Shown here in pieces: positions 1 through 20,000 of a stretch of DNA of 20,000 bases; positions within the stretch are counted from its first letter, which is position 1, and every line of letters begins with the position of its first letter. A program made the translations under genes and the position numbers. The notes under the pieces are model-generated. The model was not told where the DNA came from, did not search any database, and saw only the letters and a list, made by a program, of their open reading frames with translations. The DNA lies in IMG/VR virus record IMGVR_UViG_3300032241_001451. One strand, given 5' to 3'. The stretch is from an uncultured virus (IMG/VR IMGVR_UViG_3300032241_001451) (taxonomy: Duplodnaviria > Heunggongvirae > Uroviricota > Caudoviricetes).

Positions 1-35
1 TGTGATTGACCTGTAATAAGAATTGCGTATGACAT
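1..35 (-). CDS. 5' end of a leftward hypothetical gene that runs off the window (MSYAILITGQS...)
   Basis: ATG at 35-33 is preceded on the minus strand by GAAACGGAATAATAA, the same leader type as the neighbouring genes. Confidence 0.55.
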   Translation of the reverse strand, partial: MSYAILITGQS

Positions 36-61
36 TTATTATTCCGTTTCTGTTAATTATT

Positions 62-340
62 TTAGTTGTCTGTATCTGTTGCGGAGTCACTAAAGAAGTG
101 TTCATACATTTCGGACACTTCATTTAATTTATTTTGTGCGTGTTCATTAGCGACATCTAGTGCGCCAGTTAAGAGTTCGGGTTCTGCCATTAGTGTTAGT
201 TGATACACCAGTTGCGCCAGTATCTCGGACTCATCTAGTTCGGGGAATAAGAACGACAACGCTTGCTTTAATTCTAAAGATTGTCGTAGTTTCTTTTGTA
301 TCTCATCTTGCGTTGATTGTTTTTCTTTACGCAACTTCAT
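62..340 (-). CDS. hypothetical protein, 92 aa
   Basis: Open frame with an AAGGGG SD upstream; overlapped by the end of 327..443. Confidence 0.75.
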   Translation of the reverse strand: MKLRKEKQSTQDEIQKKLRQSLELKQALSFLFPELDESEILAQLVYQLTLMAEPELLTGALDVANEHAQNKLNEVSEMYEHFFSDSATDTDN

Positions 341-443
341 TTCGCCCCTTTTTATTCAGTAACGATACGAGTTGATAGTAAGAAGTAACTTCATCATCTA
401 TAAGAAGTGTTACACCAGTTTCATCTATTGTTGCGATAGTCAT
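327..443 (-). CDS. small hypothetical protein, 38 aa (MTIATIDETGVTLLIDDEVTSYYQLVSLLNKKGRNEVA)
   Basis: Manual translation; ACGGAG SD ahead of the ATG; fills the gap between neighbours. Confidence 0.6.
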   Translation of the reverse strand: MTIATIDETGVTLLIDDEVTSYYQLVSLLNKKGRNEVA

Positions 444-469
444 GTATTACTCCGTTTCGTAGTTAGTGA

Positions 470-622
470 TTAGTTGGGGAATAGCAGGTCTTTACAGAAT
501 TGTGACATCTGACTTACTGGGACTTTACAACTCTTAGGAGTTGTTATGTCATTTAACCAATAGCAGATAGCGATAACAACAACTGCGATTAGTAAGAAGA
601 TAACTATGCGTTTTAGTTTCAT
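470..622 (-). CDS. small membrane-anchored protein, 50 aa (MKLKRIVIFLLIAVVVIAICYWLNDITTPKSCKVPVSQMSQFCKDLLFPN)
   Basis: Manual translation; AAGGAG SD; basic N-terminus, one TM helix and a Cys pair. Confidence 0.75.
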   Translation of the reverse strand: MKLKRIVIFLLIAVVVIAICYWLNDITTPKSCKVPVSQMSQFCKDLLFPN

Positions 623-652
623 TTATTCTCCTTTTCGTTGTTAGTGTTAAAT

Positions 653-1240
653 TGAATACTTACAACAAGTATTCATAGCCGTTCACTTGTCATAACTGCT
701 CATAACAGGTAACAAGTGACCGACTAAAAATAATTGTTAAAGATAAGTAGTAATAAGCGCACACGATTTGATTTCGCATTTGACCATGTATTTGTCGCAC
801 TAGGCGTAGTCAATTAGCGGTGTGATTATTAGCAGAAGATTGTCTGCCCAAGTGTTAGCCAACGCATTTTGTTGCGCGGTGTAATTAACTGCTAAGTGTT
901 AAAGAAGTTTCATAACAAGTCACACATTGACTTTCATACTTCATAACAATTAGTGAAGTTAAATTACTGTTGCGAGAGTTTCACTCGCACCGATTAAGAA
1001 GTTTCACAACTTCAATAGTGGCGTTGTAATAAATACAACCTGCTCTATCGGATTTCCACGAACCGATTTCTCGGTGGCGGGCTAACAAGAGAATTGTATG
1101 TGACATCAGGGCAAGAACGCAACTCACCCGAAATTGAGCGTGTTTCACGCGTGAATTGGGGGTGGGAATTGGCAGATTGCCAGCCCTTGATACTTTCCCG
1201 TTCTCCACCCCCCATGAGTCCTACATACTGTGATTACAGT
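653..1240 (-). ncRNA. candidate large structured RNA or structured leader of the leftward operon
   Basis: More than 12 stems. GNRA loops (GAAA at 1067-1070, GUGA at 1004-1007) and G-U pairs (676-681/721-726, 1121-1126/1215-1220) work only on the minus strand. Long-range stems at 853-860/1080-1087 and 1096-1101/1223-1228. Confidence 0.6.
1138..1151. repeat. 14-bp site GCGTGTTTCACGCG, copy 1
   Basis: Identical to 1728-1741; internally palindromic (GCGTG-TTT-CACGC). Confidence 0.8.
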
Positions 1241-1434
1241 TGTTAAAGAAGATTGGTATTTATTTTCTGCGTTTATTTTCAGTAACGATAAACAGTTAAT
1301 AGTTAAAGAAGATAGTAATAAGTTATTTATTGGCAGTTGGTACAACTAGGCGTTATTACAGTTACTACTGGCATCAACTTAACAAAATAACAATAAGTAT
1401 GTAATAGTTCTAAAGATAAGTGCGGTGGGGGTTA

Positions 1435-1453
1435 TAGGGGGCAACGCCCCCTA
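1435..1453. other. GC hairpin TAGGGGGC-AAC-GCCCCCTA in the AT-rich centre of the divergent region
   Basis: Perfect 8-bp inverted repeat, preceded by a G-run and not followed by a U-tract. Confidence 0.7.
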
Positions 1454-1569
1454 AATACATTGAAGAATAGTTAGTGTCTATTAGAGAGATAAGAGAGAGA
1501 GAAGAGATACTTTGTTGTGGCTATTGAATACTGCTACTAGATAACTACTAGACATGACAGATAGATACA

Positions 1570-1830
1570 CATTGTTAGTGTTTCACAATGCTTATGTGAG
1601 TTGATAACAACTGGAAAAGTTGTCTGAAAGGCTGGTGGTACAAACAGCGTGCCACACTACTTTGCGACAGTAGCCAAACAGTTACATAACAGTTGCTATC
1701 GAAACTGCTATCAAACTATTTAATAACGCGTGTTTCACGCGGGGATTGAACAATAAATACAAGTTATAGAAACTTGTTGTAAGTGTAATAGCGCAATAAA
1801 TAGTTAGTTGTTGTTGCGTGATACCCCACA
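1570..1830 (+). ncRNA. second candidate structured RNA
   Basis: Stems at 1570-75/1585-90, 1592-99/1682-89, 1607-12/1618-23, 1635-41/1649-55, 1657-61/1669-73, 1759-65/1771-77 and 1791-99/1811-19; the G-U pairs favour the plus strand. Confidence 0.4.
1728..1741. repeat. 14-bp site GCGTGTTTCACGCG, copy 2
   Basis: Identical to 1138-1151. Confidence 0.8.
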
Positions 1831-1911
1831 GTTAAGCCAAAAACGCTCATGGAACGGCCAGGTGAGAGGCATGGTTGAAGGGTTTGAGGTTAGGCAGTAG
1901 CCGAAAAGTGG

Positions 1912-1920
1912 TGCTAGAGT
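1912..1920 (+). promoter_or_regulatory. extended -10 promoter (TGcTAGAGT) for a leaderless mRNA
   Basis: TGn-TAnnnT lies 6 nt before ATG 1927, which has no SD. Confidence 0.55.
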
Positions 1921-1926
1921 GCCATT

Positions 1927-2475
1927 ATGACCAATTTAACCACCATGCAGTTTCAATACGCTCTGACAATCGACGAAGAGGCGCTCTGTACCCAAGTCGG
2001 GTATGAGAGACAACTGCCCTATTTAGGGCAACCAGAGAAGAATATGAACTATTCTGAAGGGGATGCGTGGGAAATGCTCCAACACATCATCTGTGCAGGT
2101 AGTGAACTAGCCTTTGCTCGTATGATGGGCCTAAACGAGTTCGTTCCTCACGTCAATAAATGGAAGACAGAGTTAGATATCCCTGGTTTTGGAGAAGTGC
2201 GATTTGCATTTCCTCCCAAGTTCCCAGAATACACCAATGAGATTCGTGGATTGAGATACACAACTCATGATAATCCTGATTTAAAGTATGTTTTGCTTGC
2301 AGGAGGGTTAGCAAATAAGACTCGTCGTCAAGCACCCGACTGGAAAGGCTCTCCGTACATTGCGGTAGGATGGATGTATGGGCATGAGTGCACTCGTAAA
2401 GAGTGGCAAATGAACGCCAAAACCTATTATGTTCCCAGAAACCATCTACATACTATGGAGAGTTTAGAGATATGA
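1927..2475 (+). CDS. PD-(D/E)XK-like phage protein, paralog 1
   Basis: AGSELAFA...LDIPGFGEVR...VLL...AVGW pattern shared with 2472..3032 and 6806..7321. Confidence 0.65.
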   Translation: MTNLTTMQFQYALTIDEEALCTQVGYERQLPYLGQPEKNMNYSEGDAWEMLQHIICAGSELAFARMMGLNEFVPHVNKWKTELDIPGFGEVRFAFPPKFPEYTNEIRGLRYTTHDNPDLKYVLLAGGLANKTRRQAPDWKGSPYIAVGWMYGHECTRKEWQMNAKTYYVPRNHLHTMESLEI

Positions 2476-3032
2476 GCAAAATCGTCCATTTATCCCAAGC
2501 AGAGGTCGCTGCATGCGCCTCTATCGCCCAACAACGCTGGTTAATGAAATTTGGAAGTGTTGATAGACCCAATTATGCGGGTGATAACAAACGTTTCCTT
2601 GAACCTGAGATAGCCGCAAACGTGAGAACCATCGTTGCAGAGTACGCAGTGGCTAAATTGTATAAGAAAGCGATGGTCTTCCCCTTCTACCCCAATGAAG
2701 AGCATTCTTTTAGAAAAGACTTTCCAGATGTCTTTCCTAATATCGAGGTAAAAAGTATTAGAACGAGGGATGAGGTCCCTGTTTTCCCTAAAGACTTACA
2801 TGAGGGGTGGGTCTTGGTAGGTGCGCGTGTGGAAGATAGGGACTACTACTCTGAAGTTGAAGTCTATGGTTGGGTTTCTATGGATGAGATTCCAATGCAT
2901 AGCGAATGGCTCTATGCACCAGAGGGGTCGTGGAGGGTACCTTTGTCAGAATTTGATGATACCTCCCCTATCCCAGAAGATTTTTCAATTTCCAGTAAAG
3001 GCAGTAGCCTTAGAGCAGTAAACGAAGGGTAA
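2472..3032 (+). CDS. PD-(D/E)XK-like phage protein, paralog 2 (start MSKIVH at the ATGA overlap)
   Basis: VAEYAVA...PDVFPNIEVKS...VLV...VYGW; ATG 2472 overlaps the upstream TGA. Confidence 0.7.
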   Translation: MSKIVHLSQAEVAACASIAQQRWLMKFGSVDRPNYAGDNKRFLEPEIAANVRTIVAEYAVAKLYKKAMVFPFYPNEEHSFRKDFPDVFPNIEVKSIRTRDEVPVFPKDLHEGWVLVGARVEDRDYYSEVEVYGWVSMDEIPMHSEWLYAPEGSWRVPLSEFDDTSPIPEDFSISSKGSSLRAVNEG

Positions 3033-3036
3033 GAAG

Positions 3037-3162
3037 ATGCACATTGCCTATGGAAGAACAAGTGAGTGGGGGTTTGCTTTGAAGTACAACCCTGATTATA
3101 AAGATATCTCGATTGATTTTATTAAGTGGTACTTTGCTATTGGGATTGGTAAGGACAAATGA
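3037..3162 (+). CDS. small hypothetical protein, 41 aa (MHIAYGRTSEWGFALKY...)
   Basis: Manual translation; fills the gap; stop overlaps the next ATG. Confidence 0.6.
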   Translation: MHIAYGRTSEWGFALKYNPDYKDISIDFIKWYFAIGIGKDK

Positions 3163-3386
3163 AATTCAGCGCAGGTCTGCTCAAGTGGTTCCAGTTGGGA
3201 GTTGGAGTTAATAACTTCTCAGCATGGATAACCCTAGGCTTTTGCTACATGCAAGTTGAGAGAAAGTATTCAGAGGTAGTACCTGCATTGAAAGAAGTGA
3301 CACTTACCTGTCTTAGTTGTGGTACATCTACTCGCACTTTCTCAGCCGAGTCCCGTACCCCTTACTACTGTTGGGATTGCAAATGA
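3159..3386 (+). CDS. hypothetical protein with a C-terminal CxxC...CxxC zinc finger
   Basis: CLSC...CWDC; ATGA overlaps at both ends. Confidence 0.7.
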   Translation: MKFSAGLLKWFQLGVGVNNFSAWITLGFCYMQVERKYSEVVPALKEVTLTCLSCGTSTRTFSAESRTPYYCWDCK

Positions 3387-3529
3387 GTATATTTTTAACG
3401 GCCCTTATTTGTTCTTTTATTTTTGCAACAGTATTTATATCTATAGCCACAGAGTGGTATATTATCTATAAGGATAAGGATAAGAGTTTTGATGACTTCT
3501 GGTCTACCCAGGAGTCTTTTGAGGAGTAG
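3383..3529 (+). CDS. small single-TM membrane protein (MSIFLTALIC...)
   Basis: ATG 3383 overlaps the upstream TGA; hydrophobic N-terminus. Confidence 0.65.
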   Translation: MSIFLTALICSFIFATVFISIATEWYIIYKDKDKSFDDFWSTQESFEE

Positions 3530-3532
3530 GTC

Positions 3533-3739
3533 ATGTGGTCATGGGTATTAGCAGCAGTTGGGACAACTGGCATATTCTTCCTTGGTAGGAAGAGTATCTG
3601 GGCTTGGCTCATCCTTATCTGGAACGAGATTCTTTGGACTACCTACTCTTTGATTACCCACCAGTATGGCTTCATCGTCGCATCGGTGGCATATGTTATT
3701 GTGTACCTACGAAACTACCGAGAATGGCGTAAAGCATGA
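3533..3739 (+). CDS. small multi-TM membrane protein (PnuC-like half-domain pattern)
   Basis: GAGGAG SD; three hydrophobic segments; W-x-W...NEILW...YG...Y pattern. Confidence 0.7.
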   Translation: MWSWVLAAVGTTGIFFLGRKSIWAWLILIWNEILWTTYSLITHQYGFIVASVAYVIVYLRNYREWRKA

Positions 3740-3903
3740 AATGTGAAGTTTGCCTACAGAAGTCAGAAGAGTTCTTGTTCATGGTCGATGACCCAGAGGG
3801 TAAGAACACCCCTCAGAAGTTTGAGTACACATTTGTCATCTGTGAAGATTGCGTGGAGGACGTACTCGGCGTAGAGATGATTGACTACTATGCCACCAAC
3901 TAA
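3736..3903 (+). CDS. small zinc-finger protein, 55 aa (MKCEVC...ICEDC)
   Basis: Manual translation; ATGA overlap; two CxxC motifs. Confidence 0.65.
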   Translation: MKCEVCLQKSEEFLFMVDDPEGKNTPQKFEYTFVICEDCVEDVLGVEMIDYYATN

Positions 3904-4069
3904 AGACCAGTACGCCCAGGCCTACAAGAAGGCCAAGCAGTTTGCTCCAAAAGACTGGAAGCCAGAAGGACTAAAGGCCTATCAATACAGTCAGAGTCAG
4001 ATGAAACATCAGCCCATCAACGAGTCGGAGTTTGACCCATTAGTTGAAGAAGAATTGTGGAATAGTTAA
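3890..4069 (+). CDS. hypothetical protein
   Basis: Open frame overlapping the upstream stop; ATG 3890 preferred over TTG 3881. Confidence 0.6.
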   Translation: MPPTKDQYAQAYKKAKQFAPKDWKPEGLKAYQYSQSQMKHQPINESEFDPLVEEELWNS

Positions 4070-4106
4070 ATAAGATTCTTTTTCTCAGAAATGACACACT
4101 TATCAT

Positions 4107-4229
4107 ATGGACAGATGCATCAAGTGTGAACATAGCATCGTAGGTGGAGTCTGCTCAGTAGAGACCTGTAAATGTATCTGTGAGGCTATCCCTACCAAGG
4201 GCGAATATACCAATGACGAGGTCTGGTAA
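4107..4229 (+). CDS. small Cys-rich protein, 40 aa (MDRCIKCEH...CSVETCKCIC), probably leaderless
   Basis: Manual translation; TGa-CACACT 6 nt upstream; TAATG overlap with the next gene. Confidence 0.6.
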   Translation: MDRCIKCEHSIVGGVCSVETCKCICEAIPTKGEYTNDEVW

Positions 4230-4405
4230 TGGGTAAGGTCCAAAGAGTTCAAGAGTTACGTAAGTCAAGTGCTGCAACACCTATCCGTAATAAGAAGCGA
4301 TATCGCCGTGATGACTTCAATGCCGATATGTCGTTACTGAGAGAAGAACAATTCCACATTGGTGAGGCTCCCGATGGCACAGTGGCAGGGGCTAGTAAGC
4401 AATGA
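4229..4405 (+). CDS. small basic protein, 58 aa (MGKVQRVQELRKSSAATPIRNKKRYRR...)
   Basis: Manual translation; start/stop overlaps on both sides. Confidence 0.65.
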   Translation: MGKVQRVQELRKSSAATPIRNKKRYRRDDFNADMSLLREEQFHIGEAPDGTVAGASKQ

Positions 4406-4518
4406 GCACCAAAGTCTGCTATCTCTGTCAGGGCGAGGGCATGATGCAATCAGGAGAAGAATGCCCATGCTTTACCAACTCATGTCCATGTCAGTATTGC
4501 AAGGTTGCTAATGCCTAG
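4402..4518 (+). CDS. small Cys-rich protein, 38 aa (CYLCQGEG...CPC...CPCQYC)
   Basis: Manual translation; CxxCxGxG motif; ATGA overlap. Confidence 0.6.
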   Translation: MSTKVCYLCQGEGMMQSGEECPCFTNSCPCQYCKVANA

Positions 4519-4867
4519 ACAAGAAGATTTCTATCACGGTTCCACAGCACACTTTAAGCCAGGAGATGTCATCCAGTCACCTGCTGCTCGTGGATTACCA
4601 AACCCACGACCAAGCAATCCTTTATATCACCATGACCGTGTTTATGTGACACCATTGCATCTAATCACCGCTCGCATATATGCACACGGACCAGAAGACA
4701 CATCAGATACTGGTCCATCAGGCCACATCTACAAAGTGAAGCCAGTAGGTCAGAAGCGTCACGATAAAGAAGTTAAGTGGGGCATGAAGGGCATCTCTTA
4801 CCACTTCCGTGAGGCAGTCGTTCTGAGCAAGCACCATCCAGATACAATGGAGGAGATTAAAGAATGA
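4511..4867 (+). CDS. Arr-like (rifampin ADP-ribosyltransferase fold) ADP-ribosyltransferase
   Basis: FYHGS...FKPGDVIQSP...VYVT...ARIYA...GHIYKVKPVG parallels the Arr family pattern FYHGT...GD.L.PG...YFT...IY.VEP.G. Confidence 0.7.
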   Translation: MPRQEDFYHGSTAHFKPGDVIQSPAARGLPNPRPSNPLYHHDRVYVTPLHLITARIYAHGPEDTSDTGPSGHIYKVKPVGQKRHDKEVKWGMKGISYHFREAVVLSKHHPDTMEEIKE

Positions 4868-5136
4868 CATTGCCATCCAAGAAGAAAAAAGTGTACGGGC
4901 CGTACAAAGATAAAAACAAGGGCGGACGCACAATGATGGTCGAGTACGACCCTAAGACTCAAAAGACCACATCGACTCATGAGGCACGTTACAAGAAGGA
5001 AAAGTCGCTGGGGCGCACACTCAAGAAAGATGAGCACGTCGACCACAAAGACAATAACAAACATAACAATGGTTCGAAGAACCTCCAGGTGATGAAGGCG
5101 TCTAAAAATATTGGCAAAGGTAACAAGAACCGATGA
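4864..5136 (+). CDS. small HNH-motif protein
   Basis: LGRTLKKDEHVDHKDNNKHNNGSKNLQVM is an HNH signature. Confidence 0.8.
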   Translation: MTLPSKKKKVYGPYKDKNKGGRTMMVEYDPKTQKTTSTHEARYKKEKSLGRTLKKDEHVDHKDNNKHNNGSKNLQVMKASKNIGKGNKNR

Positions 5137-5291
5137 GCGCCATTGACGATGCTAAAGAACTCTGGAAGTCACAAGAATTAGATGAAGAGTGTTCTCCTAA
5201 CAAGGTATGTAAGAACATGAAGGACGTCACCTACGGCTTATCTGCCGCAGATTGGAAGTCTATGCTCCAAAAAGAAGGTAAGTGGAAATGA
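5133..5291 (+). CDS. hypothetical protein, 52 aa (MSAIDDAKELWKSQ...)
   Basis: Manual translation; ATGA overlaps at both ends. Confidence 0.65.
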   Translation: MSAIDDAKELWKSQELDEECSPNKVCKNMKDVTYGLSAADWKSMLQKEGKWK

Positions 5292-5629
5292 GCGCACCCC
5301 TCTCCCATAAGCAATTAGCCATGTTCATGCCTGCAGGGGAAGTCAAGGCTATGACAGGCAAGAAGTCACCTGACCGTCAATGGTTCCATATGCCTTTTGC
5401 AGGACCTACTGTTACCAACGGCAGAGAGTCAGCAGACCAGATGTGGGATAGGAAAGCCAAGGAAGCCAAGAGCGAACGCCTTACCTCTAGCATTAAGAAG
5501 AAGGGCGTTCAGAAGCCTGTTCGTATGATGGAGTTCATGGGAGGTCATATCCTCAATGATGGGCACCACAGGGTGGCAGCAGCGGCTTCTATTGACCCTC
5601 ATATGCTTATCCCTGTTATTCACGAGTAA
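5288..5629 (+). CDS. ParB/Srx N-terminal-domain protein
   Basis: LTSSIKKKGVQKPV...ILNDGHHRVAAA...IPV. Confidence 0.8.
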   Translation: MSAPLSHKQLAMFMPAGEVKAMTGKKSPDRQWFHMPFAGPTVTNGRESADQMWDRKAKEAKSERLTSSIKKKGVQKPVRMMEFMGGHILNDGHHRVAAAASIDPHMLIPVIHE

Positions 5630-5757
5630 GATAGTCGTTACTAAAGAAAAAACACAAGGGCGGCGTTAAAACGGGCATAGAGGGCATCTAGGGCACTTCA
5701 GGCGCCCAGCACGTCTCCTACAAGGCAAAAGTTGCTACAAAGCCCCCCAAGCCCATC

Positions 5758-5766
5758 TGGTACCCT
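5758..5766 (+). promoter_or_regulatory. extended -10 promoter candidate (TGgTACCCT)
   Basis: TGn-TAnnnT in the intergenic gap ahead of the AAGGAG SD of 5796. Confidence 0.45.
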
Positions 5767-5795
5767 TATCTCGACCATAGAGAAGGAGAAGCCTC

Positions 5796-6347
5796 ATGAC
5801 GACCATCGTTGGAGTTCAGTACAAGAACAAATCGGTAATTGTTGCCGATAATCAAGTAACTGATGACACGGGTCGTCGTTTTAACCATCCTGACATGAAG
5901 AAGATTGCAGAACGTGGTCCTATTCTTGTTGCAGGAAGTGGCGAGGTTCAACCATGCGACGTCATTCAACACATGTGGAATCCACCAGCGTTGACTGTTA
6001 AAGATAAAAAAGACATTTATCACTATGTAATTACTAAGGCGATGCCATCCTTTCGCAAGTGCCTTGTGGATAACGGCTATGACTTTGCAGAAGGTAAGGG
6101 CGATGGAAAGGCTGATGAACAGCGCTTCCATTTCATTATTTCTATTAATGGCGAATTATTCGACATAGCAGATGACTTATCTGTCTGTCGTTCAGAAGAC
6201 GGTTTCTATGGTGTAGGTTCAGGTGCGTCATATGCTTTGGGCGCTCTTCATGCAGGAGCCACCCCAGTTGAAGCAGTTGATATCGCTGCTAAACTAACCG
6301 TGTATACATCAGGACCATATCAAGTTGTGGAGCAATTAAAAAGATGA
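5796..6347 (+). CDS. Ntn-hydrolase, HslV/proteasome beta-subunit-like peptidase
   Basis: N-terminal (M)TTIVG nucleophile, AD.QVT, KI, AGSG and GSGASYALGAL motifs; AAGGAG SD. Confidence 0.85.
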   Translation: MTTIVGVQYKNKSVIVADNQVTDDTGRRFNHPDMKKIAERGPILVAGSGEVQPCDVIQHMWNPPALTVKDKKDIYHYVITKAMPSFRKCLVDNGYDFAEGKGDGKADEQRFHFIISINGELFDIADDLSVCRSEDGFYGVGSGASYALGALHAGATPVEAVDIAAKLTVYTSGPYQVVEQLKR

Positions 6348-6640
6348 GTAAGGCAAAAGAAAAGATTGAACAAAAGCAGATGGAGGCAAATGCCTTTATT
6401 TTGCAGACAAAAGAAGAACGCGCTAAAGCACGTTGGGAAGATGCACAATTAAAAGCGGCAACTGCACAATCGGTGTTAGATTACGCCATTGAACAATACG
6501 AAGCACATAAAGAAGAATTGGAAAAAGACATTATTACACAGACAGAAGAGCAGATTACGGCTCGCACTACACAGATTAGAGAATTTCTCATGTCTGAAAA
6601 AGACATTTACTTAGAATCTATGGGCATTCAAGCAGACTAA
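6344..6640 (+). CDS. hypothetical coiled-coil protein
   Basis: ATGA overlap; E/K/Q/A-rich helical composition. Confidence 0.75.
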   Translation: MSKAKEKIEQKQMEANAFILQTKEERAKARWEDAQLKAATAQSVLDYAIEQYEAHKEELEKDIITQTEEQITARTTQIREFLMSEKDIYLESMGIQAD

Positions 6641-6813
6641 CCGCCTGTTTTATAAAAGCCATTTCCCTTAAACTGTAAACCAAAAGGTGTGTACACACGG
6701 GTTAATGAGTAACCGCATGATGGGCAAGGGTATCTAGACTCTTCAGCGTGGATGCTACGTTCGTGTTCAATAGTAATATCACACGTTATACATGAGTATT
6801 CGTATTTAGGCAT
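6637..6813 (-). CDS. FmdB-family zinc-ribbon protein, 58 aa
   Basis: MPKYEYSCITC...CPSCG...FKGNGFYKT signature; start reassigned to ATG 6813. Confidence 0.85.
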   Translation of the reverse strand: MPKYEYSCITCDITIEHERSIHAEESRYPCPSCGYSLTRVYTPFGLQFKGNGFYKTGG

Positions 6814-7321
6814 GGACTGGCGCAAACTCTGCGACGGGATGTAGCAGTGATTGTGGAACATACACGTTCCCATTGTCGTCTTGTTCAAAGACTCCTTCAC
6901 GTGCATCACGTATCTTGATAGCACCTAGTAGATAGACAATGTTTTCATTCTTCTCATCTACGCAGCCAAGTACTGCCACTTTGTTAATGGCATCTGTATT
7001 ACGAATAGTTAACTGCCCTTTTGTTGTTCTGGCACGTCTTACCTCAAAGTATGGTTCAACATCTGGTAATCCCTTATGTTCGCCATGTTCTGCAAGGTCC
7101 CAATCTTCACTGTTCCATTGAGTTCCATAGTAAGTGGCAACTGCACACTCAACTAAGCAACCCTTAATGTCACCATCAAATGCGGTGTCATAGGCTGTAA
7201 AGCGATGAGTAGAGAAGCGCTCCCCTGTAATTGGGTCACGATGGCGCCATTGGCGTTTAATACCTGCTGTATAGGCTCTAATCATTTGTGATTCGGTTAG
7301 TTTAATTATTTCCATCTTCAT
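6806..7321 (-). CDS. PD-(D/E)XK-like phage protein, paralog 3
   Basis: GCLVECAVA...PDVEPYFEVRR...VLG...LLGA...YVPQSLLHP. Confidence 0.7.
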   Translation of the reverse strand: MKMEIIKLTESQMIRAYTAGIKRQWRHRDPITGERFSTHRFTAYDTAFDGDIKGCLVECAVATYYGTQWNSEDWDLAEHGEHKGLPDVEPYFEVRRARTTKGQLTIRNTDAINKVAVLGCVDEKNENIVYLLGAIKIRDAREGVFEQDDNGNVYVPQSLLHPVAEFAPVHA

Positions 7322-7772
7322 ACTCCATATCGTTTAATTCTCCAGTTACGTATTTAACACGCCAACTATTTTGCTGATGAGATGTTAACCGCCTGTGGCA
7401 ATTGCAACATCTTACTTCGCCCTTTGTTAATTCTTCTTTTATTCTTTCTATAGATACTGCATCTCGTATGGCTTCATTTAAGCCAAACTCCTTGCCTATT
7501 ACATGGTCAAACTCTAGGACCAGAATATCATCTTCCCCACAATCTACACAAGGATTGGAGGAGTAAAAGTCACCTAAAAACTGATGAATAGATTTTTTTC
7601 TTATTTTGCGATTTTTATAGATATTGGCCTGTGTATCTAAACGAGTATCTTCATAAAACTCTCGTTGATACTCACCTTGACAAGGTTTGCAATATGGCTG
7701 AACGCCAGATTCCCTCTTCTTATTAAACTCAGTTAGAGGTTTTTCTATCTTGCATCTGTTGCATGTCTTCAT
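7302..7772 (-). CDS. HNH-type (homing) endonuclease with an N-terminal zinc finger
   Basis: MKTCNRCKIEKPLTEF...CKPC...CVDCGE...LEFDHV...CCNCHR; start reassigned to ATG 7772. Confidence 0.85.
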   Translation of the reverse strand: MKTCNRCKIEKPLTEFNKKRESGVQPYCKPCQGEYQREFYEDTRLDTQANIYKNRKIRKKSIHQFLGDFYSSNPCVDCGEDDILVLEFDHVIGKEFGLNEAIRDAVSIERIKEELTKGEVRCCNCHRRLTSHQQNSWRVKYVTGELNDMEYEDGNN

Positions 7773-7911
7773 GGTCTGTCTTTCTCTCGGTATAGGAGCC
7801 CCTATGCTTCTGCTCACAATACCTTGCCATGGACGCAACGACAAATCCTGTCCCACACACGGAACAGTAGTAGTCTTTCCAGCGAGTATCTATGACACAT
7901 ATTATGCACAT
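7729..7911 (-). CDS. small zinc-finger protein (CSVCG...FVVASMARYCEQKH); start uncertain
   Basis: CxxC...CExxH pattern; first gene of the minus-strand block. Confidence 0.55.
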   Translation of the reverse strand: MCIICVIDTRWKDYYCSVCGTGFVVASMARYCEQKHRGSYTERKTDHEDMQQMQDRKTSN

Positions 7912-7943
7912 ACATTTACCGAAAAAAGGGGCAAAATTAATCC

Positions 7944-8138
7944 ATGAGCACAGTCGTTGAAACCCAAGAATTAAAAGCGGAAGATAGATGCGATAAGTGC
8001 TCTGCTAGAGCATTAGTTCGAGCAACGTTTATCACAGGGGAGTTATTTTTCTGTGGACACCACGCAAAAGAAGTTGGCTACAAGTTGGCTTTACAAGCAG
8101 TATCAATATTTGACCCAGAAGGATTAATCGGTGCCTAA
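7944..8138 (+). CDS. conserved actinobacterial-type small zinc-binding protein (DRCDKC...GELFFCGHH)
   Basis: DRCDxC.A.A.VR...GEL.FC.HH pattern recalled from actinobacterial and actinophage proteins. Confidence 0.75.
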   Translation: MSTVVETQELKAEDRCDKCSARALVRATFITGELFFCGHHAKEVGYKLALQAVSIFDPEGLIGA

Positions 8139-8343
8139 TAACGAACACCAGATTGATATGACTACTACGGCGTACTACGCCACAAAGTCACATCCCAATA
8201 GCATGTTCACTCCTGAGCAGTCTTATCAGATTGGTCAAGGAATGATGGGTGGACCTAATGGAACTTACGGAAAATATCAAATGGGCCCTAATGAACAAAG
8301 AAGCGATTTCAAACAACCGAGACAGAGGCAAACAGGTGAATAG
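8131..8343 (+). CDS. hypothetical low-complexity protein
   Basis: Open frame overlapping both neighbours. Confidence 0.65.
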   Translation: MPNNEHQIDMTTTAYYATKSHPNSMFTPEQSYQIGQGMMGGPNGTYGKYQMGPNEQRSDFKQPRQRQTGE

Positions 8344-8638
8344 TCTTTCAAGAGAACAATTTCAAGCAGCAGTTGCAGAAGAACACCGTCGTCGTAGAGA
8401 GATGGGATTAGGTTTAATTAATAACAACTATGCATTTGGTAACTACCCATATGTAACAATGGGAATGGGTGCTGCACAAGTTGGGGACAATGAAGCAACT
8501 GAAGGTTATACAGGTGCTGGAGAGTCTGCCGAAAATGCTACACAAGAAGCAGGAGAAGTTTCTGGTGGTAGTGGAGAGTCAGAAGCAGCAGCATCTACTG
8601 CTGGTAGTTCTGATGGTGGAGCAGGTGTTTCAGGATGA
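8336..8638 (+). CDS. hypothetical protein with an acidic G/A/E/S-rich tail (start GTG 8336)
   Basis: GAGG SD upstream of GTG 8336; stop overlaps the next ATG. Confidence 0.7.
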   Translation: MNSLSREQFQAAVAEEHRRRREMGLGLINNNYAFGNYPYVTMGMGAAQVGDNEATEGYTGAGESAENATQEAGEVSGGSGESEAAASTAGSSDGGAGVSG

Positions 8639-8925
8639 GTAATTTAAATAACAAACAAATGAAAGACACAGAACGTTTTGAAGCACGTATCCGTGCACGG
8701 TATGGGCGCAAAAAAGAGTCTGGTTATTCAGGAGCACGTTACCAACAGGCTTTAATGCCTTATGAACTAGGTGCTATGGGTTCAGGTATTGACCCACGTA
8801 GTTCTACTACTGCACGTTCTGTAGAACATAACAAACCAAAGAAAGTTACAAGAAAAGGTAAGACTGTTCCAATGACTAATGGCATGAGCCAAGGTGGAAC
8901 AATGACTACTGCAATTGGTATGTAA
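8635..8925 (+). CDS. hypothetical basic disordered protein
   Basis: ATGA and TAATG overlaps. Confidence 0.7.
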   Translation: MSNLNNKQMKDTERFEARIRARYGRKKESGYSGARYQQALMPYELGAMGSGIDPRSSTTARSVEHNKPKKVTRKGKTVPMTNGMSQGGTMTTAIGM

Positions 8926-9140
8926 TGGGTAAGAAACTTATTAGACAACCATTAATGGTTAATCAACGCCGTGGTATTAGACAAGAATTTGACTTTCACA
9001 CAAACCTTGGATTTAAATCAAAAGCAACTCCAAGTGTATTTAGTTGGGGTAGTCGTGGTCGTGGTGTAGAGGGCGAGTCTACAAACTCAACTAACAATGC
9101 TGCAAATCAAATTATTAACAAAAATTGGCGACCAATTTAA
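8925..9140 (+). CDS. hypothetical protein
   Basis: TAATG overlap with the upstream gene. Confidence 0.7.
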   Translation: MGKKLIRQPLMVNQRRGIRQEFDFHTNLGFKSKATPSVFSWGSRGRGVEGESTNSTNNAANQIINKNWRPI

Positions 9141-9258
9141 TTTACTAGTACATTTTACTGTTATAAGAGTAAAATACAATTACTTGCATCGTTACAGTTC
9201 TTAATACGGAAAAAACTCACGGTATGTCGCTCAATATCTTTCTAGTGAGGATTATCAA

Positions 9259-9534
9259 ATGAATGTCTCTAATTGGCTTCAAGCAATTTCCGCTGCTATA
9301 GGAATCGTTGGAGGTATTGGTATTTCCTTGCGTTGGATTGTTAAGCATTATCTAAATGAGTTAAAGCCAAATCACGGTACGTCATTAAATGACAAAATTG
9401 TTTTAGAAATTATTCCTTTACTTAAGAAATTAGACCGTCGTCAAGATGAAATTCGAGAAGACGTTACAGAAGTAAAAGTTGCTCAAGCACGCCTAGAAGG
9501 AAGATTCGAGCAACACTTAGACGAAGGAGAATAA
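9259..9534 (+). CDS. single-TM plus coiled-coil membrane protein (lysis-region type)
   Basis: GAGGA SD; N-terminal TM segment, LKPNHGTSL.D, C-terminal coiled coil. Confidence 0.75.
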   Translation: MNVSNWLQAISAAIGIVGGIGISLRWIVKHYLNELKPNHGTSLNDKIVLEIIPLLKKLDRRQDEIREDVTEVKVAQARLEGRFEQHLDEGE

Positions 9535-9968
9535 TGACAGAGGCTCATTCTGAGCACCTTGCTATTCACCTTATAACAAATGTTCCTGAACACTCTCCAA
9601 GAGAGTCAGACTCTTATTACCATTTGTTTAACCAAGCAAAGGCTCGAATTAAACGCCAAGGTCTTTGGCAATGTGTGATTAATGATGACCTATGTTCAGG
9701 TCAACCAGAGTTACACCATACCCACGTTGAATTTTCTCAAATTAACAATGTTGACCCTGAAAGGGTTGCAAAGTATTTTGGTCTTAATTTTGACAATGAT
9801 GAAGATTTTCAAAGATGGATTGAAAGCCCAGGAAACTTAGAAGTGCTATGTACTGCACATCACAGAACACATTTTGGTATTCATTCAATACCATCCCCAT
9901 TGTGGGAGTCATTGCGTTTTCGTAAAAGAGGGACACTACCAGCAGCGGAGGTACAGAAAAATGTATGA
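9534..9968 (+). CDS. HNH-like protein
   Basis: C...C...ELHH...NLEVLCTAHHR...GIH; AAGGAG SD. Confidence 0.65.
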   Translation: MTEAHSEHLAIHLITNVPEHSPRESDSYYHLFNQAKARIKRQGLWQCVINDDLCSGQPELHHTHVEFSQINNVDPERVAKYFGLNFDNDEDFQRWIESPGNLEVLCTAHHRTHFGIHSIPSPLWESLRFRKRGTLPAAEVQKNV

Positions 9969-10440
9969 ACCACGTCTAGGAGATTACGGAGTAGTTAAAA
10001 CTAGCGGAGTCTTTGGTAAGTTGATTCGTTTTGGGACTATGTCACGATGGAATCATGCTTTTATCTATATTGGTGATGGACTTATTGTCCAAGCCAATCC
10101 AACAGGCGTTGCTATTGGAAAAGTTACTCAATATCCAGTTATTGGTTGGAACCAGCATGAAGAGTTAACTGACGAACAAAGATATAAAATTGTTACAGAA
10201 GCAAAGCGTTTAGTAGACCGTCCTTACGGTTTTCTAGATATTGCAAATTTAATTTTAAGAATTCTTGGATTAAAAGCACTAGCAAATACAAAAGTTTTAG
10301 AAAAAATGGCTGAACGTTACGGTGTTATTTGTTCCGAGTTAGTTGCACTTTCGTATGACGCAGCAAGCATTAACTTGTGCAATAAACCAGCAAACATTGT
10401 TACACCAGGAGATTTGGCTGAAAGGTTGATTTATCAGTGA
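9961..10440 (+). CDS. permuted papain-like NlpC/P60 amidase (YaeF/YiiX type)
   Basis: GD...SRWNHAFIYIGDG...PY...ICSELVA...TPGDL with the His before the Cys; start reassigned to ATG 9961. Confidence 0.85.
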   Translation: MYEPRLGDYGVVKTSGVFGKLIRFGTMSRWNHAFIYIGDGLIVQANPTGVAIGKVTQYPVIGWNQHEELTDEQRYKIVTEAKRLVDRPYGFLDIANLILRILGLKALANTKVLEKMAERYGVICSELVALSYDAASINLCNKPANIVTPGDLAERLIYQ

Positions 10441-11297
10441 GTAGTGGAATAGACGTTGTCAATATAGCACGCCAAGAAATTGGGTATATTGAAGGACCAA
10501 ACAACGAAAATAAATATGGGCAATGGTATGGCATGGACCATGAGTCCTACTGTGCAATGTTTGTATCTTGGTGTTTTGAACAAGCAGGTTTAAGTTCAAT
10601 TGTTGCGGCTCAAACAGAAAAAGGCTTTTCTTATTGTCCAACAGGTTTGCTTTGGTTTCAAAAGAAAAAGCAAGTTGTAGGTAAGTATTCCGCACAACCT
10701 GGTGATATTGTCTTTTTTAATTGGACTAACGCAGCACAGCCAGACCATGTAGGTATTGTTGTAGGTGCTTCTTCAGATGGCCTTACAACTATTGAAGGAA
10801 ACACTAGTCCTGACCATGCTACTTCTGGCTCACAAGCAGACGGAAACGGAGTTTATCTTCGTCATCGCCCTTACTTAAATGTTATGGCAATTGTTCGTCC
10901 AGCATATCCAGGTGCAGTTAAGCCTTCTTCTTCGTTAGGTCAAAATAGAGGATTAGCAGCAGGTGTTGCAGGAGCAGCAGCATTAGGTGGTGGAGGTGCT
11001 GCAGTTATTCATAACAACACTCCTGCTTCTACAGTTAAACCACCAACAGTTGTTGTAGCACCACCATTTCCAGGAACAGCAGGATTTAAAGTAGGAACCA
11101 AAAGTAAAGCAGTTCTTATTGTTGAAGAAGCATTAGTCAAGGCAGGTTTAATGCCCGCTGCTTTAGCAAAGGGAACAATGACAGCAGAAGATGTAGCATT
11201 AGTACCTTTGTACCAAGCAAAATATCCTGGACTTAAAGGCAAAAAAACTTTAGATTCTGATACTTACGCTTCAATGGTTGCAAAGGCTACATCATGA
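10437..11297 (+). CDS. CHAP-domain endolysin
   Basis: YCAMFVSWCF...PGDIVFFNW...DHVGIV...TIEGNT; adjacent to membrane-protein genes. Confidence 0.9.
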   Translation: MSSGIDVVNIARQEIGYIEGPNNENKYGQWYGMDHESYCAMFVSWCFEQAGLSSIVAAQTEKGFSYCPTGLLWFQKKKQVVGKYSAQPGDIVFFNWTNAAQPDHVGIVVGASSDGLTTIEGNTSPDHATSGSQADGNGVYLRHRPYLNVMAIVRPAYPGAVKPSSSLGQNRGLAAGVAGAAALGGGGAAVIHNNTPASTVKPPTVVVAPPFPGTAGFKVGTKSKAVLIVEEALVKAGLMPAALAKGTMTAEDVALVPLYQAKYPGLKGKKTLDSDTYASMVAKATS

Positions 11298-11626
11298 AGT
11301 ATTTTCAAAAAATATCTGATTGGTGTTCGATTGCATTTGGTTCTCCTTGGTTCATTATCTCCCACCTAATCTTTTGGGGATTTTGGATGACCTTTGCTGT
11401 TTTTGACCCTTATCCATTTAACTTACTAACCCTGACAGTTTCCTTAGAAAGTATCTTATTGTCAGGGCTTCTGTTAAATGCGACTAACCGTTCAGGGGAC
11501 GAAGACAGGCGTATCATTAGTAAAGACCTTAAATTGGACCAAGAGACTCATAATCATATTGAGGAACTTAGGCGCCATATAAACGAGATTGTGGAGCATA
11601 TCCGTGTTAAAGATAAATCTCTCTAA
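11294..11626 (+). CDS. DUF1003-family membrane protein
   Basis: FGSPWFI...FDPYPFNLLTLTVSLES...NR...DR signature. Confidence 0.8.
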   Translation: MKYFQKISDWCSIAFGSPWFIISHLIFWGFWMTFAVFDPYPFNLLTLTVSLESILLSGLLLNATNRSGDEDRRIISKDLKLDQETHNHIEELRRHINEIVEHIRVKDKSL

Positions 11627-11828
11627 CCCAGTGTCAAGCGGGTTGGCAACTACGGCTGGGTTAGCCACTTGGAAGGCTTCACATTTTTCTACAGACCCTG
11701 GTACGCTGATTGCGGTTGCAACAGCCGCTTTAGCGGGTGTAGCATCACCAAGTGCAAATTCGTCAAAACCAAACGTTTCGGCAGATTCGCATATACAAAC
11801 ACCATATGTAAATAACTTAGAGGAGTAA
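11604..11828 (+). CDS. small membrane protein (holin-like); start uncertain
   Basis: Two Ala-rich hydrophobic segments; GGAG upstream of GTG 11604. Confidence 0.6.
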   Translation: MLKINLSNPVSSGLATTAGLATWKASHFSTDPGTLIAVATAALAGVASPSANSSKPNVSADSHIQTPYVNNLEE

Positions 11829-11833
11829 AAGTA

Positions 11834-12028
11834 ATGTCAGCAAAAACAAAGTCTCTCGTTGAGCACTACATCATCGCAGTTGCAGTAGCAGCAGTTGGTA
11901 TCTGGCAAACAGGTAACCATCACCTAAAGTCTGTAGCATGGGCTGCAGTTGTTGGTGTCCTAGGACCTGTCCTAAAGTCTGCTTATGAGCATGCCGTAGT
12001 AGCAACAGGAAACTCTACAAAGAAGTAA
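11834..12028 (+). CDS. putative holin (2 TM segments)
   Basis: GAGGAG SD; two hydrophobic helices and a basic C-terminus; last gene before the terminator. Confidence 0.7.
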   Translation: MSAKTKSLVEHYIIAVAVAAVGIWQTGNHHLKSVAWAAVVGVLGPVLKSAYEHAVVATGNSTKK

Positions 12029-12042
12029 ATTTTTCAAGAATT

Positions 12043-12077
12043 AGCCCCCATCTAAAAAGGTGGGGGTTTTTTCTTTT
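12043..12077 (+). terminator. intrinsic terminator
   Basis: AGCCCCCATCT-AAAA-AGGTGGGGGTT followed by TTTTCTTTT. Confidence 0.85.
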
Positions 12078-12119
12078 GTTTAGCACCAAGAAAAGCCCTC
12101 AATAAGAGACCATTTATCC

Positions 12120-12593
12120 ATGGTTGACCTTCCTAACTTAAACAACAATAATGCCAACATTTTTGGCGCCATGCAGTCTGGGATTAACAAGCGTTTGTCT
12201 AGCGTAGGCGGATTGCAACACCAATTGTTGAATTACCACATGTCAATGGCTTTGTTGAACCAACACCATACAAATACTATGGAAGCAACAAATGCTCAAC
12301 ATGGACATAACAAAGAACTTATGGGAATGCAACAACAGCATGAATCAGGAATGGCTGAAGCAGAGCATGGTCGTAGACAAGAATTTTTAACCCACGCGAC
12401 TAAACATGCACAACCTGGAACAGGTGTTACATTCCAGTCAGGTGATATGTCAACATCGTTTACAAAAAAGGCTTTAAAGCCACGTACACCAAAGGCTGAG
12501 CCAGTTGCAGAACCAAGTGCACCTGCTAAACCATCTGGTCCATCAGTTACTCGCGATAAGAAAACAGGAAGAATCGTTTCTCTCAAAAAATAA
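12120..12593 (+). CDS. hypothetical His/Gln-rich protein with a Pro/Lys-rich tail
   Basis: Long open frame; periodic His residues; C-terminal RDKKTGR motif. Confidence 0.75.
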   Translation: MVDLPNLNNNNANIFGAMQSGINKRLSSVGGLQHQLLNYHMSMALLNQHHTNTMEATNAQHGHNKELMGMQQQHESGMAEAEHGRRQEFLTHATKHAQPGTGVTFQSGDMSTSFTKKALKPRTPKAEPVAEPSAPAKPSGPSVTRDKKTGRIVSLKK

Positions 12594-12605
12594 TTGGAGC
12601 ATAAA

Positions 12606-12926
12606 ATGACAGCAGCATGGCAAAGAAAAGAAGGACAGAACCCAAAGGGCGGATTGAACGCTAAGGGTCGTGCTTCGGCTAAAAAAGAAGGGCATAATTT
12701 AAAAGCCCCTGTTAAGGCAACTCCTAAAGGTCCTACCGAGATGCGTAGAAAAGGTTCATTCCTTACTCGTATGGGTAATAGTCCAGGACCAGAACGTAAG
12801 CCAAATGGTGAACCAACACGTTTGCTATTGTCTCTTCAAGCATGGGGCGCTTCATCTAAAGCCGATGCAAAGAAAAAAGGCGCTTCTCTTTTGAAACGAT
12901 ACGATGCTCAGAAGGGCAAAAAATGA
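12606..12926 (+). CDS. basic phage protein (DUF6321-like)
   Basis: AWQRKEGQNPKGGLNAKGRAS...LKAPV...RR.SF..RM pattern; GGAG SD. Confidence 0.75.
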   Translation: MTAAWQRKEGQNPKGGLNAKGRASAKKEGHNLKAPVKATPKGPTEMRRKGSFLTRMGNSPGPERKPNGEPTRLLLSLQAWGASSKADAKKKGASLLKRYDAQKGKK

Positions 12927-13225
12927 AGTGTGCTAACTGCAATAACCCTGCTGTTTTTATTTACGACATTACTCCAAAAGTAAATATCCCTTATTGCGGA
13001 GAACATTTACCACGCTTTCTAGAACCACGTAAGAAGGCTGGTCTTCTTCGTACAACAGATACTTGGGAAAAAGAACGTAAAGTTATTGTTGAGAAATTGG
13101 CTCCAGTAATTGTTGAGCCTGTTATTGAGGATTCTTCAGAGCAAGCACCTATTGTTGAAGAGACAGTTGATGCACCAGTAGAAACACCTGCTCAAAAGAA
13201 ATCTGCTAAAAAAACAGATAAATAA
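12923..13225 (+). CDS. hypothetical protein with an N-terminal CxxC...CxxH zinc finger
   Basis: MKCANC...YCGEHLP; ATGA overlap. Confidence 0.75.
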   Translation: MKCANCNNPAVFIYDITPKVNIPYCGEHLPRFLEPRKKAGLLRTTDTWEKERKVIVEKLAPVIVEPVIEDSSEQAPIVEETVDAPVETPAQKKSAKKTDK

Positions 13226-13226
13226 A

Positions 13227-13460
13227 ATGCCCCTAATTCGCAAGTTCGCCAAGCAGGGTCATGCTGTACCATCGGTAGCGCACAGCCCTAGAGGACCGTT
13301 TCCACCAGAAGTTCTAGCCCAACCTTTGATGGAACACGACGAACATCACTCGGATTCCTTACACGTTGGATTGGACAATGTACGTTTCTTCAAATGTCGA
13401 GATTGTGAAGAAATTCTTCTAGAAACCGAGTTAGACCAACATGAATGTGAGGAAATATAA
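13227..13460 (+). CDS. hypothetical protein with a C-terminal CxxC...HxC motif
   Basis: FKCRDCEE...HEC; tight gene packing. Confidence 0.75.
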   Translation: MPLIRKFAKQGHAVPSVAHSPRGPFPPEVLAQPLMEHDEHHSDSLHVGLDNVRFFKCRDCEEILLETELDQHECEEI

Positions 13461-14218
13461 TGCCACTAGATGACCGTGGTAATCCACAAATTGATTTTGT
13501 ATACGGCAATATCCCTATGCAACCAAACTATGCAACAGATGCAATGGCGGAGTTTCGTCGTGGAGAAGGCTACTATCCAGGTAATGGTGAGTCCGAATAC
13601 TACGTTGATGGACACGCCACTGTTTCAGACTGGGGAGACCCAACATACTTCCCCGCTGACTATCTAAAGCCATCCCAATACCTTGATGGTCACGACAGCC
13701 ATGTTATTGATTTACGTCAATGGAACAACTTTCCTCAACATGACCCAAATACTGGATTCCAAAGCACTGTTAACTGGTGGCTTGACGGAGTTCCTGCAAC
13801 TCAATTTCCAAACCTTATGGGAAAAAAACTAGAAGATGCAATTAAATCTTTACGCGAAGTTGGAGTTGCAGAAAACTTTTTGCAAGACACATTAACTGAC
13901 GCTACAAATCCTTATGATTCTGGGACTTGGTTGCCAACTAGCGGTGCTGTTATTTGGAAGTACCTTGCACCAGACACAGTAATCGGAACTCATTGGGATG
14001 GAAGAGATTGGCTTGCGTCTGAAGCAGAAGGCCTTGTAGTAGATGCAAACCAGTATCCAGGAAATGTGGTTCCTATTGGTTCTTACTGGTATGACGGAAC
14101 AAACTATTACAACTCTTCTGACCCAACTCAAGAAGGTCTTGCATTCCCTTATTGGTTATCATTTGCAGTACTACAAACAAAAGACCCTCTTAAAAACTCA
14201 TGGAATTGGTGGAACTAA
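13460..14218 (+). CDS. PASTA-like domain protein, paralog A
   Basis: N-terminal DDRGNPQIDFVYGNIPMQPN shared with 14430; FPNLMGKKLEDAIKSLREVG...GLVV...PGNVVPIG. Confidence 0.7.
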   Translation: MPLDDRGNPQIDFVYGNIPMQPNYATDAMAEFRRGEGYYPGNGESEYYVDGHATVSDWGDPTYFPADYLKPSQYLDGHDSHVIDLRQWNNFPQHDPNTGFQSTVNWWLDGVPATQFPNLMGKKLEDAIKSLREVGVAENFLQDTLTDATNPYDSGTWLPTSGAVIWKYLAPDTVIGTHWDGRDWLASEAEGLVVDANQYPGNVVPIGSYWYDGTNYYNSSDPTQEGLAFPYWLSFAVLQTKDPLKNSWNWWN

Positions 14219-14220
14219 TC

Positions 14221-14379
14221 ATGGCTAAAAATTATGAAGTAAAGTGCAAGTGTGGATTAAAAGACGTTGTTGAAGCGGGTCTTCAAGACGCACTTAAGCG
14301 TTGCCCAGATTGCAAAGACCTTCCTATTCAGCGTGTGAAGTTGGCTGCTGAAGCATCCACTTCTTGGGCAAAGAAATAG
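14221..14379 (+). CDS. small zinc-ribbon protein, 52 aa (MAKNYEVKCKCG...RCPDC)
   Basis: Manual translation; starts 2 nt after the upstream stop. Confidence 0.7.
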   Translation: MAKNYEVKCKCGLKDVVEAGLQDALKRCPDCKDLPIQRVKLAAEASTSWAKK

Positions 14380-14382
14380 TAT

Positions 14383-14405
14383 TCCCTTAGACGTAAGGGA
14401 TTTTT
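14383..14405 (+). terminator. intrinsic terminator candidate
   Basis: TCCCTTA-GACG-TAAGGGA followed by TTTTT. Confidence 0.65.
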
Positions 14406-14429
14406 ACACTCTCTAGAGAAAGAAGAAAA

Positions 14430-14861
14430 ATGGCAACCAATCAAGATGGTCATCTAGTCGATGACAAAGGAAATGTTGCGGTTGATTTTGTGTGGGGAAA
14501 CCTTCCACTTCAACCTAACGATATTCGCCGCGACAATGGCGGAGCAAATCTAGATTACACACTAGATAACCACAATATTGTAGAAGATGGCTGGAATGGC
14601 TATCCTCTTTATACACCAAATACAACAGGAACACAGTCTGGTGGCGTTGATTACGTCAATGTTCCAAATGTACTTGGTCAACTTCTTGCTGATGCAAGAA
14701 ACACACTTGTTGATTTTGAACTTGTAGTTGGTACTACAACAACAACTGCAACAGGAGCAACAGCAGATAATACTGGTACAGTTCAGACTCAATCAGTTGC
14801 TTCTGGAACAAGCGTTGCAGTAGGAACTACTGTAAATCTTGTTACATACCTTTACTCATAA
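14430..14861 (+). CDS. PASTA-domain protein, paralog B
   Basis: DDKGNVAVDFVWGNLPLQPN; VPNVLGQLLADARNTL...GTVQTQSVASGTSVAVGTTVNL. Confidence 0.8.
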   Translation: MATNQDGHLVDDKGNVAVDFVWGNLPLQPNDIRRDNGGANLDYTLDNHNIVEDGWNGYPLYTPNTTGTQSGGVDYVNVPNVLGQLLADARNTLVDFELVVGTTTTTATGATADNTGTVQTQSVASGTSVAVGTTVNLVTYLYS

Positions 14862-14874
14862 TTTAAGGGTTTAA

Positions 14875-15693
14875 ATGCCAATTTCTCGTGCAGGCGGTGG
14901 GTCAACGGGCGGCCGCAAGATGGCCCAACCGTCTGCACAGGAATTGCAACGCGCAATTGGCGCAGGAAGAATGCTGGGTTACACTAAAGCCCAGATGACA
15001 GGCCTGTTTAATGTAGGTCTTACAAGTCCTTTATCAAATGTTCCAACTGCAGCATCTAAGGGCTCATTTAATGAATTTCTTGATTTAAGTAATGATGAGA
15101 GTATTCTCAGTTACTACAACCCACAAAGTTTTAGAACAGCACAATCCCGTAACCAAGCGGGAGAAGCCATTGCTACAGGCATAGATACAGGTCTTGGTTA
15201 TTTTGACGCTGCTGGTAATCCAGTAGACCGCTCTTCTTACCGTCAGTCCTACGATGAAGATGAAGATACAGGCGAATTAATTATTCCTGGTATTAAAGGA
15301 CCACAGGCAGACGAAGGTACAGCCCCTGCCCCTATTAGCATGGTTCCTACTTCAACCTCTAATCCAGAACGTCCACGTACTGTTGGTGCTGGCTATGATT
15401 CAGCACGTCAAGTACTTACTGTTATTTTTAGAGATGGTACTTTTTATAATTACTACGAAGTCAACACAAACGAATGGTCAGCCTTTAAAAGTACCAAATC
15501 CAAAGGTGTTTATATTTACTCAGTTTTAGACTACCATCCTCGTGGTCCAGCAAGTACTAATGACGTTAGTCCTAAAGTACGTGAGAATCTATATAGGATT
15601 GCTCGTGCTGTGCAGGTACAAAAAAGAGGGCGCAATTTCTATGCAGAGCGTAAGAAAGCGGCTAAGAAACGGACTACTACAAAGAAAAGGTAG
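14875..15693 (+). CDS. KTSC-domain protein with a long N-terminal extension
   Basis: GYDSARQVLTVIFRDGTFYNYYEV...WSAFKSTKSKGVYI. Confidence 0.8.
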   Translation: MPISRAGGGSTGGRKMAQPSAQELQRAIGAGRMLGYTKAQMTGLFNVGLTSPLSNVPTAASKGSFNEFLDLSNDESILSYYNPQSFRTAQSRNQAGEAIATGIDTGLGYFDAAGNPVDRSSYRQSYDEDEDTGELIIPGIKGPQADEGTAPAPISMVPTSTSNPERPRTVGAGYDSARQVLTVIFRDGTFYNYYEVNTNEWSAFKSTKSKGVYIYSVLDYHPRGPASTNDVSPKVRENLYRIARAVQVQKRGRNFYAERKKAAKKRTTTKKR

Positions 15694-15695
15694 CA

Positions 15696-16094
15696 ATGCC
15701 CAAGGTACACAACATCGGACCAACATTTGTACAAATTACTAACTTCCCCTATAAATGGGGCGCAAAGTTTATTGTGCGTGGTTGGACTCAAGAAATTGAA
15801 GACCCTTTTAGAACTTCAAAGCCATTTATAGTACGCTTGCCTAGGTACAAGGCATTAGTCTTGGGACGATGGACTGGAACAACAAATGAAGAGAGCGCTC
15901 TTAGCGGAGCACTACAGACACGGGAAGTAACTTATGATGATTTTACGGAAGAAAAAGGCTGGATACCAGCCCCAGACTCGGATTCAAAAGAGAGTCTCGA
16001 TGATATCTACTCCAGACTTGATTCAATGGATGGAACAGTCGATGTACACGATTGGCAAACTTATTACCGTTTGGCAAAAGAATCCGAGCAATAA
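15696..16094 (+). CDS. hypothetical protein
   Basis: Open frame starting 2 nt after the upstream stop. Confidence 0.75.
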   Translation: MPKVHNIGPTFVQITNFPYKWGAKFIVRGWTQEIEDPFRTSKPFIVRLPRYKALVLGRWTGTTNEESALSGALQTREVTYDDFTEEKGWIPAPDSDSKESLDDIYSRLDSMDGTVDVHDWQTYYRLAKESEQ

Positions 16095-16182
16095 AGACTA
16101 TATGAATGAAATTTTGATGGGTACAGAAGTCTTCCATGAAATTGCTAAAGAATTACAAAGACGCTCTGAATCTATGCTATGA
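15934..16182 (+). CDS. hypothetical helical protein overlapping the upstream gene; start uncertain
   Basis: Protein-like amphipathic sequence extending 88 nt beyond the upstream stop. Confidence 0.6.
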   Translation: MMILRKKKAGYQPQTRIQKRVSMISTPDLIQWMEQSMYTIGKLITVWQKNPSNKDYMNEILMGTEVFHEIAKELQRRSESML

Positions 16183-16183
16183 T
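16175..16183 (+). promoter_or_regulatory. extended -10 promoter (TGcTATGAT)
   Basis: Near-consensus TGn-TATAAT; predicted +1 at about G16190. Confidence 0.6.
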
Positions 16184-16189
16184 TTCTTT

Positions 16190-16241
16190 GCTTCACCTCT
16201 CTCCAGGTCTGGCGGACCCACTTCGGTGGGTCTCGCTATTT
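16190..16241 (+). ncRNA. candidate small RNA or structured terminase leader
   Basis: ACCT-CTCTCC-AGGT hairpin followed by GACCCAC-TTCG-GTGGGTC (cUUCGg tetraloop). Confidence 0.4.
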
Positions 16242-16253
16242 AGATAGGGAATT

Positions 16254-17837
16254 ATGGAAAACTATAACGAAGAAAAATTTGAAGAGATAAACCCCGAATT
16301 TTATCTTCAAGATGAGACACCTGTTGAAGAAGAGGTTATCAATGACCTGGATGAACTTTCTCAAGATTTTGTAAATAAACTTATAGATAAGATTATGGAC
16401 TTTCTTGTAGTCCTAGTTGGTCATGACTTGCACCCTTATCAAAAACCTTTAGCACGTCGCATTATTGAGTCTGTCGTCATTAACGATGGTGAAGAAATTA
16501 CAGCCCTTGCTTCCCGTCAGTCAGGTAAATCTGAAACAGTGGCAGATACAGTAGCGACATTGATGGTTCTTTTACCTCGGCTTGCTAAGTTATACCCAGA
16601 CCTTCTTGGAAAATTTAAAGATGGTTTATGGGTCGGGTTGTTTGCTCCAACAGAAGGACAGGCTGAAACTTTATTTGGGCGTACCGTCACACGTCTTACA
16701 TCTGAGCGTGCTATTGAGATTATGGATGACCCAGAGATTGATGATAGCGCTGCACGTGTAGGTGGAGTTACTCGTCAAATTAAACTTAAGAAATCTGGTT
16801 CTACTATTACGATGATGACTGCAAACCCTCGTGCAAAAATTGAATCTAAGTCTTTCCATGTTGTTGTTATTGATGAGTGTCAAGAAGCAGATGACTTTGT
16901 TGTGTCTAAGTCAATCTCACCTATGCTTGCTTATTATGCTGGAACAATGGTTAAAACAGGTACTCCTACAACCAGTAAGAATAACTTCTATAGAAGTATC
17001 CAACTTAACCGTAGACGCCAAACTGCACGTGGTGCACGTCAAAACCATTTTCAATGGGATTGGAAAGATGTAGCAAAAGTTCAAGCAAATTACGAAAAGT
17101 TCATACGTAAAGAGATGCTTCGTATTGGTGAAGACTCTGACGAGTTTCAGATGTCGTATAACTGTAAGTGGTTGTTGGAACGTGGAATGTTTGTTACTTC
17201 AACAATCATGGATGAACTTGGAGATACCTCTCAAGAAATTGTTAAAGCCTGGCATAAAACTCCAGTAGTAGTTGGCGTTGACCCAGCACGTAAGACTGAC
17301 TCAACAGTAGTAACTGTTGTGTGGGTAGATTGGGATAGACCAGATGAGTTTGGGTATTTTGACCACCGTGTCTTGAATTGGCTAGAAATTCAAGGAGACG
17401 ATTGGGAAGAGCAGTACTTTCAAATTGTTAACTTCTTAGAAAATTATGATGTCCTTGCCGTAGGCGTAGACGCTAACGGTGTGGGCGATGCTGTAGCGCA
17501 AAGATTAAAACTTCTCTTGCCACGTGCTGAGGTAAGTTCAATTACTTCTAGCCCATCAGAGCAATCTAAGAGATGGAAGCACCTACAAGCCCTTATTCAA
17601 CGCAAAATGATTAGTTGGCCTGCTCATGCAAAAACTCGGCGCCTTCGTACTTTCAAAAGGTTTTATCAACAAATGGTTGATGCCGAAGTTACATTTAAAG
17701 GGCCAAATTTCCTTGTAGCGGCTCCTGAAGAAACATATGCCCATGATGACTTTGTAGATTCACTTTCTATTGCTTGTAGCCTTACCCAAAACCTAGTAAT
17801 GCCAGAAGTAGTGGCTTCTAGTAATCCCTTCTTTTAA
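16254..17837 (+). CDS. terL: terminase large subunit
   Basis: Walker A ASRQSGKSE, Walker B VVVIDECQE, coupling motif TGTP, RNase H-like GVDPAR...HDDFVDS; upstream of the portal. Confidence 0.95.
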   Translation: MENYNEEKFEEINPEFYLQDETPVEEEVINDLDELSQDFVNKLIDKIMDFLVVLVGHDLHPYQKPLARRIIESVVINDGEEITALASRQSGKSETVADTVATLMVLLPRLAKLYPDLLGKFKDGLWVGLFAPTEGQAETLFGRTVTRLTSERAIEIMDDPEIDDSAARVGGVTRQIKLKKSGSTITMMTANPRAKIESKSFHVVVIDECQEADDFVVSKSISPMLAYYAGTMVKTGTPTTSKNNFYRSIQLNRRRQTARGARQNHFQWDWKDVAKVQANYEKFIRKEMLRIGEDSDEFQMSYNCKWLLERGMFVTSTIMDELGDTSQEIVKAWHKTPVVVGVDPARKTDSTVVTVVWVDWDRPDEFGYFDHRVLNWLEIQGDDWEEQYFQIVNFLENYDVLAVGVDANGVGDAVAQRLKLLLPRAEVSSITSSPSEQSKRWKHLQALIQRKMISWPAHAKTRRLRTFKRFYQQMVDAEVTFKGPNFLVAAPEETYAHDDFVDSLSIACSLTQNLVMPEVVASSNPFF

Positions 17838-17916
17838 CAACACAATCTGCCCAAAAGGGTGGAAACTATTACCAAGGAAAAAGGCCTTTCCTATCAACAA
17901 TCCTTAAGGAGTAAGA

Positions 17917-18312
17917 ATGACAATTTCACCAGCCCCACGCTTCCCAGAGCGTGCGCCTAACGTGTATGAAGTAAAGGGTGCAGATAATGCAACCCGTCGT
18001 GGACCACTTCGTTTTGAAGAAGGTATCGCAACTGATACTGACGTCCCAACAGATTTCCAGAAGGGCATGACCCAAGGTCTTGTCCCTGCTGCAGGTCGTC
18101 CAAACCGCAACGCTAACGTATTCGAGAAGCCTGCTGCAGAAACTCTTGCAGAGCGTGCTCACGTTGGTTCAGCATCATGGGTAGAAGCACCAACATTCCT
18201 TGGTGAGTTCGCTCATGGAACATATGCTGACAACTCAGCGGCAAAGATTGAAACAGCAGTTCGCTCAGGTGGACGTTCACAACGTCAATCTGCAACTGTA
18301 GTTAACGACTAG
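17917..18312 (+). CDS. conserved hypothetical protein in the head-gene region
   Basis: AAGGAG SD; codon usage biased as in highly expressed genes; between terL and portal. Confidence 0.8.
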   Translation: MTISPAPRFPERAPNVYEVKGADNATRRGPLRFEEGIATDTDVPTDFQKGMTQGLVPAAGRPNRNANVFEKPAAETLAERAHVGSASWVEAPTFLGEFAHGTYADNSAAKIETAVRSGGRSQRQSATVVND

Positions 18313-18330
18313 TTTAAAAAGACACTCCTA

Positions 18331-18354
18331 TGCCCCTACACTAGTGTGGGGGCA
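18331..18354 (+). other. strong intergenic hairpin
   Basis: TGCCCCTACA-CTAG-TGTGGGGGCA; no U-tract. Confidence 0.6.
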
Positions 18355-18378
18355 ATAGGGTATGGAGAGGAGTAATAC

Positions 18379-18630
18379 ATGGCAAGCAAACCAGCCAACC
18401 CAAAGATGTGGGCGATGATTATTGCGCAAGCAAAAGCCAAATACTCCAATTACCCAAATCCAGGTGCATCACATTGGGTACATAAAACGTATGTTGAACA
18501 TGGCGGTCGCTTTATTGAAACAACAGAAGCAGACCGTCGCAAAGGTATTGAAAAGAAGAAGGCAGAACGTAAGAAGACTAAAGAGTCTGTTACCGATAAG
18601 AAGCCTTCTAAGAAAGATAAGAAGAAGTAA
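18379..18630 (+). CDS. small basic phage protein
   Basis: GAGGAG SD; NPKMW...AKAKY..YP...WV...Y...GG.F; Lys-rich tail. Confidence 0.8.
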   Translation: MASKPANPKMWAMIIAQAKAKYSNYPNPGASHWVHKTYVEHGGRFIETTEADRRKGIEKKKAERKKTKESVTDKKPSKKDKKK

Positions 18631-18737
18631 TGACCACTGCTAGTATTACAGGAATTAAGACCTGTTCTAAGTGTGGCATTGAAAAACCTTTAAATGGGGT
18701 TTGTAACCTCCATAAGATTAAGGAGGTGATGCCATGA
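18630..18737 (+). pseudogene. collapsed HNH/homing endonuclease remnant, 35 aa (MTTASITGIKTCSKCGIEKPLNGVCNLHKIKEVMP)
   Basis: KTCSKCGIEKPL matches the N-terminus KTCNRCKIEKPL of the HNH at 7302..7772 and is fused to a CNxxK C-terminal piece; TAATG and ATGA couplings are intact. Confidence 0.65.
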
Positions 18738-20000
18738 GTTTCCTAGATTTTTCTCCGCCCTCTTATAGAGCGGCGTCTTCTGATTTAACAATTTCTATTT
18801 CCCCACTGGGGTTAGTTGAATTAGCAGACGAGGAATTCGAATGAAGTCCATGGTCCTCGCCTAAACCGTTATTCACTTAATTGGGCGATGTACTTGGGAC
18901 ACCATTGGGGTTATCGTAGAGAAACTGGCGAAATGCAAATCGCACTTAACTACTACCGTGCATTTAATGACTTCTTAGCACGCTTTACTTTTGGTAAAGG
19001 CGTGCATTTTCGTTCGCCAAAAGCAACGGAAGCAATTGTTCCTGACCGCTTAGAGCGTGTGTGGGAAGTTGATAATGACAAGATGCGTGTGCTACTTGAA
19101 ATGGCACAGCAAGGCGGAATTACTGGCGATGTATTTGTTAAAGTTGCATACGAAGAGCCATGGGTAGATTCAGCAGGAGGAAAACATCCTGGTCGTGTTC
19201 GTATCCTTCCTATGAACTCATCATTTTGTTTCCCTGAGTTTCACCCACACGACCGTACACGTCTACTTCGTTTTAAGCAGAAGTATCGTTTCTGGGGAAC
19301 TTCTCTTGAAGGAACGCGCCAAGTATTCACGTATACTGAGATTCTTACTGACGATGTTATTGAAGAATACATTAACGATGAGTTGATTGACTCACGCCCA
19401 AATCCACTTGGAGTAGTTCCAGTGGTGCATATTCCTAATGTGCCTGTATCAGGCTCACCATGGGGACTAGCAGATGCACATGACATCATTACTATTAACC
19501 GTGCTTACAATGAAATCTCTACAGATATAGCAGACATCATTAACTATCACGCTTCTCCTGTGACAGTTATTATCGGTGCTAAAGCATCTAACCTTGAAAA
19601 GGGCGCCAAGAAAGTATGGGGCGGTCTTCCAAAGGATTCACAAGTATTTAACCTTGAAGGTGGAGCATCAGGAATTGATGGAGCGCTTAAATATTTAGAC
19701 CTTCTTAAGACGTCTATGCACGAGATTATGAACATCCCAGAGACTGCTCTTGGACAAGTTCAGCCAATTTCAAATACCTCTGGTGTTGCTCTTTCTATTC
19801 AGTATCAGCCATTGATGAACCGCTACAGTCAAAAGGTTGCTCAATACGGTAAAGGCATTGAGAAGATTAACGAACTCGTACTTCGTACTCTTGCCTTCAA
19901 AGAGCCAGATACTTTCTTATACAACCCAGATACAGATGGACCAATTAAGCCAGGTCAGTTGACACAACTTGACCCTAATGACTCTATCACCTACATGAAC
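18734..20000 (+). CDS. portal protein (partial); frame interrupted at 18842
   Basis: AGGAGGTGA SD and ATG 18734 give 36 codons (MSFLDFSPPSY...LADEEFE) then TGA. A second frame is open from 18825 to the window end (EVHGPRLNRY...NPLGVVPVVHIPN...SPWG...SNTSGVAL), with SPP1 gp6-like portal motifs. It follows terL. Confidence 0.85.

Follow-up and report, generated by a model that had tools for sequence, protein, structure and literature searches.

A conserved folded leader, likely of the first early operon, in probable actinobacterial phages and its predicted processing by RNase III

We analyzed a stretch of 20,000 nucleotides (hereafter, the window) that covers the final 20 kb of a virus contig of 76,618 bp (G000; completeness estimate of 79%). 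Comparison with related phages indicates that the minus strand from position 1086 to position 623 is a folded element that has been kept in these phages through matched base changes, and that it likely corresponds to the 5′ leader (464 nt) of the phage's first early operon. This element is real, conserved and uncatalogued. We further propose, with moderate confidence, that this leader is cut by RNase III between positions 676 and 675, that the mRNA then refolds a blunt hairpin at its new 5′ end and that an RNA of ~360 nt is released. A stable non-coding RNA derived from the released piece would be a possible extra outcome of this model.

Related loci were gathered with protein scans (15 loci) and with DNA-motif scans on a conserved end block (17, 27 and 87 loci); many of these proved redundant, were too short or matched coding DNA by chance. 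The 110 motif-bearing loci were reduced to 85 long and then to 55 distinct loci, and the true syntenic ones were selected among them by eye. The resulting set comprised 30 leaders: 17 from clade A, which are similar to the leader of the window (356–545 nt), and 13 from clade B, which are longer (mostly 580–760 nt) and more conserved in sequence. The start of L114 is uncertain and L113 was used solely in alignments A4 and A5. Clade-A leaders are poorly conserved in sequence (47% column identity). Despite this divergence, the same plan is kept across the 30 leaders: a closing helix from the +1 onward, then a small hairpin containing a 1x2 loop, extended AU helices and finally a helix at the 3′ side. 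All permutation controls reported here ignore the relatedness of the leaders. The clade-B leaders (e.g., L030:3512-4112 and L026:3516-4280) present many conserved motifs and long-range covarying helices, and an elaborate RNA is more plausible for them than for the leader of the window itself.

A preliminary description of this DNA had proposed multi-domain RNA structure between positions 653 and 1090, and this was borne out on both strands: the minus strand folds at −130.5 kcal/mol (z = −6.86) and the plus strand at z = −4.25, with 0/100 shuffles as stable in either case. It had also seen no credible ORF; the ORFs of 50–75 codons overlapping the upper end of the region lack counterparts in diverged relatives. 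All 11 stems that it listed are present as complementary sequence, but two of them are predicted not to form in the intact minus-strand leader (623–1086). High pairing probabilities were obtained for 917–933, 971–989, 1062–1075, 832–847 and 676–726 (p = 0.7–1.0) and somewhat lower ones for the hairpins 998–1013 and 1023–1039 (p = 0.6–0.7). The hairpin 938–959 (p = 0.00) is instead absorbed by a long helix (967–881), and the perfect 9-bp stem 653–675 (p = 0.02) is out-competed in the predicted fold by pairing of positions 728–738 with 664–674. The 8-bp closing stem described at 853–860/1080–1087 is supported for the pairs 1086–1081:854–859, but the outermost of its pairs (1087:853) falls upstream of the predicted transcription start by one base. 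We found no pseudoknot inside the leader. Rfam returned no match in the window at gathering score and six chance-level matches at E ≤ 10 (best E = 0.72), none of them to a large RNA, so that membership of the ROOL or GOLLD families was not upheld. Rfam detected only tRNAs in 14 related loci and two chance matches in L030, and a blastn search against 50,697 phage records gave no match.

A terminal helix (664–738, minus strand) ends the leaders of both clades. This helix consists of an upper stem (726–676) capped by an AUG triloop, a U.U mismatch (727/675) and a 10-bp lower stem (738–728:664–674), and it has the most Watson-Crick pairs of the helices found in the 76.6-kb contig. The extension by the lower stem has a probability of ~0.9 in the leader 623–1086. 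We anchored 26 leaders on the conserved U of the 3′ strand (window 675) after dropping the near-duplicates L048, L004, L052 and L121; L087 was anchored 10 nt off in this set. The mismatch position is U.U in 19/26 leaders and A-U in the other seven (7/26). Across the 10 positions of the lower stem, 236 of 260 cells are paired, against 184 (maximum 208) in permutations that ignore relatedness, and pairing drops to 7/26 at the 11th position. The corresponding figure for the upper 14 positions (362/364) is circular, since these positions set the anchor. In a 12-row alignment that excludes the window, double-sided changes affect 17 of 29 pairs, a value reached by none of 500 shuffles, and slid registers gave 1–4. 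Using strand-neutral scoring of the terminal helix in the 17 clade-A leaders, we counted 77 G.U against 15 A.C on the transcribed strand, which points to RNA. This strand bias, the covariation and the conserved promoter described below support the other suggestion of the preliminary description, namely an early leader with a high degree of structure, on the minus strand.

A model of the terminal helix built from this 12-row alignment (R1), and hence without the window, matched the minus strand at 646–741 (E = 9.8e-6) and had no other strong match in the contig. Among 88 sources, all 42 matches of this model are leader helices of syntenic loci, including six of clade B, and none was found in LuckySocke or in unrelated loci; five relatives each present one site per genome. 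No further copies of the helix were detected at E < 0.2 in G000–G005 beyond the leader's own two strands. The apical loops are conserved as well (AUG triloop in 11/17 clade-A leaders and CAGCGA in 11/13 clade-B leaders). We found no pairing between leader and terminator in an ungapped scan of the contig. In six clade-A operons, there was no exact complement of at least 10 nt within ~40 nt of the terminator stem, except for one 10-mer in L017, and the best leader–terminator duplexes ranked from 12/355 to 225/311.

The multi-branch 5′ domain (854–1086, minus strand) starts at the predicted +1 and is closed by the helix P1 (1086–1081:854–859). With the 5′ part folded alone, positions +1 to +6 are paired in P1 with p = 0.94–0.99; the probability of P1 is 0.75 in the fold of 623–1230 and 0.41 in the full leader 623–1086. 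Long-range pairing of positions +2 to +6 reaches a probability of at least 0.75 in 12/16 leaders, and P1 is weak in four (L017, L025, L075 and L121). The arms of P1 differ in sequence between phages, and we compared cognate and swapped arms with permutations that ignore relatedness. Cognate arms pair on average more stably than swapped arms (respectively, −12.3 and −9.5 kcal/mol; 0/20,000; n = 17), and the difference was also observed without L027, L048, L121, L134 and L136 (respectively, −12.1 and −9.3 kcal/mol; 1/20,000; n = 12). This difference is largest at offset 0 and absent at +3 and +12; a weaker signal is seen at +30 (232/20,000). The part preceding the terminal helix folds with z ≤ −3 in 14/16 leaders (20 shuffles each), the exceptions being L017 (z = −2.1) and L075 (z = −0.7). 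Its sense strand folds better than its antisense strand in 13/16 leaders, and the window is among the three exceptions (−3.4 vs −3.9).

Within this domain, P2 (1056–1080) is a short hairpin with a 1x2 internal loop and a GAAA loop that includes the stem 1062–1075; the same geometry directly follows P1 in 12/17 clade-A leaders despite their differing sequences. P3 (990–1051; 1051–1047:994–990) comes with the hairpins 1039–1023 and 1013–998 (p = 0.6–0.7), and relatives carry long AU-rich helices of unrelated sequence at its place. It is followed by a hairpin at 971–989 (p = 0.99) and by P4 (881–967), a long interrupted AU-rich helix with the cap hairpin 933–917, as obtained from the MEA structure and pair probabilities; its sole change in L015 turns a G-C pair into G.U at position 898. 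In the predicted folds, P5 (862–877) is a small hairpin preceding the 3′ arm of P1. Just after P1 lies a hairpin at 831–848 (p = 0.99), with a near-identical counterpart after P1 in L087. All these elements are on the minus strand. The 5′ domains do not align with plain MAFFT, and the evidence for their conservation therefore rests on per-sequence folds and swap tests. Clade B possesses its own 5′-proximal closing helix of 4 bp, each pair of which is kept in 6–8 of 8 rows, and double changes occur at 36 of 67 consensus pairs in this clade.

Transcription of the leader is predicted to start from a sigma-A-type promoter on the minus strand (1093–1122), with the −35 sequence TTGCGT (1122–1117), an 18-nt spacer and the −10 sequence TACAAT (1098–1093), and this pattern places the +1 at G1086. 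We predict that this promoter is transcribed by the host RNA polymerase. It is found at the matching place in all clade-A relatives: across 14 clade-A leaders, each position of the TTG of the −35 is kept in 13/14, and the A and T of the −10 are invariant (14/14), counts which are partly circular for the −10 given that, beyond the first loci, in which a regular expression located the promoter, anchors were chosen by eye. A purine is found at the seventh base past the −10 in 14/14 leaders and in 17/17 of the larger clade-A set. The expression is expected to match 0.19 times per shuffled 700 nt; a strict sigma-70 scan did not list the 1122–1093 site.

The predicted +1 implies a leader of ~464 nt rather than the RNA of ~580 nt proposed previously, which had incorporated a "pseudoknot domain" at 1090–1230. 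With the +1 at G1086, that element overlaps and precedes the promoter. We discarded the longer RNA since it contains the predicted promoter and since relatives show no better folding than shuffles in the upstream DNA: the 110 nt ahead of the −35 present a z-score of −0.8 in the window and below −2 in 1/14 leaders (mononucleotide shuffles). This upstream DNA contains a CACGC-bearing repeat (D6; 1138–1158) with a second copy at 1728–1748 (90% identical), and 1–3 CACGC, GCGTG or GCGTA words are found upstream of each of the 14 promoters. The repeat is likely a protein-binding site and not part of the RNA.

The genomic setting is consistent with an early operon. The leader lies in a non-coding gap (623–1926) that separates divergent gene blocks. 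The first gene of the leftward block (470–622, minus strand) encodes 50 aa with a hydrophobic N-terminus and without Pfam match, and similar short genes are found in relatives. The block contains small genes, an AAA ATPase and a VWA protein (annotation taken from locus L015, which is 98–99% identical) and is closed by a strong terminator ~9.4 kb from the predicted +1. The early block is devoid of TGCA (a gap of 11.3 kb reaching window position 1946), GGCC (to 1856) and CCWGG (to 1858), the pattern that would be expected of early DNA that is injected first. More broadly, GATC, CCGG and AGCT are missing throughout all 76.6 kb of the contig, and TGCA, GGCC, ATAT, ACGT and CCWGG are missing from an early zone of 9–13 kb. 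The contig encodes a WhiB protein (Pfam E = 1.7e-18), which makes an actinobacterium the likely host, and its terminase is 52–53% identical to those of the Streptomyces phages BRock, LuckySocke, Alone3, GiJojo and pSt2308. We infer a freshwater setting from the type of phage and its low G+C. The sole match among genome contigs that could have served as a host lead (L149; 72% G+C) was rejected as a chance match, and a tRNA/tmRNA search found none in the window or the contig.

A conserved DNA block at 1590–1906, kept in clades A and B, likely represents the genome end (or terminal repeat) or a packaging signal. We placed the genome end there because the equivalent location in LuckySocke holds the end of its genome together with a short terminal repeat, and this repeat and the conserved block have a GGCTACTG word in common; the zone free of TGCA, GGCC and CCWGG also ends here (1856–1946). 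The block contains two GGCTACTG words and a short direct repeat. Its minus strand folds with z = −5.7 at 1601–1750, and the end region of LuckySocke with a z of merely −1.9. Between the block and the promoter, the minus strand presents a G/C hairpin (1437–1451) followed by a C run (1424–1432), both kept in clade-A relatives.

Several other features of these genomes were observed. L015 carries an additional gene of 121 aa (L015:2142-2507) that separates its leader from the 50-aa gene. The junction lies within the repeated ribosome-binding segment (window 623–652), and the first gene differs among relatives, which suggests gene exchange by recombination at ribosome-binding repeats. The plus strand of the contig has 22 copies of the octamer CTTCTTTA, of which 20 in the early zone (G000 46200–58500, up to window ~1900), with ~5.6 expected genome-wide. 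The word TAAAGAAG occurs 21 times in the contig, five of them in the early zone, and three copies are at window positions 900, 1244 and 1304. The octamer may represent a protein-binding word or, in part, Lys-Glu codons. A tyrosine integrase-family gene (G000 46928–48238) and a lysozyme-like (SLT_3) gene (46245–46931) are located 3′ of the early-operon terminator in the same orientation, and ORFs of like size are found at this place in five relatives. Finally, positions 5796–6347 of the window encode a protein of 183 aa with a weak match to proteasome subunits (Ntn; E = 3e-4), below the Pfam cut-off.

The predicted start of the processed mRNA holds a second, latent structure. A hairpin at 653–675 (minus strand) shares a strand with the lower stem of the terminal helix, such that the two are mutually exclusive: its probability is 0.02 in the intact RNA and 0.8–1.0 in an RNA starting at position 675, of which it would be the 5′-terminal stem-loop. 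The two local states are near-equal in energy in the window (−31.6 vs −32.0 kcal/mol) and close in most leaders. A latent hairpin of 6–11 bp that begins at the anchor U or at the base following it is present in 20 of the 23 leaders examined, including all 20 with a long linker, and its arms are matched within each phage (128 Watson-Crick pairs in cognate arms vs 74 in swapped arms, maximum 104). It is lacking in L030, L089 and L096, and also in L032; in these four leaders the start codon lies 26 nt from the anchor. The hairpin is followed by an A/C-rich linker (623–652) containing the ribosome-binding site AAGGAG (633–628), and related GAAA(A/C)GGA words precede other early genes. The accessibility of this ribosome-binding site is predicted to be unchanged between the intact and cut forms, and no effect on translation is therefore predicted in the window. 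We rejected an intrinsic terminator or attenuator at 653–738, since an A/C tract rather than a U-tract follows the short hairpin and the terminator scan listed nothing there.

In the model that we favor, the extended helix (738–664) would form first during transcription, and the host RNase III would cut beside the U.U mismatch, on the 3′ strand (676/675) and possibly also on the 5′ strand (725/724). From its new 5′ terminus, U675, the mRNA would refold into the hairpin 675–653 and displace the upstream piece. This would leave no unpaired 5′ base for 5′-end-dependent decay. Pairing at the 5′ end is an obstacle to RNase E and to RNase J. For B. subtilis RppH, PMC3997798 reports a requirement for at least two unpaired 5′ bases. 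The sealed end at U675 would therefore stabilize the early mRNA of ~9.4 kb. With its 5′ end held in P1, the upstream piece of ~362 nt would build up as a stable RNA, which may protect or promote early transcription or have a further role. Both RNAs would be sealed at their 5′ ends: the primary one by P1 at the +1 and the processed one by the latent hairpin. In the four leaders without latent hairpin, cleavage would instead make the ribosome-binding region accessible.

The dimensions of the helix fit a cut at this position, and the box rules of E. coli RNase III are matched only in part. According to PMC1540722, on E. coli, substrates of RNase III typically span two helical turns, 11 bp are needed from the cut and G-C or C-G is not tolerated at pb2. 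The 26 leaders present an upper stem of at least 14 bp, the mismatch and the 10-bp lower stem, and a cut that yields U675 as the 5′ terminus would keep exactly 11 positions beneath it. In this register, which we derived from the numbering of PMC1540722, the lower half-site has G-C or C-G at pb2 in 0/26 leaders, U.U or A-U at pb4 in 26/26 and G-C at pb1 in 12/26, and the neighboring registers (+1 and +3) place a C-G (20/26) at pb4 or pb2. Against the E. coli rules, the upper half-site presents G-C or C-G at its pb2 in 20/26 leaders, and the U-A/U-G orientation of the distal box is unmatched in the lower half. We found no consensus for actinobacterial RNase III in the open-access literature. The conserved apical loops are not explained by processing by RNase III.

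A more ambitious reading, which we advance only tentatively, is that lake actinophages possess, in these leaders, a hitherto undescribed family of early RNAs. In this view, a self-resetting switch operated by RNase III would free a 5′-sealed RNA of ~360 nt, reaching up to ~700 nt in the sister clade, with its own role in host takeover or counter-defense, together with a conserved-loop hairpin of ~50 nt, and the hidden hairpin would seal the new 5′ end of the mRNA.

Alternatively, the leader might be an uncut cis-acting switch or antiterminator in which the extended helix and the pair of long and short hairpins control read-through into the early genes, their states being set by a loop-binding protein or by RNA polymerase, as for put. 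The near-equal energies of both states in most leaders, the conserved apical loops, the conserved geometry of P2 just past the +1 and the long operon downstream would all fit such a switch, as would the ~90% of L5 Pleft transcripts that end before gene 89 according to PMC5712189. We nevertheless consider it unlikely: the short hairpin is followed by an A/C tract without U-tract and the terminator scan is empty at 653–738; the ribosome-binding site lies outside both states in 20 leaders, so neither state obviously controls translation; and 4/30 leaders keep the helix without the second state.

It is also conceivable that a large, free-standing non-coding RNA (from 1086 to ~653–676) is the principal product, with a job of its own, such as host takeover or acting as a decoy for dsRNA-binding defense or RNases, the 3′ helices merely making its 3′ end. 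A 5′ end paired from the +1, as in stable RNAs, the conserved multi-branch plan and a sister clade with many conserved motifs and a 5′-proximal closing helix are in line with this possibility; moreover, PMC5712189 describes the L5 counterpart as the most abundant phage RNA and as toxic. Yet the 47% column identity in clade A, lengths ranging from 356 to 545 nt, the lack of Rfam match, the absence of a terminator between leader and genes and a conservation that is strongest in the module facing the first gene render it quite improbable as the main explanation. It would be compatible with the RNase III model as an added role. Lastly, it is very unlikely that the inverted repeats act as DNA (cruciforms or ejection/packaging signals near the genome end) or reflect incidental AU-rich folding, because, although the region is ~0.5–0.8 kb from the likely genome end and its plus strand folds well too (z = −4.25), G.U exceeds A.C by 77 to 15 on one strand, P1 starts at the predicted transcription start, the helices covary and the structure stops at the promoter.

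PMC4858673 and PMC4838370 describe, respectively, five RNase III sites in the early RNA of T7 and the B. subtilis phage SP82 as an RNase III target. As with T7 (R0.3, R1.1) and SP82, the transcript studied here would be an early one made by the host polymerase from the first-entering end, which we infer in our case, and a long irregular helix of about two turns lies just ahead of the first gene. Unlike these systems, the leader is a multi-branch fold of ~360–550 nt with a paired +1, and its cleavage is a prediction. T7 presents five sites, and we found one such site per genome. According to PMC1540722, a single cut of the T7 type leaves the upstream piece with a 3′ hairpin that protects it; here, the latent hairpin would protect the downstream 5′ end.

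The early leftward region of cluster A mycobacteriophages (L5, D29 and StarStuff) offers another comparison. There, as reported in PMC5712189, a very abundant, processed and toxic RNA of ~500 nt lies between Pleft and the first early gene, and in L5 it is processed into species of 100–400 nt sharing their 5′ end. In both cases ~500 nt of non-coding sequence, which folds well (z = −5.23 for the L5 Pleft region), separates the early leftward promoter at the genome's right end, a position presumed for our phages, from the first gene. However, R1 scores 6.9 bits against L5 (E = 4) with no homology seen, and the centroid fold of L5 has neither a long-range stem from the +1 nor a 25-bp terminal helix. 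L5 transcripts are also thought to terminate in this region. Since the L5 region folds well without a match to R1, we regard it as an analogue.

ROOL and GOLLD are large multi-branch phage RNAs. In size range, phage origin and multi-branch fold, the leader resembles descriptions of these families, but it has no Rfam match, low sequence conservation and a fixed position as an operon leader. The put RNA of phage HK022 is an antiterminator that binds RNA polymerase and suppresses downstream termination. Like put, the leader is a structured RNA downstream of an early promoter with two abutting hairpins in one of its states; unlike put, the abutting pair is ~360 nt from the +1, is disfavored in the intact RNA, and the leader has no Rfam match. 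We did not find a description of this leader element, nor of a latent hairpin protecting a downstream product, in the open-access literature. The terminal hairpin may be among the 8,495 short IMG/VR candidates (29–151 nt) of Fremin 2023, as described in PMC10690425; three motif spellings and three contig names gave no match in six of the supplementary files of that study.

These results provide a base-level prediction of how the first message of abundant freshwater actinophages would be processed, with a +1 at position 1086, a cut at 676/675 and a refolded 5′ hairpin. Through comparison, the leader family also gives access to the Pleft-type RNAs of actinophages, which are abundant, toxic and so far unexplained, and the leader module could become a portable mRNA-stabilizing part for actinobacteria.

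Follow-up and report, generated by a model that had tools for sequence, protein, structure and literature searches.

The portal gene at the end of the DNA analyzed here (20,000 nucleotides from an uncultured virus, hereafter called the window) stops after 36 codons at 18842-18844 and resumes in the +1 frame from 18846, directly downstream of the remains of an HNH endonuclease gene. We consider it highly probable that this arrangement is a decayed homing cassette, and likely, judging from the pattern of inserts among related alleles, that ribosomes cross the gap by hopping. The complete model, in which the insert also makes the gene immune to the nuclease, appears reasonably likely.

Genes at this end of the window are ordered as terminase gene, two small genes, a 35-codon open reading frame (ORF) and the interrupted portal gene. 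The features relevant to our argument are as follows.

16254..17837, + strand: terminase large subunit (Pfam Terminase_6N and 6C above cut-off; PHROG 2)
18379..18630, + strand: 83-aa lysine-rich gene, left boundary of the cassette, which abuts the portal start in empty alleles
18630..18737, + strand: collapsed type-A HNH endonuclease gene, 35 aa, aligned to the intact 213-aa gene of locus L002
18697..18698, + strand: junction of a 534-nt deletion, from the alignment (joint 'skips 534' in run X1)
18720..18730, + strand: very strong portal Shine-Dalgarno (SD) site in the nuclease tail (anti-SD duplex -17.7 kcal/mol)
18734..18841, + strand: portal codons 1-36, imported 5′ tract (from identity to type-A alleles and from trees)
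18830..18834, + strand: internal SD-like GAGGA, a candidate stimulator, 4 nt before take-off and 8 nt before landing
18839..18841, + strand: proposed take-off codon GAA (Glu36)
18842..18845, + strand: 4-nt insert TGAA, in which the stop TGA overlaps the matching landing codon GAA (18843-18845)
18846..20000, + strand: portal body, which begins at Val37 and extends past the end of the window (Pfam SPP1_portal, E 5.5e-22)

The portal body is collinear with uninterrupted relatives, and no SD precedes its first in-frame ATG, at 18888. The nearest annotated portals (58% identity over 300 aa) are those of phages BRock, GiJojo, LuckySocke, Alone3 and pSt2308, and because these are Streptomyces phages the host is probably an actinobacterium. 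The N-terminus of the GiJojo portal is homologous and unbroken, and no nuclease is annotated upstream of it. Two neighboring genes at 13460-14861 have a common N-terminal motif and PASTA-like domains, which fit with a Gram-positive host; most sequencing runs containing the stretch are labeled freshwater.

The 83-aa gene lies within 20 nt of the portal ATG in 189 of the 195 uninterrupted loci among the matches listed; the remaining six have too little upstream DNA or give no motif match, yet the TAATG overlap is present. A pair of alleles with and without the nuclease gene (filled L104 and empty L004) likewise places the left edge of the cassette at this gene. An inverted repeat at 18325-18362, which separates the 131-aa gene from the 83-aa gene, is alike in L003 and L045 and is possibly a regulatory hairpin. 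PHROG comparison points to further HNH-like genes in the window at 7305-7856 (- strand), 4864-5136 (+ strand) and 9534-9968 (+ strand). The first of these precedes a phrog_18407 gene, a second copy of which is present at 1927-2475. A coarse cross-comparison screen revealed no gaps in the neighbors of these three genes.

The 35-codon ORF is a collapsed nuclease gene

An earlier reading of the window, made from its sequence alone, proposed that the 35-codon ORF is the zinc-finger start of an HNH nuclease joined to a C-terminal scrap. Alignment to the intact gene of L002 confirms this: the zinc-finger start is joined in frame to the last 12 codons of the nuclease by a single 534-nt in-frame deletion, accompanied by four substitutions. 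For the junction region (18690-18705), it is equally parsimonious to assume that 535 nt were deleted at a 4-nt microhomology and that the gain of a single G restored the frame. The portal allele of the window, including the TGAA insert, is also found in four loci (L001, L002, L102 and L230), where the 213-aa gene occupies the position of the ORF. The intact nuclease matches Pfam HNH and HNH_5 (PF01844, PF14279) above cut-off, a result that holds for both P0001 and P0002. There are four substitutions in the remaining 103 nt of the ORF versus nine in 1563 nt of flank (p 0.006), which fits relaxed selection. The possibility that the 35-aa ORF is conserved as an independent zinc-finger family is ruled out by the same alignment, wherein it is the deletion product of a full HNH gene.

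The deletion joint was found in one (X1) of the four runs examined and in no other locus. In X1, possibly the run from which the window derives, it is carried by a contig of depth 31.3, beside which the intact gene is present in a depth-4 contig, and runs X2 and X4 carry the intact gene. Contigs of X1, X2 and X4 span the insert gap-free, and X9 has no cover there. Because the same insert is found in several assemblies and three runs, an assembly slip is ruled out.

The ORF shares bases with the 83-aa gene's stop (TAATG) and with the portal start (ATGA), in keeping with the translational coupling on both sides that had been described. The SD site of the portal falls within the last ORF codons, and thus the nuclease tail supplies it, again as first proposed.

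Portal inserts co-occur with nuclease genes

After duplicates were merged, 313 loci yielded at least 139 distinct portal 5′ alleles, comprising 36 interrupted and at least 103 uninterrupted alleles; the scan for uninterrupted spacing gave at least 120 matches. A check suggested at the outset, whether an upstream HNH gene co-occurs with the portal gap, gave a clear answer. Of the 36 interrupted alleles, 33 are preceded by a nuclease gene or its remnant, as against none of the 103 uninterrupted alleles among the matches listed. The Fisher p for the association, 2e-25, overstates independence because the alleles are related by descent. The remnants in the window and L279 were recognized by alignment, not by script motifs. 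The uninterrupted set belongs almost wholly to the window's subfamily, and the interrupted alleles were mostly fetched by targeted patterns. In an unselected portal search, five of 80 loci were interrupted, and all five have a nuclease or remnant.

From the opposite direction, no HNH match was found upstream of the 195 uninterrupted loci among the matches listed, and four nuclease-centered scans returned no nuclease-bearing allele that lacks an insert, with four loci ending before the site. The interrupted alleles without a nuclease (the L303 group, L301 and L314) are in a distant subfamily and have the strong SD only.

Furthermore, the insert site differs largely according to which of four nuclease types is present. 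All eight alleles with an intact type-A HNH gene (zinc-finger N-terminus) have an insert at codon 35-36 only, and all 13 with an intact type-B N-terminus have one at codons 52-54, three of them also at 35-36. An EndoVII-type gene (PF02945) pairs with codon 48 (L305, L310 and the remnant in L287), and a third HNH type (phrog_3377) pairs with codon 33 (L315). The pattern is broken by L297, a type-B-like remnant with a Glu36 insert only.

Other features of these nucleases were evident. Type-A and type-B nucleases of L101 and L235 versus L097 have near-identical C-terminal tails and portal 5′ tracts, which suggests that N-terminal DNA-binding domains have been swapped. W49F is common to the type-A alleles of the L085 group, the L087 group, L089 and L096, as are changes at residue 56. 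In the L085 nuclease the second Cys pair is short of three residues, and this enzyme may be inactive. Eight distant HNH matches (L260-L267) are located at other loci.

The portal 5′ tract travels with the nuclease

Portal codons 1-36 move with the nuclease rather than with the portal body, which bears out the proposal that the 5′ end of the window's portal is foreign. First, these codons are 91.7-95.4% identical to those of L085, L087, L089 and L096, whose bodies are only 76-80% identical to that of the window, and 99.1% identical to those of L103, which is elsewhere on the body tree. Conversely, L045, which has a type-B nuclease and a Tyr52 insert, matches the window at 82.4% in codons 1-36 and 99.2% in the body. 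Second, phylogenies of codons 1-36 and the remainder, a comparison also called for at the outset, disagree: on the 5′ tree the seven type-A Glu36 rows cluster together (93/71, few columns), and their grouping as a clade on the body tree is rejected (AU test, p-AU 3e-5). Represented in the trees are 22 of the 23 interrupted alleles then known (all but L084, which is too short) and, of the 73 uninterrupted loci of sufficient length, 35. Third, L104 and L004 have near-identical flanks, between which L104 has the HNH gene and mismatches are dense from codon 1 to ~56.

On the 57-row body tree, filled or empty status changes 11 times. An independent-pairs test found 10 independent filled/empty contrasts; this test only counts contrasts because the two traits coincided in all rows and so had identical labels. 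In L315 and L287, the nuclease or its remnant sits inside an old portal start, of which a relict of ~25-30 codons remains (in L315 fused in frame to the HNH gene), and a second 5′ end follows behind a strong SD. Replacement of the portal start is thus seen directly in these two alleles. Apparent intein-like sequences also occur among the loci compared, namely an insertion after the TRQVF motif in the L287 portal and stretches ending HN-C in the terminase frames of L246, L249 and L250.

Codon usage had been offered as another sign of foreignness, and most of the counts stand: the first 36 codons include TTA three times, AGA once, CCG once, GCG twice and GGG once, and CTT (14), CGT (13) and GCA (13) lead in codons 37-330, where GGT (7) was also said to be preferred but is outnumbered by GGA (11). 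The interpretation does not stand. Because uninterrupted relatives among the matches listed show equal enrichment at the 5′ end versus the rest (AGA 0.68/0.10, GCG 0.31/0.08, CCG 0.30/0.07, TTA 0.28/0.18), this bias is not diagnostic.

The inserts follow a common grammar

The 36 interrupted alleles carry 22 insert types of 4-10 nt, located at codons 30, 33, 34, 35, 36, 48, 52 and 54, and five alleles have two inserts each. Five types are 4 nt long, three are 6 nt, seven are 7 nt, two are 8 nt, three are 9 nt and two are 10 nt, and these lengths span all three reading frames. With one exception (L315, AAA), every type opens with a stop codon. The ends of 12 types are cognate to the take-off codon (same tRNA), and the other 10 are one non-wobble mismatch away. 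Both 8-nt types, as well as TAAGTAG and TAATAA, come from one assembly each, and a further 1-nt slip is present in the contig with TAATAA. When net insertions of 1-30 nt were sought by pattern, three scans yielded 22, 11 and 50 matches, among which there were no in-frame insertions that consist of sense codons. The insert pattern had no matches in genome_contigs.

The sequence-only reading had viewed the window's insert as a junction scar, formed when incoming TTC-GAA was joined to resident (TT)T-GAA. A one-off event of this kind accounts poorly for the related inserts (TAGTGAA, TAGTGTA, TAATAA and TGAA) that recur with the same 5′ tract. Since alleles of one tract carry related inserts, we conclude that the insert travels with the cassette.

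Two candidate stimulatory elements accompany the inserts; because the alleles share ancestry, the counts that follow are not counts of independent origins. An internal SD is present in eight of the nine alleles with a Glu36 insert that were compared, and only three of the 103 uninterrupted alleles among the matches listed reach -3 kcal/mol. A hairpin that ends 1 nt 5′ of take-off is found in eight of 12 Tyr52 alleles and both Gly54 alleles, its register moved accordingly, and one of equal stability is found in none of the 103 uninterrupted alleles among the matches listed. This Tyr52/Gly54 hairpin is made of synonymous changes and is displaced along with the insert site. At the window's own site, RNA structure is not above background, as 64 of the 103 uninterrupted alleles among the matches listed are as stable.

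The strong start SD outlasts the nuclease

The portal start SD reaches -12.3 kcal/mol or stronger in all 36 interrupted alleles, and none of the 103 uninterrupted alleles among the matches listed, which mostly start by overlapping the upstream stop, is stronger than -6.2. Collapsed nucleases were found in nine lineages (the window, L003, L087, L096, L279, L287, L293, L297 and L307). All nine keep the SD; of the eight whose mini-ORF could be classified, five keep it in frame and three do not. Hence the earlier suggestion that the nuclease decayed while its coupling signals were kept holds for the SD and only in part for the coupled mini-ORF. Since every collapse retained the SD and not every one the mini-ORF, we infer that selection keeps the SD and not the peptide. 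Perhaps the strong start SD offsets the loss of ribosomes at the gap.

How the gap may be read

Several observations bear on how interrupted portal genes are read. In 13 alleles with an insert at codons 35-36 (site 1), pairwise differences number 564 synonymous versus 36 non-synonymous in codons 37-50, and site-1 alleles have 1087 versus 0 in codons 5-33. Purifying selection therefore acts on both sides of the gap. The portal gene is essential to phages, and in the complete genomes G002 and G003 the interrupted portal is the sole copy. No suppressor tRNAs were found in the window or in G001, G002, G003 and G005, and the tRNAs of G004 (L347:6089-6862) are only tRNA-Leu(taa) and tRNA-Asn. A screen for other gapped genes in the window versus G001-G005 gave only shadow-frame matches while recovering the portal gaps as a positive control, with ORFs of at least 80 aa and at least 55% identity covered and small or unshared genes missed. 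Structural comparison added little, as no solved structures match the portal by sequence and single-sequence prediction of the uninterrupted portal reached a pLDDT of 32.

These findings can be assembled into the following model, in which we infer cutting, immunity, hopping, stimulation and SD compensation from sequence patterns. A free-standing homing endonuclease gene would separate the 83-aa gene from the portal gene, and its product would cut or nick a conserved site within the first 55 portal codons of phages lacking the nuclease. Repair would then import the nuclease gene, the very strong SD and a synonymous portal 5′ end that closes in a 4-10-nt insert, which would spoil the nuclease recognition site. 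The insert would be non-coding because, as we propose, this region of the portal tolerates no extra residues. A ribosome stalled with a stop codon in the A site would release its peptidyl-tRNA from the take-off codon, and the tRNA would slide 4-10 nt and re-pair with a matched or near-matched codon, such that translation resumes past the insert and yields one full-length portal. The internal SD (at the window's Glu36 site) or the 5′ hairpin at take-off (at the Tyr52/Gly54 site) probably assists, and the strong start SD probably compensates for ribosome loss at the stop. After fixation, the nuclease would decay by deletion, and the SD and insert would stay.

Gaps that fall in three frames, open with a stop and end with a match are what peptidyl-tRNA hopping predicts. 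Counterpoints are the lack of a hairpin at the window site, the 10 imperfect landing codons among the 22 insert types, and the 14 types whose length (3n+1) also fits a +1 shift. The last of these favors an unlikely alternative that nonetheless survives better than the others, in which the cassette is the same, 3n+1 inserts are read by +1 frameshifting in the style of release factor 2 with help from the internal SD, and in-frame stops are read through to add one to three residues. The spacing of the SD in prfB is close to the 4 nt seen before the window's shift site, and each of the four non-cognate 4-nt inserts consists of a stop and a following C. However, a +1 shift in the window would place tRNA-Glu on AAU when 4 nt further there is a perfect GAA. 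The types that best exclude such a shift, each known from a single assembly, are TAAGTAG, which contains a stop in the +1 frame, the double stop TAATAA, and the two 3n+2 inserts. Readthrough would have no need of matched ends, yet four of the six in-frame types have them. In-frame insertions of sense codons did not turn up in the three pattern scans.

The hopping model might be correct and the insert still have no role in immunity. It could be a repair scar that hitch-hikes at the end of a conversion tract and is tolerated through basal stop-hops, and the many synonymous changes, rather than the insert, could protect the site. The end of the type-A tract does coincide with the insert or come just past it (beyond codon 36, identity drops from 92-95% to 72-79% for L085, L087, L089 and L096), and inserts change fast, as L103 carries a different one behind its nearly identical codons 1-36. 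We nevertheless regard a mere scar as rather improbable. As long as the nuclease is intact, a scar that carries a cost would be expected to revert. The four nuclease-centered scans described above found no nuclease-bearing allele without an insert, and the insert site follows the nuclease type. Moreover, in T4 the insert blocked nicking and polymorphisms alone did not, according to work cited in bioRxiv 10.1101/2022.08.31.505936.

If the gap were not crossed at all, the portal would be made in two pieces or N-terminally shortened, with a 36-aa peptide ending at the stop and the body restarting at Met51. All site-1-only alleles do have this in-frame ATG 14 codons past the gap, and genes split by MobA and MobE are on record (bioRxiv 10.1101/2022.08.31.505936). 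Met51 has no SD, however, and restart there leaves the strong purifying selection on codons 37-50 without a reason. Inserts at site 2 lie after Met51, and four such alleles (L239, L249, L250 and L268) have no further in-frame ATG until codon 207-317, some 150-260 codons on, with the next GTG at codon 111 or 128 in two of them. Added tails such as those of MobA splits are absent, and the GiJojo portal runs unbroken across the corresponding region. We therefore find restart very improbable.

That the interruption is a sequencing error or belongs to a defective phage is largely refuted and has next to no likelihood, for although all data are uncultured metagenomic contigs and the deletion allele comes from one run only, the same insert recurs across assemblies and runs, 22 types obey one grammar, the complete genomes have no other portal, and the portal body is under purifying selection.

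Relation to known bypassing systems

The likeness to the T4 mobA/gene 60 cassette that prompted this analysis is supported by the nuclease-insert association, the mobile 5′ tract and the recurrent decay, and it is drawn from the published description (bioRxiv 10.1101/2022.08.31.505936) rather than from the MobA sequence. Common to both are an HNH nuclease with a nearby non-coding insert in an essential gene, a stop after take-off and matched take-off and landing codons (GAA/GAA in the window), a diverged imported stretch of the target gene, a swappable nuclease type, and an insert that is present in all nuclease-bearing phages and in some whose nuclease has decayed or been lost. The portal family also shows what characterizes free-standing homing endonucleases, namely sporadic presence, filled alongside empty alleles, and a flanking tract inherited together with the gene. 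The internal SD may or may not correspond to the T4 mini-SD, which lies 5-7 nt before landing: GAGGA in the window ends 8 nt before landing, and site 2 has none.

The systems differ in several respects. The target is the portal here and topoisomerase in T4, and the gaps are 4-10 nt here versus 20-50 nt in the mobA/gene 60 class (50 nt in T4). The T4 cassette splits the topoisomerase gene and terminal extensions are added, whereas the portal is normally unsplit and has the nuclease upstream. Inserts in the portal family occupy at least seven positions, with up to two per gene, unlike those of T4. A take-off stem-loop with a stable tetraloop is a feature of T4 gene 60 and is absent from the window allele. 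The same preprint calls the mobA/gene 60 cassette unique and confined to Topo2L.

In other features, the portal gaps resemble the bypass found in the Streptomyces phage Hau3 terminase gene (PMC10732093), which also involves an actinophage packaging gene, gaps of 7-10 nt, two per gene, and a proposed 5′ SD and stem-loop as stimulators. The Hau3 trigger is a rare UUA codon, in contrast to the stops in 21 of our 22 types and AAA in the other, and that bypass has been read as regulatory in a main text that uses neither 'homing' nor 'HNH'. Synthetic 'stop hops' likewise have matched codons around a stop, and their decoding of nine nucleotides as one residue equals the 6-nt inserts of L287, L097 and L103; a 2016 review describes in-frame stop hopping from synthetic constructs only (PMC5009743). 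The byps of Magnusiomyces are unlike the portal gaps in their length (27-55 nt), unassigned sense codon and special mitochondrial ribosome (bioRxiv 10.1101/2022.08.31.505936). Our literature search found nothing on portal gaps or a portal-gap family; subscription papers and bioRxiv supplements were outside it, including the supplement of this preprint, which could bear on short gaps.

Implications

Nuclease-linked bypassing has so far comprised one cassette in one gene, which the 2022 survey calls unique. We lean slightly toward the broader view that minimal bypassing by stop-hops is a recurrent immunity device of homing nucleases and that ordinary bacterial ribosomes cross such gaps efficiently. 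If so, at least four nuclease types independently wrote non-coding gaps of 4-10 nt into one essential virion gene, sometimes two per gene, some of them in frame and often with an imperfect landing codon. An internal SD or a 5′ hairpin would suffice as stimulator, with a near-perfect start SD as compensation, and the 50-nt gap of T4 would be the elaborate end of a common and mostly unannotated class.

The family provides 22 natural gap variants of one gene and includes filled, empty, double and decayed alleles, a series well suited to asking how programmed bypassing originates, how short or mismatched a hop can be, and whether gaps serve to hide nuclease sites. Finally, because gene callers truncate interrupted portals, apparent 'frameshifts' in phage structural genes may be genuine.

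Follow-up and report, generated by a model that had tools for sequence, protein, structure and literature searches.

Ribosomal bypassing with a known use has been described in very few cases, namely gene 60 of phage T4 and its homologues, inserts in yeast mitochondria, and candidate gaps in phage phiHau3. In the T4 gene 39/mobA/gene 60 region, an HNH homing endonuclease is combined with a 50-nt bypass (10.1101/2022.08.31.505936 and PMC5009743, citing Huang 1988 and Bonocora 2011); the bypass sequence of the MobA element is described as shielding its carriers, and the endonuclease as often decayed or lost while the bypass stays (10.1101/2022.08.31.505936). Candidate gaps of 10 and 7 nt after UUA are given for the large terminase of phiHau3, a Streptomyces phage, and two prophage terminases (PMC10732093, citing Smith 2013), and in E. 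coli the junction peptide of the phiHau3 terminase was detected by MS (PMC10732093). Synthetic stop-hops in E. coli, in which a stop lies between codons that match and 9 nt yield one amino acid, are credited to Weiss et al. 1987 (via PMC5009743). The same review gives no natural in-frame stop-hop as known in 2016 (PMC5009743), and unprogrammed stop-hops are characterized as low-efficiency events (10.1101/2022.08.31.505936).

The locus compared here with these systems is the portal gene near the 3' end of the window, that is, the whole 20,000-nt stretch of viral DNA that was analyzed (Table 1). Direct reading of the sequence confirmed every coordinate of the first-pass annotation (SD, GAA/TGA/GAA, TAG, GAGG and ATG 18888). 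The long portal frame opens at the second GAA and continues to the window end; it is closed on the upstream side by a TAG at 18822-24, and its first ATG, at 18888 (Met51), is not preceded by an SD. The product read through with the TGAA step matched PF05133 (SPP1_portal, SPP1 Gp6-like) at 78.9 bits against a gathering cut-off of 25.5 (E 5e-22), which identified the long frame as portal, and a single tblastn segment of 91% identity matched residues 36-421 of the L012 portal, with no second break in the window. Compared with unbroken relatives, the break has the layout GAA[TGAA]GTC, with 4 extra nt. The large terminase is encoded upstream of the portal gene (16254-17837), and the 83-aa protein encoded at 18379..18630 had no Pfam match.

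Table 1 Features of the portal locus, with positions counted from the first letter of the window
Feature	Coordinates	Strand	Remarks
Upstream gene, 83-aa basic protein	18379..18630	+	ORF call; 5' flank of cassette insertion point
Type-A HNH remnant ORF, 35 aa	18630..18737	+	in-frame 534-nt deletion, junction near 18698; TGA overlaps portal ATG
Cassette tract (approximate): HNH remnant and first ~170 nt of portal gene, synonymously recoded	18630..18905	+	cassette-pair comparisons; 3' limit taken from the L107/L118 comparison
Shine-Dalgarno (SD) AGGAGG of portal gene	18721..18726	+	read in sequence; 7 nt 5' of ATG 18734
Portal gene part 1, codons 1-36 (MSFLDF...LADEEFE)	18734..18841	+	35/36 residues as in the unbroken L012 portal
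GAGG, SD-like tetramer, candidate stimulator	18830..18833	+	5 nt 5' of take-off codon; confounded by shared cassette ancestry
Take-off codon GAA (Glu36)	18839..18841	+	read in sequence
4-nt coding gap TGAA	18842..18845	+	in-frame stop TGA 18842-44; landing codon GAA 18843-45
Portal gene part 2, from GTC (Val)	18846..20000	+	runs off window; relatives 578 aa in all

Scanning of viral contigs revealed that 77 of the 80 related contigs read ...DEEFEVHGPRLNRY in one uninterrupted ORF, with the protein ...ADEEFEVHGPRLNRY... and the junction codons GAR GAR TTY GAR GTN CAY (...DEEFEVHG...); 70 of these 77 portals are complete ORFs of 570-589 aa, and seven run off the locus. The contiguous ...DEEFE-VHGPRLNRY, which the first-pass annotation had given as the sequence of homologous portals, is the exact sequence of the 77 relatives. 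The three other loci of the scan were broken, among them L071 and L081, which are unlike the window. The identical stretch GAATTCGAATGAAGTC is present in G001, the nearest record (99% identical to the window), and in L049, L098 and L139. Logan contigs of runs X1 (2022; possibly the source), X3 (2012) and X5 (2016) cross the site ungapped with no indels listed, a check at the level of assembled contigs, beneath which minority variants may exist at 18842-45; in run X12, positions 18810-18911 were uncovered. Since the same bases occur in contigs of the 2012, 2016 and 2022 runs and in sister contigs, the 4-nt insert is not an error. Single-base frame errors are common in metagenome assemblies, and the sole other frame break seen, the loss of one T from a T run in L109, is probably an example. 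However, the insert in the window is 4 nt long, lies outside a homopolymer and recurs in four other contigs as well as in the Logan contigs of the three years, so that the chance of a sequencing or assembly artefact is practically nil.

Gapped patterns were searched in viral contigs and metagenome contigs, and loci reached via the HNH protein were added. After same-contig loci were dropped, this yielded 40 broken contigs, counting the window, with 22 insert types, many of them related by descent and the set therefore not independent (Table 2); other genomes gapped here, for which the first-pass annotation had proposed to look, do exist. The inserts are 4-10 nt long (4 nt in three types, 6 in three, 7 in six, 8 in four, 9 in five and 10 in one) and lie at two hot spots of the portal gene, site 1 near Glu34, Phe35, Glu36 and His38, and site 2 near Tyr52 and Gly54. 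An in-frame stop (TGA, TAG or TAA) directly follows the last canonical codon in all 22 types. The last three bases of each insert form the landing codon, on which the peptidyl-tRNA would have to sit if decoding is to go on correctly. This codon equals the take-off codon in eight types and is a synonym read by the same tRNA in seven; in the seven types with an imperfect landing codon, the mismatch is at position 1 only in five and at position 3 only in one, and the last is unmatched. By their length, the inserts change the frame by +1 in ten types and by +2 in four; the other eight leave it unchanged but carry a stop.

Table 2 The 22 insert types (last canonical codon, insert in brackets, next canonical codon)
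Site	Layout	Length (nt)	Remarks
1	GAA[TGAA]GTC	4	window type
1	GAA[TAGTGAA]GTT	7	
1	GAA[TAGTGAG]GTC	7	
1	GAA[TAGCGAA]GTY	7	
1	GAG[TAAGTAG]GTT	7	L085; stop TAG in +1 path
1	GAA[TAGTGTT]GTC	7	L144, 1.1-kb contig; landing unmatched
1	GAA[TAACCGAA]GTC	8	
1	GAA[TAGCCCGAA]GTT	9	
1	GAA[TAATAA]GTC	6	L100
1	GAA[TAGCCCCGAA]TTC	10	L071, L081
1	TTC[TAGCGATTC]GAA	9	
1	TTC[TGACGATTT]GAA	9	
1	TTC[TGAAGTTT]GAA	8	
1	TTC[TGACGTTA]GAA	8	
1	TTC[TGACTC]GAG	6	L094
1	CAT[TAGCAC]GGC	6	L147
2	TAT[TGAC]YTR	4	
2	TAT[TAAC]TTA	4	
2	TAT[TAGGTAC]YTA	7	
2	TAT[TAGTTTAC]CTA	8	
2	GGT[TGAATAGGT]CAT	9	L071, L081
2	GGT[TGAATAGGC]CAC	9	

Some portal genes contain more than one gap. The site-1 insert of L071 and L081 (GAG GAA[TAGCCCCGAA]TTC) lies six bases upstream of the window's position, and a second, in-frame insert, GGT[TGAATAGGT]CAT, follows Gly54 in both. 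Two gaps within one gene were likewise found in L095 and L142, and in all four the second lies after Met51. Two different stops can occur within single genes (TAG and TGA in L081; TAA and TGA in L085). No further break was found in the portal ORFs of the window, L001, L049, L071 and L081.

The anatomy of the break in the window points to a ribosomal hop. The two ORF parts are colinear with the unbroken homologues (77/80) and have 4 extra nt between them, take-off and landing codons match (GAA/GAA), and a slow A-site codon, the stop TGA, comes right after take-off. We infer that a ribosome with peptidyl-tRNA-Glu on GAA 18839-41 and UGA in the A site would not terminate; instead, the tRNA would unpair, the mRNA would move by 4 nt, and re-pairing on GAA 18843-45 would allow decoding to restart at GUC 18846-48. 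The predicted product is the canonical ...LADEEFE-VHGPRLNRY, with the junction ...LVELADEEFEVHGPR and no extra Glu. The first-pass proposal of a 4-nt hop from GAA to GAA over UGA is supported at the sequence level by the joined product, which equals the sequence of the 77 unbroken relatives, and by 21 sister inserts of the same take-off/stop/landing anatomy, including those of 6, 8 and 9 nt, such as occur in L100, L137 and L096, respectively. A forward slide with re-pairing of the P-site tRNA would suit 21 of the 22 types, with the canonical protein restored each time. The matching flanking codons could partly stem from the origin of the inserts, e.g. small duplications, and not from selection for re-pairing.

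A +1 frameshift at GAA-UGA, in which the U would be skipped and a fresh Glu-tRNA would read GAA 18843-45 (...EFE-E-VHG...), also restores the frame in the window, a 4-nt gap being equivalent to +1. As at prfB (RF2), a stop occupies the A site and an SD-like element lies a few nucleotides upstream, with a spacing of 3 nt in prfB and of 5 nt for the GAGG of the window. Moreover, 9 of the 10 types of the +1 class (4, 7 and 10 nt) read cleanly in the +1 frame, and the 4-nt site-2 types TAT[TGAC] and TAT[TAAC], whose landing match is poor, resemble +1 sites. In contrast to prfB, however, tRNA-Glu on GAA cannot re-pair in the +1 frame (on AAU), and the sister gaps include other frame classes, such that the 12 in-frame and 8-nt types, together with the 7-nt type of L085, are beyond +1 rescue. 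A +1 shift also gives no reason for the match between landing codon and take-off tRNA in 15 of the 22 types, and the additional Glu that it would insert is present in 0 of the 77 unbroken relatives. Because the inserts fall into three frame classes and the +1 path of L085 contains a stop, no single frameshift explains them, while a hop would; for the gap in the window, a hop is preferred on account of parsimony with the sister gaps, the inability of GAA to re-pair on AAU and the missing Glu, and a +1 shift is unlikely. A suppressor tRNA or an alternative genetic code was rejected, since all three stops are used, two of them within single genes, and most gaps shift the frame. No tRNA gene was found in the 20,000-nt window.

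Analysis of possible stimulators of the hop revealed GAGG just 5' of site 1 in 20 of 23 site-1-broken contigs but in only 1 of 76 unbroken ones, although the tetramer may simply hitch-hike with the cassette. Folding of 18800-18880 gave no significant RNA structure (z -0.31). The alignment fold was weak (-7.1 kcal/mol; compensatory change in 3 of 20 pairs), its 7-bp stem (18816-22 with 18834-40) showed little covariation, and local hairpins were barely stronger in broken than in unbroken portals (mean -4.0 vs -2.9 kcal/mol); neither a take-off stem-loop nor a 5' stimulatory structure of the T4 gene 60 type was found by the single fold, the alignment fold or the local hairpins. Unprogrammed stop-hops in E. 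coli have an efficiency near 1%. Since a virion requires just twelve portal copies, a modest hop efficiency might be enough.

Comparison of the sequence upstream of the portal gene revealed that the micro-inserts travel with an HNH gene, site 1 being tied to type A and site 2 to type B (Table 3). The distance from the tblastn match of the 83-aa protein to the portal ATG was 11-117 nt in unbroken loci and 197-823 nt in broken loci, where the interval holds an HNH ORF of 206-226 aa (PF14279/PF01844) with its 3' end overlapping the portal start. The two HNH types have the catalytic C-terminal half in common, and their N-terminal halves differ. When tallied by unique contig, 34 of the 40 broken contigs had an HNH gene, whole or as a remnant, against none of the 77 unbroken relatives, which have no room for it, and the portal was broken downstream in all 23 evaluable loci that were reached by the HNH search. 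The type-B locus L121, in which the portal is cut at residue 31, was left out. L093, a broken contig with no HNH detected, contains a different 145-aa ORF in the same position.

Table 3 Portal inserts by HNH content of broken contigs
HNH content	Contigs	Insert at site 1	Insert at site 2
Type A, full length	13	13/13	0/13
Type A, remnant (window included)	4	4/4	none in window
Type B	16	7/16 (site-1 region)	16/16
Type B, 27-aa trace (L142)	1	yes	yes
None detected	6	6/6	3/6

In the remnant of the window, the opening 23 codons of the G001 enzyme are fused to its final 12. A full 213-aa HNH (PF14279/PF01844) occupies this place in G001, L049, L098 and L139, and the full-length form coexists with the remnant, as shown in runs X3, X5 and X12 by loose ends at 18698 and in X1 by a depth-4 contig.

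Broken portals are scattered on the portal tree (residues 96-420, 105 rows; four loci with a match <250 aa excluded), on which no fewer than 12 changes are needed for the label 'unbroken', and well-supported branches force 10 of these. Portal bodies proved identical between loci with and without a cassette (L094 and L048; L096, L101 and L010) and between carriers of type-A and of type-B cassettes (L106 and L107 vs L118). According to pairwise DNA alignments, the moving unit extends from the last bases of the gene upstream, through the HNH gene, to about nt 175 of the portal gene. The limits are clean in L094/L048, L101/L010, L104/L041 and L107/L118, in which the flanks are ~99–100% identical and the tract is ~30% divergent. 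In the portal segment inside the cassette, ~30% of positions are recoded, the same protein is encoded, and the micro-gaps lie within. We consider it probable that TGAA is the micro coding gap of a decayed HNH homing cassette, located between the upstream gene and the portal gene, and is hopped by ribosomes. The HNH enzyme, we infer, would cleave the uninterrupted portal gene in related phages, by which the cassette would be copied into their genomes; carriers would most likely be protected from their own endonuclease by the gap and the synonymous changes in the first ~170 nt. The link with the cassette points to endonuclease immunity instead of the first-pass idea that the gap sets portal stoichiometry, for which no support was found.

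Comparison of codons among cassette carriers indicates that purifying selection acts both upstream and downstream of the gap. Residues 1-34 do not vary among eight site-1-broken contigs despite a pS of 0.71 (~70% of synonymous sites differ). L107 and L097, both carriers of type A, differ at 23 of 33 codons upstream of the gap and at 6 of 11 downstream, all of them synonymously. The peptide encoded upstream of the gap, in which a nascent-peptide signal of the T4 gene 60 type would be sought, shows the same degree of conservation whether or not the portal is broken. Translation might stop at UGA and restart at ATG 18888, giving a shortened portal that works without its first 50 residues or a split one to which the 36-aa peptide is supplied as a separate chain; this ATG is in frame, and the Pfam portal match begins at residue 42. 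We give such a restart a very small chance, as ATG 18888 is without an SD, residues 37-50, between the gap and this Met, are conserved with only synonymous change among carriers, and contigs gapped at site 2, behind Tyr52 or Gly54, would be deprived of this start as well. Because the second gap of L071, L081, L095 and L142 lies after Met51, restarting there cannot rescue these genes.

It also appears highly improbable that the portal gene is dead, the cassette being selfish and its carriers either borrowing portal from co-infecting intact relatives or representing defective remnants. Relatives free of the cassette do share samples with carriers (loose end at 18632, X3), and several cassette gains look recent, with portal bodies identical in the presence and absence of the cassette. 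However, the breaks are never random and follow a stop-plus-landing-codon pattern in 22 types, and the purifying selection on both halves among carriers is strong. The window, moreover, has lost its HNH gene yet both portal halves are intact, and in contigs of depth ~30 from runs ten years apart, the gapped form predominates or occurs alone.

Comparison of the remainder of the window with G001 revealed no other micro-gaps; the extra genes at 1927-2475 and ~5133-5288 are plain insertions, and the neighbouring genes are ungapped. The overlap of the ORFs 6637-6924 and 6806-7321, a candidate micro-gap, was rejected as due to a spurious long start. An actinobacterial host is likely, because the closest cultured relatives are Streptomyces phages (BRock group, ~113 kb, ~59% portal identity, portals unbroken) and related portals are present in Actinomycetota genomes and MAGs, the six relatives found there being five MAG contigs and one Streptomyces chromosome. 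Among the viral relatives, the contigs behind L089, L092, L104 and L142 measure roughly 90-100 kb. The runs containing the window are labelled freshwater or freshwater sediment metagenome, apart from three study-P1 runs labelled only 'metagenome'.

By analogy, the gapped portal can be regarded as a miniature, stop-triggered counterpart of the T4 mobA/gene 60 cassette, the likeness of the HNH proteins to T4 MobA being one of layout and not a statement of homology. In both systems, an HNH gene lies directly upstream of an essential gene with an untranslated insert in its 5' part, take-off and landing codons are matched with a stop right after take-off, and the endonuclease, the recoded homologous segment and the gap move as one unit; in both, the gap outlives a decayed or lost endonuclease, as in the window. 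In contrast to the T4 case, with one conserved gap of 50 nt, the portal family contains many gaps of 4-10 nt at two hot spots and no take-off stem-loop was found; the target is the portal gene, and the gene is not split in two. The phiHau3 gaps are likewise very short, affect an essential morphogenesis gene of an actinophage and have a junction defined by unbroken homologues, but there the slow codon in the A site is UUA, a rare sense codon, and a regulatory role has been proposed, whereas the codon here is always a stop and the gaps are tied to homing endonucleases. CAT[TAGCAC]GGC (L147) reproduces the anatomy of the synthetic stop-hops exactly, GAA[TAATAA] (L100) and TTC[TGACTC] (L094) come near it, and the GAA-UGAA of the window is a shorter, overlapping version of it; the synthetic cases were engineered constructs, in contrast to the natural essential genes here.

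In the literature searched, with subscription-only papers outside its scope, the portal/HNH micro-gap system is undescribed. With somewhat less confidence than for the window itself, we lean towards the view that these are natural, efficient stop-hops: freshwater actinophage-like viruses would routinely hop 4-10 nt in their portal gene and tolerate a position-1 mismatch, and the gaps would have arisen repeatedly as the part that confers immunity in two HNH cassette families, each with its own site. The portal family offers a natural series of 22 variants in gap length, stop, take-off codon and landing match from which rules of short hops might be derived. With micro-gaps tied to homing-endonuclease immunity, T4 mobA/gene 60 would therefore no longer stand alone. 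Annotation pipelines call such genes pseudogenes or assign wrong starts to them; if the hop is true, many 'frameshifted' phage genes in databases would be functional, and minute coding gaps next to genes for homing endonucleases may be an overlooked and general means of self-protection of selfish elements in essential genes.

Contigs of a 2012 sequencing run (X3), aligned to the window, included one that diverges from it at 18632, where a portal start with other codons (ATG TCA TTT CTT GAT...) follows directly; a relative free of the cassette, the HNH endonuclease gene and the recoded, gapped portal 5' end that follows it, therefore has the same upstream gene in the same sample. Comparison of the window with its nearest record, G001 (99% identical), revealed that the window has an additional 182-aa gene at 1927-2475 and an additional segment of ~155 nt at about 5133-5288, and no micro-gap was found beside either of these two insertions. 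At 13462-14872, 1.4 kb of the window is represented in G001 by 0.66 kb of different sequence.

The window contains a second endonuclease-like ORF, whose N-terminal part matched the N-domain of the type-A HNH at 44% over 57 aa; a Pfam search with this ORF returned no family at E 0.01. The next gene (6806-7321, minus strand) looks unbroken.

Second endonuclease-like ORF of the window
Feature	Position	Strand	Length	Basis
Endonuclease-like ORF	7302-7856	-	184 aa	Similarity to type-A HNH N-domain

The large terminase of two contigs with 10-nt and 9-nt portal gaps, L081 (2-2092) and L071, carries an insert of ~170 aa between ...QMSYN and CKWLLERG, which begins with CLVPTTKV, ends with ASHN and looks like an intein. 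The window terminase (16254-17837, 527 aa) lacks this insert.

At the related locus L093, a 145-aa ORF unrelated to HNH (oriented coordinates 1293-1730) occupies the position of the HNH gene, and the portal downstream of it has a 9-nt gap, TTC[TAGCGATTC]GAA. This ORF may be a different selfish gene at the same site. In L109, whose contig also holds L100 and L141, the portal frame is broken again near residue 84 (about 2385-2396), where one T is missing from a T run (GTATTTGGA to GTATTGGA); the stop-plus-landing pattern is absent at this break, and the loss is probably an assembly error. The portal of L114, only ~61% identical to the others, has the same 7-nt gap as found elsewhere, GAA[TAGCGAA]GTT, together with a type-A HNH. 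This suggested that the cassette passes between quite distant phages.
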